Virus record (IMG/VR): IMGVR_UViG_3300045918_000470
Span: 1-64,000 of that record
Length of the DNA stretch: 64,000 nt
From: a virus
Direction: 5' to 3' (one strand)
Part shown: positions 1 to 64,000 of the stretch, one piece after another
How positions within the stretch are numbered: the stretch's first letter is position 1
How the letters are laid out: each line of letters starts with the position of its first letter
The notes under the pieces: generated by a model
The model's database searches: none
What the model saw: the letters and a program-made list of their open reading frames with translations, nothing else
What the model was told of the DNA's origin: nothing
Made by a program: the position numbers and the translations under genes

Positions 1-323
1 TTATATCCTGAAGTGTCAAAACGTTCAGAAGTTTGTTTTGCACGATTGTAAAAGCTCGGGTTAACTCCAACATCAAACTTGCTATGTAGTTTTATTTCTA
101 AACTCATAGCTTCTTCACGTGAATTAGATATACGTACTACCTTATATTTGTAATCTGATGGATTTAGTTTTTGATCTTCCTTGAATTCTTTATCTGTTGA
201 TGAAGAGAAGTACTTAATTCCTAAATTTAGTTTAGGATATTCATTACAAGATTTAACTCCGTAATAATGTTTATTTAATTTTGTGTTGGTAATTCGATAG
301 GTATAGTGGTATAAATATTGCAT
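1..323 (-). CDS. GIY-YIG (Seg-like) homing endonuclease, runs off the left edge
   Basis: Manual translation MQYLYHYTYRITNTKLNKHYYGVKS...EEAMSLEIKLHSKFDVGVNPSFYNRAKQT shows HYTY..YYG, a conserved E and the FYN motif; GGAG RBS upstream; not in the ORF track. Confidence 0.8.
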   Translation of the reverse strand, partial: MQYLYHYTYRITNTKLNKHYYGVKSCNEYPKLNLGIKYFSSSTDKEFKEDQKLNPSDYKYKVVRISNSREEAMSLEIKLHSKFDVGVNPSFYNRAKQTSERFDTSGY

Positions 324-411
324 GCTGCAGATCTCCAGGTTTGTAGAGTATATGGGTGTTAGAGCACCGTGATATACATTTTATGTATTTATTAAAATTG
401 AAAGTAGATTT

Positions 412-711
412 ATGATTAAAAAGTTAACTGATGAAAACATTGAATTATTTAGACCAGTTGCCGATGTTGTATTGGTTAAATGTGAGAAGAAGAAAAATAC
501 CACATCTAGTGGTATTATCTTAATAGAGCAGGAATCTGTTACTGAGCGTCCTGATAACGGCGTTGTAACCGTTATTGGTATTGAAGTAAAAGAAGTGCTT
601 GTAAACGATATTGTATATTTTACACAACAAACAGGGTATGATTTTTATGAGTCAGATGATTATCTATTTGTTCTAGTCCAAGAGTCCAAAATTCTTGGTC
701 TTATACGATAA
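412..711 (+). CDS. groES: GroES/Cpn10-like co-chaperonin (functional analogue of T4 gp31)
   Basis: FRPVADVVLV..TTSSGIILI..GVVTVIG..VNDIVYF..ESKILG follows the Cpn10 pattern. Confidence 0.85.
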   Translation: MIKKLTDENIELFRPVADVVLVKCEKKKNTTSSGIILIEQESVTERPDNGVVTVIGIEVKEVLVNDIVYFTQQTGYDFYESDDYLFVLVQESKILGLIR

Positions 712-2068
712 TACGTGGTGTTGAAATACTTGTATTAGTGACACAACATAGACTTCCACAAAACCATAATGAACCATCTGATTTTTCAAAGATGGTTGAT
801 TCTTCTGTACATACTATATTGCTTGGATTTAAAATTCCTGGAATTTGTGTGAATACATATCTACTATTAAAATCACCCAATACTAATTGACCATTACCAT
901 TAGCACCTGTACCCCACAATGTTCCATCAGATTTTTCAATGATAACATGAGATCCACCTACAGATATTTTATTTGGATTAGTAAAAGAATTATCTAATTG
1001 TATAGGATCATAATAACCATTATTTGTATTCCCTTGTCCTAACTGCCCACTGTAATTGACGCCGCATCTCCAAACAGTTCCATCAGATTTTTCAAAATAA
1101 ACAAAATTGTTATTGCTTCCGTTTGTACTTAGATACAACTTATCGATTGATGGGACATCAGGCAATAATTGAAATGACGTAAATTGTCCTCGAATGGTTA
1201 ACTCACCATTTCCGTTTCCATAATAACTACAACCCCATACCGTACCATCAGATTTTTCAATATATAGATTATAAGTGTACATTTTAAATCCATGTGCATT
1301 ATTAAATGATGCATCTAACTGAACTGGTGTACTATAATTATTTCCATATGAACCCGTACCAAAATGTCCTGCCCAATTATTACCACATACCCATAAGGTA
1401 CCATCTGCTTTATGAAATATGGTAGATTGCTCTGAACTACTTATATCAATAATATTATCAAATGAACTATCAAATTTTGTTAATGTTGGTCTTGATACAA
1501 AATCACCCAATCCTAATTGACCATTGCTATTATCCCCACAACCCCACAATGTTCCATCAGATTTTTTTATAAAATAAAATCCAAAGCCACGATAAAGTTT
1601 AGCACCATCCTGCACGAATGGTTTAAAATATGTATTTGTACCAATTGAGGAATCGTAACCAAAAAACATGTAGACATTGTTAAACATAGCTGATGTACCA
1701 TTCCTATTACTAAACAACTCAGTAGGATTTAATATATCTGTCCATGCGCTTCCATTCCATTTTAAAACAGTTTTTGAAACATCATTTATAATCCAATATT
1801 TCATATTGGTAGGATTTGATGTTAAAATAGGTAATTCTGTACTATATATCGTATCTTCAGAAGAAATATTCTTTAGAAAATCCAACTGGATAAGGTTGTT
1901 TGAATAATCAGTACCTGGTAATGCAGGTACATCGGGATTTACATTGAATGTCTTTGTTCCACCTATTGATTGATCGCCACTAGGTAGAACACGTAATGAC
2001 AACTCGTTGAGATTATTGTCCATATCATCTGTAGTGAGTGGTGTAGTTGAATCTTTTCTTAATAACAT
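701..2068 (-). CDS. Tail fibre/RBP-like protein with RCC1/BLIP-II beta-propeller repeats
   Basis: Shared N-terminal motif (LRKDSTTPLTTDDMDNNL..QSIGGTKTF) plus repeats KSDGTLWGCGxNxxGQLG. Confidence 0.75.
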   Translation of the reverse strand: MLLRKDSTTPLTTDDMDNNLNELSLRVLPSGDQSIGGTKTFNVNPDVPALPGTDYSNNLIQLDFLKNISSEDTIYSTELPILTSNPTNMKYWIINDVSKTVLKWNGSAWTDILNPTELFSNRNGTSAMFNNVYMFFGYDSSIGTNTYFKPFVQDGAKLYRGFGFYFIKKSDGTLWGCGDNSNGQLGLGDFVSRPTLTKFDSSFDNIIDISSSEQSTIFHKADGTLWVCGNNWAGHFGTGSYGNNYSTPVQLDASFNNAHGFKMYTYNLYIEKSDGTVWGCSYYGNGNGELTIRGQFTSFQLLPDVPSIDKLYLSTNGSNNNFVYFEKSDGTVWRCGVNYSGQLGQGNTNNGYYDPIQLDNSFTNPNKISVGGSHVIIEKSDGTLWGTGANGNGQLVLGDFNSRYVFTQIPGILNPSNIVCTEESTIFEKSDGSLWFCGSLCCVTNTSISTPRIIV

Positions 2069-2075
2069 GTTACCT

Positions 2076-3428
2076 CTATAATAAAATACCTAAGGTTGAT
2101 CTTCCGTTCTCATCAGGTCCACCTAATTGACCTGAGTTTGTGTATCCACAAGACCATAATGAACCATCTGATTTTTCTATGAATAATGTACCATATCCAC
2201 ATTCCATCTTGTTTGGATTTAAAATTCCAGGAATCTGTGTAAATACATTTCTATCAAGAGTATCACCTAATCCCAACTGACCACCATTATAACCACAGGA
2301 CCATACTGAACCATCTGATTTTTCAACAAATGATGCATAATAACCACATGCAATCTTATTTGGATTGTTTATATCTGTAATTTGTTCAAATGATGTTCTA
2401 TCAAGAGTATCACCTAATCCTAACCCACCATTACCATTAGCACCTGTACCCCATACTGTTCCATCAGATTTTTCAATGAAGGTATGGGCATATCCACATG
2501 CTATTTTTCTTGCGTTATCAAAACCTATAATATGTGTGAAGTCATATACATCACTATTAGCATTCAACCCAAGTTGACCATTATTATCATTTCCAGCGCC
2601 CCAGACGGTACCATCAGTTTTCTGAATTATTGTATGTCTATAACCCATTGATATTTGTAAAGGAGGATCTATTGGTAATTGCGTAGGAGTATAACAATCA
2701 TATGATCCACCAGTTCCATATTGTCCATGATCATTATATCCACAACCCCAGAATGTTCCATCAGATTTTTCAACTAATAACCCATTATATCCACAATATA
2801 CATTAATTGGATTATCAAAATCTGGTATCGCTTGCATAAACCCACTACTAGGATATGTATATCCACAAGACCATATCGTGTTATCGTTCAATTCGATAAT
2901 AATAGATTCAGCAAATGAATTACCATAAACTTTTTTAATATTATCAACACCTAAATCAAAAAATCCATAGAAATTTGTAGTTGTAGTTGATGATAAAGAA
3001 TTATTATTATTATATCCTGAACCATATAATCTTCCACCTTGAAAAATATATGACATATCATATGATGGAATGAGTGAGGTAGGATTAATAAATTTTAACC
3101 ATGATCCATTATTAAATGTGAGCACTTTCTTAACCGTTTTTTCTACATATATAATTGCAGATAGATTATTAAGATTTGACTTTAAATCGAGTGGAAGTGT
3201 ATCTGTTGTAATTACATTGGAAGATAGTGTATCCTTAGCATATTTTGATGTACACAAGGATTGTGAATTATCTAAAATACCTGTGACAATGGGAGATGAT
3301 GTAAAAGTCAACTTTCCATAAATCGTCTGATCTGTACTAAGGTCAACACGATTTGATAGATCAATGAGATTATTATCCATCTCCTCTGTTGTTAAAGGTG
3401 AACCTTTATCTAATCTTAGTGTAATCAT
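2076..3428 (-). CDS. Tail fibre/RBP-like protein with RCC1/BLIP-II repeats
   Basis: N-terminus LRLDKGSPLTTEEMDNNL; repeats EKSDGTVWGxGxNxxGQLGLG. Confidence 0.75.
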   Translation of the reverse strand: MITLRLDKGSPLTTEEMDNNLIDLSNRVDLSTDQTIYGKLTFTSSPIVTGILDNSQSLCTSKYAKDTLSSNVITTDTLPLDLKSNLNNLSAIIYVEKTVKKVLTFNNGSWLKFINPTSLIPSYDMSYIFQGGRLYGSGYNNNNSLSSTTTTNFYGFFDLGVDNIKKVYGNSFAESIIIELNDNTIWSCGYTYPSSGFMQAIPDFDNPINVYCGYNGLLVEKSDGTFWGCGYNDHGQYGTGGSYDCYTPTQLPIDPPLQISMGYRHTIIQKTDGTVWGAGNDNNGQLGLNANSDVYDFTHIIGFDNARKIACGYAHTFIEKSDGTVWGTGANGNGGLGLGDTLDRTSFEQITDINNPNKIACGYYASFVEKSDGSVWSCGYNGGQLGLGDTLDRNVFTQIPGILNPNKMECGYGTLFIEKSDGSLWSCGYTNSGQLGGPDENGRSTLGILL

Positions 3429-3437
3429 TTAATTTCC

Positions 3438-4034
3438 TTATACTACAGGAGGTGTTACATCTGCAGGTGTTGTAGGAGCATTTGCTCTTTTATCGTCACG
3501 AATTTTAATTGCATTTAGTTCATCTTCAGTTGTAGCTGCATCGATTAATTGATCAGTAGTTTGTTCTTTCAAAAACAATCCTTGGATATATTCACCTACT
3601 GCATTTGCTACCGCTGTAATTTCTGCAAGGCCAAGAGGTATAAATCCATTAGGACCTTTCCAGCTAATTGTAAGTGTAGGATTATTTGATAAGTATGTGA
3701 ATGCTGCAGTGATCATAGATTGTGAATCACGGTCAGTAGCAATACTCATATTATTAACAACAATTCCTTTATTTTCCATCATCTGTCTGTATAATTTTGC
3801 ATCTGTTTTTTTACGAACTTTTAATTCTCCAATAGTTACTATTGGTTGAAAATTGTTAACAAAATCATTTGCAATTTTAATTTCTTCTGGTGTCATAGGT
3901 GTGCGATCACCGCTGGTTAGTTTGAAACTATTGTACGGGTCAAGAATAAATGCATCACATTGAATTCCTGAGAATGATTGTGCATAACGAGTTCCATTTT
4001 TATCGAACTCAAGTACATTGTTTTGAAATCTCAT
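3438..4034 (-). CDS. DUF4376-like tail fibre assembly protein
   Basis: IATDRDSQSMITAA..WKGPNGF..IQGLFLKE..IDAATTEDELNAI pattern; lies among fibre genes. Confidence 0.65.
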   Translation of the reverse strand: MRFQNNVLEFDKNGTRYAQSFSGIQCDAFILDPYNSFKLTSGDRTPMTPEEIKIANDFVNNFQPIVTIGELKVRKKTDAKLYRQMMENKGIVVNNMSIATDRDSQSMITAAFTYLSNNPTLTISWKGPNGFIPLGLAEITAVANAVGEYIQGLFLKEQTTDQLIDAATTEDELNAIKIRDDKRANAPTTPADVTPPVV

Positions 4035-4058
4035 AAGGGTTCCTTTTTGTTTTATTTA

Positions 4059-5021
4059 TCAACGTGCAACAAATAATGATTCTTTATCACCAACCTGCAC
4101 AAAAGACACATTTATACCTGTGTATGTATTATATAGATCAAGTACCTCAAATGTTATAAATCGTGTAGAAGAAAATAAATGTGAAATAGGATAATTCCTT
4201 GTAGCACCTGATAATCCAGGGGTTCCATTAAGATCCGCAGGTTGAAATGTAATTTTTGATGGGTCAGTTAGAATAAACGATCCTTGGATAGCACCATTAC
4301 CATATGACGTCCCTGATATATCAGCTGCTGATATATCAAGAATTTTTGTACCTGTTGCATTATAGAAAAATATATCAGAATAATCATCTCTGCTCCAATT
4401 GCTCATTGTTTTTACATAATAAAATTGACCAAGATATGTGTTGTTTATATCATACATTCTAATGATGGTGTTTGCCCTATCATAAGGCCATGAATAATGA
4501 TACAAAAATAAATCAAATGATGCAATATCAAGGGGTATTTTTGAACTTTCAGGAAGAGAGTGATGTACTCCTGTCCCTATCCATGCATTGAAGTTATATA
4601 TATGCAATGGTCTAGTAATGTCTAAACCTACACCTACATAATACTTAAAGAAATGTGTTCCATCATCCAGTGTAAAATTTTCAGGGTGAGCATATTCTAT
4701 TATTGCACCGCCAACATTACGGATTTTTTTAATATCCCACATACCATTAATATATTGATAAACAGAAACAATAGATTTAGGATTATTTCCGGTGTATTGA
4801 ACCCATACTGTACTTGTGGGATTATTATCAGGATTTATAGGTGCTGAGGTACTAAAAATGAATGAGCGTGATTTTTTGAATGTGTCGAAATAAGATGTAG
4901 TAACAGCAGAGTTAGATGTCAAAGGACAATCTAACCCGGTGATGAAACCTTCAGCTTGAATATCTCCTATTGTATCATCTGATGTTCGTCCTACTATAAG
5001 TTTATTCGTAAAATTATCCAT
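4059..5021 (-). CDS. Putative tail fibre/structural protein
   Basis: Shares STSAPINPD..VW segment with neighbouring fibre genes; fibre cluster context. Confidence 0.45.
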   Translation of the reverse strand: MDNFTNKLIVGRTSDDTIGDIQAEGFITGLDCPLTSNSAVTTSYFDTFKKSRSFIFSTSAPINPDNNPTSTVWVQYTGNNPKSIVSVYQYINGMWDIKKIRNVGGAIIEYAHPENFTLDDGTHFFKYYVGVGLDITRPLHIYNFNAWIGTGVHHSLPESSKIPLDIASFDLFLYHYSWPYDRANTIIRMYDINNTYLGQFYYVKTMSNWSRDDYSDIFFYNATGTKILDISAADISGTSYGNGAIQGSFILTDPSKITFQPADLNGTPGLSGATRNYPISHLFSSTRFITFEVLDLYNTYTGINVSFVQVGDKESLFVAR

Positions 5022-5030
5022 AAAAATTCC

Positions 5031-5657
5031 TTATATTAGACTATCTAATTTATCGTTTAGTTCAGTAATTTTTTTGTCTTGTTCTTTAATTGCTTCAATC
5101 AATAATGCTACAAGATTTGAGTAACTAACTGAAAACATACCATCTGTATCCATAGACACAACTTCAGGAACAACCCGTGAAACGTCTTGAGCGATAAGAC
5201 CAATATTTTTATTAATCATCCCATCTTTCATATAACTAACACCATCAAGTAAAAGAACCTTATCAAGGGCATGTGTAATAGGTTCAATATATGATTTAAC
5301 CCGTCTATCAGATGTCTCGGTGATATTTCCTGAAACAATTAAGTTTGCATTGATAATAAGATCACCAGTCATAGTACCACCTGCAAGAGGCACCTTTGTA
5401 TTATCTTGTGCTGGGTGAGATGCAGCAAAATCTGTTAAAGCTGATTGAACAGTTGTTGCAACAAAATTAGCGTTAGCAGCCTTTGTTGATGTGTCACCGC
5501 TTGCTAGATTAGGAACGATTGGTGATGATGTAAATGTTTTTACACCTCCAATATTTTCGTTCCCTAGCAATGATACCTTTTTAGATATCTCCATAAAATT
5601 TCCATCTAACTCATCACGAGTCAATGGATCTGTTTTATCACGTCTTAATACTATCAT
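5031..5657 (-). CDS. Short fibre protein with C-terminal peptidase S74 intramolecular chaperone
   Basis: Shared N-terminal motif; TSDRRVK..ALDKV..IGLIAQDV..PEVV..SVSYSNLVALLIEAIKEQ. Confidence 0.8.
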   Translation of the reverse strand: MIVLRRDKTDPLTRDELDGNFMEISKKVSLLGNENIGGVKTFTSSPIVPNLASGDTSTKAANANFVATTVQSALTDFAASHPAQDNTKVPLAGGTMTGDLIINANLIVSGNITETSDRRVKSYIEPITHALDKVLLLDGVSYMKDGMINKNIGLIAQDVSRVVPEVVSMDTDGMFSVSYSNLVALLIEAIKEQDKKITELNDKLDSLI

Positions 5658-5668
5658 TTGTTATTCCT

Positions 5669-6445
5669 TTAGAAAAAATTAATTGTTATTCTATTTGTAG
5701 AAACATTAGATGTATATGCTTCTACATAATACATATCACCAGGAATAAGATTTGGATTAACACCATTTCCATTTGAATCAAATACATTACCACTAGTGCC
5801 CATTGCACCTTCAAACCAAAAATAACACCACGAACATCCAGGAGGACATATAGCTTTTAACCATAATGTTGGAGATGTATTAGCTATATGATCTAATGTA
5901 TAGAAAACATTAGGAGTAATTAAAATCGCATCTGCGAAACTTGAACCGGTCGCGGGGATATCCCACGAACCATCCCAATAATATATATCAAGAATTGACC
6001 TAGGAACATTTGATGAAACCTTAATCCATATTTTTCTTGAAGGAGATAAATCAGGATTTACTGGCGTAGTTGTGCTTACAGTGACATTACCTAATAATGA
6101 GGTAATGTCACTGCATGTTTTAGTATTGATAATCTTATTAGAAATATCAGAAACATCAGGGACTTTCATTGATGAAAACACAAAATCTCCTGTTATTTCT
6201 TGATCCATATTATAATTTAAACTACTAACTATAACATCATCGATTTTATCATTAACATTTTTTGTATTGATTAATTTATTTGAATTATCATTTAAAGGAA
6301 CATCATCACATTCAATACTCGTAAATGTTTTTATTCCGTTTACAATTTGATCTGTTGTGAGGGTTACACGATTTTCTAACTCGAGTAGATTATTATCCAT
6401 CTCGTTTGTTGATAATGGCGAACCTTTTTCTACACGTAAAATCAT
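5669..6445 (-). CDS. Tail fibre-like protein
   Basis: N-terminus LRVEKGSPLSTNEMDNNL..DQIVNGIKTF. Confidence 0.6.
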   Translation of the reverse strand: MILRVEKGSPLSTNEMDNNLLELENRVTLTTDQIVNGIKTFTSIECDDVPLNDNSNKLINTKNVNDKIDDVIVSSLNYNMDQEITGDFVFSSMKVPDVSDISNKIINTKTCSDITSLLGNVTVSTTTPVNPDLSPSRKIWIKVSSNVPRSILDIYYWDGSWDIPATGSSFADAILITPNVFYTLDHIANTSPTLWLKAICPPGCSWCYFWFEGAMGTSGNVFDSNGNGVNPNLIPGDMYYVEAYTSNVSTNRITINFF

Positions 6446-6454
6446 AGTTATTCC

Positions 6455-6811
6455 TTATACAATTAATGATCTAGCAGTTTTTCTCTTTTCAAGAATATCC
6501 GCATATTTTGTTATTAGATCATGAACATCCTCAGATGTACCTAAAACACTAGCTTCAGATATTTTAGTAACAACATAATCTGTTGATGCAAGATACAATG
6601 ATTGTTCTTGATTGATAGAATCTTGAACCTCTTTTGCAATCTGTTCAGGTGTAAGTGAAATATCTTCAACAACTTTTTTCTTTTTGTTATAAACCCTACC
6701 TAAATCATTAGTAGTTATAAGTTCATTATTAATCAAAATTCCTTGAAGAACTGATGGTTCGTATGAATGAACTGCGATTATTATATTTGATTTATCTATT
6801 TCTGCATACAT
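6455..6811 (-). CDS. Putative tail fibre assembly chaperone
   Basis: YLASTDYVVTK..ILEKRKTARSLI C-terminus, similar to 42724..43080; follows a fibre gene. Confidence 0.55.
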   Translation of the reverse strand: MYAEIDKSNIIIAVHSYEPSVLQGILINNELITTNDLGRVYNKKKKVVEDISLTPEQIAKEVQDSINQEQSLYLASTDYVVTKISEASVLGTSEDVHDLITKYADILEKRKTARSLIV

Positions 6812-6820
6812 ATTTTTTCC

Positions 6821-7780
6821 TTATTTTGCCCAGATTGCAAGGTAGTTTACTGTTCCAAGTGCACGTTGCTCAGTATTTCCTGACTGTATTCGAATCTTGT
6901 CACCAAACACAGTATAATAACAATATATACTATCGTTTGCATCAACACCACCAGCAAAATTCGTTTGCTTCATTGAGGGAATAAATCCTACAAGATTTCC
7001 CATAGAATATCCTGATGGTGGATAGACATCAGCATAGTTCTGACTGCTTGAAGGACCTTGTCCTACTCCTGATTGAAGTGAGTTTAATGTCAATGTACCG
7101 TATGTCACCAACCAACCCATACCTCCCGCAGGTCCTTGTGGACCTTGTGGTCCTGAAGGACCTTGTGGGCCTTGTGGACCTGAAGCACCTGAACCCGCAG
7201 ATAATCCAGAAGTAACAGCTTTAACAAATGCCGTTGTTGCGACCTTTGTGGAATTATCATTAGTTGTTGGTGTAGGTGCTAACGGACTAACACTAAACGT
7301 CTTAACGCCTGAAATTGATTGGGCAGTGCTAAGCGTACAAAAATTAGTTTGATCAGCAGTTGGTAATTGGATATCTGTTGTACCATCAAATACTACACCA
7401 TTAATTTTTCGTCCTACTTTCAATGCGTTAGCCGTACCAGCATTTCCTGATATATCTGTAACTAATCCATCACTAAATGTTTTTGCACCTTTAAATGTTT
7501 GAGCAAAATCTGTAATCGTAACACCACTAAGTGTTTGTGCAGGTAATGTAATATCAGATGTACCATCAAATGTAACACCATTAATTTTACGTGGTGTGAA
7601 TAATCGTGTTGATGTAGTTGCATTTCCAGTAAGATTACCAATAATAGGTGAACTAAATGTTTTCGTACCTGCAATGGTTTCAGTTTCTGTCTTGCTTACT
7701 TTTGTAGTATCAAGATATACGAGATTATTGTCCATCTCATCATATGTTAATGCAGATCCTTTTGTTGATCGTAAAATCAT
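6821..7780 (-). CDS. Tail fibre with collagen-like GPQ segment
   Basis: Shared N-terminal motif; RKINGVxFDGTxDI repeats; GPQGPQGPSGPQGPQGP. Confidence 0.75.
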   Translation of the reverse strand: MILRSTKGSALTYDEMDNNLVYLDTTKVSKTETETIAGTKTFSSPIIGNLTGNATTSTRLFTPRKINGVTFDGTSDITLPAQTLSGVTITDFAQTFKGAKTFSDGLVTDISGNAGTANALKVGRKINGVVFDGTTDIQLPTADQTNFCTLSTAQSISGVKTFSVSPLAPTPTTNDNSTKVATTAFVKAVTSGLSAGSGASGPQGPQGPSGPQGPQGPAGGMGWLVTYGTLTLNSLQSGVGQGPSSSQNYADVYPPSGYSMGNLVGFIPSMKQTNFAGGVDANDSIYCYYTVFGDKIRIQSGNTEQRALGTVNYLAIWAK

Positions 7781-7846
7781 ATATATCTTCCTTTCTATTT
7801 TCTATTATTTATTATCTCATTCATAAATAAAAATAAAAGGTAACCT

Positions 7847-8170
7847 ATGGAATTAAATTTACAGGAATATTTTCTCCTACAACCAGAATTATACGAGACA
7901 CGTAACGGAAAATTATTTGAGGCAATCTACAAGGATGATGAAGTGGTTATTGCATTAAATTATCCTATTGAAGAAACAACGGAAGAGAATACACGATTAT
8001 ATCCACGTGTAATCGACATTGATTATTTTAAGAAAGAATATCAACTAAAAAATTTACCACAAGATTTTAGAACAATAAATTTTAAACAGAAAAAGATGGC
8101 AATTCAATTGGTGCTCAAGCAACTCTCATTAGTATCTGATGAGGTCAAAGAAGGGTCTAATGAAGCTTAA
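7847..8170 (+). CDS. Hypothetical protein
   Basis: ORF with AAGG RBS downstream of CATAAATA. Confidence 0.6.
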   Translation: MELNLQEYFLLQPELYETRNGKLFEAIYKDDEVVIALNYPIEETTEENTRLYPRVIDIDYFKKEYQLKNLPQDFRTINFKQKKMAIQLVLKQLSLVSDEVKEGSNEA

Positions 8171-8399
8171 TGATAATAATACCGAGGTGATTATATTCAT
8201 CGAGGATGAAATGAGTTTTGAAGGTTTTCTTGAAAAGATTTTTTCTGCAGATCTATCAGATGAGGTGTTTGAAAAAAGGATTTTCGAATACGTCGATTTA
8301 TTGATAATCGAGGTAGCAAAAACCCTTCATATTGATTTTGAAGAGGCGAAAGATTTATATGATGAATATCTCACAAGAAATATTCTTGATGTTATCTGA
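8160..8399 (+). CDS. Hypothetical acidic protein (start at ATG 8160 preferred over 8139)
   Basis: ORF coupled to the previous gene. Confidence 0.5.
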   Translation: MKLNDNNTEVIIFIEDEMSFEGFLEKIFSADLSDEVFEKRIFEYVDLLIIEVAKTLHIDFEEAKDLYDEYLTRNILDVI

Positions 8400-8948
8400 T
8401 TATTCGTACACGACATTATAAGTCGTACCATCAGCTTCGAAGCTGGAAACCCCAGCAACATCAAAATTAAACAGATTGTATTTAAGTCGGTTATTATAAC
8501 CCATAATCATATCATTTTCTGAATATAAGATATCCTTAAAATCATCTGATATATTGTTAAATGTTCGTCTTATATCAACTAACTTTCCTTCATTATCTCT
8601 AGTATAAACCCATTCAGTTTTATTCCCATCTTTTGTTTCATCAAATGATTTTATGAGATTATTCTCATAAACAAATCTGATTATTCTGCTATTCGATAAC
8701 AACCCTGTTAAAAGGTTGTTTGTGAAGGATGGTTGAAAAATTTCTTTAACCCCATCCTTCTCATAAATCATTCTACTAAACCCTTTAATTTCCATCTCAG
8801 TAAGAAATAATGATGTTATATTAAATCCCATATATTCCACTGGAAATGTAGGATATTTGTCATTAAACAAAAATGTAAGTGACTCAGTATCTGATGAGAT
8901 ACTCTTCAAGAATTTTTTAGTATTATAATTTATAACTTCAGTGATCAT
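8400..8948 (-). CDS. YD-repeat-like hypothetical protein
   Basis: FVYENNLIKS and VYTRDNEGKLVDI segments. Confidence 0.45.
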   Translation of the reverse strand: MITEVINYNTKKFLKSISSDTESLTFLFNDKYPTFPVEYMGFNITSLFLTEMEIKGFSRMIYEKDGVKEIFQPSFTNNLLTGLLSNSRIIRFVYENNLIKSFDETKDGNKTEWVYTRDNEGKLVDIRRTFNNISDDFKDILYSENDMIMGYNNRLKYNLFNFDVAGVSSFEADGTTYNVVYE

Positions 8949-10477
8949 AATGAACCTCCTTTAACAACTTCAAATAATCCTGATATCTTATAATCACCTA
9001 TATGTGTCGATATAGGTGAATCAACTAATGTATCACATGTAATGGGTTCGTTGTTTTTATTGTATGTAATGCTACCTACACGAGTCTTCCCAAAGTGATC
9101 AAATATATCATTCACCTGATTATTATCAGAAAGTTTAAACACCCATTTACCTAACTTATCTAAACCTGATGCAACATAATCATGATCAATTTTAAATGTT
9201 CTATCTTTCGGATTATATGGATTTCTGTTATAAACAAATGAGGCAAACCATTGGGATATTGCATCATTACCAATATAATATGTTGATATTTGTGTTATTT
9301 TATTCTTGGTATAAAAGTAACGAATTGATCCTACTTTTTCCATTGTTGGGTAGAACAACATATCAAGACTTCGAATCTTCCCACGTGTATAGTTTGGTAT
9401 GAATCTGTAATACATTAAACCATTGAATTCAAAATCCATTGAGTCAATATATGTCTGCTCACCATTCATATCTAGATTAAACTTACATAGATTTATTACA
9501 CTACTATCAGGTGCAATCACACCTAGTATTGGAAATCTGTTTACATTTACTTTTGTTATATCATAATTGTAAGTAAGTTTTGCGGGAATACCATCGATTA
9601 ATATATCTACAGTTGTTATTCGTACAGGCTCATTAAATTTATAAACCACTTGTGATTTATCTGCATATTCAAGTCTATTTTTGAATACTTTAAACCATAA
9701 AGATTTTGTAGTAGTTGTCTTATAAACCGCTACTAATGAACCAACAGAATTATATTGCATATCAATTCTTTTGTATGGGGTACCAGTACATAAGATATAT
9801 TGAAGTTTATCTCCTGCATATTTAAATGTAAATGTTGCATCAATAATATATTTCAATCGCCCTAATGAATCCTTACGAAAACTATACTCATCCATTCTAT
9901 CAAGTAATCCATTAACATAAGCGAAATTTACTTTCCATTGTTCTGCAGGTGTGTTTGTATTAGTTCCTAAAACTGATTGAATTTTTCCATCGTAATAGTA
10001 AGGAACAATTTGAATTGATGTGTCATAATTTGAAATACCATTACACTGTGCTTGAGTTCCCATACAATCAATACTATCAAATCCAATCTCTCTAAGAATA
10101 CTAACTGGTGCACGATTTACTTCAGGAACAGATTTATCATTATCAAAATAATATTCAATCTTCTTGAGTACATTGAATTCTGATATTTTTGCATAGGAAT
10201 CTGGTCGTTTCCAAAATTCATTGTATTGTGAATTATCTGCTTGTTTTACCACATATTCTTCACGAGTAGTATGATCAATTATTTTTTGTACTTCGTCGTT
10301 AACATCACGTGAAAATGTGATCAATTTTTCCATGGGTTCAGTGCTTGTGTCTTTAACTGTTACAAGTTTACCCGTGTTATAGAAAAGATCATATGTTACA
10401 GGTGTGTTTGCATTATCAGCAATCGCAACCTGTGTATATTCAACATCTTTAACGAATGTATATACTCTAGTGCTCAT
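8945..10477 (-). CDS. YD/RHS-repeat-like protein
   Basis: FYNTGKLVTV, YYYDGKIQSV, AYVNGLLDRM, KDSLGRLKYI, QYNSVGSLVAV. Confidence 0.55.
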   Translation of the reverse strand: MSTRVYTFVKDVEYTQVAIADNANTPVTYDLFYNTGKLVTVKDTSTEPMEKLITFSRDVNDEVQKIIDHTTREEYVVKQADNSQYNEFWKRPDSYAKISEFNVLKKIEYYFDNDKSVPEVNRAPVSILREIGFDSIDCMGTQAQCNGISNYDTSIQIVPYYYDGKIQSVLGTNTNTPAEQWKVNFAYVNGLLDRMDEYSFRKDSLGRLKYIIDATFTFKYAGDKLQYILCTGTPYKRIDMQYNSVGSLVAVYKTTTTKSLWFKVFKNRLEYADKSQVVYKFNEPVRITTVDILIDGIPAKLTYNYDITKVNVNRFPILGVIAPDSSVINLCKFNLDMNGEQTYIDSMDFEFNGLMYYRFIPNYTRGKIRSLDMLFYPTMEKVGSIRYFYTKNKITQISTYYIGNDAISQWFASFVYNRNPYNPKDRTFKIDHDYVASGLDKLGKWVFKLSDNNQVNDIFDHFGKTRVGSITYNKNNEPITCDTLVDSPISTHIGDYKISGLFEVVKGGSL

Positions 10478-11505
10478 TAATACTCCTCAGATATTGAAAT
10501 AATTGTTCCATTGTTGTCATAAGTATATGAAAATCTACTTATTTTATTACCATCGCCATCTGTATAATCGACGTGATTAATTTTTGTAAGATCTGTTACT
10601 GTATTTACAATTCCGCCATAATACATAATATACATATTTTTTCTTTTAGTTTTATCGTATGTAAAAATCTCAATGTTTACTATATACGGTTGTAATACAT
10701 CATTAGGTTTCATAAAGTATTGCAATGGACCTTTCTCACCAAGGTAAAATGAATTGACAAGAACCTCATCAGGATTATAGTTAATCTTAACGTATTCATC
10801 GTTCTCTATACACCACTGTTCATCACCATAAACAACCACAGGTGCAAATGATGGTTCAGTTAACCACCCAGTTGTTCCGTATAGATTATTAACCTCTAAG
10901 GTTTCATTTCGTAGTTTTATATCATCGGCAAAATCTACTTCAACATACCCCTCATCAGTAAACAATGTATCATAATAATATTGATCAACATTCTCAAATG
11001 TAGTATCATCCCAGTAATCACTTAGAACGAATCCACGATCTGTAAGTAAATGTCCAGATTTAGAAATTCCTTGTTTTACCTCGTAATATTTTCCCTCTAA
11101 TGTGTATCCACGAACCAATTGACCGTCATACATGATATCTAGATGATTTGTGAGATTAGTAACACCTCTCATCTGATATATTCCATCAAGGATATTATCT
11201 GAATTAAAACTTAGGAATTTTTTATCGTTATTAGTAATACCTTCTTTTGAATCGAAATCTTTTGAAAGTATATTATCAAAGATATTGTATTCTTGTGCAA
11301 GACTTAATTGTGTTCCTTCAAGAATACGATATTTTCTGTTATATACATCAGTATCCATATAATTAAGATTACAATATGTTTCAAGAACATATAGTTCGTT
11401 TTCAGAACGATAACTCGATAGGACTCCGGATTCAAATAAATCCTTTGCCGTTGTTAATGTGTCATTATATCCCATATTATGCTCCTGGGCACAAGATATA
11501 AACAT
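10477..11505 (-). CDS. YD-repeat-like hypothetical protein
   Basis: FNSDNILDGI, MYDGQLVRG, FSYTYDNNGTIISISEE. Confidence 0.45.
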   Translation of the reverse strand: MFISCAQEHNMGYNDTLTTAKDLFESGVLSSYRSENELYVLETYCNLNYMDTDVYNRKYRILEGTQLSLAQEYNIFDNILSKDFDSKEGITNNDKKFLSFNSDNILDGIYQMRGVTNLTNHLDIMYDGQLVRGYTLEGKYYEVKQGISKSGHLLTDRGFVLSDYWDDTTFENVDQYYYDTLFTDEGYVEVDFADDIKLRNETLEVNNLYGTTGWLTEPSFAPVVVYGDEQWCIENDEYVKINYNPDEVLVNSFYLGEKGPLQYFMKPNDVLQPYIVNIEIFTYDKTKRKNMYIMYYGGIVNTVTDLTKINHVDYTDGDGNKISRFSYTYDNNGTIISISEEY

Positions 11506-13810
11506 CTTGTTCTATTGCGTATTCAATATCAACATAAAGATCAGTACAACCAGTATCTAAAAGACATGAATCTACAAATCTTGCATCTTTTGGAAGATAA
11601 TCAATATCAACATAAAGATCAGTACAACCTGGTAAGCACATATCGATATATTTTTCCATGTATAGATTTTCAAAATAGAAATCTTGACAACCAGTTACAA
11701 CAGGCGCACACATTATTACATATAACGTATCAATTGTACAATCATCTTCCCAATATGCAGAATTACATTCATCCTCAGGACATGGTTCCCTCATAGGAGA
11801 CTGATATGCATTTAACGCTTGTTCTAAATAATTATCACTTACAAAATATCCAAGCTCGTGATAACCATCGTCTGCACGTGCAATGGTCGTCGCATATGTA
11901 TTTTCTGAGTTGAAATAACCCGTTCTTGTAACATATGGTTTTGCATATTTTAACTCATATACATCATTTGGCATCTCATAAGCAAATGATTCTTTTCCTA
12001 ATGTATCTAGGTATTCAATTCTTTTTAGGAATGTTCCTACTTTAACATCTGATATTTTATTGTATATATCAACGTAATAAGGTTTTCCATTATCTGCGTA
12101 GTATGGGATTACAAAATAATCATTCCCATTATCTTTTACTATAAGATATTTAAGATACGGTTGACATCCTGCACCATCAGCAAAATTCCAATCCCCATTA
12201 AATGTAAAAAATCTATGAACCTTTGGCGCATCGTAATCATAAACAAAATCAATAGAATTATATTCATCTTTGTATATAAGTTCAGTTGCGATTGGTTCAT
12301 CAACATCTGAGGTCCCTGAGATTACATTACTGCAATGAGTTGTACTAAAGAATTTTGTCTCGATTGTGAGGTTATCCTCAAAGAACAATGCATTTGGAAT
12401 ACCATGATCATAACACCCATGGGTCCATTTTACAGATGGTTTATTCAATGCAATATATCGATTAGCACCATCAAACATTTTACTTACAGTTTTATATTTT
12501 AAGTCAATGTTAAACCCACCCTTAAGGTGATCTACAAATCTGTCAATTCTTCCACTTGTTAATCGGTCAACAGTATAGTGTTTTTCAAGTAACTCATCTG
12601 AGTTAAATTTCATTACCTTATACAATTTTCTGTTTATGTCATAATAAAAATTTAAAACACCGCCATATACTAGTTCCGTATCGTCATCAGTTATTACACT
12701 AAATATCAGACTATCAATTTTATAATCAGGTGTGTAAACAGGATGAGCCTTTTTCACAAGAAACCCAATCTCATTGTAATACCTTATCTCGGTGATATAT
12801 TTGTGATTTGTTTCAAACGCAAGATTGATCAACCCATAATCTTCAAAATCTGTAAACGAATTGATATAATGTCTTTTCTCGTCTACATCAATTTCTATTC
12901 TTCGTGAATATTCCTTACTTACACCGTAATATTGTTCACACAAGATTGATTGATTAAGATTTGAAACGGGTATAATAAATGGGAACTCTGCAAAGTAAAA
13001 CACGTTACATGAAACTATTGTATTCCATTCAAGAACCTTAGATATTACATGAGCTCTTCCATGGGTATCTACACTTAATCTCATATACTGATAATTCTCT
13101 TTATCGAATCCTGATAGATATCTAGTTTTATCTTGATATACGTAAACTAATTTTTGATAATCAATAATATCATTTGAAGAATTATAATATGTTTGTTGCA
13201 TATGTACATCATATACTTTATCTTTAACATCATTGTTTACACTAATAATTTTTCTTACTAATGCATACGTCACACCAGATACGCTTGAGAATTCATTAAC
13301 AATTATTGTTTCTTTATCTGCATCCTGAATATATTCAAAAGTCCATTTTGAAACTACTACGTTTGTTTCAAATGCTCGATAATGAAGTTCTTGAATTCTT
13401 AATTTATCATTGATATCTTCATATAGAGGTGTATATTCTCCTATAACACTTCCATTATAAAACTTACGAATTTTTGATATGAAACAAAGATCAATTGTAG
13501 GATCAAAACTTGCATAATATAACATATTTCTAAAGTTTGTAAATGGTCTAATCTTACTTTTAGAGGAATCATATTCGAACACCAATCCAATATCAAGGGT
13601 TCCTTCTTTACAGATTTCATAATGAACATTATTACAATTTCTTACCTCAGGAATTGGTTTAATCTTTTCAAGGGTTGTATCTTTATGTACAGGTGGTATT
13701 AGAGCATATGGTTTACTGGGAATTCCGAAGACACGTTGAATATTTGAAGAAGCATTGAGATCAATGAACTCATACTCAAATACATTAACACTTGGACTTA
13801 AAATTGTCAT
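11477..13810 (-). CDS. Large YD-repeat-like protein with sheath-like N-terminus and Cys-rich tail
   Basis: MTILSPSVNVFE N-terminus; YYNEIGFLVK, YYDINRKLYKV; GCTDLYVDI[DE]Y twice. Confidence 0.5.
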   Translation of the reverse strand: MTILSPSVNVFEYEFIDLNASSNIQRVFGIPSKPYALIPPVHKDTTLEKIKPIPEVRNCNNVHYEICKEGTLDIGLVFEYDSSKSKIRPFTNFRNMLYYASFDPTIDLCFISKIRKFYNGSVIGEYTPLYEDINDKLRIQELHYRAFETNVVVSKWTFEYIQDADKETIIVNEFSSVSGVTYALVRKIISVNNDVKDKVYDVHMQQTYYNSSNDIIDYQKLVYVYQDKTRYLSGFDKENYQYMRLSVDTHGRAHVISKVLEWNTIVSCNVFYFAEFPFIIPVSNLNQSILCEQYYGVSKEYSRRIEIDVDEKRHYINSFTDFEDYGLINLAFETNHKYITEIRYYNEIGFLVKKAHPVYTPDYKIDSLIFSVITDDDTELVYGGVLNFYYDINRKLYKVMKFNSDELLEKHYTVDRLTSGRIDRFVDHLKGGFNIDLKYKTVSKMFDGANRYIALNKPSVKWTHGCYDHGIPNALFFEDNLTIETKFFSTTHCSNVISGTSDVDEPIATELIYKDEYNSIDFVYDYDAPKVHRFFTFNGDWNFADGAGCQPYLKYLIVKDNGNDYFVIPYYADNGKPYYVDIYNKISDVKVGTFLKRIEYLDTLGKESFAYEMPNDVYELKYAKPYVTRTGYFNSENTYATTIARADDGYHELGYFVSDNYLEQALNAYQSPMREPCPEDECNSAYWEDDCTIDTLYVIMCAPVVTGCQDFYFENLYMEKYIDMCLPGCTDLYVDIDYLPKDARFVDSCLLDTGCTDLYVDIEYAIEQDVYILCPGA

Positions 13811-13826
13811 CTTGACCTCATGTATT

Positions 13827-13849
13827 TTTAAGGTTAATTATGATATAAT
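13827..13849 (+). promoter_or_regulatory. Early (host sigma70-type) promoter
   Basis: TTTAAG-N8-TGATATAAT. Confidence 0.65.
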
Positions 13850-13890
13850 GATATATTCATAAATATTTCAATTATTTATAAAGGATTAGA

Positions 13891-14217
13891 ATGAATTTTG
13901 ATAAAATATCAAAGATACCTTCCAACATTGCAAGCCCAAAGAATATCATTGACATTAAAAAATCAGGTAAAAAGATTATCATAAAATATGAGCAAGATAT
14001 GTTGTTCAGTGATAATGATGTTCAGTTAAAAGAGGATAGGGTAATAACAATATTTTATCCTAAAAAAATTAGAGGGTTTGAGGTACAAGTCGATGAAGAT
14101 GATAATATCTTCGTAGCAGTAATATATAAACCGCCATTTACATTTTTTGGTTGGTCATTCACGAAAGCAGAACATGAAAATAACACTAACACAACATCAG
14201 CAAAAAGTATTCAATGA
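13891..14217 (+). CDS. Hypothetical early protein
   Basis: AAGGA RBS; downstream of the early promoter. Confidence 0.6.
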   Translation: MNFDKISKIPSNIASPKNIIDIKKSGKKIIIKYEQDMLFSDNDVQLKEDRVITIFYPKKIRGFEVQVDEDDNIFVAVIYKPPFTFFGWSFTKAEHENNTNTTSAKSIQ

Positions 14218-15496
14218 CATTACAGATGGTATCGATGAGTCATTAAAATTAGGTCAGAAATTTATCGGTTCTTTATCAGGTCCTGCAGGAACTGGAAAGA
14301 CTGTAATGACGGCAGAAATCATCAGATATTTACTAGAGAATTATTCACATAAACATTTAAGAATTGCAACACCTACCCATAAATCACTTCGAGTTGCAAA
14401 CGATTATATTGGTAAAACATTAAAGAAACATAAAAATTTCTCATCAAGCACAATCCACTCATATCTTAAATTGAAGATGGAAAAGGTTGAGGATAGAATC
14501 GTCTTTATTGAGGATTTTGGTAATGCAAAAGCTGATCCAACAAAAAATCTTGTCATTGATGAAAGCTCAATGGTATCGGAGTCTTTATTTAATCATATCA
14601 AGGCAAAAGCATTAATTGTTGGTCTTGATGTAATTTTATATGTTGGGGATAAAGTTCAACTTCTTCCTGTTGATGGAAAAACAAATCCAGTATTCTGTGA
14701 CATTAACCAATATGAACTTACTGAGGTTGTCCGTCAAGCAGAAGATAGTCCAGTACTTATGAAAGCAACTGAGATTAGGAAATGTATTGAGACTCAAAAT
14801 TATGATATGAATGTATTACGGTTCGATGAGTTTACAACAACATCAGATGGTGTTATTGTGTTTGATGATGTAAAGGATTGGTTAGGTGATTATTTATCAG
14901 ATAAGACTGATAAAGTACTGTCAGCCTTCACTAACTCATCTGTAAACTCATATAACGAATTTATCAGAAAGATGGTAAACAACAGTACTGCACTTCCCAT
15001 GTTGATCGATGGGGAGCAAGTTGTTCTTCAAGAGGCATTTGAGAATGATGGACAGTTTGTTCAAAATGGCGATACATTAACGGTATATTCCCCAGTACTT
15101 GAACATCACCCAGTATTGAAGATAAATTATTGGACGTTTACACCAAAGGATGAAGATAGTAAAGAGATCTTCATCCGAGTTGTTGATACAGATTCCATAG
15201 CAAAGTATAATACTTTGCTTGAGCGAATTGCAAACAAAGCTAAGACCCTTAAGTCAAATAAACAATACAAAGAAGCAAAGGAAATGTGGGAAAAATATTG
15301 GGATGTAAAGAACATGTTCGTAGACATCAAATACAATTTTGCTCATACTGTACATAAACTTCAAGGTAGCACATACGATTCTGTTTATCTCAATCTAAAA
15401 GAAACAATCGCAAATACATCAGATAAAGACACATTATTTAGGTTAGTATATGTTGCATTAACTCGAGCAAGAAGTAAAGTGGCAATTTTCCGATAA
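14174..15496 (+). CDS. dda: Dda-like SF1B DNA helicase
   Basis: GPAGTGKT Walker A, IDESSMV, GDKVQLLPV, LTEVVRQ, HTVHKLQGSTY, YVALTRAR; start MKITLT at 14174 preferred. Confidence 0.92.
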   Translation: MKITLTQHQQKVFNDITDGIDESLKLGQKFIGSLSGPAGTGKTVMTAEIIRYLLENYSHKHLRIATPTHKSLRVANDYIGKTLKKHKNFSSSTIHSYLKLKMEKVEDRIVFIEDFGNAKADPTKNLVIDESSMVSESLFNHIKAKALIVGLDVILYVGDKVQLLPVDGKTNPVFCDINQYELTEVVRQAEDSPVLMKATEIRKCIETQNYDMNVLRFDEFTTTSDGVIVFDDVKDWLGDYLSDKTDKVLSAFTNSSVNSYNEFIRKMVNNSTALPMLIDGEQVVLQEAFENDGQFVQNGDTLTVYSPVLEHHPVLKINYWTFTPKDEDSKEIFIRVVDTDSIAKYNTLLERIANKAKTLKSNKQYKEAKEMWEKYWDVKNMFVDIKYNFAHTVHKLQGSTYDSVYLNLKETIANTSDKDTLFRLVYVALTRARSKVAIFR

Positions 15497-15538
15497 TAAA
15501 ATATCCTACATAAATAAAATAAAATGTAGGATAACAAT

Positions 15539-16027
15539 ATGTCTAAATTTCTCTTTTCTAAATATTTAAAAACATTAAATAACAAAGAAAATTTTATAAA
15601 ACTAACAGATAATATGTTAGAAACTATTATCGATCCTTCAATAAAATACTCTAAGCGATTAAAAAATCGTGACCTCTTCTACATTGATTACAACATGGAT
15701 TCCATTGCAGGCCCAGGTATCATCTTCAAAAACATAACCGAAAACACTATTGTAAACCGTAAGTCAGGAATGATCTTTATCCCTATTAATCTTTTCAAGG
15801 TTACTCAGATAAAAGGAAATGAGGAAATTAAATCACTTCGAACCATGGACGAATCTTCTATCATATTTGAGTCATCATCATATATTATTGTTAACGCATC
15901 AAGAGTTATTGCATACGCAAACCAAAGTAGGTTTAACACAATACGTTCTTTAGATGAATTAAAAACGTATAACGATCTAATTACATTACTTGAAGTATAT
16001 AAAAAATATTCTATGTATAAACAATAA
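15539..16027 (+). CDS. Hypothetical late protein
   Basis: ORF after CATAAATA with AGGA RBS. Confidence 0.55.
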   Translation: MSKFLFSKYLKTLNNKENFIKLTDNMLETIIDPSIKYSKRLKNRDLFYIDYNMDSIAGPGIIFKNITENTIVNRKSGMIFIPINLFKVTQIKGNEEIKSLRTMDESSIIFESSSYIIVNASRVIAYANQSRFNTIRSLDELKTYNDLITLLEVYKKYSMYKQ

Positions 16028-16047
16028 ATAAACGAAAGAGGTGTATT

Positions 16048-16182
16048 ATGAACGAAGAAACCGCAGCGGGCGATATTGCTGGTGTCGAAATGCCTTTAGG
16101 TGTTAAAAATAAATACACCAAGATAATTAGACGTATAAAAAAGATTAAAAAGAAAAAGGATGTTGAAGATGAACAAATTTAG
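16048..16182 (+). CDS. Small 44-aa ORF, possible head internal/core peptide
   Basis: MNEETAAGDIAGVEMPLGVKNKYTKIIRRIKKIKKKKDVEDEQI; GAGG RBS; not in the ORF track. Confidence 0.6.
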   Translation: MNEETAAGDIAGVEMPLGVKNKYTKIIRRIKKIKKKKDVEDEQI

Positions 16183-16540
16183 TTCAATGATAACAGAGTC
16201 ATTAGATGACCTTTTTAGTGTCATCACTGATACAATTAATACATATCAGGAATTGAAAAGTACAAAATTTATCCTTTCAAAACCTGAACAAGATTACTAT
16301 GAATTGTTCTACACAGTACCAAGTACATTTGATGATCTCGTTGCAACCCTTGATATTGATATTAAGGAATGGGATACCGATGTTGGTGCATCTGATGAAT
16401 ATGTTGAAGTGTTTGGAAAAGATGACTCAAAAGCAGAGAAAGATTTGCTTATTAAGTTACGTGATAATGCAGCAGAATTGATAGTGTATAGACAATTAAT
16501 ATTGTTAACAGCGCTTGAAGATTTAATGAAAATACAATAA
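16169..16540 (+). CDS. Hypothetical protein, possible internal head protein
   Basis: N-terminus MNKFSSMITE resembles T4 capsid-targeting sequences. Confidence 0.5.
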   Translation: MNKFSSMITESLDDLFSVITDTINTYQELKSTKFILSKPEQDYYELFYTVPSTFDDLVATLDIDIKEWDTDVGASDEYVEVFGKDDSKAEKDLLIKLRDNAAELIVYRQLILLTALEDLMKIQ

Positions 16541-16550
16541 GGAATAAAAC

Positions 16551-18107
16551 ATGGCATTGATTTTAAGAAGAGATAAAGGGGCAGTATTAACTCATAACGA
16601 GGTTGATGATAACTTTGTTTATGTTGATACTACAGCAGTAAAATTAACTACAAACCAAACCATTGCAGGTGTCAAAACATTTTCAAGCACAATCGTTGGG
16701 TCTGTATCAGGCAATGCAGGTACAGTAACAAATGGTGTTTATATTGTTGGAAACCAATCTATTGATGGTACAAAAACATTCACATCTACAGTTGTTGCAA
16801 ATATCTCAGGAAATTCTGAGGCTGTAACAAATGGTGTTTACACAATCGGTAATCAAACTATCGGTGGTACAAAAACTTTCTCAAGCACTGTTGTTGGTTC
16901 TATCACAGGAAATTCTGAGACCGTAACAAACGGTGTTTACTTACTTGGTAATCAAACAATTGCAGGTGTTAAAACATTCAGTTCAACAATTGTAGGTTCT
17001 GTTTCAGGAAATTGTGGAACTGTAACAAACGGTGTTTACACAATCGGAGATCAAGTAATTGCAGGTATTAAGACGTTTTCAAGCACTATTATTGGTTCTA
17101 TCACAGGAAATTCTGAGACCGTAACAAACGGTGTTTATAATGTTGGAGATCAAACAATTGCAGGTGTTAAAACATTCAGTTCAACAATTGTAGGTTCAAT
17201 CAATGGTAACTCTGCAACTGTAACAAACGGTGTTTATAATGTTGGAGATCAGACAATTGCAGGAAACAAGTCATTCTCGGCAACAATTATTGGTTCAATC
17301 AATGGAAATGCAGCAACGGTAACTGGTGGGGTTTATACATCAGGAAATCAAACAATTGCCGGTGTTAAAACATTTAGCTCAACAATTGCAGGTGATATTA
17401 CCGGTAATGCTAATACTGTTACAAATGGGTTGTATTCTAATGGTTTATATACTGATCCTACATGGTTAACATTATCAAAAACAAAAGTTGGTTTGGGTAA
17501 TGCTGATAACACTGCAGATACATCTAAGAATGTTCTTTCAGCAACGAAACTAACAACAGCACGTACAATCAATGGAATTAGTTTTGACGGTACATCAAAT
17601 ATCAACATTGAAAGTAGATTAGGAACGGCAGTTGCTTCTGCGGGTACAACTACAATCGGTACTGCTGGTATCGGTGAAGTAATGCATATCACTGGAACAA
17701 CTAACATTACATCATTCGGTGTCTCAACAACCGGAACAATGAGAACAATCATATTTGATGGGGCAGTTACGGTAACATATAATGTAACATCATTGATCAT
17801 TCCAGGAGCATCAGATATTGTGACAACTGCGGGTGACATTATGGTTCTTGTGTGTGAAAATGGCGCATCAGGATATTGGAGAGTTGCAAACTATCTTCCT
17901 GCATCAGGAAACGTAACATCTGGTACAACACAAACAATCTCGGGTGCTAAGACATTTACTAGCGATGTTATACAAACTCCTTCAGCGGTGGCGACACCTG
18001 CGGTAAATGGTCAGATGATGTTTGAACATACAAGTGACACAACATTAACTGTTAAGGTTAAAGGTTCAGATGGCGTTGTAAGATCAGTTGCATTAACATT
18101 AGCGTAA
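16551..18107 (+). CDS. Tail fibre with eight 33-aa repeats
   Basis: Shared N-terminal motif; eight copies of NQTIAGVKTFSSTIVGSxxGNxxTVTNGVYxxG; ARTINGISFDGT. Confidence 0.8.
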   Translation: MALILRRDKGAVLTHNEVDDNFVYVDTTAVKLTTNQTIAGVKTFSSTIVGSVSGNAGTVTNGVYIVGNQSIDGTKTFTSTVVANISGNSEAVTNGVYTIGNQTIGGTKTFSSTVVGSITGNSETVTNGVYLLGNQTIAGVKTFSSTIVGSVSGNCGTVTNGVYTIGDQVIAGIKTFSSTIIGSITGNSETVTNGVYNVGDQTIAGVKTFSSTIVGSINGNSATVTNGVYNVGDQTIAGNKSFSATIIGSINGNAATVTGGVYTSGNQTIAGVKTFSSTIAGDITGNANTVTNGLYSNGLYTDPTWLTLSKTKVGLGNADNTADTSKNVLSATKLTTARTINGISFDGTSNINIESRLGTAVASAGTTTIGTAGIGEVMHITGTTNITSFGVSTTGTMRTIIFDGAVTVTYNVTSLIIPGASDIVTTAGDIMVLVCENGASGYWRVANYLPASGNVTSGTTQTISGAKTFTSDVIQTPSAVATPAVNGQMMFEHTSDTTLTVKVKGSDGVVRSVALTLA

Positions 18108-18194
18108 TGTATTCGAAGGACTAGTTGTAGTCCTTCATAATATATTAAGTTTAATATGATACAATTATCGTATCAAAGGAAAGAAGGAATAAAA

Positions 18195-18430
18195 ATGAAA
18201 ACAGTTAAAGTAACAGCAGTTGATACATTTAAAGTATCTAATAAAGTTGAGTTGGTAGATACACCTGAAGGTACCATCTAAAGTTAGAAGATGGTAGTTT
18301 AGTAATTCCTGCAATTATCTATATGAAATTTGATGGTGTTGATACATGGAAAGAATTGGACGATGATGAACTGGTTGGTATTCGTGATACCGTGACCTTA
18401 GATTGGAATTTTAAAATGACGGAAAGTTAA
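18195..18430 (+). pseudogene. Frameshifted small early gene
   Basis: Promoter and AAGGA RBS; MKTVKV..PEGTI* continues in another frame as HLKLEDGSLVIPAII..TES*. Confidence 0.4.
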
Positions 18431-18572
18431 TAGGAAAAGAAGCAAAAGATAAATTGCTTGTAGGATGCTTATTTATCTCAGGAGCGGCATTTGGTTTTGC
18501 CGCTAATGGGATTACAGGAATGAGTATAGGGATTGGTATCGTATCAGGATTTATTACTTTTATTATTGTTGC

Positions 18573-19103
18573 TTAATTCGATTTATCACGAAGCATTTTT
18601 AGAATATCTGCAGTACTTGATATAATATTTGTCTGATTGTTGTTAACAACACCTGGACCTTCTTCCTTACCAATATGCATGATTTCTTTTTGGACGTGTA
18701 TAATATCTTTGTAGATAGCACTAAGAAGTTTTAATGATTGATTTACTGCATTTGTTAATTCAGCGAATGACGTAATCATACTTGATTTACGTTCTGAATC
18801 CGATATAATTAATTCATCAGAAAGTGATTGTAGAATTAATCTACCGCTCTTAACAGTACTTAACAAGGTTTCACGAATTGTGTGAAAGTCCTCTTTAAGC
18901 AAACTTAGTTTAATTACACTCTCAACAACCTCAGTATCTAATTCAATAGGATTAGATTCGAACTTTTTCTCCGCAGGCAAAATCTCAGAAACATAATCAT
19001 TCATGTTGTCAACAGAACTTTCTGTAATATCAAACGCTGATGTAATCTTGTCCAATTTCTTAGCAAGTTGCTCACCCCTTTTAATATTTTCTTCTAAACT
19101 CAT
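18573..19103 (-). CDS. gp16: Terminase small subunit (gp16-like)
   Basis: EDFHTIRETL helical core; C-terminal NNNQTNIISSTADILKML; follows gp15. Confidence 0.7.
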   Translation of the reverse strand: MSLEENIKRGEQLAKKLDKITSAFDITESSVDNMNDYVSEILPAEKKFESNPIELDTEVVESVIKLSLLKEDFHTIRETLLSTVKSGRLILQSLSDELIISDSERKSSMITSFAELTNAVNQSLKLLSAIYKDIIHVQKEIMHIGKEEGPGVVNNNQTNIISSTADILKMLRDKSN

Positions 19104-19777
19104 AATTCGCCTTTAGGTGTTATTTTCGAAAGATCATCATAAAGATTTGTAATAACGTGATTAACGATTTTACCGTCTTTGATAGGTGGATAAAGATTTG
19201 CGTCTATAGATAGACTTAGTGTTGCATTACAGAAACGAATATCATCATCCATACTTAAATCCATGTCAAGATCCCATGATACGTCATTAAGACGTAAGGG
19301 TACTGATCTGTATTCTTCTTGGAAATCCATATCTTTAATCTTTATTGAATACGTAGGATTAAACATAGGTACAATCTGCTCAACTAACATGGTGAGTTCT
19401 GTAAAGGAGTCAGTAAGAATAGAAACTGTGAAATCAAAATTCCAAGACACAGAATTATATGTGTACGTCAGTGTCTTGCCATCAGCATTAAACTTCATTA
19501 CTTTATTTAACTTGTTGGTTTCTTTCTCAGCGGCTTTAGACATTCCATCAAAACTTAAAGATAATCTTGGAAGGACGTTATATTTTTGTTCTCGATATTT
19601 TGCGAAATCATCAGACGTCAATTCAAATGCTTTTTGTTTTGATGCGAACGTGATAGGAATTGTAACATCCCTACCTACTGTGCCATCATCATTAAATCTA
19701 ACTACATGCATATCATTAAACGTATCCAATATAGCAGATGTGTACCTACGAATGGTATAATGATGAAAAAATTGCAT
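19100..19777 (-). CDS. gp15: Tail sheath stabiliser/terminator (gp15-like)
   Basis: FFHHYTIRRY..FND..IPITFASKQK..LPRLSL..EQIVPMFNP. Confidence 0.85.
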   Translation of the reverse strand: MQFFHHYTIRRYTSAILDTFNDMHVVRFNDDGTVGRDVTIPITFASKQKAFELTSDDFAKYREQKYNVLPRLSLSFDGMSKAAEKETNKLNKVMKFNADGKTLTYTYNSVSWNFDFTVSILTDSFTELTMLVEQIVPMFNPTYSIKIKDMDFQEEYRSVPLRLNDVSWDLDMDLSMDDDIRFCNATLSLSIDANLYPPIKDGKIVNHVITNLYDDLSKITPKGEL

Positions 19778-19786
19778 TGGTTATCC

Positions 19787-20281
19787 TTAGAATGATAACC
19801 AGTGGCTGTATGTAAACGTTACAGTAAATTCTGTAATTGTATCTGCAGTATCAGAACCATATTCAACTGAACTTACAACTGTTGGGTATGCATTGTACAA
19901 TGTATATGTTTTAGTTACTTGATCATATGAATCTAATTGTGATACGTGAAGATCTTTCATGTAATCGAGGTTACTTGCAACGGATTTTACTTCTGTAGCA
20001 TAACTATCGATACGGTCGATCTCATCAATAAACACTTGACGGAAATCCATCTCAGCAGTATTATAGAATGTAACATCCCAAGTACCAGCATACTGTGCTT
20101 CACCAGCTACTGTCATTTTACGGCCTTTGTGCCAAACTTCAATTGTTCCCAATGTAACGTCAGGTAGTGATGTTGCTTTTGCAAGAACGTCCATATCTGA
20201 ACCACCGTATGGCAATTGTACTCTAAATTTATTTGCACGAGCACCAAGTCCTAAGGTACTTTTAAGTGTTTCTAAACTCAT
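19787..20281 (-). CDS. gp19: Tail tube protein (gp19-like)
   Basis: GARANKFRV..ATSLP..GRKMTVAG..WDVTFYN..AYPTVV..EFTVTFTY. Confidence 0.88.
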   Translation of the reverse strand: MSLETLKSTLGLGARANKFRVQLPYGGSDMDVLAKATSLPDVTLGTIEVWHKGRKMTVAGEAQYAGTWDVTFYNTAEMDFRQVFIDEIDRIDSYATEVKSVASNLDYMKDLHVSQLDSYDQVTKTYTLYNAYPTVVSSVEYGSDTADTITEFTVTFTYSHWLSF

Positions 20282-20339
20282 ACTTTCTCCTTAAATGATA
20301 AATATCATGATTATTTATTTTATTTATCAGGAGCGAAAA

Positions 20340-20963
20340 ATGAAAAAATCTTTAGGACATCCTCCTAAACCGAAAAAATATGTGAAGCCAACTTTAGGAC
20401 ATCCTCCTAAACCCGATCTAAAACATCGGCTACCAGGTGCCGATGGATTACCAGTCCATAATCAGCATGGAGATACAAGTAAAGATTTTCAATTATTAAA
20501 ACATGGATATGACAGTCCTACAAAATTTGAAGTAGAGATACAGGCACCATCTGGTGGGTTATTCATTACCCGCACTGAGATGATTCAAGCTTTGAAAACT
20601 ATTAATATTCCTCAGTTTAATGATGAAAGTATCGAGACATTTTTTAATAATCAATGGGTTTTTGCACGTGGACGCTCATCAATATTTCAGATTCAACTTA
20701 CATTAAAAAATATTAACTCAATGGATCTATACCAAAAATGTCTTAATATGATGAATGATAATATTGGAAAATACCCTGCTGATCAATATTTTACTATAAA
20801 GGTAACATATACGGGTACATATGAAAACGATACTCATAAAACAATCACATTTCATAAATGTATGATGTCTAATTTATCGGATCTATCATTCGATCATAGT
20901 GCAGCAAATTCAACAATGGACTTCTCTGTAGGGTTTAAATCTAACAGTATGATAATGTCATAA
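20340..20963 (+). CDS. Tube-fold baseplate/tube initiator (gp54/gp19-like)
   Basis: PTKFEVEI..INIPQ..SNLSDLSFD..MDFSVGF; AGGAG RBS before ATG 20340; duplicated LGHPPKP. Confidence 0.55.
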   Translation: MKKSLGHPPKPKKYVKPTLGHPPKPDLKHRLPGADGLPVHNQHGDTSKDFQLLKHGYDSPTKFEVEIQAPSGGLFITRTEMIQALKTINIPQFNDESIETFFNNQWVFARGRSSIFQIQLTLKNINSMDLYQKCLNMMNDNIGKYPADQYFTIKVTYTGTYENDTHKTITFHKCMMSNLSDLSFDHSAANSTMDFSVGFKSNSMIMS

Positions 20964-20990
20964 ATAAAATAATACACACAAAGGAATACT

Positions 20991-21665
20991 ATGCTACCTA
21001 AAGCAGAAACACGTTACTACGACTATGAGATCAATGCAAAATCAATTGAATTCAGAGCATGGAAAACAAAGGACGAGAAAGAATTTCTCGTTATGCAAGC
21101 ATCTAAAGATGAGATGACCGATCAAGATATTTTTGAGATTCTTGTTAAACCATGTTTAAAAGATCCTACAGTATCACTGACTGAAGGTGAGAAACAACTT
21201 GTTATGCTTGAAATCAGAAAACGATCATTTGGTGAATCTGTTGACGTACAATACATGTGTGGTGCATGTAAAAAATACAACGAGACAAAATTAAACATCA
21301 ATAAAATTGTATCATACAAACCATTTAAACTTGAAGCAGTTTCAAAAGATGGTATAGTTGTTAATTTCAAAGATACAATCAATATCAATCTTCTAAAAGG
21401 TTTCGAAGGTTCAACACTGAATTATCAAAGATTTTTATTGCACGTTGCATCACTAACAATTGATAATCAAGTTTACAAAGATTTCAGTATCGAAGAATTA
21501 GGTGAATATTTTGATAATCTTGAAGCAGAGACATTTGATTATTTCTTCGCTGAACTACAAGAACAGATGGAACAGGTAACATATGGTTCAACTGTAAAAT
21601 GTATGTTCTGTAATGCAGAACAAGATATCGGATTAGGCGACCTCCCAAATTTGTTTCCATGGTAA
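20991..21665 (+). CDS. gp26: Baseplate hub assembly protein (gp26-like)
   Basis: FRAWKTKDEKEFL..LEIRKRSFGESV..CGAC..CMFC. Confidence 0.7.
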   Translation: MLPKAETRYYDYEINAKSIEFRAWKTKDEKEFLVMQASKDEMTDQDIFEILVKPCLKDPTVSLTEGEKQLVMLEIRKRSFGESVDVQYMCGACKKYNETKLNINKIVSYKPFKLEAVSKDGIVVNFKDTININLLKGFEGSTLNYQRFLLHVASLTIDNQVYKDFSIEELGEYFDNLEAETFDYFFAELQEQMEQVTYGSTVKCMFCNAEQDIGLGDLPNLFPW

Positions 21666-21820
21666 TTACGAGTACCTCGCTCGAAAATCTTTATAATTAT
21701 TATAATGTAATGAAATTTTACGGAAATTATAGTACGTTTGAGATTGACGATATGTATCCATTCGAGCGAGAGATTTATCATGGATTACTGTTCGAAACTC
21801 GTAAAAAGAATATGGAATAA
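21659..21820 (+). CDS. Small gp51-like hub assembly ORF (53 aa), in the -1 frame relative to gp26
   Basis: MVITSTSLENLYNYYNVMKFYGNYSTFEIDDMYPFEREIYHGLL; contains the MxPxEREIY motif; not in the ORF track. Confidence 0.7.
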   Translation: MVITSTSLENLYNYYNVMKFYGNYSTFEIDDMYPFEREIYHGLLFETRKKNME

Positions 21821-21841
21821 ATAATAAAAAAGGATTGATAT

Positions 21842-22114
21842 ATGGCAACTTTTGAAGGCACAGTAGTTTTACATGGGGAAGATATTAAAAAAGATTTCAT
21901 TGTTTTAAAAGGTGATTCTGCATATCTTAAAATAATATTGACATTAATAGACCCTGCTTATGTGTTGATGCCTAAAATCACTAATGATGCATTTCTTAAA
22001 AAAATTATGTCAGGAAATAACCTAAAGATTATTAAAATTGCATTATCAAAAGCATCAATCCCTAAAGAAGTTCTTGTACAAATCCTTACATTTGCAGATA
22101 TAAAAAAATTATAG
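21842..22114 (+). CDS. Hypothetical protein
   Basis: ORF with AAGGA RBS. Confidence 0.55.
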   Translation: MATFEGTVVLHGEDIKKDFIVLKGDSAYLKIILTLIDPAYVLMPKITNDAFLKKIMSGNNLKIIKIALSKASIPKEVLVQILTFADIKKL

Positions 22115-22122
22115 GAGATTAT

Positions 22123-22362
22123 ATGAAAGTAAAAGTAAACGGAAAGTTAAAAACGATAACTATAACTCCTCAAACAAACGATGAGAAGGATATGATGAAA
22201 TTAATTGTAGCCTTTGCGGACAAAGATGCAGTAATATTCCCAACATTTTCAAAAGGTGCATTGACATCATTCGCATCATTTTTTGTTAATAAGATTGTTA
22301 TTGATATGACACATAAAACAATCACTAAAGAATTTATTCAAACATTATTAAGACTATCATAA
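22123..22362 (+). CDS. Hypothetical protein
   Basis: ORF with AGGAG RBS. Confidence 0.55.
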   Translation: MKVKVNGKLKTITITPQTNDEKDMMKLIVAFADKDAVIFPTFSKGALTSFASFFVNKIVIDMTHKTITKEFIQTLLRLS

Positions 22363-22380
22363 GGTAAAGGAGTTCATTCA

Positions 22381-25300
22381 ATGACAGATGTAATATTAAC
22401 CCACAAGAATGAACTCAAAGAAGCTTTTGAAGAAATTCTTGATAAACGTGAAAGTAAAAATTCTTCACGTGTTGATGAAAAAGATGATAAAAAATCTGAT
22501 TCTATATGGTCAAAATTCACTGGAAAAAAAGATGATAAACCTTCTGATACTATTGTTGCAGAAGCATTAAAAGAGCCACTTAAAAATGATAAAACAATTA
22601 TTGATGAGATAAAAGAAAATAATCATCTCCTTAAAAAAATTGATAAAAAACTCAAGAAATTATTGAGTGGAAAAGTAAAAGGTCATGACCCACGCCTTAG
22701 TTTTGATAATAACATTGGTGGTGGAAAATCATCAGGAAGTTTATTCAAGACGGTAAAAGGTTTAGGAAAAGCTGATCAGACAATCAAACCTACTGCAGGT
22801 GGTGGGTTAGGTTTGCTTGATCTTGCCGAGGGGGCTGCAGCTTGGAAAGGTGCAAAATCATTATTTCAAAAAGCACCTAAGGTTGCACCTAAAGTTCCTA
22901 ATGTTAAACCAGACTCATGGTCTAAAGTTGCATCAGCAGAATCAACAGTTTCAAAACTAGCACCAGCAGAGGGTGTAATTTCTAAAGCTGCACCTGCTGC
23001 AATTGAAGATGCCGGAATGATGTCAAAAGGATTAGGCACTGCAGGTAAAATTGCTGGTAAGGTGGCTGTTCCATTAACTGGATTAGTTGCAGGATATGAC
23101 AAATACTCTCAGATCAAGGATGATAAAAACCTAAACGGTGGTCAGAAAACAGCTCAAGTTGTTGCAACTGGTGGTGGAGCAATGGCTGGTGCCGCAGGTG
23201 GAGCAATGGCTGGTGCCGCACTTGGGAGTGTCGTTCCCATTGTAGGAACTGCCATTGGTGGTATTCTTGGTGGTATTGCAGGTGCATATCTTGGACAAAA
23301 AGGTGGGGAAGCAGTAGGTAATGTTGCTAGCGATGCATTAGCAGATGATCCTAAAAAAGTTCTCGGAAAAACACCTGAAGGAAAAGCGATCCTTGGTGTA
23401 CAGACATCATTAAATCGTGTTGAACGTAAAGTAAATACTTTAATTGCAAAAAAAGCTATTGATTTTAAAGGAACATATTCAGGTAAAGATCCTAAAAAAT
23501 TAGGTGATACTGAAAAAACAGAAACCCCTGCAGATGTTGCACCTAAAAAAGAGGAAGAAGGAAAAGGATTTTTCGGTACTATTTCAAGTGGAATTCAATC
23601 ATTTGCTCATAGCGCAGCAACCGTAGGTAAAGATGCATGGGACGCAGCGAAAAAACTTGGCGGTCAAGGAATTGATAAACTTTCATCGTATTTTGAATCT
23701 GGTAACAAAGGTGCTGGTGCAATATCATCAGGTCGTGGTGATCACGGCGGTGCATCATATGGTACACATCAATTCGCATCTGCTAATGGTTCTTTACAAG
23801 GATACCTTCAGAATTCTAAATACGGTAAAGAATTCAATGGGTTGGCACCAGGATCTGCTGAGTTCAATTCTAAATGGAAAGATATAGCTGATAAAGATCC
23901 TAAAGGGTTTGAGGCAGATCAGGCACAATATACAACTGCAAAATATTTTGTACCACAACAGAAAAAACTTGCAGATGCTGGCCTTGATGTTTCTAAACGA
24001 TCAAAAGCATTACAATCTGCTGTTTATTCTGCAAGTGTTCAATTTGGTGGAAATTCAGATATAATTTTAAATGCACTTAAAGCACAAAATATAGATCCAA
24101 AATCTGCAAAAGATGAAGATATCATTAATGCAATATATCAATACAAGATGGATAATAATTCAACATTATTCAAAAGTTCAAGTACTGCAGTTCAACAAGG
24201 AACATTAAATCGTGCAGCAACTGAAAAACAAACAGTACTAAATACATTACAAGAGGAAAGAAAAAATCCTAATTCAGGTGCCCAGACACCTGCTCAAGCA
24301 TCAAAACCATCAGTTGCTAAAAAACCAGGAACCGTAGGAAGTAATCGTCCTAAGATGACAATGGGTACTAATTCATCACCTTCAACACCAGGAATGAATA
24401 GAGGATCAGGTCGTGGTCAAGGTACAAGTATTTTCAGTGGAATCAGCTCAGGTTTAAGTTCCTTTTTCAAACCAATGGTTCCAGGTTTCATGGCAGGTGT
24501 TGATAGAACAACATCAGCCCTAGGAGCTGGTTATGATGCTATTAAAAGTTTTGTTGGTAATGCATTAAAACCGGCAGATCCAAGCGTTAATATAAGCGGT
24601 GTTCAACCAGCAGTTTTGGGAAATTTAAATGCAATGGCATCGGATTATGCAAAACGAACTGGACAACCATTACAAATCAATTCAGGTTATCGTGCATCAG
24701 CAAAACAAGCTGCATTGTATCAAGCAGATCTTGCTAAAAATGGAGGCCAACCATCAGGTAAAGTGGCACCTCCTGGTTCATCTCTTCATAACTATGGAAT
24801 GGCTGTAGATGTCAATTCAACAGCAGGTAACTACTTACAACAGTCAGGTATGCTAGATGCATATGGATTTACAAGACCGATGCCTGGTGAACCTTGGCAT
24901 TTAGAACCAAAAGGTATTAATAGAACAAACGTCAAAAACAACCCTGCCGGGGAGGCTGCAAAGGTTCAACAGAATGCAAAACCAGCGGTTGCTATTAAAG
25001 ATGTGAAACCACCACAATCAGGTGGTAATGATGTATCTAAACGTAAAACAGAAAGTGCTGGTCCTCCTGATAAAGGTTTCCAGGCACTTGTAGCAAAGAA
25101 AAAACCACAAACAGCTACTGCTTCCGTAGCAAGTTCCTCAGGAGGTTCGCCTAAGACCCCTGCACCCGTTGTTGCAAAACCATCAGGATTAGCAGGCAAC
25201 GTTGTTAAACCAACAGGAACGCCGGGGGTAACCCCGGTAGTTGTTGATAATACACCAACAGATGCATCAGCATCAGCGCCATCATCAAGTGGTTCATTAG

Positions 25301-25527
25301 CCAATGTATGTAATGCAACCCCATTAGCTGTAACACCTAGTGCAGATATAAAAGTATCATCACAAAATGATAAACTGGATTCAACTGCAGATAAACCTCA
25401 GGCACCTGTTGTGATAAATAATACTAATAACACATCTAGTCAAGGCGAGAATAAAGGTTCATCTGAATTTGGTATGAGTCAAGTTGCAGGTCCAAATCCT
25501 TATACAATTGCTTTAATGACATTTTAA
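22381..25527 (+). CDS. Tape-measure/hub-like protein with lysozyme-like and peptidase M15 domains
   Basis: Gly/Ala hydrophobic segment; FESGNKG..DHGGASYGTHQF; INSGYR..APPGSSLHNYGMAVD..EPWH. Confidence 0.7.
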   Translation: MTDVILTHKNELKEAFEEILDKRESKNSSRVDEKDDKKSDSIWSKFTGKKDDKPSDTIVAEALKEPLKNDKTIIDEIKENNHLLKKIDKKLKKLLSGKVKGHDPRLSFDNNIGGGKSSGSLFKTVKGLGKADQTIKPTAGGGLGLLDLAEGAAAWKGAKSLFQKAPKVAPKVPNVKPDSWSKVASAESTVSKLAPAEGVISKAAPAAIEDAGMMSKGLGTAGKIAGKVAVPLTGLVAGYDKYSQIKDDKNLNGGQKTAQVVATGGGAMAGAAGGAMAGAALGSVVPIVGTAIGGILGGIAGAYLGQKGGEAVGNVASDALADDPKKVLGKTPEGKAILGVQTSLNRVERKVNTLIAKKAIDFKGTYSGKDPKKLGDTEKTETPADVAPKKEEEGKGFFGTISSGIQSFAHSAATVGKDAWDAAKKLGGQGIDKLSSYFESGNKGAGAISSGRGDHGGASYGTHQFASANGSLQGYLQNSKYGKEFNGLAPGSAEFNSKWKDIADKDPKGFEADQAQYTTAKYFVPQQKKLADAGLDVSKRSKALQSAVYSASVQFGGNSDIILNALKAQNIDPKSAKDEDIINAIYQYKMDNNSTLFKSSSTAVQQGTLNRAATEKQTVLNTLQEERKNPNSGAQTPAQASKPSVAKKPGTVGSNRPKMTMGTNSSPSTPGMNRGSGRGQGTSIFSGISSGLSSFFKPMVPGFMAGVDRTTSALGAGYDAIKSFVGNALKPADPSVNISGVQPAVLGNLNAMASDYAKRTGQPLQINSGYRASAKQAALYQADLAKNGGQPSGKVAPPGSSLHNYGMAVDVNSTAGNYLQQSGMLDAYGFTRPMPGEPWHLEPKGINRTNVKNNPAGEAAKVQQNAKPAVAIKDVKPPQSGGNDVSKRKTESAGPPDKGFQALVAKKKPQTATASVASSSGGSPKTPAPVVAKPSGLAGNVVKPTGTPGVTPVVVDNTPTDASASAPSSSGSLANVCNATPLAVTPSADIKVSSQNDKLDSTADKPQAPVVINNTNNTSSQGENKGSSEFGMSQVAGPNPYTIALMTF

Positions 25528-25536
25528 GGATAATAT

Positions 25537-26415
25537 ATGAATGGTTTAATTGAGTCAGGTGCAACAGCAACTAAGAACAAACACACCAATAAAACAAAAT
25601 CATCTGCATTTACTGGTTATAAATTTCCAACGGCGGCTACAAGTAATAAACTGGGGGATCTAGGTATAATAATTGGGGCGTTTAATGAGAAAGAGGAAGA
25701 TAGAAAAGGTAATAAACAATACAATAAGACAGATTCAAAAGCAAATTTTCAAAGCGCTGTTCTTCTTCCTATGCCCAATTCAATACAAGACGCACAAGGT
25801 CACCTTTGGCAAGAATATTCTGTAACAGATATGATAGGTGAAGGAGTAGCAGCAGCAGGTGATGCTGTTTCTAGTTTCGGTGGGGCTCGAGGTGCAATGG
25901 TTGGTTCGTTCATAAAAGGTGCCGGTGCAGCAATGCAGACATCAGGCACAGCAAATAAACTAGCTAGACGAGTTACTGGTATTGGACTAGATCCTAATAC
26001 ACGTCTTGAATACACCGGCGAAGCTATGCGAGAATTTACTTTTAATTTCACTATGATTCCAGAATCACAGGCGGATTCTGAGGCAATAAGAAATATAATA
26101 AAATTTTTCAGGGTAAATGGTACAGGTGCTACAACATTAGGTGGTGATAGTGATGGTTCAGTAACAACTGGATTGGATAAAACTACAATATCTGATCTTC
26201 ATGCATTTATAACAGAGCCTGGTTGGTTCACGATTGATTTTAGAAACAAGTATCTAAATTCTATGTTTATGCCTGATCAAATGGTGTTAACAGCATTCAG
26301 TACATCATTATTTGAAGATGGATATGCCGCATTCTTTGATGATCAATCACCTAAAAAAGTTTCTATGTCAATGACATTTAAAGAACGTATTCCTAAATAT
26401 CAAAATAGCTGGTAA
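25537..26415 (+). CDS. gp48: Baseplate tail tube cap (gp48-like)
   Basis: LPMPNSIQD..W..DPNTRLEY..MREFTFNFTMIPES..MTFKE. Confidence 0.75.
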   Translation: MNGLIESGATATKNKHTNKTKSSAFTGYKFPTAATSNKLGDLGIIIGAFNEKEEDRKGNKQYNKTDSKANFQSAVLLPMPNSIQDAQGHLWQEYSVTDMIGEGVAAAGDAVSSFGGARGAMVGSFIKGAGAAMQTSGTANKLARRVTGIGLDPNTRLEYTGEAMREFTFNFTMIPESQADSEAIRNIIKFFRVNGTGATTLGGDSDGSVTTGLDKTTISDLHAFITEPGWFTIDFRNKYLNSMFMPDQMVLTAFSTSLFEDGYAAFFDDQSPKKVSMSMTFKERIPKYQNSW

Positions 26416-26418
26416 AAT

Positions 26419-27243
26419 ATGAAATCAAGAATACAATATAATAATTCAATTGTTAATCATCAGAAAAAACAATATCAATTTACCAATTTCACACGTGATT
26501 TACATAGGATTCCTGATGAATTTTATGCAACAAATATGTACAATAATGTGCTTGTTGAAGATGATCTAACTTTTGAATTATGTTCAGAAGGGATATATAA
26601 GAAATCTGATTATTGGGATCTTCTTATGTTATATAATAATATAACAAACCCTCTTGCATTACCTAAGTCAGCATATACAATTGAAGCAATTGTAGATTCA
26701 AGACTAAATAGTTGGTTATCGAGATATATACTAAAAGGTAATGATTTAGATATTCCAGATATAACCATTAAAGATAATGTGTGGTATATCTTTGTACCCG
26801 ATCAAAATGCAACTGATAGCGCAAATGCAGATTTAATTCAAAAAGTATCATCAATAAATGCGAGTATAGGTAATCTTACAAAAGATCTATCACGTATGGA
26901 AACTGAATATGAATCTATAAAAAATGATTCGAGCGATTTTGGTGGTTATAAGCGAAAAATTTTAAGAACAGATATTAATGATACTCGTGATAAAATATTC
27001 AAATTTCAACAAGATATAATGGATATTGAAGATGAAGGAATTAATATAAAAGGTACATGGAATCCTATTCGCCAAAAAGATCTTGATAAATTATTATCTA
27101 AAAGTGCAAGCACAATGGTAAAACAGGTTTATATAAAGTTGATGAACGATGCTTTAAAAGAAAATGAGAAACATAGATATTTAAAATTCCCAAAAATTGA
27201 ATATATTGCACGGATGTTAGATTACATTAATAAAGGTACATAA
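26419..27243 (+). CDS. gp53: Baseplate wedge protein (gp53-like) with coiled-coil insert
   Basis: ELCSEGIY..YWDLLMLYNNITNP..LP; C-terminal ENEKHRYLK. Confidence 0.7.
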   Translation: MKSRIQYNNSIVNHQKKQYQFTNFTRDLHRIPDEFYATNMYNNVLVEDDLTFELCSEGIYKKSDYWDLLMLYNNITNPLALPKSAYTIEAIVDSRLNSWLSRYILKGNDLDIPDITIKDNVWYIFVPDQNATDSANADLIQKVSSINASIGNLTKDLSRMETEYESIKNDSSDFGGYKRKILRTDINDTRDKIFKFQQDIMDIEDEGINIKGTWNPIRQKDLDKLLSKSASTMVKQVYIKLMNDALKENEKHRYLKFPKIEYIARMLDYINKGT

Positions 27244-28451
27244 TGAAAGCAAGTCCATTATCGGAATTATACACAAAAGACAGTCAATTATTTTTCATGA
27301 GCAAAAAAGGTGAGAAATATTTTATTGAAATTTCGTGGTTAGATAGATTAGAAATTCATTGGAATATGTTATCTATGTCAGGAGTTGTAGGTGCAACAAT
27401 GACATTTGCCGATCATCTTTCTTTCAATGAATCTATTCCGCTCGAAAAAGGCATATCTTTTGAGATGAGTCTTGCGGACACGAGCAAAAACAAATTTAAA
27501 TATGTATTTGTAATTACTGATATTAAAGTAGAAACTGTTAATAAGACAAGAAAAAATATATCGCTTGCAATGATGGACCCGTACTCATTTAATATGATCA
27601 AGACATTTCATAGTAAAGGATATAATCAGAAAAGAACTGATGAGATCATTAATGATATGTGTCTACTAGATGAGGACATTAAACTTTATGATAAAATTAA
27701 TGGTGTTCATGAATGGAATTCAGGTGTTACCACATTACCGACAGGCAAATATTGCAAAACTTATAGTTATGTTACTAGCGGAAAGAAAAGTTCATTTAGA
27801 AACATTAAAGAAAAATGTTATGAAGAAGGGATTCTTGCATACACGGATCGTGAAGCACGAAAATATGTTTTTCTAAATGATATGTTTAAGGATAAGGAAC
27901 CTCGCACTGATATATATCATCAAGTTGCCGGTAATGATGATTACATATATAAAATTGACGAGATTAAAAAAGTACCACCTGGGAATATCGATTTATTAGA
28001 CCCTGCATTGAAAAAAGAATGGTTTTCCCCGTGGTATGGTGCGCCACAAACTGTTGATATTGATCTACCTAAATATGAACTAGATTTTGAATATAAAAAG
28101 AAGATTTCTAAGGTTATTGATTATCACGGACAGATAGGTCAGAATGCAACAAGATTAAATGATGTATCCCCGGAAGGTAGAATCATCCATTCATATCTTT
28201 CAAAAGCTCTTCAACGAAACCAAATACTTATTTTAATTTATGGTGATTTTACATTAAATTTAGGTGAGTTAATAGAGACACAGATTTATTCAACGGGCGG
28301 AAAGATCGATGAAATTGATCAGGAAGTATCGGGGGTGTGGATGGTAACAGAAATTGTTGATGCTATTCACCCACCATCATTTTATCAAGTAGTTACTTTA
28401 TCAAGACCAAGAATAATGAAGAAAGATCATGCCCCGATTAAACCCAAATGA
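27243..28451 (+). CDS. Baseplate hub protein (gp27-like)
   Basis: Position before gp5; C-terminal IYGDFTLNLGE..SGVWMVTEIVD. Confidence 0.55.
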   Translation: MKASPLSELYTKDSQLFFMSKKGEKYFIEISWLDRLEIHWNMLSMSGVVGATMTFADHLSFNESIPLEKGISFEMSLADTSKNKFKYVFVITDIKVETVNKTRKNISLAMMDPYSFNMIKTFHSKGYNQKRTDEIINDMCLLDEDIKLYDKINGVHEWNSGVTTLPTGKYCKTYSYVTSGKKSSFRNIKEKCYEEGILAYTDREARKYVFLNDMFKDKEPRTDIYHQVAGNDDYIYKIDEIKKVPPGNIDLLDPALKKEWFSPWYGAPQTVDIDLPKYELDFEYKKKISKVIDYHGQIGQNATRLNDVSPEGRIIHSYLSKALQRNQILILIYGDFTLNLGELIETQIYSTGGKIDEIDQEVSGVWMVTEIVDAIHPPSFYQVVTLSRPRIMKKDHAPIKPK

Positions 28452-28472
28452 ATAAATAATTAAAAAGGGGAT

Positions 28473-29477
28473 ATGATGGATGATTTTCAAAGATTAAAAG
28501 AAAGCGTTCACCCTAATCATACCTTCTATCGTGCCGTAGTCGAAGATAACAATGATCCTGAGATGTTAAATCGTTGCAAAGTACGAATAGTTAATATCCA
28601 TACATCGGATAAGAAGCTAATGCCTACGGATTCATTACCTTGGGCAGAACTTATGTTCCCAACAACACGAGGTTCACAATCAATACCATTACCTGGTCAA
28701 TGGGTATGGTTATTTTTAGATCAAGGACGTGAAGATAGACCTATTGTTATTGGTACGATCACAACTATTGGTGCTGGTAAACCAGATATTACTAAAGGAT
28801 TTTGTGACCCATCAGGAACATATCCTAAAGCTAATGATTATAATTCTCCAACAACTCACAGATTTTCACGTGTTCAGGAATTGGATAAAACACCAAACAA
28901 AACAATTAATGATACGTTGTCTGAGACAAATACTACGATTGGTTCAGGACCCGATAAAGTTGATGTTAAATTTAAACAAAAACCATCAACAAATGATAAA
29001 TCAAAATACCCATCAGTAAATGTTCAAGAAACTGCCGGTGGACATCTGTATGAAACTGATGATACCCCTGGAAATATGCGTATTCGTCAATTTCATACAA
29101 CGGGAACATATTGGGAAATTGAAAATTCAGGTACATACACATTTAAGTCAAAAAATAATTATGAACTTTATGTAGATGTAAATATGATAACAAAGGTAAA
29201 AGGAACCAGTACAGTTCATATTACCGGTAACGTAACTGAGGTTATGGATGCAAATGAAGTAACACAAGTTCATGGAAATCAGACAAAATATGTAACTGGT
29301 AATGAGACGAATACTATTACAGGAAACTTCAAAGAAACTGTCAAAGGTAATGTTACAATCAATGTCACGGGAAAACACACTGAGAATGTCAAGGGTGGTA
29401 TAGATATTAATGGTAACCCAAAAGTTAAAATTCATGCATCAGCAGTTTATATTGACTCATTCGTTTATTTAGGATAA
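28473..29477 (+). CDS. gp5: Baseplate hub/needle gp5 (OB-fold and beta-helix, no lysozyme domain)
   Basis: AVVEDNNDP..RCKVRI..LPWA..PIVIG; ETAGGH..DDTPG..H; VxGN repeats. Confidence 0.88.
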   Translation: MMDDFQRLKESVHPNHTFYRAVVEDNNDPEMLNRCKVRIVNIHTSDKKLMPTDSLPWAELMFPTTRGSQSIPLPGQWVWLFLDQGREDRPIVIGTITTIGAGKPDITKGFCDPSGTYPKANDYNSPTTHRFSRVQELDKTPNKTINDTLSETNTTIGSGPDKVDVKFKQKPSTNDKSKYPSVNVQETAGGHLYETDDTPGNMRIRQFHTTGTYWEIENSGTYTFKSKNNYELYVDVNMITKVKGTSTVHITGNVTEVMDANEVTQVHGNQTKYVTGNETNTITGNFKETVKGNVTINVTGKHTENVKGGIDINGNPKVKIHASAVYIDSFVYLG

Positions 29478-29486
29478 AGGTAAAAA

Positions 29487-32400
29487 ATGGCAACAGCTAA
29501 ATTTGTAACAACTATAACTAATCATGTAAGTTCAGGCACTATGTCGGGTGCATCATTGAGTAAACTTGTAGATTTAAAAAATGCTGCACAAGCAAGTTGT
29601 ATGGCAGAGACAAAATTTCTAACAGATGCATTGAAAGCATATAAACAACTTACACATTTACTTAACGCAACATCATGTACTGTTCATTTAAGTACATTTG
29701 ATTTTGCCGGTCGTGTTGCAATGGGAGATTTTCTTAATGATACATTAATGGAAGAATTTGGTACAAATCCCGATAAAGCTTTATCAGGAGCAGTGAATCT
29801 TATTAATTCAGCATGTTCATCAATCAATGGAATTATGGGTATGATTAACATGCTCAAAGATTTCCTTCTTGCATTATATCGCCTAATGGATTTTCTAAAA
29901 GGATTAGGAGATTTTGGTATTGAATGTCATTTTGGCGAGTTAGAATTATTGTTAGGTCAAACTAATAAACCCACACCAGGGGTATTTTCCTTCCCAGTTT
30001 CAATACAGACACATTTTGATAACTCAGCAAGAATTTTGAGTAAAATGTATGGTAATGCATCATCAGGTGTCCCATCTGCATTATCATATTCAGAAGCACA
30101 ATTATCACGAGATCCAGTTCTTGCAATAGATTCTGTTAGTGGTATCGAAATTACATCAGCAATGATACTACAAAATAGTCTTGTCAATCCTAATAGCCTA
30201 GTGTATGATCCTGATATTTCATTCATGTATGATAAAGGATTAAGATTTGGTCAGGCACTTGTAGATATGCAATCACGTGTAGCAAATGGGTTGATCATGG
30301 ATGCAGGAGATATTGCTACTGCTGAATTAATGTCTATTGGGACGTGTAGTATAGATGGATATTCTGATAAAACATCATGTGAGACGGCAGGAGGAGTATG
30401 GACTGTAATATCAACCCTTGCAAAAACAACGGCAAAAATTCCTAGAACATTACAAATATCTGCAATGAGTGAATTATTCGATACAACGGTTGAGTCAAAG
30501 GATAATGTTCTAAATACATCTACCGGTATTACATACATCAGATCATATGAAACATTGCCACTAACTATTGATCTAATGTCCGTGCAAGGAGTTGCAGGTT
30601 CTGTACCACCATACCATTACACTTTATCAATTCAAAGCAAAAATGCTGATAGTAGTTATATATCATTACAGTCGATTCCAGGTCTAGAGCAAAAATTAGT
30701 TACCGTCACAAGCGATTATAATTCTTCCTTATTAAAATTATTAAATGCTAAAAATAGTCTTGCGGATGCTATTACTAAAGCATCAGATGTTGGTACACCT
30801 CCATCCGTACTTTCAACATATACATCTTTAATGAATTCATATGATTCTAAATCAGGAAACATTACAGACAAATACAATATCGTTAATAATAACCCAAATA
30901 AAATTGGACAGTTAAAATGGTTAATTGATTTAGGAAACCAAGCAATCACAAATGGCGTAGATCATGCAACCCTAAATAACGGAACAACTGGATTAGTTAC
31001 GTTGACATTTCCTATAAAGAGTTTTGATACAACACCAGGTGCATTTAATGATATAACTAATTCAAATGAATTTATAAGCACAGATATCACAAATGTAAAT
31101 TCATATCTTAATCAGATTCAACAGTTTTATAATGAGAGTAATGTATTAGATAATTTTATAACTGATCTTTCATCAAAAACTAGAGATCTAATATTAGTGT
31201 ATAATGATTTTCAATCAAAGAATGCATTGTCAGATCAGATATATTATGGTGTACATAAACCATATGTGTTTCCAGGAAAAGGAACAATCAGAACCGGTGA
31301 TGCTAAAGTTTATGTATCATTTTCTAAACCTCATACTGAAATTCTAAATGATATTCCAGATAATATTACATTGAATTTGTTTCATGGTGATGTATTTTAT
31401 GATAATACTAATGATAATGGTATAACGGTAAAAATGTATTTGAGAGTGTTGGGATCTGTTCCTAATTATTATAATTATAAATGGGTAGATATCGGGTCAA
31501 CTGTTTCTATTGATAAAGATATATCAGGAACACCAATTCCAATAACTATTACAATAGATCCTACTGTGTTTGCATCAATTGATAGTAAGACAAATATATA
31601 TACATCAGGTGATGGTATAGATCCTTCATTGAATTGGAGTGTGTATAAATCTTGGATTAATATCGGGGATGTTTGGTTAGATTCAAGTAATATAACCATA
31701 GGTCTTTTACAAAAAGTATATATTTACGATTCAGGATTAGAATCGTTTAAATGGACAGCATTACTATCAAATAATGCGCCGGCACTAGTTCCTAATAATA
31801 TTACAACGTTAGAAGATTCAATAATCACTGGTAATCTATTATCTTCAGCTTTTGATATGGAGAATGATGTAATCACATTAGTCTCCGTAACCGTTGCAGG
31901 TGTTGAAACAAATGCGATAAATGGATCAAATGTAAATGTAACCATATCTAACTCGTTAGGTATTTTCACATTAATAAGTGATACGGGTGATTATATCTTT
32001 ACTCCTACAGCAAATAAGAATACCAATACAACGTTTAGTTTTACTTATAAAGCAAAGGATTCTAAAGGTGCTGTTTCAACGTCAATATTCTCAATCGCAA
32101 TAACACCTGTAAATGACCCACCTCAGGTTTCAGGACCGATAGATGTAATATATCTAACATCCCAAGTGGCAACAACAATTGATTTATTATCAAATACAAC
32201 TGATATAGACCTCGATATTATAAGTATTGACGATTTAGGAAAGGTTTCAGGTAATGATTCAAATTTTGTTAATTATAACAAATATACACGAGTATTAGAA
32301 TTTAATCCAACATATTTCGTGGATATTTTAAAACGTGATGAGATTAATAATGTATTATTGACATACTCAGTAACAGATAATAAATCAGCGAAAGTACCAA

Positions 32401-33386
32401 CATCAGCATCAATTAAATTTAAAGGTATTAATCATCCACCGATAATATCAGGCCCAATTTCAAAACTATTTCTGGTAACAGATGCAGTGTCAGATGTTCA
32501 TCTTGATCAAAATGCAACAGATTTTGATGGGGATATTTTGCGTGTTGATTCCGTTGGGTTCACAGTAACAGGTGATGAAGTAGGAATTACGAGGGTTCTT
32601 TCATCGAATAAGGTAACAGTCAATCCATCATTATATAGTTCATTGAAGCGTGATCAGACATCCGTTGTAACATATTCATATCATCTATTAGATGCTATTA
32701 ATGCACAATCATCAGGAACAACGGCAACTATAACTATTAAAGGTATTAATCATCCACCGATAGTTTCCAACGATATTATAGTTAATAAAATAACTACAGA
32801 TGCATCATTTGATATTATGTTAGATCAAAATGCAACAGATTTTGATGGTGATATACTTTCCATTGATCCATTAGATTTTAATGCAACTGGAAATGAAAAT
32901 GGTATTACAAGAGTTCTTGCATCAAATAAGGTAACAGTTACGCCACAACAATATCATAATATATTAAAACGTGATGAAACGTTAGATATTGTTTATACAT
33001 ATTATGTACTTGATTCAGTATCAGTTCGTTCTAATATGGCAACGACAAAAGTAACATTAAAAGGTGTTAATCACCCACCTGTTATTTCAGGTAATATAAC
33101 AGTAAATAAATTGACTTCAGATACCACATTTGATATTATGTTAGATCAATTCGCTACAGATTTTGATGGTGATATACTTTCTGTTGACCCATTAGATTTT
33201 AATGCAACTGGAAATGAAACTGGTATTACTAGGGTTCTTTCATCGAATAAGGTAACAGTCAATCCTTCATTATATACCTTGGCAACAGGTGTACACAGTG
33301 TTATCACATATACCTATTATGTACTCGATGAAGTTTCCGCACGCTCAAATCTTGCTACGCTTACAATTACAATTACTGGTGCATAA
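29487..33386 (+). CDS. Large virion protein with C-terminal cadherin/Ig-like repeats
   Basis: Tandem domains with NHPP/NDPP starts and ATDFDGDIL motifs. Confidence 0.6.
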   Translation: MATAKFVTTITNHVSSGTMSGASLSKLVDLKNAAQASCMAETKFLTDALKAYKQLTHLLNATSCTVHLSTFDFAGRVAMGDFLNDTLMEEFGTNPDKALSGAVNLINSACSSINGIMGMINMLKDFLLALYRLMDFLKGLGDFGIECHFGELELLLGQTNKPTPGVFSFPVSIQTHFDNSARILSKMYGNASSGVPSALSYSEAQLSRDPVLAIDSVSGIEITSAMILQNSLVNPNSLVYDPDISFMYDKGLRFGQALVDMQSRVANGLIMDAGDIATAELMSIGTCSIDGYSDKTSCETAGGVWTVISTLAKTTAKIPRTLQISAMSELFDTTVESKDNVLNTSTGITYIRSYETLPLTIDLMSVQGVAGSVPPYHYTLSIQSKNADSSYISLQSIPGLEQKLVTVTSDYNSSLLKLLNAKNSLADAITKASDVGTPPSVLSTYTSLMNSYDSKSGNITDKYNIVNNNPNKIGQLKWLIDLGNQAITNGVDHATLNNGTTGLVTLTFPIKSFDTTPGAFNDITNSNEFISTDITNVNSYLNQIQQFYNESNVLDNFITDLSSKTRDLILVYNDFQSKNALSDQIYYGVHKPYVFPGKGTIRTGDAKVYVSFSKPHTEILNDIPDNITLNLFHGDVFYDNTNDNGITVKMYLRVLGSVPNYYNYKWVDIGSTVSIDKDISGTPIPITITIDPTVFASIDSKTNIYTSGDGIDPSLNWSVYKSWINIGDVWLDSSNITIGLLQKVYIYDSGLESFKWTALLSNNAPALVPNNITTLEDSIITGNLLSSAFDMENDVITLVSVTVAGVETNAINGSNVNVTISNSLGIFTLISDTGDYIFTPTANKNTNTTFSFTYKAKDSKGAVSTSIFSIAITPVNDPPQVSGPIDVIYLTSQVATTIDLLSNTTDIDLDIISIDDLGKVSGNDSNFVNYNKYTRVLEFNPTYFVDILKRDEINNVLLTYSVTDNKSAKVPTSASIKFKGINHPPIISGPISKLFLVTDAVSDVHLDQNATDFDGDILRVDSVGFTVTGDEVGITRVLSSNKVTVNPSLYSSLKRDQTSVVTYSYHLLDAINAQSSGTTATITIKGINHPPIVSNDIIVNKITTDASFDIMLDQNATDFDGDILSIDPLDFNATGNENGITRVLASNKVTVTPQQYHNILKRDETLDIVYTYYVLDSVSVRSNMATTKVTLKGVNHPPVISGNITVNKLTSDTTFDIMLDQFATDFDGDILSVDPLDFNATGNETGITRVLSSNKVTVNPSLYTLATGVHSVITYTYYVLDEVSARSNLATLTITITGA

Positions 33387-33405
33387 ATAATCTAAAAGGA
33401 TTATT

Positions 33406-33687
33406 ATGCCTCCAGTATCTCGCATAAATGACCCAGTACAACATGGTTGCTATGGTGGTCACGTCCTCAATTCCGGTTCAGGGAATGTATTCGCAAACGG
33501 TATTCCAATGTCAAGAATAGGCGATACTGTTACCGTCCACTGTTGTGGTCCCGCATGTCATAGCGGAGCACATTGTACGGGTTCTGGAAAAGTATTCACA
33601 AATGGTAAACCCCAGGCAAGGATAGGTGACCCTATAGATTGTGGTTCTATTATTGTTGGCGGAAGCGGAAACGTATTCGCAAATTAA
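33406..33687 (+). CDS. PAAR spike-tip protein (gp5.4-like)
   Basis: PVSRIND, PMSRIGD, PQARIGD; GSGNVF. Confidence 0.9.
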   Translation: MPPVSRINDPVQHGCYGGHVLNSGSGNVFANGIPMSRIGDTVTVHCCGPACHSGAHCTGSGKVFTNGKPQARIGDPIDCGSIIVGGSGNVFAN

Positions 33688-33696
33688 AGGAAAAAT

Positions 33697-33942
33697 ATGT
33701 TAAAAGAGTATTCGGAAGCAGTTAAAAATCTACCTGAGATAAAAAAATCTACAGATGTATTAACTCGTGAGGAAAAGTTAGACCAATTACTTTCTATATT
33801 TGATGGTATAGAGGAAATCAATGGTTATACGATAATAAAATTTAATAAAAAAGTAATAATCGCTTCAGACAATGATATTGCATTAGTTTCTAAAAAAAAT
33901 ATTATGTTTAAAACAATTGACGGTGCATTATTTTTAAATTGA
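33697..33942 (+). CDS. Hypothetical protein
   Basis: ORF with AAGGA RBS. Confidence 0.5.
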   Translation: MLKEYSEAVKNLPEIKKSTDVLTREEKLDQLLSIFDGIEEINGYTIIKFNKKVIIASDNDIALVSKKNIMFKTIDGALFLN

Positions 33943-33967
33943 ATAAATAATTAAAAAAGGAGTATCA

Positions 33968-34318
33968 ATGAAATTTGTAGATATGTCTCCCGACTTTCTT
34001 GGTTATTTGATCTCCGACAAAGATGCCATTAGAAATGCAATTAAAAATATAATTCTTATACGAAAATATTCTCTAATGGGAAATCCTTCAATGGGTTCAA
34101 AAGCAATGAATATTATATTTTCAGGGTTTGATGATCTCGATGCAGCGATGTTTAAAATGGAGATCATGACTGTTTTAAAAAATAAAGAACCAAGAATTAA
34201 TGTACTTGACGTGATCATGGACAGAAATGATAATCATGAGATAAACGTTAATATTCTTTATAGTATAAAGAATTCACTAATCGATTCAGTAGAAACTGTT
34301 CGTTTAAATTTAAATTAA
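33968..34318 (+). CDS. gp25: Baseplate wedge gp25-like
   Basis: DAIRNAIKNII..P.MGS..EPRINVLDV. Confidence 0.85.
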   Translation: MKFVDMSPDFLGYLISDKDAIRNAIKNIILIRKYSLMGNPSMGSKAMNIIFSGFDDLDAAMFKMEIMTVLKNKEPRINVLDVIMDRNDNHEINVNILYSIKNSLIDSVETVRLNLN

Positions 34319-34327
34319 GAGGTTACA

Positions 34328-36667
34328 ATGATAGAGGTTGTCCCATTCAATTTTGAGGAAATTTCACTTGCATTAAAAGAAAAAGTGAAAGCTTCAAATG
34401 TTTTTACTGATGTCGATTATGAAGGATCAAATATCTCTGTCTTGATCAGTCTACTTGCAAGTGCAGCTCAGATCGTAAATGCTAATACAAACTTTGGTGT
34501 TAATGAGATGATTCTAAATGATGCAACAGACAGAACAAACATTCTTAAATCTGCAAGAAATATTGGGTATGAGGCATTAAAAGCAAAATCTGCTGAATTT
34601 GAAATCACCCTTGTTCCTGCAATTGCAATTTCTGAATGGCCTTCAGATACAATAACAATCACCGTGCATAAGTACACACGATTCAAAGCAAACAATGGAA
34701 TGTATTGTTATTACATGGGTCCTGATATTGAACGTATTATTTCTCGTGAGGACGTTCTTAACTATAATGATAATTCTCGAGTTACGATTCGTGTTAAAGA
34801 GGGAACTCTTATTATGCAATCAGAACGTGGTGACTTTAACTATGTTATTGGTACATTTGTTGACTACAATGGCGAACTAAAAACGGAGTCATCAATTCTT
34901 GTATATGAAGATGCAGTTGAAGAAGATGGTATTGAAGTATTTGTTACATCGGCAGAAGATATTCAAGTATATTTTCAATTGAGTACTCCTACGATGGTGC
35001 CAAAAGGATCACTTTGGGTTCAGACTGAATTTTCAAATGGATTAATCAAAGATATACTAGCAGATACAGATGTTTATATTGCAAAATCTGATGATTCTTC
35101 AAGTATTATGAAAGGAGAATGGGAATTTTTAAGTTCGTGGAAAAATTCAACAAATAGTATTATTAATAATTATAAAAGTAATCCTATGCTTGATATACAA
35201 GCAGTTGAACCTATGATTGATAGACCATTCCATAAAAGAACATATTTTGTTATCGATGATGAAGTTGATAACAATAAAGATTCATTCCTTCCATTAATGG
35301 ATTTCGATACTGGGTTTATTCGTGTGTATTTCAGATATGGAAACACAGGTAAGAGTTTATATCCAGGTTCTAGAGTATCTGTAAATGTATTGAAAACTAG
35401 TGGGGCATTAGGAAACAATATTACAACTATTGATATTGAAGATACGATTCTAAAAGCAAATACTGTAATAGAACCTGGCTCTGCGCCGAGAATGGTTGCA
35501 GTAGGTACTAATGAGGAAACCAACGAAGATATCAAGATAAATGCACCGATTTTTTATAATACAGCAAATCGTGCCGTTACAGCAATGGATTATAAAGCGA
35601 TATGTGAAAGACGTACTGAGGTCCAACGATGTATAGTTTATGGTGGTGAGGATAAAATTGAAAAAGAGATAGGTAATGTATATCTATCATTTTTATCATC
35701 AATAACATCAAACAACTCAGACAAATTTAATCATGATGTCGATAATAATGTATTCAGATTGATCAACAACGATATATATGACAATGCAACGGGAATAGTA
35801 ATTGAACCAAATGCAAGCACATTTTATAATAATCAATTTTATCTAAGTGATACAAATGTGAATGATATTTTGAAATATCTTGAGCGTTATAAGATTATGA
35901 CAATGAAGCTCATTCATGTAAATCCCGTGTTTATAGATTGTGATATTATGATCAAAGTTATGCGTTATATAAACGATAGTAAATCTACGCAGATGTCATT
36001 ATTTAATGTAATAAATTCGTATTTTAAATCAGATATGAATGAATTTGGTGTAGAGTATTTTAATTCAAATGTTATAAGAATGGTAGATGGGCAGTTTGGA
36101 AATATATCAGGTGTAGATATCAATGTTGAATATTCTATTAATCTAAGCACAGGAAATATGATCAGTGTTGGTGATAATTTTATGTTTCAATTTTATCTTG
36201 AATTACCATTTGAAGCAATGTATAATGAGTCGACACCTGAAAAATTACTGATTGTTGAAAATATGCCAAATATTGATACAGTAGATTTCATCAAGAATTA
36301 TGATGTAACACTAGATCATTCATTGATTGTTGATTATACTCGTGTTAAACATACAATTGATCTAAATGCACCTTATCAGGTAAATGATATATCTGAAATT
36401 TCAGAACTTGATGTTTTACCTATTGTTTACGCAGGAAAAGATGTTGGACAGTATATTATAAGAAATGGTGTTCTAGATAGCGACAATTATATTAGAGTTG
36501 ATATTTGGATAAATAATGGTGGTAACGGAACAGATGTATTTGCTAACTCATCATTGTTAAAAAGTTATTTTAACCAACCACAAAAAATTCGTCTTGCAAA
36601 TAAAACTGATAATGTTAGATTTTTCAGAAACAGCATTCCACGTCTAAATAGTGTACAATTTATTTAA
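34328..36667 (+). CDS. gp6: Baseplate wedge gp6-like
   Basis: FTDVDYEGSNISVL..ARNIGY..ETNEDIKINAP..NRAVTAMDY..GGE. Confidence 0.9.
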   Translation: MIEVVPFNFEEISLALKEKVKASNVFTDVDYEGSNISVLISLLASAAQIVNANTNFGVNEMILNDATDRTNILKSARNIGYEALKAKSAEFEITLVPAIAISEWPSDTITITVHKYTRFKANNGMYCYYMGPDIERIISREDVLNYNDNSRVTIRVKEGTLIMQSERGDFNYVIGTFVDYNGELKTESSILVYEDAVEEDGIEVFVTSAEDIQVYFQLSTPTMVPKGSLWVQTEFSNGLIKDILADTDVYIAKSDDSSSIMKGEWEFLSSWKNSTNSIINNYKSNPMLDIQAVEPMIDRPFHKRTYFVIDDEVDNNKDSFLPLMDFDTGFIRVYFRYGNTGKSLYPGSRVSVNVLKTSGALGNNITTIDIEDTILKANTVIEPGSAPRMVAVGTNEETNEDIKINAPIFYNTANRAVTAMDYKAICERRTEVQRCIVYGGEDKIEKEIGNVYLSFLSSITSNNSDKFNHDVDNNVFRLINNDIYDNATGIVIEPNASTFYNNQFYLSDTNVNDILKYLERYKIMTMKLIHVNPVFIDCDIMIKVMRYINDSKSTQMSLFNVINSYFKSDMNEFGVEYFNSNVIRMVDGQFGNISGVDINVEYSINLSTGNMISVGDNFMFQFYLELPFEAMYNESTPEKLLIVENMPNIDTVDFIKNYDVTLDHSLIVDYTRVKHTIDLNAPYQVNDISEISELDVLPIVYAGKDVGQYIIRNGVLDSDNYIRVDIWINNGGNGTDVFANSSLLKSYFNQPQKIRLANKTDNVRFFRNSIPRLNSVQFI

Positions 36668-36677
36668 GTAGAGAGAT

Positions 36678-38870
36678 ATGAAAAGAGATTTTGAAATTAT
36701 TTTAAACGCATTAGTTCCTGAACACATTAAGGAGAACAATCCAGTTATCTCTGAGTTGTTCAGGATCTTCCTAGAATTTATTGATGAAACATCATACTCT
36801 AAAATCTCAAATATCGCAAATCTCGTCACAAGCATCCAAGAGGACGAGGCTGAAGATAAATCATCATTCAGTTTTCAACCAGTAAATAAAAGACAAAACA
36901 TTGAATTAAAGATGGCGTTTGTAAATCTATTCACTACAAATATAAATCATTTTTTTGATACCATTAAAAATGATCGAGAAATTGATTCAAAACTAACAAG
37001 CTATGCAAAGTTATTAGGATTAGAAAAAACTGATCTATATGATATGAGTAAATTAAATATCAATATCAATGAGGAAATCATTGCATGTTCTAAACCTTTT
37101 GCACAGACAAAAGGTACAAATATTCCTTTTGATTTTTTATCAAATCTATTAGAAAATGAAAATCTTGACCCAGGTATTACCCCTATAGGTGGAATACGTG
37201 TTAAAGACCATAGAGATCCTGAAACCGACGAACTCGTACCATGCTCTTATGAGGTAGAATCATCACTACATAATGTTGTGTTTAATCGTGCTATAAGACC
37301 AGTGGTTCATCCCGTCGGTTTCAATGTAATATACACTCGTGTGTTAAAATTATTAATGGAAGATCACTTCAATTTAAAAATTGAAAATTATGGGTTTGTA
37401 GTTACTGTAAGACAGCGCAACGGAAAAACATATTCTTGGAAAGATGAACTTGATGCAAGTGGTAATGTTAAAAATCAACTCATTAAAACATTCAAATCAG
37501 ATCTTAATGAATATGGAATAGAAGAATTAGATATTAGATTTATGACAGGAGAACGATTATATCGGACTGTAAATGGTGATCTTGTTTATTATGATAAAGA
37601 ATCTATTCCACACAAATGGTCAAAAAAATTCTATGAATTAGATTACACGTTTAAAAAACGTGTAACTGTCTTGACAAAAGACGCACAAATGGCGATACAT
37701 ACATCATATATAGACGATAATTATGATGTAGTTTATGCAGTTCATAATGGTATTGTAACAATATCACATGTACCCGTTCGTGATTATAATGTGAGGGTAG
37801 ATCATATTGACGATAATAGTTATCTTGAAGATATAAAAGATTATTTCGAACCCGATCTAACAGATCACAAAACAACGTTCCTTCCTGAGGATTTTCCAGA
37901 ACCAGAGGAAAATAGTATATTCATGGAAGAAACAATTTGGATGAATAATTCAAAAGTTTTCGGTGAAAATGGCGATCAATTCGCATACCAACTTACTGAT
38001 GCATTAAATGAATATTCACCCAAATTTTCTGAGGATGAAGAGCTGTTTTGGAACAATACAGATTATTATGTAAATCATTTTATTAAGATATTAAGTGATC
38101 TTGAAATTGACCTTGCATATAATCAGGATATGTACGATACATATGCAACACGTGAAGGAAGACGACGAATTGGTGCATGGAAAGGTTTCAGCGATCCTAG
38201 ACCACAATCAATGTGTAGGGACGTTCCATTACTTACTGGTGACATACTAATCGCAAAAATCCGTGAGTTAAAAAACATTGTAACCCAGGACAAAACAGAT
38301 ATTCTTAATATCACAGAAAGATTGAATAAGACATTAAGTTCACGTGAGGAATTTTACTTTATTATTCAAGGTGAGGATCTAATAGATTCATATATCGTTG
38401 AAGATATAACTACAATATCTGATGAAAAAAATATGACTGATACTGTTATAACAAATGATCAGATGGGAAGAACAACAATCTACATCAATATGGATAATGC
38501 TGATGGTATGGCAGTAGGTAGTGTTGGTATTGGTCAAAAACCACTTGGTTATGAGGATGCAATGGATACAGATGATGGTGCAGGTATATACACATATATT
38601 CTAACAAACGGTATCTATGTTCTTAACGATTACATTGGGTTTATTGGTGACGTATTAACACTTGATTCAGAATTGATAAATGATTACAGAACAAATATTG
38701 CAGAATTAAATATTCTTATTTCAGACAAAGAAGCAGAAATTCTTACAGTAGTAGGAATATGGGGTGTGTACACAAGAACACATCTTCGTCTTGAACGTGA
38801 CGATCTTATAAAAACAAGATCAGCATTCCAAAAAGAGTTAGATATAATTCTTAATAAATACAACAATTAA
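36678..38870 (+). CDS. Baseplate wedge gp7-like
   Basis: Follows gp6; LVPEHI..FLEF, TKGT, VVHPVGF motifs. Confidence 0.55.
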   Translation: MKRDFEIILNALVPEHIKENNPVISELFRIFLEFIDETSYSKISNIANLVTSIQEDEAEDKSSFSFQPVNKRQNIELKMAFVNLFTTNINHFFDTIKNDREIDSKLTSYAKLLGLEKTDLYDMSKLNININEEIIACSKPFAQTKGTNIPFDFLSNLLENENLDPGITPIGGIRVKDHRDPETDELVPCSYEVESSLHNVVFNRAIRPVVHPVGFNVIYTRVLKLLMEDHFNLKIENYGFVVTVRQRNGKTYSWKDELDASGNVKNQLIKTFKSDLNEYGIEELDIRFMTGERLYRTVNGDLVYYDKESIPHKWSKKFYELDYTFKKRVTVLTKDAQMAIHTSYIDDNYDVVYAVHNGIVTISHVPVRDYNVRVDHIDDNSYLEDIKDYFEPDLTDHKTTFLPEDFPEPEENSIFMEETIWMNNSKVFGENGDQFAYQLTDALNEYSPKFSEDEELFWNNTDYYVNHFIKILSDLEIDLAYNQDMYDTYATREGRRRIGAWKGFSDPRPQSMCRDVPLLTGDILIAKIRELKNIVTQDKTDILNITERLNKTLSSREEFYFIIQGEDLIDSYIVEDITTISDEKNMTDTVITNDQMGRTTIYINMDNADGMAVGSVGIGQKPLGYEDAMDTDDGAGIYTYILTNGIYVLNDYIGFIGDVLTLDSELINDYRTNIAELNILISDKEAEILTVVGIWGVYTRTHLRLERDDLIKTRSAFQKELDIILNKYNN

Positions 38871-38889
38871 AATAAAGTAAGGAAGATAT

Positions 38890-39507
38890 ATGTTATCAGA
38901 TACTATTAAATTCATAGGAGATTTCTCAATTAGCGAATACAATGCTAATGGGGATCTAATCTCAAGTTACTCAGACAAAAACCTTATCATGGATGCAGCT
39001 CGTAAGAACATGGCAGAATTGATCGCTGGTCTTGCAAACGGTAAAGTTATCAATCGATTCATTCTTGGTACACGTGGGCACGTGGGAACGGATCTATTAA
39101 CTCCTAAAGCTGTAGGTGGCTCATACACAGAAGGTAATTTTGATTCAACACGTTTGAAACTTTACTCAGAGGTTGCACCTGCAGGAACACCATATTGGTA
39201 TGTAGACTTTACACCAAGCCCATTAGGTGGAGCATCAACAATTTCAAATGTTTTCAACACGGTAAATGGGTCAGAAACACTAAATGATGTCAATGTTGCA
39301 ATCAACGTATCAGGTAAAGAAACAACTTATACTGTTACCGTCCCAGTAACAAGCGCAAACAACCCAGCAGGTCCTGTTGCATATACTGAGGCGGGATTAG
39401 TTTCTGTATCAGGTGGTGACACCGACCTTTTCAGTATGAAATGTTTCCCTGCACGTGTTAAAGAAGATACAGTAAAACTTATTATTGTATGGAAAATTAT
39501 ATTTTAA
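38890..39507 (+). CDS. Baseplate/fibre attachment protein
   Basis: KNLIMD..YTEAGL..LFSMKCFP..IVWKIIF pattern. Confidence 0.55.
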   Translation: MLSDTIKFIGDFSISEYNANGDLISSYSDKNLIMDAARKNMAELIAGLANGKVINRFILGTRGHVGTDLLTPKAVGGSYTEGNFDSTRLKLYSEVAPAGTPYWYVDFTPSPLGGASTISNVFNTVNGSETLNDVNVAINVSGKETTYTVTVPVTSANNPAGPVAYTEAGLVSVSGGDTDLFSMKCFPARVKEDTVKLIIVWKIIF

Positions 39508-39530
39508 TTTAAGTATAAATATGTTATAAT
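39508..39530 (+). promoter_or_regulatory. Early promoter of the endonuclease gene
   Basis: TTTAAG-N8-TGTTATAAT. Confidence 0.6.
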
Positions 39531-39551
39531 ATCTAATAGAGGATTTATAAC

Positions 39552-41477
39552 ATGATTAAACCAGAATTATTACTCAATTTCTTCCCAAATGGTGACGTAA
39601 CAAAAAGAAGCACCCAAGATTTAACTCGATATGAAACTTTCAAAATAGACTTGGAGTTATTAACTCCATTTCTACCTCAAGACACTTCTCCTCAAACAAG
39701 ACTTTTCTATTTAAAATTAGATATTAAAGAACCTCAAATATGTTATAATCCAAATTGTAATACCCTCGTATTACCCGATAGAAACAATCAATTTAAAAAA
39801 TATTGTTCTAATTTATGTCAGCGGAATGATACAAATAACCTAATTAAATCTAATAATAAAAAATCATTAGAAGCTAAGATTAAAAAAGAATCTAATGTTT
39901 GTGAAATATGTAATAAGATTTTAATTAAAGATAGATTAATAAAAGAACATAGATGTAGTAATTTTGCTTGTACATTAATTGAAAAATATAATTTAAAGAA
40001 CATAGATGATATTATGTTATCTTATAAAAATCACATATTAGAAATAATTAATTTATTAAAAATAGATTATTCTCATATAAATTGGACATCTAACCCATAT
40101 GAGATTTTTTATTGTTTAAATAATAATATTTTGAAAAATCCAAAGTTAAAGTTTGTAGACAATAGAATTGGATATAAGAATATTAAAAAATACAAGTTTT
40201 ATACAAGTAAATATGATTTAGTAATGGAGTTGATTAATACTGAAAAATATAATGCGAGTAGATATAAAATAGTAAGAGAATACTTTGGAGATAATTATTC
40301 AGAAGAAATATATATGATAATCAACAATATAAAAGAATACCAAATATGTGAATGTGGAAATAAAATAAAATTTAAAATATTTTCAAACCCATATTCATCT
40401 GGATGTTCAATACAATGCATTAATAGAATTAATGCTAAGAATAAATCAAAAATAAAATATAATAATTTTAAAATTAAATTAGATACTTTATTATTAGATA
40501 GAAATATAACTATATTGGATGAGTATAAGGGAATGAAAGAATATCAAAGAATTAAATGCTTAGTTTGTGGAGATGAATATACTGGAATAATATCAACATC
40601 AAGTTCTATATGTAGGAAATGTACACCAAAGATTTCTGGATTTTCAAACGCAGAAATTGAAGTTAAAGAATTTATAGAATCGCTTGGATTTATAACTGAA
40701 TCTCGTAGATTTGTTGGATTGAATGAAGTTGATATTTTCATACCTGAATTAAATATTGGGTTTGAATATAATGGGTTATATTGGCATTCAGAATCTATGG
40801 GCAAAGATAAAAATTATCATAAAAATAAGCAAATAATAGCAAACGAATTAGGTATAACTTTATATCATATATTTGAACATCATTGGGTATTAAAAAGAAA
40901 TATAGTCGAATCTATAATTAAATCTAAATTACATAAATTAGATAGATTATGTTATGCAAGACAAGTTATTATAAAAGAAATTGATAATTCAACAAAAAAT
41001 AGTTTTTTGTTAGATAATCATATACAAGGTAAAGATACATCAAGTATTAGATTAGGAGCCTATTTTAATAGTACGCTTGTTTCTGTAATGACTTTCTCTA
41101 AATCAAAATACAAAAAAGATGAAATAGAATTATCAAGATTTTGCACATTGATAGATTATAACATTTCAGGAATGTTTAGTAAATTTCTCAAATTCTTCAA
41201 AAATAATTATGTGTTTAATAATTTAATATCATATGCAGATACGAGTAGAAATCAAGGGAATAAAGTATATGACGCTTACTCATATAAATCGGAAGAAACT
41301 CCTCCATCTTATTGGTATTTTAATGGGTTAGAAGTATATCATAGAAGTACCTTTATGAAACATAAACTAAAAGATAAGTTAGAAATTTTTGATGACAATT
41401 TAACTGAGTACCAAAACATGTTGAATAATGGTTATAGCCGATATTGGGACTGTGGAACTATTAAGTATTATCTTTAA
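39552..41477 (+). CDS. Hef-like/Vsr-type homing endonuclease
   Basis: Very AT-rich; Cys clusters; EVDIFIPELNIGFEYNGLYWHS, YARQ..FL..NHIQG, WDCG. Confidence 0.8.
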   Translation: MIKPELLLNFFPNGDVTKRSTQDLTRYETFKIDLELLTPFLPQDTSPQTRLFYLKLDIKEPQICYNPNCNTLVLPDRNNQFKKYCSNLCQRNDTNNLIKSNNKKSLEAKIKKESNVCEICNKILIKDRLIKEHRCSNFACTLIEKYNLKNIDDIMLSYKNHILEIINLLKIDYSHINWTSNPYEIFYCLNNNILKNPKLKFVDNRIGYKNIKKYKFYTSKYDLVMELINTEKYNASRYKIVREYFGDNYSEEIYMIINNIKEYQICECGNKIKFKIFSNPYSSGCSIQCINRINAKNKSKIKYNNFKIKLDTLLLDRNITILDEYKGMKEYQRIKCLVCGDEYTGIISTSSSICRKCTPKISGFSNAEIEVKEFIESLGFITESRRFVGLNEVDIFIPELNIGFEYNGLYWHSESMGKDKNYHKNKQIIANELGITLYHIFEHHWVLKRNIVESIIKSKLHKLDRLCYARQVIIKEIDNSTKNSFLLDNHIQGKDTSSIRLGAYFNSTLVSVMTFSKSKYKKDEIELSRFCTLIDYNISGMFSKFLKFFKNNYVFNNLISYADTSRNQGNKVYDAYSYKSEETPPSYWYFNGLEVYHRSTFMKHKLKDKLEIFDDNLTEYQNMLNNGYSRYWDCGTIKYYL

Positions 41478-41651
41478 GCAATATTTAATATATATTATGA
41501 TATAATAACACTATGTAGATACCTCTCTACACAGTTTGAAATCAAAAGAAATTTTTTCTTAGTTTTTCAAACCTTCCTCACAATAATTCTCTCACAAAAT
41601 CTTCAATCAATCCTATATTATAAATATCATAATAAGAAAATAGGATTAAAC

Positions 41652-42716
41652 ATGCCAGTAAATATTCAACTGTTAAAGCAAGGAGATCGTTCTCCTGAAA
41701 ATTTTAATACTCCTTTAGTCCAACTAAATACTGGAAAGGAAGATCGTATATCATTACCCTATAAACTAGGTTTAGTGTTAACTTCCGATCTCCAAGGTAA
41801 TAAAACATGGATTCAAAATCTCGATCTTGGGGTAACTGCTGAAACCGCATATCGTGGCGATTTAGGTCAAATTGCATATAATCATAGTCAATCATTTCAT
41901 GATTATTACCCAAATCAAGGTGGTAAGATCAAAGGTGATATTGACCTAAATACTCATAAATTAATCCTAAGCACCACTAATACATTAGAAGCTATAGCAG
42001 CGGACACTGTTGTTACATCAAATGGATTCTTAAAGATAAAAGGCTTGGGTATAAAAATAGATTCGCCTGTAAATGATCTTACAATTAGAAGTTATAGTGG
42101 ACCATGGTCAACAGGTATAGGATTTTATCTAAATGGGGATTATCTCGCATTTGGTAGATGGCAACCAAATGTTGACCGCCCTCAAGATGAACTTGTATTA
42201 TATTCTAGCGCACCAAAAATTTATATTGGTGATCAAGTAAGGGCACAACGTTTAACTGCACCCGTAGTTGTTGCCGGTACATCTCAACTTGACAGTTCAG
42301 GTTTAACAATTGGCGGACAAAAAGTTATTGATAGTTCAGGTACCATATCAGGTGCAAACATTGATTTAGTTGCAGATTATGAATCTGCATGGATTTATGT
42401 AACAGGTGGTAATTATCGCATTACAGTACCTCATGGTATGAATGGCAGACCAAGAATAGCACAATTATTGTTCTCACACAATAATTCTACATCACTCACT
42501 AAAGATGTATATACGATTCCTCATATTCAGACAAACAATAACAACTATTGGTGGTATTGGTGGTATGGTTGGAATGGTTATGGTGCAAACTGTCATACCA
42601 TTGTTGAAAGTTATAATAGTTCAACATATACTATAAAAACAGGATCAGGCGGTGTGTATTCCAATGGTGATTCACAATGGTACTCTGGTTACGTAAAAAT
42701 AATGTTCTGGAAATAA
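41652..42716 (+). CDS. Tail fibre/spike-like protein
   Basis: LGVTAETAYRGDLG; YESAW..VPHGM..P; TATAAATA upstream at 41619. Confidence 0.6.
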   Translation: MPVNIQLLKQGDRSPENFNTPLVQLNTGKEDRISLPYKLGLVLTSDLQGNKTWIQNLDLGVTAETAYRGDLGQIAYNHSQSFHDYYPNQGGKIKGDIDLNTHKLILSTTNTLEAIAADTVVTSNGFLKIKGLGIKIDSPVNDLTIRSYSGPWSTGIGFYLNGDYLAFGRWQPNVDRPQDELVLYSSAPKIYIGDQVRAQRLTAPVVVAGTSQLDSSGLTIGGQKVIDSSGTISGANIDLVADYESAWIYVTGGNYRITVPHGMNGRPRIAQLLFSHNNSTSLTKDVYTIPHIQTNNNNYWWYWWYGWNGYGANCHTIVESYNSSTYTIKTGSGGVYSNGDSQWYSGYVKIMFWK

Positions 42717-42723
42717 GGGGTAA

Positions 42724-43080
42724 ATGATGTACGCATATTATAACGATAAAGGCGATATTATATCGCTTTCGGAAGTTGAGATTATAATCGAAGGTATGAA
42801 AGATATCAAAGTACCAGATGATACAGACCCAACAAAATTTCAAATTATTAATGACAAGCTTGTTACACGTGATGTTCAAGTTCAATCATTTACAAAAATA
42901 ATACAACCAGTAGCTCTCGATGATAATTTTGTTTTTTTAAATTCAACTGATTTTAAAGTTCTTAAATACCGAGATCAATTAGATTTAGGAATTGAAACAT
43001 CACTAACAGCTGATGAATATAAACAATTACTAACTCAAAGACAGGCTGCTCGTGATGCAATCGCAGCTAAACCTAAGTAA
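42724..43080 (+). CDS. Tail fibre assembly chaperone-like protein
   Basis: FLNSTDFKVLKYRDQ..SLTADEY..RQAARDAI. Confidence 0.6.
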   Translation: MMYAYYNDKGDIISLSEVEIIIEGMKDIKVPDDTDPTKFQIINDKLVTRDVQVQSFTKIIQPVALDDNFVFLNSTDFKVLKYRDQLDLGIETSLTADEYKQLLTQRQAARDAIAAKPK

Positions 43081-43091
43081 GGGATGATTTA

Positions 43092-44729
43092 ATGACTACA
43101 TATTTAACAACAGAAGCTGAATTTTTAAATGACCTAGTACAGAATGGTCAGTGGATTTCAGAACAAAAAATTAATGAAGGTTTTCTAGTTCTTAAACGTG
43201 AACAGTTAACAATGAACCGTAGAACAAATATTATATTTGGTGAGAGACCACAAGCGTGGGATGTAAATCATGCATATGCTAAAGGTGATCTTTCTCAAAT
43301 AATTGGACGATATTGGGTTGCATTGCAACCACATACAAATATGCAACCAGACTTTAATCCATTATATTGGGAAGAGATTCCTATTGATATTGATGCTGAT
43401 CAGATAGCATACAATCGTTATATTCTACAAGATACAAATCCAGGTACTACTGATGATACAGTATGGACTTTACCACAAAACAGAAATCAGATTCTAAACA
43501 CGTTCAAACCAGGAAATCTATTTACTGCTATTGATGGACTAGATCGATTAAAAGCAAATTTAAATGGTTCTATATATGAATATTTTTTAATTTCTGATTC
43601 AGATAATCAAGACGCAGCAACCACAAAAAAATATGTACTTGCACAACTATCAACTAAAGCATCATTAGCAGGTAATAATACTATTAAATTTAACGTTGCG
43701 GAACCAACTGCTATTTCACATGCAACCACAAAAGGATATGTGGATACTGAGATTAATGATATTAAAGATTCATTTCTTGGATACGCACGTGTTAATGGTA
43801 ATTCAGCAAATGTATTTAATGTTGCAACCCCAGTACTTGGAACACATGCAGCAAACAAAGGATATATTGATGCGGAGATAGCAAATAAATTTGCTGAAGG
43901 TCACAATAACGTAATCAAGAAAATTGATAAAGTAATCACTCAAGTTTCTATTAATTCATTGAATGTTGGCGTACCGATGATGGTGGGTCAAATTATGATT
44001 TATTCAGGTTCAGCACTTATGTATGAAGGAACAGACTTTAACATCAATAATCAGGATAACACAAGTATTATATGGCTTGAACCACGTAGAAATGGTGAGA
44101 GAATTACTGTGTTGTTTTTATCCGATAATGCATTACAAACAATTCTTGACCCAATCTATGTAAAACAAACTGGTGATTCACTCACTGGTGCAATTAAACA
44201 ACCTGTAGATCCAATTGATGTACAAGATTTGACTAATAAAAAATATGTTGATGCAAAACGTGATGAAGCAAAATTGTATTCAGATAATCAACTTACACAA
44301 AGTAACAATTATGCAGTACCACCTGGCGGTATTATATCGTTCTCAGGAAGTACAGTGGAGGTTGCTAACCTCGCACCGTATTGGTACTTATGTGACGGTT
44401 CACACGGTACACCTGATCTTCGAGGAAGATTTATATTGGGTGCAGGTACATCTGGTGGGACAACCTATATGATTGATCAATTTGGTGGTAGTTCAGATAA
44501 AGCTTTATCGATTGATAATCTTGCGCCACATACACATGAATTATTGATGGGTGAGGAAGGTCCTTCTGAACACACAGCACCAACGGGTTATAATGAATTA
44601 ACATTGAAACCTGTAACTCCTGGGGTTTCAGGAAATTCTACAGTTGTAAATACTGCAGGTGGTGGACAGCCATTTAATATCATGCCTCCATATTATGTAT
44701 TGTCATATATCATGAGAGCAAAATCGTAA
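43092..44729 (+). CDS. Tail fibre with C-terminal tail-collar domain
   Basis: HATTKGYVD-type repeats; VPPGGII..WYLCDG..TPDLRGRFILG..MPPYYVLSYIM. Confidence 0.75.
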   Translation: MTTYLTTEAEFLNDLVQNGQWISEQKINEGFLVLKREQLTMNRRTNIIFGERPQAWDVNHAYAKGDLSQIIGRYWVALQPHTNMQPDFNPLYWEEIPIDIDADQIAYNRYILQDTNPGTTDDTVWTLPQNRNQILNTFKPGNLFTAIDGLDRLKANLNGSIYEYFLISDSDNQDAATTKKYVLAQLSTKASLAGNNTIKFNVAEPTAISHATTKGYVDTEINDIKDSFLGYARVNGNSANVFNVATPVLGTHAANKGYIDAEIANKFAEGHNNVIKKIDKVITQVSINSLNVGVPMMVGQIMIYSGSALMYEGTDFNINNQDNTSIIWLEPRRNGERITVLFLSDNALQTILDPIYVKQTGDSLTGAIKQPVDPIDVQDLTNKKYVDAKRDEAKLYSDNQLTQSNNYAVPPGGIISFSGSTVEVANLAPYWYLCDGSHGTPDLRGRFILGAGTSGGTTYMIDQFGGSSDKALSIDNLAPHTHELLMGEEGPSEHTAPTGYNELTLKPVTPGVSGNSTVVNTAGGGQPFNIMPPYYVLSYIMRAKS

Positions 44730-44738
44730 GGAGATAAC

Positions 44739-45209
44739 ATGGGAACAAAAGTAATTTTAGAGCGTCAAGAACTTCAAGATTTAAGTAGTTATTCAACAAA
44801 GGCTGATTACAATTACCTTTTAGGATTAATTGGTCAGGCATCAGTTGCAGCTGCAGCATCCGCATCAGTTGCAGCTGCAGCTGTAAAGTTAGCATCAACT
44901 AAATCAATCACATTTAACAGTGGTGGGTTTAAATCAGCAGGAACATATAATTATGAACTATCATCTATATTAGGCATTGTTAATCCTGATGCATGGAATT
45001 ATTCAATAAGTGTTTCCGTTCTTGGTGCTACAACTGGTACAACGGGGTATGGTGGCGGTGTTCCCGTTGCTTCGTCAGCACCTTCAGTTTCGGGTTCTGT
45101 TTCAGGACACTCGGCGATAATTGTTGTTTCTGCAAAAGCTGTTGCTGGTTATCATGCAACACAATCGACATTATCATTTGGTGTTACTGTTTCAGCAGCA
45201 ATGAAATAA
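44739..45209 (+). CDS. Hypothetical Ala/Ser/Val/Gly-rich structural protein
   Basis: ORF; duplicated GCATCAGTTGCAGCTGCAGC (ASVAAA twice). Confidence 0.5.
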   Translation: MGTKVILERQELQDLSSYSTKADYNYLLGLIGQASVAAAASASVAAAAVKLASTKSITFNSGGFKSAGTYNYELSSILGIVNPDAWNYSISVSVLGATTGTTGYGGGVPVASSAPSVSGSVSGHSAIIVVSAKAVAGYHATQSTLSFGVTVSAAMK

Positions 45210-45218
45210 AGGAAATTA

Positions 45219-46190
45219 ATGTTTAGTATTGGTTATACAGCAGGATTGAGCGAGGTATTTGAAGAAATTAATACATACGATAAAATTAGTGATGTATATT
45301 TCTCAATACCAAATGCATATACATCATCAGCACGTGCTACTGGGTTCAATGAGAAAATGTTCTATGAGTTGAGAAAGATTCAATCAAAAGGCATAAAACT
45401 TCATTTGGTATTAAATGGTGCAACATATAATGAGGATGTTTATTCAGATGATGGATTGAACAATATTATTAACATTATTGATACCCTTGGTGTTGAAATG
45501 TTAACAATAAACAATACAGCAGTAATGAGATCACATCAGTTTCAAGAATTGAATAAAAAAATTGTCATAAAAAATTCAGTTAATAATAAATTGAAAACGT
45601 TAGATGATGTTATTCAATATGTTTCATTTTTTAAATTTAAACATATTATGTTAGATCGATCACTAAACAGAAATAAAGATGAATTAGAAAAAATTATACA
45701 ATATTGTAAAAACAATGATATAACTACCACATTGCTTGTTAACGAAGGATGTATTGCAAACTGTCCTTATAAACAGTTTTGTGATGATGCACTATCAAAT
45801 CATGACTTAACAAAAAACAATAATTTTTCTGTACTCACGTGTGGTTCAGATTTTGAAAGTGATAAATCACTCACATTGAAATCTCCATTTATCGTTCCAG
45901 GATATATCAATAAATATCGTGATATGGGTATCAATTACTTCAAAATCGCATGTAGAGGAAAACCACTAGAGGATGTGAGATCACGATTGAAAGCTTATAT
46001 GTTTGATAATAAAAATATATCACTCTCCGTTGCATTGGATACCAATCCTCATTACATTTACAAAACTGTTAATGCATATGTTCTAGATGAGTATAATTTT
46101 TTTGAACACACAGTAAATTGTAAGAACAAATGTAATGAATGTAATTACTGCGATACCTTACTTGAAAAATTTCTAAAAGAGGAAAAATAA
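45219..46190 (+). CDS. Peptidase U32-family (Fe-S) protein
   Basis: LDRSLNR, LVNEGCIANCPY, GINYFKIACR, C-terminal CKNKCNECNYC. Confidence 0.75.
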   Translation: MFSIGYTAGLSEVFEEINTYDKISDVYFSIPNAYTSSARATGFNEKMFYELRKIQSKGIKLHLVLNGATYNEDVYSDDGLNNIINIIDTLGVEMLTINNTAVMRSHQFQELNKKIVIKNSVNNKLKTLDDVIQYVSFFKFKHIMLDRSLNRNKDELEKIIQYCKNNDITTTLLVNEGCIANCPYKQFCDDALSNHDLTKNNNFSVLTCGSDFESDKSLTLKSPFIVPGYINKYRDMGINYFKIACRGKPLEDVRSRLKAYMFDNKNISLSVALDTNPHYIYKTVNAYVLDEYNFFEHTVNCKNKCNECNYCDTLLEKFLKEEK

Positions 46191-46834
46191 TGATTAAATT
46201 ATATGAAACACAAGAGGAACGAAACTCGTTTCAACAACTATTCGAATCTCAAAGATCAATACTTGTTGATGAATACGATGAAAATAAATCTTTGATGATT
46301 TTTGTTAATGAACAATCAGGGATTATAAAAGGATATATGTACTCTGAACATCTCCCAGTTTCTGTATCACATAATGATGGGTTAAAAGAAGTAAATCTTG
46401 GTAAGGTTTCAAAGGAAGATTATCAACTAGCAATTATGTGTGTTGATGATTATTTGGATAGTTTTCCCGTTTACGATTTTGCACGTAAAGAAATGGGATT
46501 AGTGTTCCTAGTTGTAAATGGTGTAAACTGCACCCTTGATGAACAATCAGGTAAATTTTCATTGAATGAAGGGGAAACATCATATAAATTTCATCTTATC
46601 ATTGAAGATCCTATTGATGATATTGATCATTTTAGCTCAACATATGTTAAACAACAAGATAAAAATCCTGAAACAATAAAAATTGGTGGACAAAAAACAT
46701 CAAAGAAAACTATTAAGAATAAGAGTACCTTTACCATTGAAAATTTAAAAGGTGCAGAGCAAACATTAAAAGTTAAATGTACTTTAAATAATGAAACTGA
46801 TGTGTGGTTAGTTAAATACATTACAATTCAGTGA
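46190..46834 (+). CDS. Hypothetical protein
   Basis: ORF coupled to the U32 gene (TAATG). Confidence 0.55.
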   Translation: MIKLYETQEERNSFQQLFESQRSILVDEYDENKSLMIFVNEQSGIIKGYMYSEHLPVSVSHNDGLKEVNLGKVSKEDYQLAIMCVDDYLDSFPVYDFARKEMGLVFLVVNGVNCTLDEQSGKFSLNEGETSYKFHLIIEDPIDDIDHFSSTYVKQQDKNPETIKIGGQKTSKKTIKNKSTFTIENLKGAEQTLKVKCTLNNETDVWLVKYITIQ

Positions 46835-46841
46835 GGTAAAT

Positions 46842-48260
46842 ATGATTACATTAATGCGTAATAAAGGAACGTTTCTTTCTGCAGGTGAGATGGATGATAA
46901 TCTTCATCAACTTGATATAAATCGTGTTAAACTTGATACGGATGCAGCAGTCGCAGGAATTAAAACTTTTACAAAATCACCTCGTGGTGTAGATGTATTA
47001 GTTGATGATGTCAATCAATTTCAGGCATTCCCAATATCCCTTTTATCAACTGTATCGAGTACTACAACTGTAGTTAGTGTTGAAATACCAGTTAACCCAG
47101 ATTCCACTAAAAATAAAACATGGATACAGATTAATAGTAGTAATGATGTACAAACCATATTTTTTAAACTGAGCACTGAATGGGATTTATTTACTAATCC
47201 AAGGAAAATCGTATCTTTCGGTTGGTATACATTCATTGAAAAATCTGATGGAACCGTATGGGCCTGTGGATATAATTACAGAGGCCAACTTGGTTTAGGT
47301 GATACGATTAATAGAAATGTATTTACTAAAATTGATACACAATTTGATAATCCAAGTAAAATTGCATGTGGGTATAATCATACATTTATAGAAAAAAATG
47401 ATGGCACTGTTTGGGGTTGTGGATGGAATGGTACCGGTGGGTTAGGGTTAGGTAATAATCTTAGCACCGAGGTGTTTACACAATTATCTACGGAATTTAA
47501 TAATCCAAATAAAATAGCATTAGGTGGTGGTAACACTTTCATTGAAAAATCTGATGGAACCGTATGGGCCTGTGGATATAATGACTTTAGTCAGTTAGGT
47601 TTAGGTGATACTCTTGATAGAAATGTGTTTACACAATTACCAGATGTTACATTTCCAAGTAAAATTGCATGTGGGTATAATCATACATTTATAGAAAAAA
47701 ATGATGGCACTGTTTGGGGTTGTGGATGGAATGGTACCGGGGCATGTGGAACTGGTGATTTTTCATCGAGGAGTGTGTTTACACAATTATCTACGGAATT
47801 TAATAATCCAAATAAAATAGCATTAGGTGGTGGTAACACTTTCATTGAAAAATCTGATGGAACCGTATGGGCCTGTGGATATAATGACTTTAGTCAGTTA
47901 GGTTTAGGTGATACTCTTGATAGAAATGTGTTTACACAATTACCAGTAGAATTTAATCACCCAAATAAAATAAAATTTGAAAATAAAAGTACTTTCATTG
48001 AAAAATCTGATGGAACCGTATGGGCCTGTGGATATAATGATTCTGGACAGTTTGGTTTAGGGAATGAAATGAATACAACTGTATTCACCCAGATACCAAA
48101 TATAATATCACCAAGCAAAATAACTACGGGCAATGAAAGCACTTTCATTGAAAAATCTGATGGAACCGTCTGGGCATGTGGATGGAATGGTAATGGTGAG
48201 TTAGGACTCGGTGATACGATTAATAGAAATGTGTTTACACTTATACCAAAGATTCCTTAA
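46842..48260 (+). CDS. Tail fibre/RBP-like protein with seven RCC1/BLIP-II repeats
   Basis: Shared N-terminal motif; seven FIEK[SN]DGTVW[AG]CG repeats. Confidence 0.78.
   Translation: MITLMRNKGTFLSAGEMDDNLHQLDINRVKLDTDAAVAGIKTFTKSPRGVDVLVDDVNQFQAFPISLLSTVSSTTTVVSVEIPVNPDSTKNKTWIQINSSNDVQTIFFKLSTEWDLFTNPRKIVSFGWYTFIEKSDGTVWACGYNYRGQLGLGDTINRNVFTKIDTQFDNPSKIACGYNHTFIEKNDGTVWGCGWNGTGGLGLGNNLSTEVFTQLSTEFNNPNKIALGGGNTFIEKSDGTVWACGYNDFSQLGLGDTLDRNVFTQLPDVTFPSKIACGYNHTFIEKNDGTVWGCGWNGTGACGTGDFSSRSVFTQLSTEFNNPNKIALGGGNTFIEKSDGTVWACGYNDFSQLGLGDTLDRNVFTQLPVEFNHPNKIKFENKSTFIEKSDGTVWACGYNDSGQFGLGNEMNTTVFTQIPNIISPSKITTGNESTFIEKSDGTVWACGWNGNGELGLGDTINRNVFTLIPKIP
47352..47946 (+). repeat. Near-identical 303-bp tandem duplication inside the RCC1 gene
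   Basis: ccaagtaaaattgcatgtggg.. at 47352 and 47655; copies differ mainly in GLGLGNNLSTE versus ACGTGDFSSRS. Confidence 0.8.
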
Positions 48261-50326
48261 CCAAAATTGCTATCAACATATCTATCTTCAGATTCACGAT
48301 ATGAATTCCAATCTGCGAATTCATTTCTGTGAATACTATCATCTATCTCATCAAATGAACCAAATGCGAATACTTCTTCAAAAGTTGTATCTTCCTCATC
48401 TTCATCCATTTCCTCAAATAACGAGTCAATAAATTTTTTCTGATCTTCAAGATTTCTTATATCTTTAATAGGTGCAAATGAAATAGCAAGTGCCATTACA
48501 AGGTCATCATGATAACCATCATCCGCTTGATATTTTCCTTTAATATCGATAAAATGATAGAATTCATCAATAGTTGCATGATCTTTTAGTATTAATCTAT
48601 CATTTTCAAGAAATGTACGTAATAAACTTAATGTTACCTTACGTGAACGTGACGTTGTTCTAAACCCAAAATATCTACGCATTTTTCCGTCTTTGCCGGG
48701 CGCATCCTTATATACATTTTCATACTCGTATGTGTTCGTAACAGAATCTACAAGTGATTGACCTGCACCTTCATTATTTTCTACAACTAAAAATGCATTA
48801 TTATATTCCTTACATAACTCAGTTAGAGGACCAGCAAGTTTAAGATAACTTATATCGAGATTTGCAGATGCCACTTGTATGAATGGGAATTTTGTAACAT
48901 TTATCATCTGAATAGCAATTTTATCAAGACCATCTTTAGCACTATCAACAGCACAAATATATTTTGATTTTTCCTCAGGCATATCATAAACACGTAAGCC
49001 ATCAATGAATTTATTTACATGCAATGGAGGCACTGGAACCATACGCTGTAATGCAAGATGTGATATTAGCGTATCATCAGAACCTTCAAATTGACAATTA
49101 TGATTTATTATATTATTTGCAACATAATTGTGGTTATATGTGTGTAAAATATCATAAACATACTCAGCATCCCCAATTCTTATATCTATAATTTTTTCTA
49201 ATCCAGTAATAGACTCAAGATAATCACCTATAATTAAATCTCGTGCATATACGTCTTTATCATTGATAACAAACATATGATCTATAGATACTGTTATTGA
49301 ATTTTTTTCCAACTCAAATATAATTGTATTTTTTAGTATTTTTTTAATACCATCGAAAGGAGATAATCCATCAGACGTTTTTATTAAATATCTACTATTA
49401 ATAATACCTGTAGGTGCATCTAAAAATCTTATACATTTTGATAATGTCTCGTTAGGATTATTCTTATATTCATTTTCATTTATGAATAAAATATCATAAC
49501 CTTTAGATTTACATATATTATATCTTGAAATATCATTTTTATAGACTTCTGGGGTGTTATGCCAATAACCCCCATTAAATTCTATTATCTTATTTAGATA
49601 CATAAAATCTAAATTTATTCTTACTTTGTTTTTAGTTAATATTAATTTATCATATTTGTTTAAATTTATATGTTTCTCATAATTTAACTCTTCAAAAAAT
49701 ATCTCAGATTTATCATCCATTTTATCATAAATTTTCCAGAATAACTCTTGAGATATTTTTGAATAATTTCTTGAAGTATTCCTATTAGAAAAGTTTTTAT
49801 CCCAATATTCATCATATCTTAAATTTCCGTTTCCTGGAAATTTATCTTCAAAATACTGTAATGTATTTCTTCCTTTAGATATATTAGACTGACTCAAACA
49901 ATTCTCGTTATATCTTGTGGTACCTTCATCTAAACCATATTTTTGAATAAAAAAATCTTTTGAATTTGTTGCTGGCTTACATGATGGACACCATTTTATA
50001 AATCTAAAATCTACAGAGTCCCATTTTATTCTTGAATTACAATTACAATATATTTGTTGTTCCTGGTCTTTTAAAAATATTATTCTTGCACGTAATGTTA
50101 TATTTTTTCCATTATTAAGTAACGATGTATGTCTAATAATAGATCTATATAATTTAGGATTATCTTTAATCATTGTTCTGTGCCCGCCAGATTTTAAATA
50201 CATGTCAAGGTCTTTAAAATCAATAATATTTAATAATTCTTTCTCATCATATACATCACCATCATTATTTTTTTCTAAAATATGTTTGTTTTTGGTTTTT
50301 TCTTTAATTATTGTATAATCTCTCAT
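48257..50326 (-). CDS. gp17: Endonuclease + C-intein + large terminase C-terminal (nuclease) extein
   Basis: LDFMYLNKIIEFNGGYWH endonuclease; intein blocks VSIDHMF, YVYDI..INHN; then CQFEGS..VVENNEGAG..GYHDDLVMALA. Confidence 0.88.
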   Translation of the reverse strand: MRDYTIIKEKTKNKHILEKNNDGDVYDEKELLNIIDFKDLDMYLKSGGHRTMIKDNPKLYRSIIRHTSLLNNGKNITLRARIIFLKDQEQQIYCNCNSRIKWDSVDFRFIKWCPSCKPATNSKDFFIQKYGLDEGTTRYNENCLSQSNISKGRNTLQYFEDKFPGNGNLRYDEYWDKNFSNRNTSRNYSKISQELFWKIYDKMDDKSEIFFEELNYEKHINLNKYDKLILTKNKVRINLDFMYLNKIIEFNGGYWHNTPEVYKNDISRYNICKSKGYDILFINENEYKNNPNETLSKCIRFLDAPTGIINSRYLIKTSDGLSPFDGIKKILKNTIIFELEKNSITVSIDHMFVINDKDVYARDLIIGDYLESITGLEKIIDIRIGDAEYVYDILHTYNHNYVANNIINHNCQFEGSDDTLISHLALQRMVPVPPLHVNKFIDGLRVYDMPEEKSKYICAVDSAKDGLDKIAIQMINVTKFPFIQVASANLDISYLKLAGPLTELCKEYNNAFLVVENNEGAGQSLVDSVTNTYEYENVYKDAPGKDGKMRRYFGFRTTSRSRKVTLSLLRTFLENDRLILKDHATIDEFYHFIDIKGKYQADDGYHDDLVMALAISFAPIKDIRNLEDQKKFIDSLFEEMDEDEEDTTFEEVFAFGSFDEIDDSIHRNEFADWNSYRESEDRYVDSNFG

Positions 50327-50405
50327 AGAAATCCTTTATTGTTATATCTATATATTCACCAGTTAATGTATCAAATATATTTATAATAGAATTTTCACCA
50401 ACACA
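49097..50405 (-). mobile_element. Split intein with endonuclease in TerL
   Basis: Cys1 at 50403-50405; His-Asn end at 49097 followed by Cys+1; interrupted by a stop and restart at 50304-50326. Confidence 0.85.
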
Positions 50406-51281
50406 ACCAAAGTTTTGATTAAAGTATGCAATACCTTTATCAGCTATAATGTTATCACGCCAATTCTTATCACGACCAGGAACCTCGTCCCATTCCATCT
50501 CAGATAAAACATAACCAGTGGTGTTTAATCTTGCACCTTGAACCATGTTATAAAAATGATTCATACCTTTTGGTGTGCTTGATATAATAATTTGAGAACC
50601 TTCAACAGCAGTTACCGTTGGGAAGACAGAATCCTCAAAATCTTGCCAGATTGTAGGACGGATAAATGCACACTCATCGATATATAACAATTCCAATGTA
50701 AAACCACGAAATGAGTCACCATTAGTAGCACTTGTTAATATACGTACCTTATTTTCAAACTCAACAGTTTTCTTGTTCCATGAATTTACACCTGTCATTA
50801 ACCAAAAAGGTAAATTCACAAATATATTTTTTATTTTATCAAGTACCTCAATCGCCATACCTTGTTTATTAGCTGCGATTCCAATGGTCATTTCATCGCC
50901 TAGATAAAATAATGATTTCCATAAGATGTATGTTGCAACAGTTACAGTCTTTCCTGATTGTCTACCAAATAATACCAAGTTTCTTTTATTATCAAGTAAA
51001 TCACCTTCAAGTCTTGCTTGATAATCACGTGGTTGTGGTCGTGCATAACCTTTATCTGTCAAGATGATACAATAGTTTTCCCTGAAATATTGAAAACTCA
51101 TTGCACATTTAAAAATTTCTTCTGCATGCTCATTTGTTAGATTTAATTTGGTAAATGCGGGTTTGATTGTTCTGATTCCATTGAATGAAACTCTATTACC
51201 AAACGCATCGACGTAATATCCTTCGTGGTCACGTGGAAGTGCCAAACGTGCTACTACATCGTCTATATCGTGTCGTGTCAT
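50304..51281 (-). CDS. gp17: Large terminase N-terminal (ATPase) extein + 33-aa N-intein
   Basis: RQSGKT, LYIDECAF, SSTPKGMNHFY, QNFG then CVGENSII..; AAGGA RBS favours ATG 51281. Confidence 0.9.
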   Translation of the reverse strand: MTRHDIDDVVARLALPRDHEGYYVDAFGNRVSFNGIRTIKPAFTKLNLTNEHAEEIFKCAMSFQYFRENYCIILTDKGYARPQPRDYQARLEGDLLDNKRNLVLFGRQSGKTVTVATYILWKSLFYLGDEMTIGIAANKQGMAIEVLDKIKNIFVNLPFWLMTGVNSWNKKTVEFENKVRILTSATNGDSFRGFTLELLYIDECAFIRPTIWQDFEDSVFPTVTAVEGSQIIISSTPKGMNHFYNMVQGARLNTTGYVLSEMEWDEVPGRDKNWRDNIIADKGIAYFNQNFGCVGENSIINIFDTLTGEYIDITIKDFYERLYNN

Positions 51282-51294
51282 AATAATCCTTTTG

Positions 51295-51302
51295 TATAAA
51301 TA
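51295..51302 (+). promoter_or_regulatory. T4-type late promoter
   Basis: TATAAATA upstream of the portal gene. Confidence 0.6.
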
Positions 51303-51337
51303 ATACAATAACAATTATTTATATTAAAGGAAACTTA

Positions 51338-52909
51338 ATGGGAACTATATACGAGTCGTTGAAAAAGACATTTATTCCCGCACAGAAAGACGATAAAAAT
51401 TTATCTGACTTTGACACTGACCAGCTTGTTGTTGCACGTTCATTCAGTAAAAATTTCTCTGATGAGATATCACCTACAATTGGATTTTTCGATAATACCG
51501 ATAATGTAATGGATAGATCTTCACGTGACCTTATGGCATCATCCCTGGCGGAACAAAAAAGATATATTGAAACATTTCGTGATATTGTAACACATCCTGA
51601 TGTATCAGCAGCAGTATCCGAGATTGTAAATGAAATTGTCTTTACAACAGGTAATGACCAACTTGTAAAAATAAACTTCAGCGATGCAGAAACATCATCA
51701 GCAACTAAAAAAATGCTTACTGAAGCATTTGATGAAATGGTAAAACTTCTTAGATTTGATGCTAATGCATATTCATTGATAAACCAATGGTTTGTTGATG
51801 GACAACTTAATATCCAAACAATCTATGATAATTCAGATATTACACGTGGTATTGTAAAATTAAATGTTCTTACACCTATTGATTTATATTTTGATAAAAC
51901 AAAACAAGAATGGACATATATCATTGAGGAAATTGATTCATTCACCGGTTTCACAACTCAGACAACATCTGAAGTAAAATTTAAGGTTGATGAGGTTTTT
52001 AAAATTGATAGCGGTGTTTATATTGATCCAAGTTTTAAACGCTCACGTAATGGTTCAGAAAAACTTATTTTAAGCGAGTTGCATACAGCAATCAAACCTG
52101 CAAATCAATTGAAAACTGTTGAAGATATGCTTATTCCAATGCGTTTCAGTCGTTCAATATCTAGACGTGTTTTTAACGTTGACGTAGGTGATCTACCACA
52201 TCAAAAAGCGGAAGCGGCGATTGATAAGGTAAAAGCTAATTTCAAATACAAAAAATTCTATGATGTTGAAAAAGGAACTATTAGTAATCAAAATCATGTT
52301 ACAACACTAGTTGAAGATTATTGGTTTCCAAATCGATCAGGTGGTCGTGGAACAACTGTAGATACATTGGATGAAACTGGTAACTTGGGTGAACTGGGTG
52401 ATGTTCTTTACTTTAAGAAAAAATTATACACTGCATTGAAGATACCAATGTCACGTATCAATAATGAGGTAGAAGGAAACAATTCAGAATTTGATTTTAC
52501 AGCAACAAGCATTCAACGTGACGAAGTAAAATTCTTTGCATACGTACAAAGACTACGTAAAAAATTCCTTCAATTATTTGAAGAACTTATGTACAGACAT
52601 CTTCTTGCACAAGGAAAGGTTACTTCAGAAGAATGGAATGAGATATACGATTCATTTGAGTTGTATTTCAGTAAAGAGAACACGTTCCTTCAGAATCTTG
52701 AGAGTGAGATGTTTGGAAAGAAAATTGAAGCATATAACAATATTGCTGACCTTATAGGTAAAATTTTTAGTGTTGAATTCACATTTAAAAACATCCTTAA
52801 GATGAGTGATGATGAAATTACTGAGATGTCTGAACAGATTGAAAAAGAGAAAAAAGATCCAAAATATTCATCATTTTATAAAACTGAAGAAGATTCCGGC
52901 GGATATTAA
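51338..52909 (+). CDS. gp20: Portal protein (gp20)
   Basis: AIKPANQLK..RRVFNVDVGDLP..EDYWFP.R.GGRGT.V.TL..LYTALKIPMSR..RDEVKF. Confidence 0.95.
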   Translation: MGTIYESLKKTFIPAQKDDKNLSDFDTDQLVVARSFSKNFSDEISPTIGFFDNTDNVMDRSSRDLMASSLAEQKRYIETFRDIVTHPDVSAAVSEIVNEIVFTTGNDQLVKINFSDAETSSATKKMLTEAFDEMVKLLRFDANAYSLINQWFVDGQLNIQTIYDNSDITRGIVKLNVLTPIDLYFDKTKQEWTYIIEEIDSFTGFTTQTTSEVKFKVDEVFKIDSGVYIDPSFKRSRNGSEKLILSELHTAIKPANQLKTVEDMLIPMRFSRSISRRVFNVDVGDLPHQKAEAAIDKVKANFKYKKFYDVEKGTISNQNHVTTLVEDYWFPNRSGGRGTTVDTLDETGNLGELGDVLYFKKKLYTALKIPMSRINNEVEGNNSEFDFTATSIQRDEVKFFAYVQRLRKKFLQLFEELMYRHLLAQGKVTSEEWNEIYDSFELYFSKENTFLQNLESEMFGKKIEAYNNIADLIGKIFSVEFTFKNILKMSDDEITEMSEQIEKEKKDPKYSSFYKTEEDSGGY

Positions 52910-52927
52910 CTTCAGTAAATTTTAATC

Positions 52928-52935
52928 TATAAATA
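52928..52935 (+). promoter_or_regulatory. T4-type late promoter
   Basis: TATAAATA. Confidence 0.6.
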
Positions 52936-52962
52936 ACACTGAATAAAAATTAAAGGCATCCA

Positions 52963-53223
52963 ATGGAAGAATTATCTCCCGCAACCCTCGATCAAGCGAA
53001 GAATGGTGAATTTTCAGCTTTCGCAGCGACAGTCAAAAAAGTTCTAGATCAGAAGGTAAAAGCACATCCTTATATTAAGGATAAAAAGTCAGAAATGGAA
53101 GGATATGCACGTATCAAAGATATCTTTGCACAAATCGATTCAGCAAAAAAACCTGAAGAAAAACAAGAACCTGTAAAACCAGAAACAAAAAAAGAAGACA
53201 TCGCATCAATTGATGCAGAATAA
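52963..53223 (+). CDS. Prohead core protein (gp67-like)
   Basis: Small charged ORF between portal and protease. Confidence 0.5.
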   Translation: MEELSPATLDQAKNGEFSAFAATVKKVLDQKVKAHPYIKDKKSEMEGYARIKDIFAQIDSAKKPEEKQEPVKPETKKEDIASIDAE

Positions 53224-53286
53224 TTGTAGTGAGAATTAAATTTTAAATTCTTATCTCAGTACAGCATGTCAAAGAGGAGTAAATCG

Positions 53287-54216
53287 ATGAAACTTATTCT
53301 CGAACAAGCCGTACCATTAGACGGATATTGTGTTGAAGATATTAATGAGGCAAGTGGTTTTAAATCTAAATCATATTATGTCGAAGGTGTATTTTCAACA
53401 GCTAACGTAAGAAATGCCAATAAGCGTATCTATCCAACAAATGTATGGCAAAAACAAGTCCTTGAATATCAATCCGTTCTTAAAGGTTCAGGATTAGAGA
53501 AACTTGGCGAGTGGCAACATCCTCCACGTACAACAGTTGACCCAATGAAAGCAGTTATCAAGATTACTGAGCTTCGTATGGAAGGTGACTTCGTTTACGG
53601 AAAAGCAAAATTACTTGATAATCCTGAGGCAAACAGATTGAAAAATCTTATTGATGAAGGCATCAAAATTGGTATCAGCTCACGTGGTGTAGGATCAGTA
53701 GGACGTGACGGTGTGGTAGAAAGTTTTAAACTTATCACATATGATCTAGTTGATAACCCAAGTAACCCAGGTAGTTACTTAAATGGTATATCAGAGTCAT
53801 TAATTGTTGAAAATGGTGTAGTACAAGATTTTGATTACGAAGTAACAGAATCAGGTGAGATTGAGAAGGTAACAATGTGTAGCGAAAGCGGTTGTTCAAT
53901 TGTCGATAAAACTTTGGTACAGGAAGCAGCAAAAGGCAAATTTAAAGATTTATTCAGTATGTTATCAGAGATAGAATCTAATCCTGAAACAGCAGCAGCA
54001 TCACCTAAATTCTACAAAGTAACACATAAAATTGGTTCAGCGTATGCAAAGAAATTTAATGTTTCGCCAGATGGCAAACGTGCAATGGACAAACTAATGG
54101 TTGCACTTGATGATAATGTGAAAGATCTTAAAGATGACGACAAGGCGACGGCAGTTAATGATATTATATATTCTATAATTGAAGCTGTTAACTTAAAGTT
54201 TAATATTAATAAATAA
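53287..54216 (+). CDS. gp21: Prohead protease (gp21)
   Basis: NANKRIYP, GEWQHP, GISSRGVGS, YDLVDNPS; GAGGAG RBS before 53287. Confidence 0.93.
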   Translation: MKLILEQAVPLDGYCVEDINEASGFKSKSYYVEGVFSTANVRNANKRIYPTNVWQKQVLEYQSVLKGSGLEKLGEWQHPPRTTVDPMKAVIKITELRMEGDFVYGKAKLLDNPEANRLKNLIDEGIKIGISSRGVGSVGRDGVVESFKLITYDLVDNPSNPGSYLNGISESLIVENGVVQDFDYEVTESGEIEKVTMCSESGCSIVDKTLVQEAAKGKFKDLFSMLSEIESNPETAAASPKFYKVTHKIGSAYAKKFNVSPDGKRAMDKLMVALDDNVKDLKDDDKATAVNDIIYSIIEAVNLKFNINK

Positions 54217-54246
54217 TATTGTAATTAATTAAAAGGAAAATAAGAT

Positions 54247-54996
54247 ATGGAAAATATCCTTGCTAAACTTGATGAAGCTGTTTTCACAGACGAGTTGAAG
54301 AAAGAAATTTCTGAATCTTTTACATCAGCAGTAGACACTAAAGTTGAAACACTTGTAGCAGAAAAAATTGTTGAATTGGTAGAAGCTAAAGAAAAAGAAA
54401 TCACAGACAAATTCGTTGCTGAAGCTGCAGAATACAAAGAAAAATTGCTTGAAAATCTTGATGAGTTTTTGAACTTGATCGCTGAAGAGTATATCAAAGA
54501 AAACAAAATCACAATTGAAGAAAGTGTACAGGGTGAAAAACTCGAATCTCTATTGGAAGGTTTCAATGCATTGCTTATCGCAGGTGGTGTAGAATTGAAA
54601 ACTATTTCTGAAAATCTTGATGACACAGAAGCACGTGAAGCAGTTGTAGAAAGTACAGCGCGCATTGATGCACTTGTTGTTGAAAATATGGAATTGAAAA
54701 AACAAAAAGCAGAACTTCTTAAAATGGGCCTAGTTGCTGAAGTAAAAGAAGGTATGAGTGTTGTTCAAAAAGAAAAATTCGACAAACTCGCAAGCGTAGT
54801 TGAATTCGATGCAAGCAATTCTGCAAAATACTTGAAATCACTTGAAGTATTAAAAGAAAGTGTTATTGGTTCAAAAACAGATGACGTACCTGCTGTAACA
54901 GCTGACGTACCTGCAGTATCAGTATCAGAGGCCGTAGAAGCGTTCGCAGGTTCTACATTAGATAAATCAGTTGCAGATTCTGCACGTTTTTTCTAA
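54247..54996 (+). CDS. gp22: Prohead scaffold (gp22)
   Basis: Acidic coiled coil with LDEFLNLIAEEYIKEN; lies between gp21 and gp23. Confidence 0.85.
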   Translation: MENILAKLDEAVFTDELKKEISESFTSAVDTKVETLVAEKIVELVEAKEKEITDKFVAEAAEYKEKLLENLDEFLNLIAEEYIKENKITIEESVQGEKLESLLEGFNALLIAGGVELKTISENLDDTEAREAVVESTARIDALVVENMELKKQKAELLKMGLVAEVKEGMSVVQKEKFDKLASVVEFDASNSAKYLKSLEVLKESVIGSKTDDVPAVTADVPAVSVSEAVEAFAGSTLDKSVADSARFF

Positions 54997-55040
54997 AACA
55001 TAAATAAAACAAATCAATTAATAAAAGGAAACAAGGTAAT

Positions 55041-56366
55041 ATGCAAAACCTAACAGAAAAATTCCAAAAAGAATTGTTGAGCGAAAATTTTTCGTCAATT
55101 AAGAAATCAGACATGAATACTATGGCTGTTATTCTTGAACAACAAGAAAAAGCTATCGAAGCAATGTTGAAAGAAGGGACAGCTGCAGCTGACATCGCAG
55201 GATTTACAAAAATCCTTATGCCTCTTGTACGTCGTGTATATCCTAACTTGATCGCAAACGAAATTGCTGGTGTTCAACCACTTGCAGGTCCAACTGGATT
55301 CATCTATGCAATGACAAGTTCATACACTGGTAACGGTATCAATGGTATCTCTCCAAGTCCTAAAAAACAAATCGTTGTTGTATCTAAAGCAGAAGGTGAC
55401 CTTTTAACAGTTGCTGGAAAAGTTATTTACAAAGAATCAGCAGTAGTAGACGGTGTTGACGTAGTTAAAGTTCTTTGGAACGATGTAACTGCAGTAGCAA
55501 ACGGAACTAACACAATCACTGACGGTACACATACTGCAGTTATTCTTGACACTTACTCAAACGAAGCAACATTTAATCGTGTTCTTAAAGGTTACACAGG
55601 TCCATTCAGTACAGCAGCGGGTGAAAAACTTGGCGAAGATATGAATGAAATCGGATTCGAACTTAAACGTAAATCTGTTGAAGCACAAACTCGTAAATTG
55701 AAAGGTAAATATACTCTTGAGATGTACCAAGATTTGAAATCTCAACACCAATTGAACGCTGATGAAGAACTTATGGGAATCATGAGTTACGAAATGCAAG
55801 CAGAAATTGACCGTGAAATCATCAACAAAGTTAATAACACAGCACGTGTTGCAACAGATGCTGCAATCGGTGGATATGATGGTCGTTGGGAAATCGAAAA
55901 ATATCGTATTCTTGCAATCAAACTTGCTGACGAAGCAGCTAAAATTGGTCGTTTGACTCGTCGTGGTGCTGGTAATACATTACTTGTATCTCCAAAAGTA
56001 TCAGTTGTTCTTGAAGCACTTGGTGGATTCACTGCAAGCGGTGTACAAACAACAGTTGATGGTATGTCTACAGCAGTAGCAGGAACATTCGATGGTCGTT
56101 ACAAAGTTGTTGTTGACACTTTCGCAGAAAACGATTATGCAACTGTATTGTACAAAGGTCAAGATCGTCGTGATTCAGCTGTATTCTTCAGCCCATACGT
56201 TCCAGCAACGTTCCAACGGGTAACACTTCAAGAAAGTGGCCAACCAGCTATCATCTTGTCACAACGTTATGCAATCGACACAACTCCTCTTAACCCAGAG
56301 AACTTCATCAGTACATTCGGTGTAGATTTCACGGCAGCAGCAGGTAAAGTATCTCCACTTCAATAA
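55041..56366 (+). CDS. gp23: Major capsid protein (gp23)
   Basis: LVRRVYPNLIA..GVQPLAGPTG..RKLKGKYTLE..QDLK..EIDREII..FSPYVP. Confidence 0.96.
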   Translation: MQNLTEKFQKELLSENFSSIKKSDMNTMAVILEQQEKAIEAMLKEGTAAADIAGFTKILMPLVRRVYPNLIANEIAGVQPLAGPTGFIYAMTSSYTGNGINGISPSPKKQIVVVSKAEGDLLTVAGKVIYKESAVVDGVDVVKVLWNDVTAVANGTNTITDGTHTAVILDTYSNEATFNRVLKGYTGPFSTAAGEKLGEDMNEIGFELKRKSVEAQTRKLKGKYTLEMYQDLKSQHQLNADEELMGIMSYEMQAEIDREIINKVNNTARVATDAAIGGYDGRWEIEKYRILAIKLADEAAKIGRLTRRGAGNTLLVSPKVSVVLEALGGFTASGVQTTVDGMSTAVAGTFDGRYKVVVDTFAENDYATVLYKGQDRRDSAVFFSPYVPATFQRVTLQESGQPAIILSQRYAIDTTPLNPENFISTFGVDFTAAAGKVSPLQ

Positions 56367-56398
56367 GTGGATGATACCTTAGTGTATCTCTAATACGT

Positions 56399-56433
56399 AG
56401 GTCATTCAATTTTTAATTGAGTGACCTTTTTTT
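56399..56433 (+). terminator. Intrinsic terminator after gp23
   Basis: AGGTCATTCAATT/AATTGAGTGACCT stem followed by a T-run. Confidence 0.85.
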
Positions 56434-56529
56434 ATCTCAAAAATTCTAGGAATTAATGAATGATGTGTTAACAATTATAACATAGTTTTGATTAATTTAA
56501 GTTGAAGGAAAGAAGATACAGTGTGAAAA

Positions 56530-57345
56530 TCACACTGTATATGCGTATGCGTTTGTTAAACCTGATGCACCTATATTTAATTCCATTACTACAATAATTT
56601 CACTAGATGAATAAACAGGTGGTCTGATCCATATAATTTTTGGGTCCCATGTTATAGTTGCATCTAATGTATTAGTTAAAATAAGTTTAATAGTTTTTGA
56701 CCAGAGTGATGTTGAGTTATCATTTGTTGTGAATTCTGGTAATGTCTTAAATGTAAAATTAACTGTTCCAGATAATACATCTTTTATAAGCAATGTGTTT
56801 TTAAGAAAATCAATAATATTATCTTCATCCCAGTCAGTACTCCATGAATCTTTAGACTCAATTACTCCACGAACCGTCATAAATGTACTTGGATACATAC
56901 CTATATATTCTGGTGAAAAATTATAACTTCCACCAGTAAAATTGATACCTCCAAGATTCATATTATTAAAAGTTGTTGCAGAATTCCAGTCTATATCTGT
57001 ATTTGCATAGAGTTTACCATTAAGTGATAATGTTGAGTTAATTATAACTGAGTCTGAAGGATTGAACTCAACAGTTTGTCCCTAAACATAATTTTGAATA
57101 CTTATCTCAGGAACATTACTAGCACTATTCAATCCAGTACCAATAGAGATTTGCCCATCATTTAAATCAATATATGATCCACCATTTGAATTGGTAAGTG
57201 ATGCTAATTCACCTACTTTAAGAGTTTTTAAAAAAGATTTGAATCCATCTATAATCTGGGTATCTGTTAAATTTACAACACTTAATAAATTCTGATCCAT
57301 TTCTTGCCAGGTTAATTGTGCACCTTTAGAAGTTCTTGTTATCAT
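56530..57345 (-). pseudogene. Fibre gene interrupted by a single in-frame TAG at 57082-57084
   Basis: Track ORFs 57082..57345 and 56530..56961 are one frame: SIQNYV*GQTVEFNPSDSV..NNMNLGG; TAG aligns with Tyr in the paralogue (SIENTGYGMSVVFRPSDTV). Confidence 0.7.
57097..57188. repeat. 92-bp exact direct repeat, copy 1 (copy 2 at 59024..59115)
   Basis: aatacttatctcaggaacattact...gatccaccatttg is identical at both sites. Confidence 0.9.
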
Positions 57346-57357
57346 ATTATATCCTTT

Positions 57358-57385
57358 TAATACTTAATACTTAATACTTAATACT
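57358..57385. repeat. Heptamer tandem repeat (TAATACT)x4
   Basis: Seen directly; spans the stop codon of the 680-aa fibre gene. Confidence 0.8.
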
Positions 57386-59413
57386 TCTTTTACCACTCTC
57401 GACGGTAAGGAAATATGTTTTATTAGTTGGGGTACCTGCTGACGCCATACCACCAGTAATTAATACTCTACCAAATGAAAGTAGTAAAGCTCTATGCTCG
57501 AAAAGGTTACTTGGCATGATTATAGGATCACTATATAAAATTGTATTACCAACTATTGTTAAAATATAGGCTTTATTTGATAATCCAGCCATATCCGTAT
57601 TAGATGACCCACCAGTAATTAATACTCTACCATCTAATAGTACTGTTTGTTCATGCCCGAATAAATCCGTCGGAAGTATGTTGCTTTCAACATACGTGAT
57701 CGTCGTTCCAGTAATAGTACCAATATAAGTTTTGTTTGCTGCGCCAGTAGAAGTAAATCCACCAGTAATAAGAATTCGACCATCATGAAGTTGAGAAACT
57801 CTATGATAATATAATGAGCTTGGAAGAGGAGTACTAGTAGTTATAGTCATAGGAGTACCCAACCCATTATACTGAACTATTGCTGTAGTGTTTTGCGGTA
57901 CTGAATTCTTGATACCACCCATAAATAATACTCGATTATCAGCTAATGTGATTTGTGAATACCCTACTGCCCCATTGTTGATCATTGGTAACATCCCACT
58001 TTGACCAGGATTGGGTCCTGACCAATACCCGGCATTGAAAACTGATAAATCAGATCCGGTCCCATTAACTGAACCTTCACCAGATACTAGGAAAGCCTGC
58101 TCTCCGGTGTAATCAGGATGATTTAAAGGAGAAATTTTATAGGGAAGACCTCCATTAGTCATTGAAACATTAATACCAGCATTACTTGTGCTATTAGCAA
58201 ATACATTCCCAGATATCTTGTAGAATTCCCCGACTGCTCCTTGAATCCCAGTAGTATCAAGAGCAAATTCATCAGTTGATAAGAATTGCATAGCGTGATT
58301 AGCATACTCATATGTTAAGTTTGGACCAGCAACAAAAGTAACACTAGCAGTTGTAGCTAAATTAGGAAGGTTAAATGTTGTACTTCCATCACCAGCACCA
58401 TAAGTTGTACTAATAACAGCAAATAAAGCCGAGTACATAGTTCTTGAAATAGCTTGACCATTACATTCTAAGTAACCAGTTGGAATATTATTATATAGAA
58501 CAATTGACCCAACTTCCGAATATGTATTTGATACTACAATATTCTTTAATTGTAAGAATGTTGTTTTCTTATAAGTACTTGTAATTGAATCCCAGATAAG
58601 AAATTCATCTGTATTAGCCAGTATTGTTTTCTCAGTTAATGAATGTATATCTGTGCTACCACCAGAAATAGTAATATCGCCGGCACCAAGAATACTAGTA
58701 CCATTAACAGTTTTAATATTAGTACCAGAAGCTAATGTAGCCTGTTTAGTAGCCAATGATGTACCAAGTAATGATTGAATAAAAGCTGTATTTGCCATTT
58801 GAAAGGAATTATCATTAATTGGTATCGTTTTTTCATAAGAGGCATTTAACCCATTTCCATAATCATAAATTCGTAAAAAATCACAAATATTATTATGAGA
58901 GGAAATATCCCCAAAACCTGACGGTCCTTGAACATTTATACCGAATCCAAAAACACTAGGAGCTTGAAAAACAACAGTATCTGATGGTCGGAATACAACA
59001 CTCATCCCATAGCCAGTATTTTCAATACTTATCTCAGGAACATTACTAGCACTATTCAATCCAGTACCAATAGAGATTTGCCCATCATTTAAATCAATAT
59101 ATGATCCACCATTTGTGTTTAATATAGAGACAATTCCATCTGTTTTGATTAACTGTGTAAATGTTTTCTGACCAGTTACATTTTGAACAGTATCAGTAGT
59201 AACAGCAGAAGTAACAGCAGATGTAACAAAAGCTGTTGTTGCAACCTTTGTTGTATTATCACCTGGTAAAGGTGTTGGTACAACGGGTGATGATGTGAAT
59301 GTCTTAACACCATCAACAGTTTGTGCATCAAATATATTTACAGAACCTGCAAAATTGTCATCAAGTTCATCGTGTGATAATGCAGAACCTTTATTTCTTT
59401 TTAAAGTTATCAT
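57371..59413 (-). CDS. Tail fibre with tail-collar and Kelch-like repeats
   Basis: Shared N-terminal motif; PTGYLECNGQAISRTMYSALF..GDGSTTFNLP; LxDGRxLITGG repeats. Confidence 0.8.
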   Translation of the reverse strand: MITLKRNKGSALSHDELDDNFAGSVNIFDAQTVDGVKTFTSSPVVPTPLPGDNTTKVATTAFVTSAVTSAVTTDTVQNVTGQKTFTQLIKTDGIVSILNTNGGSYIDLNDGQISIGTGLNSASNVPEISIENTGYGMSVVFRPSDTVVFQAPSVFGFGINVQGPSGFGDISSHNNICDFLRIYDYGNGLNASYEKTIPINDNSFQMANTAFIQSLLGTSLATKQATLASGTNIKTVNGTSILGAGDITISGGSTDIHSLTEKTILANTDEFLIWDSITSTYKKTTFLQLKNIVVSNTYSEVGSIVLYNNIPTGYLECNGQAISRTMYSALFAVISTTYGAGDGSTTFNLPNLATTASVTFVAGPNLTYEYANHAMQFLSTDEFALDTTGIQGAVGEFYKISGNVFANSTSNAGINVSMTNGGLPYKISPLNHPDYTGEQAFLVSGEGSVNGTGSDLSVFNAGYWSGPNPGQSGMLPMINNGAVGYSQITLADNRVLFMGGIKNSVPQNTTAIVQYNGLGTPMTITTSTPLPSSLYYHRVSQLHDGRILITGGFTSTGAANKTYIGTITGTTITYVESNILPTDLFGHEQTVLLDGRVLITGGSSNTDMAGLSNKAYILTIVGNTILYSDPIIMPSNLFEHRALLLSFGRVLITGGMASAGTPTNKTYFLTVESGKRSIKY
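59024..59115. repeat. 92-bp exact direct repeat, copy 2
   Basis: Identical to 57097..57188. Confidence 0.9.
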
Positions 59414-59467
59414 TTATTGTCTCCAAAGTTTAACTGTGGTATTTTCTAACATAGTATTCCTTTTTGT

Positions 59468-59924
59468 TTATTTATAGGGATGCATCAGCAAGACCCATCT
59501 ACCTGTACCTACATTAACATCATTTTGAACTAATGTACCATATGTAGTTATAAGTGAAGCTATATTATTATATGTTGATGAAGATCCTCCATAAAATAAA
59601 GAGTTTGTACCAACATCAGCACCTGCAGGTCTTTCCCTTGCGGAGCTTATATAAACCTCAGATTGTTTTAATATCATTAAAGTATCTATTATTGTGAGTG
59701 TGTTGATATTGGGTCAACCAAAGCAACACCTGCATCAAATACTGATTGACCTTCAGTTGCAATAAAATGATATTTTGCAGTACTAACTCCTGATAATGCG
59801 TTATGTATAAATTCAGTAGTTGCTAACTGTAATGAACTATCCCCTGGTAACACAGTAGGTGCGTTGGTATGATAGCAAATGATGCCACATCCGTTACGTG
59901 TAAATCTGTTGTATTAACTGCCAT
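59468..59924 (-). pseudogene. Degraded fibre-like gene
   Basis: MAVNTTDLHVTDVASFAIIP / frameshift / APTVLPGDSSLQLATTEFI..IATEGQSVF..*, then a fragment with SLFYGG. Confidence 0.55.
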
Positions 59925-59928
59925 GTTA

Positions 59929-60558
59929 TTATCCTAATGTACCAAAGACGGAATCTCTAGTTGTTGTTGATTTTGCTGCTTCTGTTTCTTGTTCTGTCTT
60001 GATGTCATTAAATACAGATGTTAGATTACTAAAATCATATTCATCATTCGGAATTAATTCTTCTACTTCATCACGTGGATTATAGTTATAGATTCTACAT
60101 TTTAACATATAGACATTTTTCCCGTTACTTTCTGTGAACATATTACTTAGACCTGCAACCTCATCCTCAATACCTGTAACCTCAAATATCTTACCTCGAT
60201 TTACACGGATAAGATCACCTACACATTGCATAATATTTTTAAAATCTGTAACATCATATATAGATTTCATATATTCTTTTGAAACCATGAGGTTGATCGA
60301 GTCAGTAAACTGTAATCCAAATTTACTAAACATATCACCGGCATTATCAAATGATTCTGTATTTTCAGGATATACCATGATAGGAAAAACATCATTTGAA
60401 TTAGATTTTCTATAGTTAAATTCATTAAAGATAATATTTCTTCCAATATTATCAATCTTAAAGTATTCAACCTGGATACCAAACTTGTCAATGAACTCTT
60501 TGCTTTGTCTGCTGAATAAATTGTATTCATTTGGGCTTGAGTTAAAGTTCCATGCCAT
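59929..60558 (-). CDS. gp14: Neck protein (gp14-like)
   Basis: EFIDKFGIQVEY..IFNE..GDMFSKFGLQ..GDLI..FEVTGIE; TATAAATA upstream (60579-60586, - strand). Confidence 0.85.
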   Translation of the reverse strand: MAWNFNSSPNEYNLFSRQSKEFIDKFGIQVEYFKIDNIGRNIIFNEFNYRKSNSNDVFPIMVYPENTESFDNAGDMFSKFGLQFTDSINLMVSKEYMKSIYDVTDFKNIMQCVGDLIRVNRGKIFEVTGIEDEVAGLSNMFTESNGKNVYMLKCRIYNYNPRDEVEELIPNDEYDFSNLTSVFNDIKTEQETEAAKSTTTRDSVFGTLG

Positions 60559-60651
60559 ATGTACTCCTTCTTTTAGTTTATTTATAATTTAATCTATTTC
60601 AAAGGTTCATTGTGTTATAATGTATTACACATTTATATATGAAGGAAACAT

Positions 60652-61041
60652 ATGTCAGTAGACACAAAATATAACCACCTACGTAATGGTACATTATATG
60701 GTGGAGCAACAATTGGTTGGTCAATTCAAGATGACGATACATTAATTACTGCATTAGCAAAATGTAATAATGTAGATCGTTTTGTAAAATCAGAAGGTAG
60801 AGTAATCGTTGATATGAGGATTAATAACTACATCGCTAATCCTGAAAAAAATACAAGCAAGTATGTTGCAGTTGTAACATTAGATGAGGTACGTGCATTT
60901 TTGTATGAAAACTCCGAGCGTGTGTTCCCAGTATTAAATCGTGATGCTACTTTGCGAGCGATTGAGTCCGTCACGATGCGTGATTTTAATTATAATACAC
61001 ATGCATTTATTACACAAGGTGTTTTTGACGAAATTCTTTAA
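60652..61041 (+). CDS. Hypothetical early protein
   Basis: TGTTATAAT at 60613; AAGGA RBS. Confidence 0.6.
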   Translation: MSVDTKYNHLRNGTLYGGATIGWSIQDDDTLITALAKCNNVDRFVKSEGRVIVDMRINNYIANPEKNTSKYVAVVTLDEVRAFLYENSERVFPVLNRDATLRAIESVTMRDFNYNTHAFITQGVFDEIL

Positions 61042-61160
61042 TTTATAAAATCTATAAATAAAACATAAGTAGTTCTTAAGGTACATTGTGTTATAATACA
61101 CGTACATAAAAAGAATAAACGAATTTTGTATCATGAATTAGTTTAAAACATTAATTTGTT

Positions 61161-61196
61161 TTTAAGCAAAGTTATGATATAATGTTCACATAAATA
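61161..61196 (+). promoter_or_regulatory. tRNA operon 1 promoter (early TTTAAG-N8-TGATATAAT, then late-like CATAAATA)
   Basis: Motifs seen directly; another early promoter at 61075-61097. Confidence 0.7.
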
Positions 61197-61223
61197 AAAA
61201 CAATAAACACATAGGAGAATATC

Positions 61224-61361
61224 ATGTTTGGTATCGAAACAAGCGCATCATCAACAATCGCAACATATCGTGATACCAGCATTATCTCTTATACATCTAC
61301 GTCTGATATTACCGATGCTTCGGCATCATATGAGATTAACTCGGCGGAAGCCAACTCCTAA
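61224..61361 (+). CDS. Putative leader (attenuator) peptide of tRNA operon 1, 45 aa
   Basis: AGGAG RBS; MFGIETSASSTIATYRDTSIISYTSTSDITDASASYEINSAEANS; 39/45 residues are S, T, I, A, Y, D or E, the amino acids of the downstream tRNAs. Confidence 0.8.
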   Translation: MFGIETSASSTIATYRDTSIISYTSTSDITDASASYEINSAEANS

Positions 61362-61403
61362 CAGAAAGTTATTTTGACTTTCTGTGATGGAAAGTCAAAA
61401 TGA
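61361..61403 (+). promoter_or_regulatory. Mutually exclusive hairpins (putative attenuator 1)
   Basis: ACAGAAAGTTA/TGACTTTCTGT versus TTATTTTGACTTTC/GAAAGTCAAAATGA. Confidence 0.7.
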
Positions 61404-61535
61404 TTCCTCAAGCACATACACGTGCAAAATTAATCAATTTTTCTTTTCATCTTGGATAAAAGTGTCGTATTCGTTTACGGCGTTCCATATTCGTATGGTC
61501 TTTTTTCTCAAGTTTTACTCAAACAACTTGTTCGT

Positions 61536-61625
61536 GGGCGGTTAATCAACACTAACTGGATAGGTGCATCGGCTGTAACCCGGTTTCTTTATGGACTCTT
61601 GGTTCGAATCCAAGGCTGCCCACCA
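61536..61625 (+). tRNA. tRNA-Tyr(GUA)
   Basis: ATCGG-CTGTAAC-CCGGT anticodon arm; TTCGAAT loop; CCA end. Confidence 0.9.
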
Positions 61626-61633
61626 TCATATAT

Positions 61634-61708
61634 GTCACCATGGAGAAGGGGTTATCTCGTCACACTTTCACTGTGAAGTCAGGGGTTCAAATCCCCTTGG
61701 TGATACCA
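61634..61708 (+). tRNA. tRNA-Glu(UUC)
   Basis: TCACA-CTTTCAC-TGTGA; CCA end. Confidence 0.9.
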
Positions 61709-61712
61709 AATT

Positions 61713-61787
61713 GGGGATATAGTATAATTGGGAATACATAAGACTTGCAATCTTGAGTCGAGGGTTCGAATCCCTCTATCTCCACCA
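61713..61787 (+). tRNA. tRNA-Ala(UGC)
   Basis: TAAGA-CTTGCAA-TCTTG; G3-U70; CCA end. Confidence 0.92.
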
Positions 61788-61800
61788 AGAATTTAAAAAT

Positions 61801-61875
61801 GGTCTTGTAGCTCAGAGGCAGAGTGCTCCGTTGTCAGCGGAAGGGTCGGGATTTCAAAATTCCTCAGGATCGCCA
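61801..61875 (+). tRNA. tRNA-Asp(GUC)
   Basis: TCCG-TTGTCAG-CGGA; GCCA end. Confidence 0.88.
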
Positions 61876-61882
61876 AAAATAT

Positions 61883-61956
61883 AGTTCTATAGCTCAATGG
61901 CAGAGTAATCCCTTGATAAGGGATAGACGAAGGGTCAGTACCTTCTAGAACTACCA
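61883..61956 (+). tRNA. tRNA-Ile(GAU)
   Basis: ATCCC-TTGATAA-GGGAT; CCA end. Confidence 0.88.
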
Positions 61957-61961
61957 AACAT

Positions 61962-62054
61962 GGGCAATTGGCAGAAATGGAATAATTGCACTAGTCTTGA
62001 AAACTAGCAGAGCGTCAAAAACTCTTGTTGGATCGTACCCAACATTGCCCGCCA
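61962..62054 (+). tRNA. tRNA-Ser(UGA)
   Basis: CTAGT-CTTGAAA-ACTAG; long variable arm; GCCA end. Confidence 0.9.
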
Positions 62055-62059
62055 AAATA

Positions 62060-62140
62060 TGTTGTTTGTAGTATAATAGTTATTACAGGAGAGAACAGTG
62101 GACACTCCAGATACGGTGCAATTCCGTCGAGCGACAACCA
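62060..62140 (+). ncRNA. tRNA-like RNA with aberrant anticodon arm
   Basis: 9-bp acceptor, D arm, GGAG-13nt-CTCC, 4-bp T stem, ACCA end. Confidence 0.6.
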
Positions 62141-62146
62141 AAATAT

Positions 62147-62222
62147 GCCGATTTAGCTCATTCAGCAGAGCAGTAGTTTTGTAAACTACAGGTGAGGGGA
62201 GCAAAGCCTCTAATCGGCACCA
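62147..62222 (+). tRNA. tRNA-Thr(UGU)
   Basis: GTAGT-TTTGTAA-ACTAC; CCA end. Confidence 0.88.
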
Positions 62223-62301
62223 GATTGATTTTTATGAAGGGTCTATTTCTTAAATGAAAATCTTTCACAAAAGTTAATAAATTCATAGAATTTAATCTAA
62301 C

Positions 62302-62368
62302 TTTAAGCTATACTATGTTATAATGTCTGTACATAAAAAGAAAAACATAGTTTTTCAAAACATAAATA
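62302..62368 (+). promoter_or_regulatory. tRNA operon 2 promoter (early TTTAAG-N8-TGTTATAAT, then late-like CATAAATA)
   Basis: Same architecture as the operon 1 promoter. Confidence 0.7.
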
Positions 62369-62393
62369 AAACAATAAAAACAAGGAGCACACA

Positions 62394-62564
62394 ATGTGTA
62401 ACACAAGCAGCAACGTACAAAATGTTAATGTCAATGTATTAAATCGCAATAGCGTGCTCCGTGCTAGTCAACTGAATTTGGCAGGGTTAAGCTTAGGGCA
62501 AAATCAAGCAGTTCAAAGTTGGTTAAATACTTCTAATTCTCTTTTACAGAATACTTCAATCTAA
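62394..62564 (+). CDS. Putative leader (attenuator) peptide of tRNA operon 2, 56 aa
   Basis: AAGGAG RBS; MCNTSSNVQNVNVNVLNRNSVLRASQLNLAGLSLGQNQAVQSWLNTSNSLLQNTSI; rich in N, L, S, Q and V. Confidence 0.8.
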   Translation: MCNTSSNVQNVNVNVLNRNSVLRASQLNLAGLSLGQNQAVQSWLNTSNSLLQNTSI

Positions 62565-62598
62565 GTTTTCTTTAAAGGGGATTTAGTTCCCCTTTAAA
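62533..62598 (+). promoter_or_regulatory. Mutually exclusive hairpins (putative attenuator 2)
   Basis: TTTAAAGGGGA/TCCCCTTTAAA versus CTAATTCTCTTTTA/TAAAGGGGATTTAG (13 of 14 paired). Confidence 0.65.
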
Positions 62599-62672
62599 TG
62601 ATAAACAAAAACCAATCATTTAAAACACTAAATTCTCTATTGTTAATTCAATTTTTTCTTAGAATTCTCAGT

Positions 62673-62760
62673 TCTCTACAGCGCGCAAGGTGTGCGAGGC
62701 GACTGTTAATCGTTTGGCGAGAGTTAAATCCGATGCTTGGTTCGATTCCAAGGTGGAGAG
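62673..62760 (+). tRNA. tRNA-Asn(GUU), long extra arm, no encoded CCA
   Basis: GGCGA-CTGTTAA-TCGTT; TTCGATT loop; U1-A72, G73. Confidence 0.8.
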
Positions 62761-62794
62761 CTGAGAATTCAAGAAATCTATTAGATAACTTCGC

Positions 62795-62867
62795 TCAAGA
62801 GTAGGCAAACTGGTATGCCAACGGTCTTTGAAGCCGTAGATTGTAGGTTCGAACCCTGCCTCTTGAG
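62795..62867 (+). tRNA. tRNA-Gln(UUG), no encoded CCA
   Basis: ACGGT-CTTTGAA-GCCGT; TTCGAAC loop; U1-A72, G73. Confidence 0.87.
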
Positions 62868-62934
62868 CGAAGTTATCTATTTAGAATATAGGACGTATTA
62901 CTTTGAAAATGATAAATAAAGTATATATTTATCT

Positions 62935-63738
62935 AGGAACTACACTTTACATTATGATAACTTAATCAATAGAGCTAAAGAAAGAACTCTTGAAAGTTAC
63001 ACCGAATCTCATCATATAATACCACGTTGTTTAGGTGGTACAAATGATAAAGATAATTTAGTTGACTTAACAACAAGAGAACATTTTATAGCTCATTTGT
63101 TATTGTGGAAGATACATCCTAATCATTATGGTTTAGTTAAAGCTATTTCTATAATGTGTGTTCAATCTACTAATATGAACGAAAATCGTTCTTGTAATAG
63201 AATGTATGGATGGTTAAAGGAAAAATTTTCAGAAGCTCAATCTTTATCTCAATCGGGTGATGGTAATAGTCAATTCGGTACTATGTGGATTCATAATTTA
63301 GATTTAAAAGAGTCTAAGAAGATACCTAAATCTGATGAAATACCTTTAGGATGGAATAAAGGTCGTAAAATTAAATTCGATCTTGAAAATATAAAGAAAG
63401 AAATTAAAGATCAAATCAAAGAGAGAAACAAAAATAAACTTGAAGAAAAACTTCAAGAAAAGAGAAATTCTTTCCTAGATATATTTGAAGCTTATAAAGC
63501 TTATGGATACAAATATGTTATTGAAAATTTTGATTATGATAAATCTGAAGGTGTTTTATATTCAAAATTGAAAACTCTTTTTGGAGAATTTAAAAAACAA
63601 TATGAAGTGAAAATTGATAGATTTTATATTTGTCAAGAATGTAAATGTACCTTCACGAAAAAAGGGAAGTCTACAGATAATTTTAAATGTTGTAGTAGAA
63701 AATGTTCTGGTTTATTGAATAGACCGAAATTTGGATAA
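62935..63738 (+). CDS. HNH homing endonuclease; expected start codon reads AGG
   Basis: Frame open upstream of the track start 63097: (R)NYTLHYDNLINRAKER..ESHHIIPRCLGGTNDKDNLVDLTTREHFIAHLLL. Confidence 0.8.
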   Translation, partial: RNYTLHYDNLINRAKERTLESYTESHHIIPRCLGGTNDKDNLVDLTTREHFIAHLLLWKIHPNHYGLVKAISIMCVQSTNMNENRSCNRMYGWLKEKFSEAQSLSQSGDGNSQFGTMWIHNLDLKESKKIPKSDEIPLGWNKGRKIKFDLENIKKEIKDQIKERNKNKLEEKLQEKRNSFLDIFEAYKAYGYKYVIENFDYDKSEGVLYSKLKTLFGEFKKQYEVKIDRFYICQECKCTFTKKGKSTDNFKCCSRKCSGLLNRPKFG

Positions 63739-63743
63739 AATAT

Positions 63744-63820
63744 GCTCGTCTAGTGCAACGGTAGACGCATCAGACTTAAAATCTGTCCAGGTGTGGGTTC
63801 GAATCCCACGGCGAGCACCA
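63744..63820 (+). tRNA. tRNA-Leu(UAA), short variable region
   Basis: CAGA-CTTAAAA-TCTG; TTCGAAT loop; ACCA end. Confidence 0.85.
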
Positions 63821-63831
63821 AAATTATAAAT

Positions 63832-63905
63832 GCTTCCTTAGTGAAATGGTATCACACCTTCCTTCCAAGTAGGAGTCGTCGGATCGTTACCGACAGGACG
63901 CACCA
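63832..63905 (+). tRNA. tRNA-Gly(UCC)
   Basis: CCTTC-CTTCCAA-GTAGG; CCA end. Confidence 0.82.
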
Positions 63906-63907
63906 AT

Positions 63908-63982
63908 GCCAGATTAACTCAAAAGTAGAGTGTTTCCCTTACAAGGAGAAAGTAGTAGGAGCGTTACCTACATCTGGTACCA
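63908..63982 (+). tRNA. tRNA-Val(UAC)
   Basis: TTTCC-CTTACAA-GGAGA; CCA end. Confidence 0.87.
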
Positions 63983-64000
63983 AAAAATGTTCCTGTACTC

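Follow-up and report, generated by a model that had tools for sequence, protein, structure and literature searches.

Two tRNA operons of an uncultured phage are each preceded by a short open reading frame whose amino acid composition matches the tRNAs encoded downstream, with mutually exclusive hairpins placed at its stop codon. The match persists while the leader sequences turn over, and the hairpins, too, are maintained, with compensatory changes. The window analyzed is a stretch of 64,000 nucleotides (IMGVR_UViG_3300045918_000470:1-64000). We put the chances at about even that ribosomes read both units as leaders of the phage tRNA operons, with the fold of the RNA setting the yield of mature tRNA. 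In this mechanism one promoter would drive a short, efficiently started ORF written in the amino acids of the downstream tRNAs, followed by exclusive hairpins and the tRNA genes; the progress and speed of the ribosome through the leader would choose which hairpins form, and the chosen fold would determine the amount of mature tRNA obtained from the transcript. Translation of the ORFs, a response of the tRNA yield to stalling, and the sign of this response are what we infer from the features described below.

Layout of the two tRNA operons

The layout proposed in the first-pass annotation, i.e. a promoter, an A-rich leader with AGGAG, a short ORF, hairpins at its stop codon and then tRNAs, could be located in all its elements in both clusters (Table 1). 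Each operon has one promoter of the TTTAAG-N8-TGnTATAAT type, a consensus with approximately 15 occurrences across the 77.8-kb contig, and a variant of it is found further upstream of operon 1. The motif ACATAAATAAAA(A)CAATAAA is common to the two 5' leaders (61188-61207 and 62360-62378), and the distance from AGGAG to ATG is 6 nt in all four leaders, two here and two in the relative L009. The stretch from the leader ORF to the tRNAs is promoter-free and the layout is kept in L009, as in attenuators where a short ORF with its ribosome binding site is co-transcribed with the regulated genes. An RNA-library contig from peat (X22, depth 3.3) shows eight differences from the phage over 61121-61264 and reaches about 23 nt beyond this interval on its upstream side; it may be contaminating DNA and gives neither transcription nor a mapped start.

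Table 1 Features of the two tRNA operons (positions counted from the first nucleotide of the window).
Feature	Position	Strand	Remarks
Upstream promoter, operon 1	61074..61097	+	Variant TCTTAAG-N8-TGTTATAAT
GTACATAAAAAGAA start region, operon 1	61102-61115	+	Conserved; also 3' of promoter 2
Second promoter, operon 1	61161..61183	+	TTTAAG-N8-TGATATAAT
A-rich 5' leader, operon 1	61188..61223	+	AGGAG at 61213-61217; conserved in L009
Leader ORF 1	61224..61361	+	45 codons; SD and ATG
Hairpin within leader ORF 1	61314..61327	+	GATGC-NNNN-GCATC; stem kept in three lineages, loop varies
Hairpin A	61362..61384	+	CAGAAAGT / ACTTTCTG; extendable to 11 bp, -11.9 kcal/mol
Hairpin B	61367..61405	+	17 bp, -18 to -19.6 kcal/mol; identical in X4/X6 variant
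tRNA block 1	61540..62222	+	Tyr(GTA), Glu(TTC), Ala(TGC), Asp(GTC), Ile(GAT), Ser(TGA), tRNA-like RNA, Thr(TGT)
tRNA-like RNA, block 1	62060-62140	+	
Promoter, operon 2	62302..62324	+	TTTAAG-N8-TGTTATAAT
GTACATAAAAAGAA copy, operon 2	62329-62342	+	Same motif as 3' of operon 1 upstream promoter
A-rich 5' leader, operon 2	62360..62393	+	AGGAG at 62383-62387
Leader ORF 2	62394..62564	+	56 codons; SD and ATG; homologues P0002-P0004, L009
Region 1	62533..62546	+	Last leader 2 codons, pyrimidine-rich; pairs with region 2
Regions 2 and 3	62570..62602	+	Strong GGGG/CCCC hairpin 2:3, -15.4 kcal/mol; starts 6 nt past stop
Regions 3:4 (with region 5)	62593..62637	+	A-U hairpin TTTAAATGAT / ATCATTTAAA, -5.9 kcal/mol
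Region 5	62627-62637	+	Pairs with GGGGATTTAGT of region 2
tRNA block 2, window part	62673..64000	+	Asn(GTT), Gln(TTG), HNH gene, Leu(TAA), Gly(TCC), Val(TAC), start of Leu(CAA)
HNH homing-endonuclease gene, inside block 2	about 62.93-63.74 kb		

Operon 1 had been said to encode exactly the seven tRNAs represented in its leader. Six of these (Glu, Ala, Asp, Ile, Ser and Thr) were called by both ARAGORN and Rfam, while tRNA-Tyr(GTA) at 61540-61625 was missed at standard settings and called at a relaxed threshold only; it is homologous to the tRNA-Tyr of a relative, which standard settings do call. The five species claimed for operon 2 within the window are all present, Val being assigned by loop reading: Rfam reports a tRNA at 63908-63982, and we read its loop as CTTACAA, corresponding to Val(UAC). 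Past the window block 2 continues with Leu(TAG), Leu(AAG), a second Asn, a candidate Ser(GCU) at 65314-65404, Trp and Arg. Elsewhere in the contig, Phe at 69.5 kb and the Met/Leu/Cys group at 70.2 kb likewise possess promoters, and no matching leader was found with them.

Composition of the leaders and its conservation

Leaving out the start codon, 39 of the 44 residues of leader 1 belong to the set Tyr, Glu, Ala, Asp, Ile, Ser and Thr, compared to 45% in the phage proteome (binomial 2e-9). The best 44-residue window in the phage's own proteins reaches 31 (17,425 windows), and among 429 six-frame sORFs leader 1 ranks first with 0.89, the runner-up having 0.62. Leader 2 is rich in Asn, Leu, Gln and Val, and also in Ser; here 35 of 55 residues belong to Asn, Gln, Leu, Gly and Val versus 31% expected (6e-7), with a protein-window maximum of 31, and it is no outlier relative to the six-frame sORFs (0.64 versus 0.63). 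In addition, leader 2 carries a single Cys, a single Trp and two Arg (CGY) codons, and its mismatches are three Ala, three Thr and three UCN Ser codons that lack a tRNA in block 2. The richness claimed for both leaders is thereby borne out: as in known attenuators, they are enriched in the codons they would report on. The reciprocal absences (no Leu, Val or Gln in leader 1, no Asp, Glu or Tyr in leader 2, and Lys in neither) hold for this phage but are not absolute in its relatives.

The description “codon-matched” needs to be narrowed, as the match is mostly one of amino acids and is modest at the level of synonymous codons: 50 of 70 testable codons are cognate to the encoded anticodons under strict wobble rules where 40 are expected, and 60 of 70 under relaxed rules where 57 are expected. 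The phage's own rare codons are 2.5-3 fold enriched in the leaders, which is expected if the leader codons are meant for slow reading. The GC3 of the leaders is close to the genomic base composition, like untranslated DNA, and a search of Pfam and PHROGs gave no family matching either leader peptide.

An independent lineage (L009/G001), with a capsid 80% identical, keeps both leaders in the same places with little sequence identity and the same make-up, 34 of 40 residues of its leader 1' and 31 of 46 of its leader 2' falling within the respective sets, and its arrays carry the same tRNA sets. Some of the differences between the two phages are as predicted. An internal Met and six Tyr occur in leader 1', alongside a tRNA-Met and a second tRNA-Tyr in its block; leader 2 in the present phage has six AGY Ser codons and the candidate tRNA-Ser(GCU) in its block, while leader 2' has zero AGY codons and no tRNA-Ser(GCU). 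A single Trp, a single Cys and two CGY Arg codons occur in both forms of leader 2, with Trp, Cys and Arg(ACG) tRNAs downstream. The mismatches in leader 1' are three Val and two Asn. L009 also has a third mini-ORF of 18 codons, which has an SD site and three ATA codons and runs into tRNA-Ile(UAU).

Closer variants show how leader 1 drifts. The X4/X6 variant (vent/sediment) has 21 differences within 61206-61454, none of them in 61342-61418. Twenty are located in leader ORF 1 and create neither stops nor indels; 11 of the 13 changed codons are non-synonymous, and 9 of the 11 new residues are inside the seven-residue set. When P0006 and P0007 are included, 12 of 14 distinct replacements are inside the set (hand count). 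The core of leader 1 (61260-61293) is invariant across all close variants. As judged from these comparisons, which cover approximately three independent lineages and in which the homologues P0002-P0004, P0006 and P0007 entered as peptides, the relatives support selection on leader composition.

Leader make-up thus matches array content in L009/G001. In L022/L023, a relative with a 46% capsid, a tRNA array is present with no clear matched leader; what it does have is a 7-codon ORF with a hairpin ahead of tRNA-Pro and another, Lys-rich ORF that continues into tRNA-Lys, the two being too short for testing. No relative was found by megablast in the “phages” collection, where blastn matched the homing-endonuclease gene only, and the 129-aa upstream gene as query gave no related loci. 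DNA patterns for tRNA-Tyr and the end of leader 2 retrieved only four identical G001-type contigs from IMG/VR, and metagenome scans with the leader 2 protein alignment and with a tRNA-Ile pattern gave no matches.

These data bear on whether the reading frames are translated at all. The units could be structured non-coding leaders with biased open frames as by-products of RNA constraints, which would agree with a codon usage that looks unselected and with RNA helices holding much of the conservation. We regard this as very improbable, since AGGAG precedes the ATG at the same distance in four out of four leaders, the frames are open in three AT-rich lineages where chance opening of 45 codons is estimated at about 3%, and the twenty substitutions mentioned above left the frame intact with new residues within the set; nor would RNA constraints predict a match to tRNA identity. 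Both leaders look translatable.

Exclusive hairpins at the leader stop codons

The hairpins at both stop codons are conserved and mutually exclusive. Hairpin A begins at the first base past the leader 1 stop codon, and its 3' arm is also the 5' arm of hairpin B, so that the two overlap. Compared to L009, hairpins A and B have one two-sided compensatory change each when counted by hand; MAFFT/RNAalifold placed the sequences off register by one base and reported zero compensatory pairs. Leader 2 has a full 1:2 / 2:3 / 3:4 layout, and helices 1:2 and 3:4 are retained in both phages.

Ribosome-mask folding showed that leader 2 switches with ribosome position in both phages. A ribosome held within the last approximately ten codons would free region 2 and allow the strong 2:3 hairpin to form, while 3:4, together with 1:2 or 2:5, would form when the ribosome is at the stop codon or absent. 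In leader 1, hairpin B (-18 kcal/mol) beats hairpin A (-12) at every simulated ribosome position, and a switch here, if any, must therefore be kinetic. The alternative hairpins of the first-pass annotation are real, conserved and overlapping; in the simulations leader 2 switches with position, and leader 1 keeps hairpin B throughout.

The suggested formation of an anti-terminator presumes a terminator, and this part is unsupported because none of the hairpins precedes a U-run. It is absent 3' of B, 2:3, 3:4 and the 2:5 helix, where the tails read CCTCAAGC (hairpin B), CACTAAAT and TGTTAATT, and no terminator-like site was found on the + strand after either leader. The host polymerase presumably uses ordinary terminators, since the capsid gene is followed by a canonical one at 56399-56437 (13-bp hairpin + T7). 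Searches against Rfam leader families and T-box gave tRNA matches only, apart from a sole Thr_leader match on the opposite strand (60844-61010; 27.5 bits against a 55-bit threshold). The output step would differ from the classical hairpin and U-run; pausing, Rho loading and RNase III-type processing are candidates.

With a Rho-dependent output step, the unit would be an attenuator like mgtL/mgtA, a sub-case of the ribosome-read leader: the folds would expose or hide a Rho loading site 3' of the leader, and stalling would pick the Rho-blocking fold. Such a scheme would fit alternative hairpins without U-runs and the G-poor spacers to the first tRNA, which show a surplus of C over G of 6 to 11 points 3' of three leaders (leader 2, 16% C and 5.5% G; leader 2', 13% and 5.6%; leader 1, 20% and 14%). 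The excess is small, 1.5 points, 3' of leader 1' (16.5% versus 15%), and we hold this particular output step to be decidedly unlikely.

It is also conceivable, albeit rather unlikely in our judgement, that the leaders are translated while the hairpins are processing or stability elements, and that leader translation does not tune tRNA output. The hairpins would then be RNase III-type sites at which leader mRNA and pre-tRNA are separated, or else 3' stabilisers, and the composition would reflect a peptide made most cheaply from the co-transcribed tRNAs or one with a function of its own. Hairpin B is a perfect 17-bp duplex that forms whatever the ribosome position, tRNA-Asn and tRNA-Gln of block 2 sit inside 17-20 bp extended stems resembling double-strand-specific processing sites, and leader 1 has its invariant core. 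On the other side, neither peptide matches a protein family, and what processing leaves unexplained is the confinement of replacements to the tRNA-defined residue set despite drift, the existence of two or three separate units each matching its own block, and the conserved four-region alternative pairing of leader 2 tied to its last codons.

Relation to known systems and to phage tRNA function

Multivalent attenuators are found in enterobacteria, where the thr leader responds to Thr and Ile and the ilvGMEDA leader to Ile, Leu and Val, with further examples in trp, his, leu and phe. The phage units resemble these in having an SD-bearing short ORF on the same transcript, enriched for several relevant amino acids, and exclusive hairpins placed for choice by ribosome location, leader 2 having the 1:2 / 2:3 / 3:4 arrangement. 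They differ by being phage-encoded, by preceding tRNAs instead of biosynthetic enzymes, by spreading seven to ten amino acids over the whole peptide with no run, and by lacking a hairpin and U-run terminator and an Rfam leader match. In the Rho-dependent leader-ORF attenuators (Salmonella mgtL/mgtA and mgtP/mgtCBR, E. coli tnaC), which sense proline or tryptophan, the speed of short-ORF translation likewise picks between stem-loops without a U-run; those control mRNAs, whereas the phage units precede tRNAs and the part of Rho is putative.

In phage T5 (NC_005859), T5.072, which contains WEGWEGEIEWLYFY, lies directly before tRNA-Tyr, Glu, Trp and Phe, and the Cys-rich T5.070 precedes tRNA-Cys. 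These ORFs are unlike the present leaders in being longer; moreover, a mapped promoter separates T5.072 from the tRNAs, and the motif is not close to the stop codon. Sequencing papers on the T5 tRNA region from the 1980s are said to have commented on such ORFs; literature searches gave nothing pertinent for these papers, and no published account of phage tRNA genes under leader-peptide control.

Expression of an accessory tRNA array tied to translation trouble, as proposed here for the phage, has been reported for the trn operon of Anabaena sp. PCC 7120, a silent 26-gene array induced under translational stress (PMC8421152). That array is cellular and not viral, and it is repressed by a DNA-binding RHH protein, TrcR (PMC10272220), with no leader peptide. 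A motive for sensing particular tRNA shortages is supplied by T5 tRNA-Lys, which replaces the host tRNA cut by the PARIS defence nuclease (PMC11464382), and by the hypothesis of van den Berg et al. that phage tRNAs replace host tRNAs cut by defence nucleases (PMC10264068). Regulation of phage tRNA genes is described in neither, and in the latter nothing relevant on leaders or promoters was found.

The purpose of a ribosome-read leader might be compensation for nuclease-depleted host tRNAs, dosage homeostasis of the phage tRNAs, or adaptation to hosts that differ in their tRNA pools. That each sub-operon is induced only by stalls on the codons of its own tRNAs, making a multiplexed sensor of tRNA depletion (for example, by host anticodon nucleases), we find unlikely, and the further step to an inducible and self-limiting counter-defence is speculative. 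At about 350 nt, the units are compact enough for reporter tests. Phage tRNA arrays are usually viewed as constitutive cargo; if the leader ORFs gate expression by testing the served codons, a phage would come with its own means of reading the state of the host tRNA pool. This would bear on why phages carry tRNAs, be it codon compensation or escape from tRNA-cutting defences, and would extend leader-peptide attenuation from amino acid biosynthesis to the translation machinery itself.

Composition of the leader ORFs and their tRNA arrays

The window covers bases 1-64,000 of a single viral contig (77,797 bp, 32.9% G+C). The contig belongs to a tailed phage, in which genes for capsid, portal, terminase, head closure and tail fibre are recognisable, and a search of the deposited phage genomes gave no near relative. 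Among public runs, two from wetlands, probably the origin of the contig, and one from a pond contain near-identical DNA, while hydrothermal-vent and sediment runs contain a diverged variant. ARAGORN finds 20 tRNA genes at 61.5-74 kb, and Rfam or a relaxed threshold adds more. The run of tRNA genes is interrupted by two HNH homing-endonuclease genes, of which the first has approximately 72% DNA identity to T4-type mob genes and an unclear start codon, and an RNaseH-like (PF04308) protein is also encoded within the tRNA region. Another gene encodes a small protein that looks secreted and contains a CxxCH haem-binding motif; it matches Pfam cytochrome c families only weakly, slightly under threshold. 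Such cargo is unusual and may point to the host.

Features of the tRNA region, its relatives and phage T5 (coordinates refer to the window unless another record is named)
Feature	Coordinates	Remark
Intrinsic terminator	56399-56437	canonical; 3' of major capsid gene; 13-bp stem + T7
Leader 1	61224-61361	ORF
Putative 19-codon ORF	61400-61459; L009:17880-17939	ATG within 3' arm of hairpin B
tRNA-Tyr	61540-61625	block 1
tRNA-like RNA	62060-62140; L009:20484-20570	between tRNA-Ser and tRNA-Thr in the window
Leader 2	62394-62564	ORF
tRNA-Asn, tRNA-Gln	62655-62885; L009:21010-21115	directly 3' of leader 2
First HNH gene	~62930-63738	
Second HNH gene	contig 64566-65339	
Candidate divergent tRNA-Ser(GCU)	contig 65314-65404 (L025:5315-5405)	relaxed ARAGORN threshold only
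RNaseH-like protein	contig 65612-66070 (L025:5613-6068)	
CxxCH protein	contig 74063-74338 (L025:14064-14336)	
Third unit	L009:20124-20180	absent from the window; 18-codon ORF, AAGGAG, three ATA codons
Permuted tmRNA	L022:4163-4530	Rfam RF04321, 74 bits
T5.072	L001 (NC_005859) 7618-7893	minus strand
T5.070	L001 (NC_005859) 6628-6756	minus strand

The first-pass annotation had described two tRNA clusters of one layout, with a promoter, a leader region, a short ORF, hairpins at its stop codon and then the tRNAs, and all of these elements were found where it had placed them. The promoter, TTTAAG-N8-TGnTATAAT, is the phage's own consensus (approximately 15 copies); the A-rich 5' region is common to both leaders, as is an AGGAG located 6 nt ahead of the ATG. 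In leader 1 the residues Ser, Thr, Ile, Ala, Tyr, Asp and Glu make up 39 of the 44 non-start positions, compared to 45% for this set in the phage proteome; no stretch of 44 residues taken from 54 long ORFs of the phage holds more than 31 of them, and leader 1 is the extreme for the set among 429 six-frame sORFs. The claim that block 1 encodes exactly the seven corresponding tRNAs holds for six of them at standard settings (tRNA-Glu, Ala, Asp, Ile, Ser and Thr), whereas tRNA-Tyr emerges only when the threshold is relaxed; it is a clear homologue, with a compensated acceptor stem, of a tRNA-Tyr that receives a normal call in the relative phage type L009.

Block 1 also contains a tRNA-like RNA with an acceptor-like stem, a T-arm and an oversized anticodon loop, read as His(GTG) by relaxed ARAGORN and given no call by Rfam. 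L009 keeps it just 5' of promoter 2', where its acceptor pair is compensated (GTTGT/ACAAC versus GTTGC/GCAAC).

The composition claimed for leader 2 was likewise recovered, with Asn, Leu, Gln, Val and Gly at 35 of 55 residues (background 31%, protein-window maximum 31); it is not exceptional against random six-frame sORFs. Block 2 contains tRNA-Asn, Gln, four Leu, Gly, Val and a second Asn, with Trp and Arg(ACG) further on, and the latter two cover the single Trp and the two CGY Arg codons of leader 2. Its Ala, Thr and UCN-Ser codons are mismatches to the array, and its six AGY Ser codons would be decoded by the candidate tRNA-Ser(GCU). The acceptor stem of this candidate has 7 bp, its anticodon loop is proper, its variable arm is long and its CCA is encoded, but the D and T arms are weak and it receives no call from Rfam. 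It overlaps the end of a homing-endonuclease gene.

The tRNA-Asn and tRNA-Gln genes next to leader 2 have no encoded CCA, and their acceptor stems are extended 10-17 bp (GAATTCTCAG...CTGAGAATTC; ATAACTTCG...CGAAGTTAT). The Asn extension is present in L009 too, with compensatory changes, and the extended stems may be double-strand-specific processing sites.

The proposed codon match between leaders and arrays stands at the level of amino acids and is only modest for synonymous codons: under strict wobble 50 of 70 testable leader codons are cognate to the anticodons versus 40 expected, and under relaxed wobble 60 versus 57. The rare codons of the phage are 2.5-3 times commoner in the leaders than expected, which fits slow-reading sensor codons and a lack of codon-usage selection equally well.

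Leader drift in relatives and close variants

A capsid search of IMG/VR produced L004, L005, L006 and L009, one phage type with 80% capsid identity, which we count as one lineage because their leader regions are identical to each other. The layout of leaders and tRNA blocks is as in the window. Leader 1' (41 codons) carries the seven-residue set at 34 of 40 positions, although its sequence is unrelated to leader 1 except for an ISYTS motif and a D-A-x-A-S stretch, and is followed by tRNA-Tyr, Glu, Asp, Ala, Asp, Ile, Ser, Thr, Tyr, Ile and Met. Leader 2' (47 codons, 15 Asn) precedes tRNA-Asn, Asn, Val, Cys, Gly, Gly, three Leu, Gln, Leu, Trp and then Arg. Several differences between the leaders are mirrored in the arrays: six Tyr codons and one internal Met codon in leader 1' go with an extra tRNA-Tyr and a tRNA-Met in its block, and the AGY Ser codons and candidate tRNA-Ser(GCU) of leader 2 are both missing from the leader 2' unit. 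Val and Asn in leader 1' are mismatches to its array. A further codon-matched unit, the third and a minimal one, occurs in the L009 lineage and is absent from the window; in it a degenerate promoter precedes an ORF that overlaps the 5' end of tRNA-Ile(UAU), followed by tRNA-Tyr.

A putative 19-codon ORF is equally long in the two phages and begins M-x-P-Q in each, with no clear ribosome-binding site. L022, a relative with 46% capsid identity, has a permuted tmRNA within its tRNA array. A 7-codon ORF with a strong hairpin lies ahead of its tRNA-Pro, and an ORF rich in Lys codons continues into a pair of tRNA-Lys genes.

A second, closer lineage was provided by public-run contigs, one each in X4 and X6 (vent/sediment variant), aligned over 61206-61454. 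They show 21 differences and no gaps; 20 differences fall within the ORF and one at 61419, leaving zero in 61342-61418, the span of hairpins A and B at the leader 1 stop (chance approximately 6e-6 for these 77 nt at the ORF rate of 14.5%). Thirteen codons are changed, 11 of them non-synonymously and including two Ser-to-Glu replacements that each required all three bases, and 9 of the 11 new residues lie inside the seven-residue set, which still totals 38 of 44. With S27Y, N39I and T30A from two more leader 1 proteins in a large protein collection, 12 of 14 distinct replacements are inside the set (binomial approximately 0.002 versus the 45% background). In three leader 2 homologues the Asn/Gln/Leu/Val character persists and the Trp and Arg codons are invariant. 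A frame that stays open, residues that are replaced quickly but within a conserved set, and hairpins that do not change are together the pattern expected of a sensing leader; neither a folded functional peptide nor chance explains it easily.

Alternative hairpins and possible output steps

Hairpin A starts at the first base after the leader 1 stop (8-11 bp, -11.9 kcal/mol) and shares one strand with hairpin B, a perfect 17-bp duplex (-18 to -19.6 kcal/mol). Compared with L009, A and B have one two-sided compensated change per helix (CAGAAAG/CTTTCTG to CTGAAAG/CTTTCAG; GACTTTC/GAAAGTC to GTCTTTC/GAAAGAC). A small hairpin within the ORF (GATGC-loop-GCATC) keeps its stem in 3 of 3 lineages with a varying loop. 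When ribosome footprints were masked, B was present both without a ribosome and with one placed on the stop or 6 or 12 codons ahead of it. Because B forms in all simulated states, a leader 1 switch, if any, must be kinetic.

For leader 2, region 1 (62533-62546) comprises the last codons and pairs with region 2. Regions 2:3 form a strong GGGG/CCCC hairpin (-15.4) and 3:4 a weak A-U hairpin (-5.9), and region 2 has region 5 as an alternative partner, in a helix that encloses 3:4 (-17.3). When the masked ribosome sits six codons upstream of the stop, 2:3 forms; when it is at the stop, far upstream or absent, 3:4 forms plus 1:2 or 2:5. This position-dependent switch is the same in both phages, and the predicted folding has classical attenuator geometry.

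No U-run was found after any leader 1 or leader 2 hairpin, with the capsid-gene terminator serving as the internal standard for this phage; thus the leaders lack the output element that defines trp-type attenuators. Rho loading and double-strand-specific processing are two possible outputs. The leader-to-first-tRNA spacers are somewhat C-over-G, clearest 3' of leader 2, and hairpin B and the stems enclosing tRNA-Asn and tRNA-Gln are similar long stems.

Relation to known systems

The way the phage leader units would work resembles that of multivalent leader-peptide attenuators. In contrast to trp-type attenuators they have no U-run terminator, and since Rfam leader and T-box models gave no match in them either, we do not file them in the attenuator family. 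Among published stress-induced tRNA arrays the nearest is the Anabaena trn operon, which is under the control of the repressor TrcR (PMC8421152, PMC10272220), and papers on phage tRNAs as anti-defence tools (PMC11464382, PMC10264068) give no account of tRNA gene regulation. Our literature search found no publication that describes phage tRNA genes as controlled by a leader peptide. The counter-defence purpose proposed in the first-pass annotation is one possible role of the units.

In phage T5 (NC_005859), T5.072 carries WEGWEGEIEWLYFY just 5' of tRNA-Tyr, Glu, Trp and Phe, and T5.070, with Cys at 5 of 42 residues, precedes tRNA-Cys. These ORFs may represent the leader principle in a model phage. 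Early T5 papers reportedly commented on such ORFs of the tRNA region. Collectively, the arrangement of leader, hairpins and tRNAs is confirmed and under selection, and its best explanation, to which we give an even chance, is that the leaders are ribosome-read sensors of tRNA supply.

Follow-up and report, generated by a model that had tools for sequence, protein, structure and literature searches.

A putative ribosome-operated RNA switch of the leader-peptide attenuator type ahead of a phage tRNA gene array

To our knowledge, almost nothing is known about how phages control their tRNA genes. Why phages carry such genes at all is debated, with codon compensation on one side and escape from tRNA-targeting defences on the other (PMC10264068). 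The stretch of DNA analysed here (the window) comprises positions 1 to 64,000 of IMG/VR virus record IMGVR_UViG_3300045918_000470, a record of 77.8 kb with 33% G+C. About 30 tRNA genes stand in blocks from 61.5 kb onward in this genome, and the first block, array 1, is preceded by a short ORF that public data annotate as a hypothetical protein. A preliminary description of the same DNA had claimed that this ORF, leader 1, matches its tRNA operon at the codon level and ends in a pair of switchable hairpins. The locus thus raises the question of what a short ORF of biased composition does in front of tRNA genes, and whether the RNA behind it could link their expression to translation.

The major head protein of the phage is 49% identical to homologues from T4-like Vibrio and Campylobacter phages. 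Metagenomes from wetlands and ponds contain DNA nearly identical to the window, and those from vents, sediments and mats contain related DNA. Among GenBank phages megablast gave no close relatives of the window, and blastn gave only homing-endonuclease matches. A diverged relative was reached through alignment of neck-protein homologues, its neck protein being 63% identical to that of the window; it is represented by four IMG/VR contigs (L003-L006) that are identical to each other over both leader regions. Synteny is kept in the relative, with the neck gene followed by a 129-aa ORF and then by tRNA blocks. Queries with the 129-aa ORF, the neck protein alone or the leader alignment returned no further relatives, and DNA patterns built on the promoter, the hairpin and tRNA-Tyr, run against viral, metagenome and genome collections, returned either nothing or the same four contigs only. 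The leader comparisons below therefore cover two lineages and three alleles.

Array 1 runs in the order Tyr(GUA), Glu, Ala, Asp, Ile(GAU), Ser(UGA), an odd tRNA-like element and Thr(UGU) (Table 1). Its first gene is a real tRNA-Tyr(GUA), though default ARAGORN and Rfam miss it; it shares 90% identity with the copy in the relative, against which its acceptor stem shows covariation. Leader ORF 1 lies 175 nt 5' of this gene. The layout of a promoter, a 5' leader and a short ORF occurs at only two places in the genome, the second being module 2, described below, and the other tRNA groups of this phage are without such leader ORFs.

Table 1. Features of the leader 1 region, array 1 and module 2, in window coordinates
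Feature	Position	Strand	Basis or remark
Promoter-like site P1a, extended -10, TGTTATAAT	61089..61097	+	Genome motif scan
Proximal promoter-like site P1b, extended -10, TGATATAAT, then CATAAATAAAA motif	61175..61183	+	Sequence
Shine-Dalgarno AGGAG, 6 nt 5' of ATG	61213..61217	+	Sequence; ACATAGGAGA identical in relative
Leader ORF 1, 45 codons plus TAA	61224..61361	+	39/45 residues in S, T, I, A, Y, D, E
Hairpin A (segments 1:2), 11 bp, 3-nt loop	61361..61385	+	-11.9 kcal/mol, z -5.1
Hairpin B (segments 2:3), 17 bp including 3 G-U	61367..61405	+	-18.0 kcal/mol, z -6.4
Third helix (segments 3:4)	61386..61451	+	-19.2 kcal/mol, z -5.0; completes putative four-segment switch
Third helix, outer stem	61386-94/61443-51	+	Folding
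Third helix, inner stems	61397-99/61438-40 and 61401-05/61432-36	+	Folding
Third helix, apical hairpin	61412-15/61422-25	+	Folding
U-rich run AUUUUUCUUUUCAUCUU, 3' strand and tail of third helix	61437..61453	+	Sequence
Two small hairpins, 61464-81 and 61485-98 (UUCG loop), then UCUUUUUUCUC	61464..61510	+	-10.2 kcal/mol, z -3.3
tRNA-Tyr(GUA), class II, first gene of array 1	61536..61625	+	ARAGORN at relaxed threshold plus manual cloverleaf
tRNA-Glu(UUC), Ala(UGC), Asp(GUC), Ile(GAU), Ser(UGA)	61634..62054	+	ARAGORN, Rfam RF00005
tRNA-like element, 13-nt anticodon loop	62061..62146	+	ARAGORN only with 6-nt 'intron'
tRNA-Thr(UGU), last gene of array 1	62147..62222	+	ARAGORN, Rfam RF00005
Paralogous module 2: promoter TGTTATAAT, AAGGAG, leader ORF 2, alternative helices	62316..62628	+	Motif scan, composition, folding
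Leader ORF 2, N12 S9 L9 V6 Q6	62394-62564	+	Composition
Leader 2 alternative helices	62533-86, 62569-600, 62593-624	+	Folding; topology same as leader 1

Two promoter-like sites precede leader ORF 1. In a motif scan of the genome the P1a motif was also found to head leader 2 (at 62316) and several other genes, and the extended -10 of P1b is kept at the equivalent place in the relative. The Shine-Dalgarno sequence of leader ORF 1 is a strong one, and both it and the ATG are kept in that phage too. The CATAAATAAAA motif that follows P1b was seen at 61189, 62361, 54999 and 20959, directly 5' of both leaders, the major head gene and one other gene. Since this motif resembles the T4 late promoter TATAAATA, the leaders may carry early-type and late-type promoters together.

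The residues of leader 1 are S11, T7, I6, A6, E3, Y3 and D3, with M1, F1, G1, R1 and N2 making up the remainder, and array 1 encodes tRNAs for exactly those first seven amino acids. Among the 77,520 possible sets of seven amino acids, that of array 1 is the only one to reach the count given in Table 1, and the best other 45-residue window in the 62 long ORFs of the phage holds at most 32 residues of the set (binomial P for the match of leader and array, 9e-9). Cross-controls, in which leader 1 was set against array 2 and leader 2 against array 1, were unremarkable. Under strict wobble the array 1 tRNAs would read just 29 of the 45 leader codons, which we count against a switch. The seven residue counts of the preliminary description proved exact on recount, and its match between leader and operon stands at the level of the amino-acid set. 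It had also argued from codons, and here the counts are true and the arguments, taken alone, are not significant. All six Ile codons are indeed ATC (three) or ATT (three), with no ATA, which does not depart from the codon usage of this phage (P of no ATA among six Ile, 0.12); nine of the eleven Ser codons are TCN (TCA three, TCT three, TCG two, TCC one, with AGC two), which is ordinary for the genome (P 0.44). The ORF has no Pfam-like or PHROG family match, and protein searches with both versions of leader 1 returned one allele and nothing further.

Behind the stop codon the RNA can fold in two ways. Hairpin A was confirmed by folding as it had been described, starting on the last base of the TAA stop. 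Hairpin B is real as well, and its extent has to be revised from about 14 bp at 61369-61403 to that in Table 1. For either hairpin none of 200 shuffled sequences folded as well. The two overlap at 61367-61385 and cannot coexist, so the earlier view of them as alternatives sharing a segment holds, and covariation (below) supports both. Absent from that view was the third helix, which is conserved and with which B competes: full-length B occupies 61397-61405, the 5' strand of the third helix, and also excludes its base. Hairpin A and the third helix together are the global minimum at -31.1 kcal/mol (z -8.6), and B excludes both. When the stop codon and the following 10 nt were forced to stay unpaired, as under a ribosome at the stop, the predicted fold flipped from A to B in both phages, in keeping with the masking step proposed earlier. 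Direct-path estimates put the refolding barriers at about 14 kcal/mol from A to B and 17 kcal/mol from B to A plus the third helix; with barriers of this height, whichever fold forms first should persist while polymerase crosses the spacer.

How either fold might end transcription is less obvious. Hairpin B is followed by CCUCAAGC, and there is no U-tract behind it and no canonical intrinsic terminator with either fold. The only terminator-like tract tied to the switch is the U-rich run at 61437-61453, which lies behind the third helix in both phages, the relative having UUAUUUCAUUUU at the equivalent place; the stem that adjoins the run is AU-rich and weak, at about -7 kcal/mol. The preliminary description had cast B as the terminating element, and the classical layout would point the opposite way: with no U-tract behind B and the U-rich run behind the third helix, B could be the antiterminator. 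Its caveat that the weak tract after B would leave pausing, Rho or RNA processing as the mode of action still applies. The segment 61406-61460 (C12, G5) is enclosed by the third helix in the A state, and about 50 nt of this C-rich, G-poor RNA would be freed in the B state. A similar stretch, 62599-62672 (C12, G4), is the only one that was ranked, and its excess of C over G lies within the top 7% of genome windows. The two small hairpins of 61464-61510 are poorly conserved in the relative and probably not the regulated element; the second, the UUCG hairpin with its T-tract (61485-61510), was considered as a regulated terminator and rejected for this reason and for being unlinked to the A/B switch. 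A hairpin stands directly 5' of tRNA-Tyr in both phages.

Two further versions of leader 1 are available, JGI protein P0002 and a haplotype traced in contigs of three unrelated metagenomes. The haplotype differs from the window at 20 of the 138 ORF bases, giving 11 residue changes and two silent ones, and some codons are replaced whole; nine of the 11 new residues belong to the seven-residue set. Counted over the alleles as independent replacements, 11 of 13 land in that set (P 0.004). Across 61342-61418, the region of the hairpins, the haplotype has no difference in 77 bases (P 6e-6 at the rate of the ORF), and up to tRNA-Glu it differs at 7 of 305. This is the pattern that a leader should present if its codons matter and its peptide does not.

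Separately, the order of modules around this locus differs in relatives, possibly with another tRNA block 5' of leader 1: contigs in two metagenomes pass from 62283 to 61076 across 10 other bases, and another contig omits 60909-61065. At 61798, one related lineage, from metagenome run X4, has a different tRNA gene straight after tRNA-Ala, and leader alleles in runs X4, X6 and X8 gain Leu and Asn codons.

Over the longer distance to the diverged relative the ORF has changed far more. Its leader 1' has 41 codons and shares only 26% of residues and 53% of bases with leader 1, in flanks that are 64-69% identical, and yet 34 of the 41 residues, including all of the last 23, fall within the seven-residue set of leader 1 (a mark reached by 10 of 77,520 sets). 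The array behind it covers these seven isotypes too, carries two genes each for Tyr, Asp and Ile, and adds a CAU tRNA; in leader 1' Tyr occurs six times, and an internal Met and ATA once each, against three Tyr, no internal Met and no ATA in leader 1. All three helices are kept, at -10.4, -17.6 and -18.4 kcal/mol, and the stop codon abuts hairpin A within 1 nt in both phages, A in the relative beginning 1 nt past the stop. A helix-by-helix table of the window against the relative contains eight compensatory double changes (two each in A, B, the outer stem of the third helix and its apical stem) and one broken pair; a ninth double change, in the basal stem of the third helix, was found by manual re-reading of the window structure and stands outside that table. 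Four of the positions, 61363, 61383, 61389 and 61448, have changed together in a way that preserves a pair in A (61363:61383), one in B (61383:61389) and one in the third helix (61389:61448). Such a chained change would be difficult to account for if any of the three pairings went unused. Taken together, these comparisons indicate that the leader 1 feature is real, non-random and under selection for composition and for RNA structure.

Module 2 repeats the arrangement with different contents. Leader 2 precedes genes for Asn, Gln, an HNH gene, Leu, Gly, Val, three Leu, Asn, Cys and a second HNH gene, after which array 2 continues with Ser(GCU), an Ile(UAU)-like gene and Trp. Its composition fits array 2 on the residues N, Q, L, G and V (44 of 15,504 sets) and does not fit array 1. 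AGY accounts for six of the nine Ser codons, more than genome usage would predict (P 0.011), and tRNA-Ser(GCU), the cognate of AGY codons, lies at 65314-65404 of the genome. The relative's leader 2' (N15 L7 Q4 V3 G2 C1 W1) likewise matches its own array, which reads Asn, Asn, Val, Cys, Gly, Gly, Leu, Leu, Leu, Gln, Leu, Trp. No AGY codon is present in leader 2', where AAY (Asn) or a gap stands in place of the window's AGY, and no Ser(GCU) gene was found in the 22 kb downstream; a 'tRNA-???' call between the two Asn genes is not Ser(GCU) and was dismissed as an artefact with 25% GC. As far as the two phages indicate, then, AGY serine codons in leader 2 occur only in the phage whose array 2 has tRNA-Ser(GCU), and it is on leader 2 and on the relative that the codon-level case rests. 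All gaps between leaders 2 and 2' are multiples of three. Leader composition has thus followed tRNA content while the frames stayed open and the sequences drifted.

The RNA of module 2 differs in detail from that of leader 1. Segment 1 falls within the last ten codons of leader 2, and the stop codon lies between segments 1 and 2. The strong hairpin is followed by UGAUAAAC, which is not a canonical terminator, and the counterpart of the third helix is without a U-tract. Within array 2, the tRNA-Asn(GUU) in the region 62673-62885 has 89 nt and a long variable arm, unusual for Asn, and the gene is kept in the relative; it and the tRNA-Gln of the same region have no encoded CCA and lie inside long extended acceptor helices. 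The two HNH homing-endonuclease genes that interrupt the array (62900-63738, and 64600-65330 of the genome) look like recent mobile insertions, since neither site is interrupted in the relative's array; in the first gene, no ATG, GTG or TTG stands 5' of the HNH motif.

A leader ORF with a ribosome-binding site, enrichment in particular codons and mutually exclusive helices, the usual marks of an attenuator, can all be recognised in this sequence. We propose that leader 1 acts as an RNA switch operated by ribosomes, a leader-peptide type of attenuator, set before a phage tRNA operon and most likely working by negative feedback, a reading to which we give a somewhat better than even chance. From the sequence we infer that the ORF is translated, that the fold acts on transcription, in which direction, and what the effector is. 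An early-type promoter would yield an RNA headed by the 45-codon ORF, which would be well initiated and uses the seven amino acids of the array. The RNA 3' of the stop would then take one of two kinetically locked folds, A with the third helix as the default or ground state, or B. For the latter to form, segment 1, at the stop codon, would have to be covered by a ribosome as segments 2 and 3 leave the polymerase. Because A can fold once 61385 has emerged, B would need a ribosome already at the end of the ORF, and hence tight coupling. That ribosome must have read all 45 codons without lag, so that the fold would report the decoding speed of these codons; from known ribosome footprint sizes, a lag anywhere among them is expected to give A. 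Slow decoding would thus lead to A plus the third helix and to more tRNA, and fast decoding to B and to less. The off step may lie in exposure of the C-rich, G-poor spacer to Rho, in pausing or in processing; the idea of Rho is a weak one because the excess of C over G is only within the top 7% of the genome. Overall, the leader probably tunes the supply of phage tRNA to the speed at which ribosomes decode. More tentatively, and at a little less than an even chance, each phage tRNA block may have a dedicated gauge, a test ORF in the codons of that block which raises transcription of those tRNAs when it is read slowly. Such a test ORF would time ribosomes against RNA polymerase, and tRNA would be measured through translation of the leader, again with negative feedback.

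The same switch could also be wired the other way, as in the trp and pyrBI geometry, with the third helix and its U-rich tail terminating and B antiterminating. A ribosome that paces polymerase at the end of the ORF would then bring about read-through and a lagging or absent one termination, which would make the leader a coupling checkpoint or a self-reinforcing loop. Several features suit this arrangement: A with the third helix is the ground state, like 1:2 plus 3:4 in trp-type leaders; the sole switch-linked U-rich run comes after the third helix in both phages; B sequesters the 5' strand of the third helix; and leader 2 resembles trpL in having its stop codon between the first two segments. 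The stem beside the run is, however, the AU-rich one of about -7 kcal/mol, and the matching helix of leader 2 is without a U-tract. Moreover, given the known footprint size, segment 1 would be masked only with codons 44-45 or the stop in the A site, and codon 44 is an out-of-set Asn. Since only those codons would count, the arrangement gives no reason for writing the whole ORF in the amino acids of the array, and it would amount to positive feedback on tRNA supply, for which we see no obvious regulatory benefit. We regard it as unlikely, and on sequence alone negative feedback is the clearly favoured, though putative, sign among the switch models.

Two explanations would dispense with sensing. 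The ORF might be translated so as to shield the 5' part of the transcript from Rho or RNases, or to aid processing of the tRNA precursor, its phage-tRNA codons keeping it translated when host tRNAs fail. It would agree with such a role that the whole 175-nt spacer, beyond A and B, is kept among close alleles (the 7 differences in 305 nt), and that the hairpin right before tRNA-Tyr is present in both phages; that the other tRNA groups of the phage work without such ORFs is also in its favour. Left unexplained, though, are the match of each leader to its own array rather than to the whole tRNA set of the phage, as the cross-controls bring out, and the mutually exclusive helices kept by chained covariation, and we think this role improbable. 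That an ordinary gene for a small Ser/Thr-rich protein happens to lie before the tRNAs, with hairpins that stabilise or terminate its own mRNA, is far less probable still. The good ribosome-binding site and the public annotation as a hypothetical protein are what one would expect of such a gene, and small ORFs are common among phage tRNA genes, T5 being an example. Yet close alleles differ by 11 residue changes against two silent ones and the relative shares just 26% of residues, which amounts to no selection on the protein sequence; the ORF has no family, and a match of composition reached by 1 of 77,520 sets is replicated three more times. We screened the tRNA genes of T5 for leader-like ORFs and set its 14 small ORFs aside, their compositions being ordinary and without a match to the tRNAs.

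The preferred reading, a negative-feedback switch, has its closest structural parallels in multivalent leader-peptide attenuators of enterobacteria, such as thrL (Thr, Ile) and ilvL (Ile, Leu, Val), together with trpL, hisL, leuL, pheL and pheM of pheST. There too a short ORF is rich in the sensed codons, and the position of the ribosome chooses between 1:2 plus 3:4, the ground state, and 2:3. The present case differs in that tRNA genes would be controlled rather than biosynthetic or synthetase genes, and in a phage genome; in the spread of seven amino acids over a whole 45-codon ORF with the stop codon 5' of segment 1; and in having no GC-rich terminator with a U-tract. On that last count it is closer to leader ORFs of Rho-dependent attenuation, namely mgtL/mgtA and the corA leader of Salmonella and tnaC of E. 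coli, which sense Mg2+, proline or tryptophan and control protein genes. In these systems translation of a short ORF selects the fold of the leader and no intrinsic terminator is needed, which fits a hairpin B that lacks a U-tract and is followed by a C-rich, G-poor stretch; in the phage, unlike them, the skew is only moderate, the role of Rho is putative and tRNA genes rather than protein genes lie downstream. T-box riboswitches sense the charging of specific tRNAs and control translation-related genes through terminator and antiterminator folds. They differ from leader 1 in binding tRNA directly and having no ORF, and no Rfam T-box match was found in 60500-64000 at E values up to 1. Rfam gave nothing at the leader region; a subthreshold Thr_leader match on the minus strand (60844-61010) falls inside a coding region and was discarded.

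Cysteine-responsive short-ORF attenuators of mycobacteria, triggered when VapC4 cuts tRNA-Cys, offer a further comparison (bioRxiv 10.1101/834739; Barth et al. 2021, as cited in PMC10264068). In the outline that these reports give, a short ORF rich in a single type of codon turns the loss of a tRNA or amino acid into stalling and altered downstream expression. As outlined there, those attenuators are cellular, respond to a single amino acid and serve protein-coding operons, whereas in the phage the supply of tRNA would feed back on the sensor. Functionally, the closest published parallel is the stress-induced trn operon of Anabaena PCC 7120, a long and likewise spare tRNA array that is switched on when translation is impaired (PMC8421152; PMC10272220); its promoter is controlled by direct repeats and the repressor TrcR, and the paper on it mentions no leader or attenuator. 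No description of leader peptides or attenuators in connection with phage tRNA genes or tRNA arrays turned up in full-text literature searches. Leader 1 is best described, on present comparisons, as leader-peptide attenuation applied to tRNA genes.

If true, this would be the first cis-acting sensor to link decoding speed to the output of tRNA genes, and it would extend the principle of the trp operon from amino-acid supply to tRNA supply. A phage so equipped could answer codon mismatch with its host, host shut-off or tRNA-cutting defences block by block. The two paralogous modules and the relative's versions of them suggest a sensor that is re-written as tRNA content changes, and its codons may show which host tRNAs the phage expects to lose. 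The leader might also offer a portable part for reporting the decoding speed of a chosen codon set, and the switch makes predictions that are testable by codon swaps and by compensatory mutants of the stems.

Two smaller observations concern the arrays themselves. In the tRNA-like element between tRNA-Ser(UGA) and tRNA-Thr(UGU), the acceptor, D and T arms are normal and only the 13-nt anticodon loop is odd; the element is 90% identical over 51 nt to a sequence of the relative (L003, reverse strand, 13098-13148). Nearby on the same contig (L003, reverse strand, 12707-12763) is an 18-codon ORF, MMETDISDIRNILYARIA, which has no counterpart in the window. Its AGGAG is strong, three of its codons are ATA, and it extends into the 5' end of tRNA-Ile(UAU), by which ATA is read; it may be a third, miniature leader.

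Follow-up and report, generated by a model that had tools for sequence, protein, structure and literature searches.

Organization of the locus

The window is the whole stretch of 64,000 nt that was analysed, bases 1-64000 of a 77.8-kb phage record (G000:C1). As it is part of this longer record, the sequence beyond its edge could be read, with the numbering unchanged past 64000. The phage is uncultured and, according to its portal and capsid matches, T4-like. It occurs in wetland, pond and sediment samples, and no RNA run was among the sequencing runs listed for it. A related genome, G001 (80% capsid identity), served for comparison.

Near the end of the window a phage promoter is followed by the box AAGGAG, a short open reading frame (leader 2) whose ATG lies 6 nt further on, a hairpin starting 6 nt past the stop codon, and a tRNA array (array 2). 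The first tRNA begins 75 nt beyond the hairpin, and no promoter-like sites were seen between the leader 2 promoter and this tRNA. As in attenuators, a short ORF with a ribosome-binding site lies between a promoter and the genes presumed to be regulated, here tRNA genes. Promoters of this motif class occur in about 15 copies, on the plus strand, ahead of genes.

62302..62324, +: promoter of the leader 2 unit, TTTAAG, 8 nt, TGTTATAAT (extended -10), read from the sequence and conserved in G001
62382..62387, +: Shine-Dalgarno box AAGGAG, 6 nt 5' of the ATG, identical in G001
62394..62564, +: leader 2 ORF, ATG to TAA, 56 codons plus TAA (ORF list, counts)
62533..62586, +: alternative hairpin, last 10 codons against the stop-proximal spacer, 5' arm and loop of the terminal hairpin (RNAfold)
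62571..62598, +: terminal hairpin, 11 bp, 6-nt loop, GGGG/CCCC core, then TTTAAATGAT (folding)

Codon content of leader 2

The ORF and the counts given in the earlier note (N12, L9, S9, Q6, V6, G2) are all present. Leucine is encoded by TTA (five codons), TTG, CTC, CTG and CTT (one each). Six of the nine serine codons are AGY (four AGC, two AGT), the others being TCT (two) and TCA; the bias is indeed opposite to that in the leader of the preceding array (leader 1).

The downstream tRNA set is {N,Q,L,G,V,C,S,W}, and 46 of 55 residues of leader 2 belong to it (binomial 8e-11). With the high-confidence tRNAs only, {N,Q,L,G,V,W}, the match is 36/55 (4e-7). Lysine, aspartate, glutamate, phenylalanine, tyrosine, proline and histidine are entirely absent (2e-10). 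Leader 2 ranks first among 330 six-frame ORFs of 35-90 aa in the genome (0.84; runner-up 0.71), and no 55-aa window across the 54 long ORFs of the phage attains its value. The match of leader 2 to its array, proposed in the earlier note, exceeds chance. An automated screen with default ARAGORN calls placed both leaders on top in both genomes (1e-6 to 1e-7, both with Shine-Dalgarno boxes), and nothing comparable was found by it in three control phage arrays. No composition-matched ORF preceded by a Shine-Dalgarno box was found ahead of the tRNA arrays of G006 (a distant relative, 46% capsid identity), Aeromonas phage phiAS5 and the T5-like Salmonella phage EH3. Leader 2 has no match in Pfam or other families.

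The distribution of matched codons along the ORF is uneven. Of codons 2-43, the region where a stall would free the strand of the alternative hairpin, 38 of 42 are readable by the array 2 tRNAs together with Arg(ACG), and it is this enrichment (46/55 overall, 38/42 in the upstream codons) that could report on the regulated product, as attenuator leaders do. These codons are dispersed across 40 positions, unlike those in the clustered classic leaders. The unmatched UCN serine, ACT threonine and ATC isoleucine codons all fall within the last 13 codons, the RNA-pairing part, and the same placement is repeated in G001. The alanine, threonine and isoleucine codons of leader 2 are served by array 1 only.

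Alternative structures at the stop codon

Folding confirmed the 11-bp hairpin reported earlier 6 nt past the stop codon. It has about -15.5 kcal/mol alone, is unique within the window and nearly invariant in G001. The second structure pairs 62533-62546 with 62573-62586 (11 Watson-Crick pairs, two G-U pairs, one mismatch), and this pairing is the base of the longer hairpin 62533-62586. Its energy is -17.4 kcal/mol by RNAfold with the sequence past 62587 omitted (z = -5.5), and -18.7 kcal/mol for the G001 counterpart. The folding z-scores range from -4.3 to -5.6. The two folds (-17.4 and -15.5 kcal/mol) are mutually exclusive, as in attenuators, and both are kept in G001.

Thus the competing pairing described in the earlier note is real and retained in the relative; the roles of terminator and anti-terminator that it assigned are putative, because the terminator scan accepted no U-tract here. 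Behind the GGGG/CCCC core comes UUUAAAU, without a clear U-tract. The hairpin was not listed by the scan, which required at least 5 T in 8 positions, because it lacks such a tract; the terminator of the capsid gene was detected. The motif AAATGA occurs 3' of the 3' arm in all four hairpins of the two genomes. An AU-only downstream hairpin with a T-run, common to both units, was considered as the true terminator and dropped, being too weak and unconserved in G001.

Conservation

In G001 both leaders are kept with their Shine-Dalgarno boxes, reading frames, stop-to-hairpin spacing and both folds. Three indels of 6, 15 and 6 nt separate the two leader 2 sequences, all in frame, and the conserved block NRN-VLR-LNLAGL contains six synonymous changes. 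The synonymous difference (pS) of leader 2 is 0.37, compared to 0.74 in the neighbouring neck gene, which points to constraint at the RNA or codon level. Array 2 of G001 consists of Asn (two), Val, Cys, Gly (two), Leu (four), Gln and Trp, and its leader (N15 L7 Q4 V3 G2 C1 W1) matches this array. Six variants of the leader 2 peptide were collected, of 47-58 aa and with 78-88% of residues in the set; no longer relatives were found.

Among GenBank phages neither megablast of 61100-64000 nor tblastn of the leader gave a match, and distant blastn recovered single tRNAs only. Nothing was found in a search for related loci with the 129-aa neighbour gene, or in metagenome contigs scanned with a protein alignment and a degenerate DNA pattern. 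Viral contigs scanned with the degenerate DNA pattern and a hairpin pattern yielded G001-type contigs only.

The tRNA genes of array 2

Array 2 extends past the window edge.

62673..62761, +: Asn(GUU)-type tRNA-like gene, 89 nt, within an extended helix, no encoded CCA (ARAGORN; not the Rfam tRNA model)
62795..62868, +: tRNA-Gln(UUG) (ARAGORN and Rfam, 62.9 bits)
62905..63738, +: putative HNH-type homing-endonuclease-like ORF within the array, sole canonical start at 63097 (ORF list)
63744..63820, +: tRNA-Leu(UAA) (ARAGORN and Rfam)
63832..63905, +: tRNA-Gly(UCC) (ARAGORN and Rfam)
63908..63979, +: tRNA-Val(UAC), anticodon loop CUUACAA (Rfam, 49.6 bits; absent from default ARAGORN)
63989..64064, +: tRNA-Leu(CAA), starting in the window and ending beyond it
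64073-64155, past the window edge: tRNA-Leu(UAG)
64165-64248, past the window edge: tRNA-Leu(AAG)
64258-64330, past the window edge: tRNA-Asn(GUU)
64346-64406, past the window edge: Cys(GCA)-like element
64566-65339, past the window edge: second putative HNH ORF
65314-65404, past the window edge: Ser(GCU) candidate (relaxed ARAGORN)
65425-65487, past the window edge: Ile(UAU)-like element
65502-65579, past the window edge: tRNA-Trp(CCA)
66750-66824, past the window edge: tRNA-Arg(ACG), behind two protein ORFs that follow Trp

The Asn(GUU)-type gene is 90% conserved in G001, where it is also the first in the array. The Gln gene is flanked by a perfect 20-nt inverted repeat (62782-62801 / 62860-62879). 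The ORF 62905-63738 is a paralogue of the ORF 64566-65339; it has no match in Pfam, and a motif spotted by eye suggests that it is HNH-like.

The earlier note, made from the window alone, had predicted that the array continues. The tRNA-like start that it marked at 63989 belongs to tRNA-Leu(CAA). Two leucine tRNAs reading CUN, which it considered possible, follow at 64073 (UAG) and 64165 (AAG), and the likewise suggested Arg(ACG) is present at 66750, though behind two protein genes. The predicted Ser(GCU) has a cloverleaf at the expected side of the edge; it was recovered by relaxed ARAGORN only. The opposite outcome named in the note was a remainder of the array lacking Ser(GCU) and dominated by Lys, Phe, Pro and His tRNAs. 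No tRNA for these four amino acids was found in the rest of array 2 past 64000, and therefore this outcome did not occur, the serine tRNA itself being a candidate. All array 2 tRNAs past 64000 are for amino acids present in leader 2.

The Ser(GCU) candidate is situated 2.7 kb downstream of leader 2, past two putative homing-endonuclease genes. In the ARAGORN drawing the cloverleaf has a 7-bp acceptor stem, an anticodon loop with U33-GCU-A37 and a long variable arm; it coincides with the unconstrained minimum free energy structure (-29 kcal/mol, z = -3.2), and the 3' CCA is encoded, as in the neighbouring genes. The T loop, GUCGGUA, is odd, and the discriminator is U73. The candidate was missed by default ARAGORN and, even at E<=10, by the Rfam tRNA model RF00005, for which 29 bits or more is standard.

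In G001 there is neither a Ser(GCU) homologue nor an AGY codon in leader 2, and the AGY codons of G000 align with AAY asparagine codons of G001. In contigs of a third lineage (runs X4, X5, X7) Leu(AAG) is joined directly to Trp, so that the Ser(GCU) block is apparently skipped, and leader 2 keeps at least four AGY codons. Thus the covariation of AGY codons with Ser(GCU) involves two lineages only and may fail in the third one. The Logan contigs over the locus were too short for rebuilding the arrays of relatives of about 90% identity, and uncovered bins were left out of the evidence.

The sister unit and cluster 3

The preceding tRNA unit has a similar organization.

61175..61183, +: promoter -10 (TGATATAAT) of the leader 1 unit
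61224..61361, +: leader 1 ORF, 45 codons, S11 T7 A6 I6 D3 E3 Y3 (ORF list, counts)
61361..61405, +: two mutually exclusive hairpins at the leader 1 stop, A 61361-61385 and B 61367-61405 (folding)
61540..62222, +: tRNA array 1, Tyr(GUA), Glu, Ala, Asp, Ile(GAU), Ser(UGA), His-like element, Thr(UGU) (ARAGORN, Rfam)

Of the 44 residues of leader 1, 39 match the seven tRNAs that follow it (2e-9), and this ORF again ranks first of 330. Its serine codons are nine UCN and two AGC. When the leaders are crossed against each other's arrays, the match falls to 14/44 for leader 1 (39/44 for its own array) and to 16/55 for leader 2 (46/55). In three leader 1 records 85-89% of residues are in their own set, despite nearly free sequence divergence (dN/dS about 0.8). 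In G000 the tyrosine tRNA needed the relaxed threshold to be called, whereas default ARAGORN finds the homologue in G001, which is 92% identical.

The hairpins A and B (-11.9 and -18.0 kcal/mol) are both retained in G001 (-9.9 and -17.1 kcal/mol), with compensatory changes on both strands, and have no U-rich tail whatsoever. RNAalifold on the two leader 1 sequences added little because of shifts in the alignment. Cluster 3 of the same phage (69.3-70.5 kb) has a promoter of the same type, and no leader ORF was found there.

Possible mechanism and alternatives

We consider it an even bet that leader 2 is a translated leader which gauges decoding capacity and gates the second tRNA unit by means of the exclusive folds. 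It stands at the head of the second tRNA transcription unit, and its codons, chiefly 2-43, would be read almost only by the tRNAs encoded downstream: Asn, Gln, four Leu isoacceptors, Val, Gly, Ser-AGY, Cys, Trp and, further on, Arg-CGY. If translation runs smoothly to the stop codon, the ribosome would mask the last ten codons, and the terminal hairpin 62571-62598 would form behind RNA polymerase. Fewer polymerases would then reach the tRNA genes; weak intrinsic termination is the probable cause, pausing or processing a possible one. If the ribosome stalls early for lack of a cognate aminoacyl-tRNA, the last codons would be free to pair with the 5' arm of the hairpin (62533-62586), the terminal hairpin would be blocked and transcription would proceed into the tRNA genes. 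The predicted outcome is negative feedback, in which the phage would produce tRNAs as they are needed, e.g. upon scarcity, degradation or cleavage of those of the host. The same mode of action is proposed for leader 1 at the first array. That leader 2 is translated, that transcription ends at the hairpin and in which direction the regulation acts are all conjectured here.

A tentative extension, somewhat short of even odds in our judgement, is a tRNA homeostat common to the clade. Each array would be gated by a translated leader spelling its tRNAs by codon family and would be transcribed upon ribosome stalling, e.g. after decay of host tRNAs or attack by an anticodon nuclease. The leaders would co-evolve with the arrays, as in the replacement of Asn AAY by Ser AGY where the candidate Ser(GCU) sits in the homing-endonuclease block.

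The absence of a U-tract behind the conserved exclusive hairpins of both leaders would also suit a leader that is translated and reads the tRNA supply with an output other than termination: processing or stability of the tRNA precursor (entry of RNase E, III or P, 3' protection), access of Rho, or pausing of the polymerase. The first two tRNAs of array 2 lie in long extended helices resembling processing substrates, and the AAATGA behind the 3' arms in both genomes also agrees with such an output. Nevertheless, a GGGG/CCCC core followed by UUU still fits a weak terminator, and we regard this alternative as unlikely. Termination gated by leader 2 competes further with the view that both ORFs encode ordinary low-complexity small early phage proteins, that the hairpins are plain terminators or stabilizers, and that the tRNA match arose indirectly, as phage tRNAs and codon use adapted to each other, or plays no part in regulation. 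In favour of this view, the NRN-VLR-LNLAGL block and the C-terminus are positionally conserved across the six leader 2 variants, and small ORFs abound in the tRNA regions of T4- and T5-like phages. However, the division of amino acids between the two ORFs is exactly that between the two arrays, as the crossed comparison makes plain, and leader 1 holds its composition while its sequence is nearly free to vary. The three control arrays contain no such small ORF, leader 2 has changed less at synonymous sites than a neighbouring protein gene has, and there is neither a family match nor a longer relative. This view seems to us distinctly improbable.

That a low-complexity ORF should match its neighbours by simple chance strikes us as scarcely credible. 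AT-rich genomes do produce spurious ORFs rich in N, L and S, and the tRNA set was partly defined after inspection of the leader. Yet both leaders have the first rank of 330 for their own sets, with P of 1e-7 to 1e-10 even when only default tRNA calls are used; the arrangement is conserved, with frame-preserving indels, in a relative in which synonymous sites of neighbouring genes have reached saturation; and the prediction made across the window edge held.

Comparison with known systems

We found no published account of leader control of this kind for tRNA genes. If true, tRNA genes would here have their first described cis-acting feedback device, a leader peptide sensing how plentiful the tRNAs under its own control are, and the scope of classic attenuation would widen from amino acid metabolism to decoding. 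A further consequence would be a rule at the sequence level, namely that leader composition equals array content. Any genome could be searched with this rule, and missing or unrecognized tRNAs could be predicted, as happened here for the sequence past the window edge. The purpose and control of phage tRNA genes are a question tied to host defences that target tRNAs and to host shut-off.

We know of no leader ORF described for the tRNA genes of T4. As in T4, the tRNA genes of the G000 phage are clustered and interrupted by genes of candidate homing endonucleases; in contrast to T4, these are HNH-like. The tRNA region of T4-type phages carries the homing endonuclease SegB (PMC2330249, as cited in PMC8421152). 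Another long array of accessory tRNAs, the trn operon of Anabaena sp. PCC 7120, is induced upon impairment of translation (PMC8421152; PMC10272220). Its control is exerted at the promoter, through direct repeats and the repressor TrcR, and the papers on it, unlike the reading given here for the phage arrays, mention neither a leader peptide nor attenuation (PMC8421152; PMC10272220).

The proposed regulation resembles T-box riboswitches in that the status of tRNA would be sensed and genes supplying charged tRNA would be controlled by a choice between terminator and antiterminator. T-boxes, however, recognize uncharged tRNA by direct binding and need no translation. Rfam gave no T-box match in 60001-77797 at E<=1, and no other Rfam leader reached its threshold. 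A weak Thr_leader match on the minus strand (60844-61010) was rejected as chance (27.5 bits against a cut-off of 55). The YrlA and plastid-UTR matches are sub-threshold and overlap tRNAs.

The closest analogues are the multivalent leader peptide attenuators of enterobacteria, such as the ilvGMEDA leader with isoleucine, leucine and valine codons and thrL with threonine and isoleucine codons. They share with the phage leaders a promoter-proximal short ORF that has a Shine-Dalgarno box and is enriched in codons for a number of amino acids linked to the genes under control, as well as mutually exclusive hairpins overlapping the end of the ORF; in the phage, the choice between these by ribosome position is suggested by analogy. 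Unlike ilvGMEDA and thrL, the phage leaders precede tRNA genes rather than genes of biosynthetic enzymes, are longer (45-56 codons) with cognate codons nearly throughout instead of in one short run, spell about eight amino acids, lack a clear terminator with a U-tract, and are phage-borne. The pheM leader attenuator controls pheST, encoding Phe-tRNA synthetase, and is similar in that a leader peptide sensing charged tRNA governs a component of the translation apparatus, as proposed for the phage. The difference is that pheM responds to one amino acid only and has a protein as the regulated product, whereas the products of the phage units are the tRNAs that would read the leader.

Leader 2 and its codons

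The second tRNA array of the phage (operon 2) is preceded by an ORF of 56 aa, leader 2 (62394-62564, + strand), and all elements described there in an earlier note on this DNA were confirmed. AAGGAG is located 6 nt upstream of the ATG. The promoter further upstream, TTTAAG-N8-TGTTATAAT, belongs to the class TTTAAG-N8/9-TRTGNTATAAT, which recurs ahead of phage genes in about 15 + strand copies.

Promoter-class sites (motif matches)
60613, 61089, 61175, 62316 (window), + strand
others in G000:C1 (contig of the phage record) 68377-76413, + strand

The composition of leader 2 is N12 L9 S9 Q6 V6 T3 A3 G2 R2, with M, C, W and I once each. The claim that it matches operon 2 is supported: 46 of 55 residues fall within {N,Q,L,G,V,C,S,W} (background 0.41, P = 8e-11), and 36 of 55 if the set is narrowed to the tRNAs called with high confidence, {N,Q,L,G,V,W} (P = 4e-7). 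None of K, D, E, F, Y, P and H occurs (P = 2e-10). The genome has 330 six-frame ORFs with lengths of 35-90 aa; leader 2 comes top of them for its set (0.84; runner-up 0.71), as does leader 1, the ORF at 61224-61361 preceding the first array, for {Y,E,A,D,I,S,T} (0.89; runner-up 0.60). No window of 54 long ORFs approaches either value, and crossing each leader with the other's array gives no match (14/44 for leader 1, 16/55 for leader 2). An automated screen, using default tRNA calls only and blind to the leaders, placed both at the top in this phage and in a relative. It yielded nothing comparable in the tRNA regions of a relative with 46% capsid identity, Aeromonas phage phiAS5 and a T5-like Salmonella phage.

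The codon count bears out six AGY among the nine Ser codons (AGC x4, AGT x2, TCT x2, TCA x1). In the long ORFs of the phage the AGY share is 26% and that of AGC 6% (P = 0.012 for 6/9 AGY, P = 0.001 for 4/9 AGC). The reverse bias claimed for leader 1 is present (9 UCN, 2 AGC; Fisher P = 0.065), and this contrast is suggestive only. The Leu codons are TTA x5, TTG x1, and CTC, CTG and CTT once each.

In the 46%-capsid relative (locus L047, G006:C1 32500-43958), an SD-preceded ORF of 41 aa (3318-3443 of the locus) stands before Leu, Gly, Phe, Ile, Lys and Lys tRNAs. It was unconvincing as a leader: about half of its residues match its tRNAs (P 0.01-0.1), and its appearance is hydrophobic.

Alternative hairpins

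The 11-bp hairpin at 62571-62598, starting 6 nt past the leader 2 TAA, was confirmed. The pairing of 62533-62546 with 62573-62586, 13 of 14 in the earlier note, comprises 11 Watson-Crick pairs, 2 G-U pairs and 1 mismatch. A longer alternative hairpin, 62533-62586, has this pairing at its base. The folding energies are -17.4 kcal/mol for the alternative and -15.5 for the terminal hairpin, both far stabler than shuffled sequence (z = -4.3 to -5.6). A ribosome with its A site at codon 43 or before would leave 62533 onward unmasked. Of codons 2-43, 38 of 42 are decodable by the operon-2 tRNAs and Arg(ACG); the four others, three Ala and one Thr, fall to array 1. The last 13 codons contain all of the UCN Ser codons (three), two ACT Thr codons and the ATC Ile codon, which are bound by RNA structure rather than by 'sensing', since their strand pairs with the 5' arm of the hairpin.

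tRNA genes of array 2

The array was followed past the window edge at base 64000 in the rest of the 77,797-bp IMG/VR record (60001-77797 read), and the inventory combines default ARAGORN, Rfam and relaxed ARAGORN.

Features of array 2
62673-62761, Asn(GUU)-type, tRNA-like, 89 nt
from 62795, Gln(UUG)
to 63738, HNH-like ORF
from 63744, Leu(UAA)
from 63832, Gly(UCC)
63908-63979, Val(UAC), Rfam 49.6 bits
from 63989, Leu(CAA)
from 64073, Leu(UAG)
from 64165, Leu(AAG)
64258-64330, Asn(GUU), Rfam 40.9 bits
64346-64406, Cys(GCA)-like, lacking the acceptor stem
64566-65339, second HNH-like ORF
65314-65404, Ser(GCU) candidate, relaxed ARAGORN only
65425-65487, Ile(UAU)-like, lacking the acceptor stem
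from 65502, Trp(CCA)
from 66750, Arg(ACG), after two protein genes

The tRNAs predicted beyond the edge are supported in most respects. The array does continue at 63989, with Leu(CAA) and then further tRNAs. The expected CUN-reading Leu tRNAs (64073, 64165) and Arg(ACG) (66750) are solid, given the ARAGORN/Rfam inventory of the unit. Lys, Phe, Pro and His tRNAs, named in the earlier note as evidence against its reading, are absent from the unit read past the edge, so that the reading stands in this respect.

The predicted Ser(GCU) tRNA is weaker than these calls. A cloverleaf candidate exists at 65314-65404, but default ARAGORN does not call it and Rfam gives no match even at E<=10. Left unconstrained, it folds as a cloverleaf (-29 kcal/mol, z = -3.2) whose variable arm is long; the anticodon loop is UUGCUAA, and the 3' CCA is encoded, as in neighbouring tRNAs. 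Its atypical features are the T loop, GUCGGUA, and the discriminator, U. Odd T loops also occur in Val (AGCGUUA), Asn (GGCGGAA; 64258-64330) and Leu(UAG) (64073-64155) of the array and account for lower detector scores; these genes could be degenerate or deliberately altered tRNAs.

The first two tRNAs (89-nt Asn-type and Gln; 62655-62885) have no encoded CCA and lie within long extended helices, which suggests an unusual processing route; the Gln tRNA is flanked by a perfect 20-nt inverted repeat (62782-62801 / 62860-62879). Good D, anticodon and T arms with a broken or missing acceptor stem are seen in the Cys-like and Ile(UAU)-like elements and in a His-like element (62060-62140). The His-like element is 86% conserved in G001, a relative with 80% capsid identity, so it probably has some function. 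Two paralogous HNH-like homing-endonuclease ORFs (62905-63738, 64566-65339) split the array.

Genome context

By its sequence, the source phage is an uncultured T4-like myovirus (portal protein against Pfam Portal_T4, 3e-118; G+C 34%). Its gp23-type capsid protein has at most 49% identity to Vibrio and Campylobacter phage counterparts, and no DNA-level match to the leader/tRNA locus was found among GenBank phages. Tandem promoter pairs spaced by about 90 nt lie upstream of leader 1 and of tRNA cluster 3 (G000:C1 69297-70530; Phe-like, Met, Leu, Cys). No leader ORF was found at cluster 3; a stem-closed element (about 69410-69455) follows the promoter in its place. Other genes near the tRNA region encode QueC of the 7-deazaguanine pathway (G000:C1 77220-77795, Pfam 2e-38), an RNaseH-like protein (65612-66070, between the Trp and Arg(ACG) tRNAs) and a small c-type-cytochrome-like ORF (74063-74338; CxxCH motif, below the Pfam cut-off).

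Conservation in related phages

Relatives were gathered from capsid-anchored loci. Both leader/tRNA units are present in the 80%-capsid lineage, G001 and three near-identical contigs. In G001, leader 2 has 47 aa (N15 L7 Q4 V3 G2 C1 W1), and array 2 is compact and contains no homing-endonuclease ORFs (Asn x2, Val, Cys, Gly x2, Leu x4, Gln, Trp). The promoter, SD box, last eight codons, stop, spacer and hairpin are near-invariant in the DNA alignment, and the frame is kept, as the indels are of 6, 15 and 6 nt. The conserved NRN-VLR-LNLAGL block has six synonymous changes; differing synonymous sites amount to 0.37 in leader 2 versus 0.74 in the adjacent neck gene, with similar dN. Leader 2 thus appears to be read in frame, with RNA or codon choice constrained too.

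Leader 1 of G001 is barely alignable, yet 34 of 40 residues belong to the same set; its Tyr is doubled (6), and its array has extra Tyr genes. A relative of about 90% from sediment, vent and mat metagenomes has leader 1 changed at 13 residues, of which 10 stay in the set (dN/dS about 0.8). On these alignments, leader 1 seems held in composition and free to change in sequence. Protein searches yielded four more leader-2 variants (47-58 aa) and one more leader-1 variant (45 aa), all 78-89% in set, and no longer relatives among 1.84 billion representatives.

Within 35 kb of G001, nothing homologous to the Ser(GCU) candidate was found, and its leader 2 has zero AGY codons; four AGY Ser codons of leader 2 in the source phage align with AAY Asn codons of G001, one base apart. 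In a third lineage (short contigs from metagenome runs X4, X5, X7), Leu(AAG) is joined directly to Trp, skipping a 1.24-kb block with Asn, the Cys-like element, the second HNH-like ORF, the Ser(GCU) candidate and the Ile-like element, while its leader-2 contig retains at least 4 AGY codons. These contigs are too short to show whether Ser(GCU) lies at another site, so the covariation of AGY codons with Ser(GCU) is based on two lineages and may not hold for the third. The arrangement points to the block being a putative mobile cassette carrying tRNA genes.

Possible mechanism

The best-supported reading, ribosome-mediated attenuation at leader 2, is plausible. Smooth translation to the stop would mask the anti-hairpin strand, and the terminal hairpin would form behind the polymerase. 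An upstream stall would free this strand to capture the 5' arm of the hairpin ahead of synthesis of the 3' arm, and transcription would run on into the tRNA genes. In this way the supply of precisely those tRNAs that the downstream genes encode would be under negative feedback.

The competing pairing agrees with the anti-terminator geometry proposed for an early stall, but the tail after the terminal hairpin, UUUAAAUGAU, is at best a weak terminator. The site is not listed by a terminator scan, although the scan detects a canonical terminator after the capsid gene. Leader 1 is followed by hairpins A (61361-61385, -11.9 kcal/mol, starting at the last base of the stop codon) and B (61367-61405, -18.0 kcal/mol), which share the 3' strand of A and are kept in G001 (-9.9, -17.1) with changes on both strands; neither has a U-tract. 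Given these tails, output of the switch through processing, pausing or a Rho-linked step, and not termination, is a serious rival to attenuation. Two other readings, that the leaders are an ordinary small protein or that their match to the tRNAs is due to chance, are disfavoured on four grounds: the two leaders divide the amino acids exactly between them, composition is conserved where sequence is not, synonymous sites are conserved, and the control phages were negative.

Comparison with known systems

The ilv and thr leaders are multivalent, and pheM is the leader of pheST. The leader 2 device would work by the same design; unlike them, it would control tRNA genes. A T-box was ruled out, as Rfam gives no T-box hit at the locus. 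A literature search, with subscription journals mostly outside its coverage, found no case, in phages or other systems, of tRNA genes under the control of a leader peptide. Of the published systems found, the trn array of Anabaena comes nearest in function: it is induced under translational stress, but its control lies in repeats at the promoter and in the TrcR repressor, and it has no leader peptide (PMC8421152, PMC10272220). The leader 2 device would be a variation on leader-peptide attenuation that is new relative to published knowledge.

Follow-up and report, generated by a model that had tools for sequence, protein, structure and literature searches.

Long leader-trailer helices seal an Asn-like tRNA and a tRNA-Gln in a T4-like phage and may act as rRNA-like processing stalks

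The window, the whole stretch of 64,000 nucleotides that was analysed (IMGVR_UViG_3300045918_000470:1-64000), belongs to a 77.8-kb IMG/VR contig that is ~55% complete and derives from a T4-like phage with 32% G+C. Genes for a portal, a prohead protease, a scaffold and a gp23-type capsid lie at 51-56 kb of the window; the capsid has 48-49% identity to the capsids of Campylobacter and Vibrio T4-like phages (48% for the Campylobacter phages) and 80% identity to those of two relatives in IMG/VR, G001 and G003. DNA of the window was found in wetland, vent, sediment and mat metagenomes, with no RNA run listed among the matching sequencing runs. Among GenBank phages we found no homologue of the region, with matches limited to a tRNA body and the HNH gene described below, and four DNA sequencing runs yielded contigs that were identical or of the G001 type and no new variants of the helices that are the subject of this report.

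The tRNA region of the contig starts at 61.6 kb and ends at 74 kb. Within it, ARAGORN identified a tRNA-Asn(gtt) of 89 nt at 62673-62761 and a tRNA-Gln(ttg) at 62795-62868, both on the + strand. Taken from position 1 to G73, the two bodies span 62673-62760 and 62795-62867, and they are the sole well-formed genes of the cluster without a CCA end; every other well-formed tRNA gene (8 in the window and 8 ARAGORN calls beyond it) encodes CCA, and the only other CCA-less call is a dubious Phe(aaa). An 81-nt tRNA-like sequence with a CCA end at 62060-62140 was called by ARAGORN as His(gtg) at relaxed thresholds only and had no match to the Rfam tRNA model.

Just 5' of the Asn-like RNA, at 62394-62598 (+ strand), lie a leader ORF of 56 codons (12 Asn, 9 Leu, 9 Ser and 6 Gln) and, after the ORF, an 11-bp hairpin. 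Both are kept in G001, whose version of the ORF is equally Asn-rich, and together they look like a leader-peptide attenuator. On the other side of the pair, an HNH homing-endonuclease frame (62920-63738, + strand; phrog_655, E 3.6e-52) separates the tRNA-Gln from a tRNA-Leu(UAA); in G001 these two tRNA genes adjoin, with Leu(UAA) 9 nt after Gln. The HNH frame is open from 62920, yet its first ATG, GTG or TTG is at 63097, and an ATG at 62910 with a plausible N-terminus (MINKVYIYL) is in a different frame. A frameshift, gene decay or a mistake in assembly could explain the sequence at 62910-63738. An intact second HNH copy is present at contig 64566-65339.

The leader and trailer of the Asn-like gene form a closing helix that continues the acceptor stem. 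Its 5' strand (62655-62672, + strand) runs from a distal TTTCTT (62655-62660) through a bulged A62661 into a proximal stretch of 11 nt (62662-62672), and its 3' strand (62760-62776, + strand) consists of G73, C74, then TGAGAATTC and AAGAAA, without CCA. The sequence at 62662-62679 pairs with 62753-62770 as an inverted repeat of 18 nt in which both imperfect positions are G.U, and beyond the bulged A the distal TTTCTT pairs with the AAGAAA at 62771-62776, giving an extension of 11(+6) bp beyond the acceptor stem. The 3' end of the tRNA is itself part of the helix, with U62672 paired to G73 and G62671 paired to C74; behind a U1-A72 pair it reads GCTG, not CCA. The body has a weak 7-bp acceptor stem (UCUCUAC/GUGGAGA), a D stem of 5-6 bp with a loop of 3-5 nt, an anticodon stem with two G.U pairs and the loop CUGUUAA, a variable region of 21 nt, and a 5-bp T stem with the T loop TTCGATT. 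In the minimum free energy (MFE) fold of the body, the variable region alternatively pairs with the 3' anticodon strand.

The Asn-like gene had no match to the Rfam tRNA model (RF00005) at the 29 bits that we required of a canonical tRNA, even when searched at E≤10. Its best Rfam match was tRNA-Sec (RF01852), at 28.8 bits against a threshold of 47, in an alignment in which the acceptor stem counts 9 bp, the D and anticodon stems count 6 bp each, the D loop is tiny and the variable region is long. We rejected an identity as tRNA-Sec or allo-tRNA on the basis of this score, of the 5-bp T stem, of which the outer two pairs covary, and of the helix, which runs at least 11 bp further. The anticodon loop, U1-A72, G73 and the T loop are those of tRNA-Asn. 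The gene also has the features by which we recognized a long-arm phage tRNA-Asn(GUU): GUU in a 7-nt loop, U33, A37, U1-A72, G73, a variable region of >10 nt and a phage context.

A second tRNA-Asn(GUU) of 73 nt lies just beyond the window, at contig 64258-64333 (L004 6259-6334). It has U1-A72, G73 and an encoded CCA; its T loop is odd (GGCGGAA), it scored 40.9 bits in Rfam, and it was missed by ARAGORN. Close to it, at contig 64337-64424 (L004 6338-6425), is a tRNA body with a GCA anticodon loop and without a normal acceptor stem; it aligned to positions 6-65 only of the Rfam model (33.4 bits) and is surrounded by an imperfect, interrupted inverted repeat, and it is a candidate for a further tRNA-like RNA closed by a stem.

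The closing helix of the tRNA-Gln is formed by a 5' strand at 62782-62794 (+ strand; TAGATAACTTCGC), an arm that is single-copy in the contig and its relatives, and a 3' strand at 62867-62879 (+ strand; GCGAAGTTATCTA), again without CCA. The inverted repeat, 62782-62801 with 62860-62879, covers 20 nt and is 100% complementary, corresponding to 7 bp of acceptor stem and 13 bp of extension. C62794 pairs with G73 and G62793 with C74, and the 3' end behind U1-A72 reads GCGA, not CCA. The body is a canonical cloverleaf that scored 62.9 bits against RF00005, above the 29 bits required, with a weak acceptor stem (UCAAGAG/CUCUUGA). It is the only Gln gene seen in the contig.

The two hairpins lie 5 nt apart, and their folding z-scores are -6.1 (Asn) and -8.2 (Gln), with no equally stable fold among 200 shuffles. 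We found no terminator-like site, defined as a G+C-rich stem followed by a U run, at either hairpin (trailers AAGAAATC and TTTAGAAT), and we therefore rejected an intrinsic-terminator reading of both. We likewise rejected an identity as Y RNA or YrlA, as the contig has no TROVE (Ro60) gene and no Y RNA family was among the Rfam matches. An earlier note on this DNA had described the missing CCA, a perfect 20-bp helix for Gln, ~17 bp of added helix for Asn, abutting hairpins, U1-A72 with G73 on both tRNAs, and an unusual extra arm in the Asn gene, and this anatomy is borne out. One point is to be corrected in that picture: with the G73-CCA gene at contig 64258-64333, the Asn-like gene is not the phage's sole Asn gene.

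Several other observations concern the remainder of the contig. At 69.8-70.1 and 74.5-74.7 kb (L004 11790-12136 and 16545-16712) are RNAs closed by stems of 21-23 bp, each with AUACAGCAA after the 5' strand and one with a T-arm-like hairpin inside; these are not of the same kind as the two sealed tRNAs. The tRNA region also encodes, at contig 65612-66070 (L004 7613-8071), a YkuK/DUF458 RNase H-like protein (PF04308, E 3.5e-18), which occurs at the same place in G001 and G003 with 72% identity. We considered this protein as a required partner of sealing and rejected it, since it is absent from the phage contigs G005-G009, among which are phages with sealed tRNAs. At the contig end (75767-77795; L004 17768-19796), a stand-alone class II glutamine-amidotransferase-like ORF (209 aa) is followed by ORFs of 107 aa and 154 aa, neither with an NCBIfam match, and then by QueC. 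This neighborhood suggests a 7-deazaguanine (preQ0-type) pathway, and we rejected the amidotransferase-like ORF as a tRNA amidotransferase because it adjoins QueC and more likely belongs to that pathway.

The Asn-like gene recurs in G001, in G003 and in a short metagenome contig, L048; scans of IMG/VR with exact patterns found it in G001 and G003 only, and two 17-mer matches in IMG/VR were rejected as chance matches in protein-coding sequence. We aligned the three distinct sequences (window, G001 and L048) to a structure written down by hand. The flanks outside the helix are unalignable, yet they always pair. All 33 pairs of the structure, including the four helices of the body, are 100% paired in the three lineages, and 10 of them are changed on both sides: 5 of the 11 pairs of the proximal extension, 2 acceptor pairs, 1 D pair and 2 T pairs, with none broken. 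None of 500 shuffles reached this statistic, and sliding the partner columns by 1-3 positions reduced pairing to 37-56%. The pairs U(-1).G73 and G(-2)-C74 are constant across the alignment, and a 42-nt stretch with the D and anticodon arms is invariant, in contrast to the covarying acceptor and T stems. Every pair that is not Watson-Crick is a G.U on the + strand, with no A.C, so that selection on the structure acts in the transcript rather than in the DNA. The closing helix of the Asn-like gene is a selected RNA structure, and the test named in the earlier note, covariation of the flanking stems in related phages, came out in its favor for this gene: complementarity is kept by compensatory changes rather than lost in homologues.

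The Gln stalk has a different history. In its interior (62800-62863) the gene has 86% identity to the tRNA-Gln of G001, which is normal and bears CCA, and the acceptor stem and stalk have nothing in common with that gene. Similarity to G001 on the upstream side stops at 62782, the first stalk base, and this end point, together with the HNH insertion, suggests that the stalk arose with the rearrangement that removed the downstream tRNA neighbor. Exact-pattern scans of IMG/VR with the Gln body identified only the normal tRNA-Gln of G001 and G003, and a scan with the anticodon arm of a sealed tRNA-Gln from another phage (G005, below) identified only that phage's own contigs. Neither scan found a further stalk-bearing homologue of the Gln genes. 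The window's Gln stalk is a single sequence made up of Watson-Crick pairs, with no G.U, and the evidence for selection at the RNA level comes from the Asn-like stalk.

We measured the uninterrupted leader-trailer extension for each tRNA called by ARAGORN in the contig, its relatives, T4, the metagenome loci described below, a Vibrio phage, a roseophage and two more phage contigs (~230 tRNAs surveyed). In a de-duplicated set of 206 tRNAs, the extension was 0-2 bp in 199 and 11-13 bp in six; the remaining one has 5+4 bp with a mismatch between them. The six long closures, four of exactly 13 bp and two of 11 bp, are those of the window's Asn-like gene, its homologues in G001 and L048, the window's Gln gene, and an Asn gene and a Gln(UUG) gene in G005. 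No sealed tRNA was found in T4, the roseophage DSS3_MAL1 or the Vibrio phage phiKT1024. Closures of at least 10 bp among the ~230 tRNAs were thus confined to Gln(UUG) and to Asn(GUU), the latter in three unrelated families if the 5+4 bp around one mismatch in G009 is counted.

G005, an unrelated phage whose Asn locus is also L039, seals its long-arm tRNA-Asn by 13 bp; here the full CCA is encoded and paired to a leader UGG, and TTTTTT follows. Its Gln(UUG) gene (86 nt; Rfam tRNA score 66.9 bits) has an 11-bp closure, U73 and no CCA, and its Gln(CUG) gene is ordinary and unsealed. The earlier note's pairing of Asn with Gln finds support in this phage. Between the two sealed genes of G005 (L054 4975-6000) are an HNH-motif ORF and a cytidine/dCMP-deaminase-like ORF. 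In G009, a contig of 223 kb with 38 tRNA calls, only the sealed long-arm Asn combines closure with the absence of CCA, and both Gln genes are ordinary. The Gln gene of G001 is also ordinary; the unsealed Gln genes of G001 and G009 end in A73-CCA, and G001 and G003 carry the sealed Asn-like RNA alongside a normal tRNA-Asn with CCA and a normal tRNA-Gln with CCA. C74 and the G(-2):C74 pair are invariant in all sealed genes.

The Asn cases came from an Asn-directed search, so the Asn count is biased; the two Gln cases did not, and the rough chance that both sealed non-Asn tRNAs would be Gln(UUG) is 0.002. The Asn/Gln bias of sealing is real. Sealed genes often stand at array boundaries: the Asn-like gene is the first after the leader in the window and in G001, the sealed Asn of G009 is the first in its array, that of L039 is solitary between ORFs, and the window's Gln is followed by mRNA. 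However, the sealed gene of L048 is internal to its array and many boundary tRNAs in the surveyed arrays are unsealed, so position alone does not explain sealing.

When metagenomes were scanned for a T loop separated by a long gap from a GUU anticodon arm, 15 loci (L037-L051) matched, most of them tRNA arrays in which a long-variable-arm tRNA(GUU) is the sole Asn gene. The gene of one of them, L038, is allo-tRNA-like, its acceptor, T and D stems measuring 8, 4 and 6 bp. The same pattern was absent from 185,579 prokaryote species, each represented by one genome. On the strength of these two sequence searches, long-arm Asn tRNAs are a feature of phages or mobile elements. We found no paper on long-arm phage tRNA-Asn(GUU).

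As the best explanation of these observations, we propose tentatively, at a probability that we put a little short of even, that the sealed tRNAs carry rRNA-like leader-trailer stalks that an RNase III-type enzyme cuts at the mature ends or close to them, after which the CCA end is completed. The leader and trailer would pair into a stalk that continues the acceptor stem, a design like that around 16S and 23S rRNA. Such a stalk would block the usual route, in which RNase P must unwind any extension of the acceptor stem; for bacterial RNase P such an extension is an anti-determinant, two extra pairs costing ~10-fold (PMC10731613), and a stalk of 11-13 bp should therefore bar this route. Instead, the stalk would present a two-turn helix to an RNase III-type endonuclease, either of the host or of the part of the phage outside the contig; neither an RNase III gene nor a gene for a CCA-adding enzyme was found in the ~55%-complete contig. 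An idealized E. coli RNase III substrate has 22 bp, is two-fold symmetric about staggered cuts that leave 2-nt 3' overhangs, and has a distal box ~11 bp from the target (PMC3867540). The sealed tRNAs have a comparable geometry of about two turns, with 11(+6) bp (Asn) and 13 bp (Gln) on one side of the presumed target and the 12-bp stack of acceptor and T stems on the other.

Counted together, the 12-bp acceptor/T stack and a stalk of 11-13 bp would form a helix of 23-25 bp with its midpoint at the junction of the 1:72 and -1:73 pairs. If RNase III made a staggered cut there, the 5'-phosphate would lie at position 1 or close to it and the 3'-OH at C74 or close to it, and the product would lack only C75 and A76; any residue would be trimmed, and the CCA-adding enzyme of the host would complete the end. 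Positions 73-74 of both tRNAs are paired to the leader, CCA is not encoded, and C74 is kept. Cleavage at the midpoint would account for the constancy of C74, for pairing that begins at -1:73 and for the recurrence of the same stalk lengths, and the invariant C74, together with the CCA encoded in L039, leads us to expect a real 3' end. The enzyme, the cut sites and the order of the steps are inferred from the geometry of the helix. Two stalks depart from the 13-bp rule, that of the window's Asn (11 bp, a bulge and 6 bp) and that of G009 (5+4 bp). The ends of a sealed tRNA would be set independently of neighboring tRNAs, which fits positions at array boundaries next to a leader or an mRNA. The processing model does not explain the Asn/Gln bias. 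A role of RNase III in the maturation of T4 tRNAs reportedly concerns tRNA-Gln, the first gene of the T4 cluster. That E. coli RNase III takes part in T4 tRNA maturation is documented (PMC4810235).

Other readings account for part of the evidence. The stalk might merely hold together the ends of two weakly closed tRNAs and shield them from exonucleases, to be opened by ordinary enzymes (RNase E/G, RNase P, RNase Z/BN, helicases) with no dedicated double-strand cut. Both acceptor stems are indeed weak, with U1-A72 and runs rich in A/U and G.U, and the Asn-like body is non-canonical and has the alternative variable-region pairing in its MFE fold. In T4, where 4 of 8 tRNA genes lack CCA, maturation of the tRNAs from these genes relies on 3' enzymes of the host and on CCA addition. 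However, 13-bp stalks with several G-C pairs far exceed the 2 bp that slow RNase P, and the recurrence of 11-13 bp suggests that a substrate is being measured and not that stability alone matters, which leaves this reading unlikely. We consider it still less probable that the sealed hairpins are end products, serving as unchargeable decoys or sponges for a host factor such as a nuclease, or as a store freed on a signal. An ordinary Asn(GUU) with CCA accompanies the sealed one in G001, G003 and the window's contig, so the two are not redundant, and the D and anticodon arms are invariant beside covarying acceptor and T stems. In E. coli, moreover, U1-A72 with G73 is common only to Asn and Gln, and toxins of the CdiA-CT EC869 class read that end (PMC9071432). 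Against an end product are the invariant C74 and the complete CCA in the L039 stalk, which would be pointless if the RNA were never opened; the window's Gln body, a normal tRNA close to a working-type homologue and the contig's one visible Gln gene; and the Asn-rich leader ORF, which suggests a link to decoding. A more elaborate proposal, and a quite improbable one, is that sealing is an isoacceptor-specific device: a private RNase III-only route would bypass RNase P and hide the acceptor end of Asn(GUU) and Gln(UUG), which have the weak U1-A72 pair and G73 in common, because this end is attacked or gated by the host or by a host defense nuclease of the type that cuts just these two tRNAs at 71/72. 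A shortage of Asn-tRNA would then turn on the array through the Asn-rich leader ORF. A toxin class is known that cuts just tRNA-Asn and tRNA-Gln at 71/72 (PMC9071432), which offers another, equally speculative motive for special handling of the pair by phages; a paper on the PARIS defense system (PMC11464382) makes no mention of tRNA-Asn.

The earlier note had proposed a special maturation route and had tied it to indirect charging of Asn and Gln tRNAs by GatCAB in a host without AsnRS and GlnRS. The first part of the proposal, a double-strand-specific cut followed by trimming and CCA addition, is the best fit to the anatomy and covariation; the second part fares poorly, and we regard it as very unlikely. 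The confinement of sealing to Asn(GUU) and Gln(UUG), with the rough chance given above, the U1-A72 pair on all sealed tRNAs, and a phage whose capsid resembles those of Campylobacter phages and whose DNA occurs in wetland, vent, sediment and mat metagenomes would all suit it. However, U1-A72 and G73 form the normal Asn/Gln acceptor end, present also in E. coli, which has both AsnRS and GlnRS (PMC9071432), and no transamidation step is known to need a closed precursor. The distribution of sealing also speaks against it: the Gln genes of G001 and G009 are unsealed with A73-CCA, the sealed Gln of G005 has U73, G001 and G003 combine the sealed Asn-like RNA with normal Asn and Gln genes bearing CCA, and G009 seals only Asn. 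No tRNA amidotransferase was found, the glutamine-amidotransferase-like ORF at the contig end being adjacent to QueC. Lower still in probability is the reading that the helices are palindromes of the DNA with no function as RNA, which homing-endonuclease traffic or a mobile tRNA cassette left behind or makes use of. It draws on the coincidence of the Gln stalk with a rearrangement, where similarity to G001 stops and an HNH gene follows, on the HNH ORF between the sealed genes of G005, and on the perfect Watson-Crick pairing of the Gln stalk. The G.U-only imperfections and the compensatory changes exclude it for the Asn-like gene; furthermore, the stalk arms are unique and not repeated elements, no fragments of a disrupted resident tRNA were seen beside either sealed gene, and the sealed Asn genes of G001 and G009 have no adjacent endonuclease gene. 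A DNA-level event could thus account at most for the origin of the Gln stalk.

In textbook bacterial tRNA maturation, RNase P acts first, at a single-stranded leader; here, selection keeps a helix that should block RNase P, which suggests that bacteria and their viruses have a second way into tRNA maturation, one that resembles that of rRNA. The restriction to Asn(GUU) and Gln(UUG) across unrelated phages suggests that these tRNAs are in some way special in infection, be it through the acceptor end that they have in common, the amide nature of their amino acids or a nuclease directed at them. Sealed genes are missed or mis-scored by tRNA models, as illustrated by the Asn-like gene and the Rfam tRNA model, and sealed precursors would escape standard tRNA-seq. 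We found no paper on leader-trailer closure of bacterial or phage tRNA genes; by analogy, the novelty would lie in the application of rRNA-type processing stems, a known design, to selected tRNAs.

Compared with known systems, the Asn-like RNA resembles tRNA-Sec and allo-tRNA (PMC5389517; RF01852) in its long D stem with a small loop, 6-bp anticodon stem, long variable region and possible 9-bp acceptor reading, but it differs in its GUU anticodon, in a helix that extends far beyond 9 bp and in having no free discriminator-CCA. It shares GUU, U1-A72, G73, a long variable region and an occurrence in phage or metagenomic arrays with other long-arm phage tRNA-Asn(GUU); however, 8 of the 12 listed are without closure, and in the type found in the window the D arm resembles that of tRNA-Sec and the variable region pairs poorly. 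Certain pre-tRNAs of E. coli, whose leaders G(-2)G(-1) or G(-2)U(-1) pair with RCC (PMC10731613), start with the same two pairs, Y(-1):G73 and G(-2):C74; their extension is 2 bp, their encoded CCA is used and they are still RNase P substrates, whereas the sealed tRNAs extend over 11-17 bp without CCA. The T4 cluster (L029; PMC4810235) is alike in being a T4-like tRNA array that is broken by a homing-endonuclease gene and contains some CCA-less genes, with host processing and CCA addition, but its tRNAs are without leader-trailer closure (extension ≤1 bp); rnaC and rnaD of T4, considered as analogues, were rejected because they have different folds and no closure. The leader-trailer helices of rRNA, which are cut by RNase III (PMC10250234, PMC3867540), share with the sealed tRNAs a long helix that starts from the mature ends, a two-turn length and conservation of pairing rather than of sequence, the pairing being kept by compensatory change in the Asn-like gene as well. 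In the sealed tRNAs, by contrast, the helix, a predicted rather than a demonstrated target of cleavage, encloses a single tRNA, stacks coaxially with its acceptor stem and is confined to certain isoacceptors.
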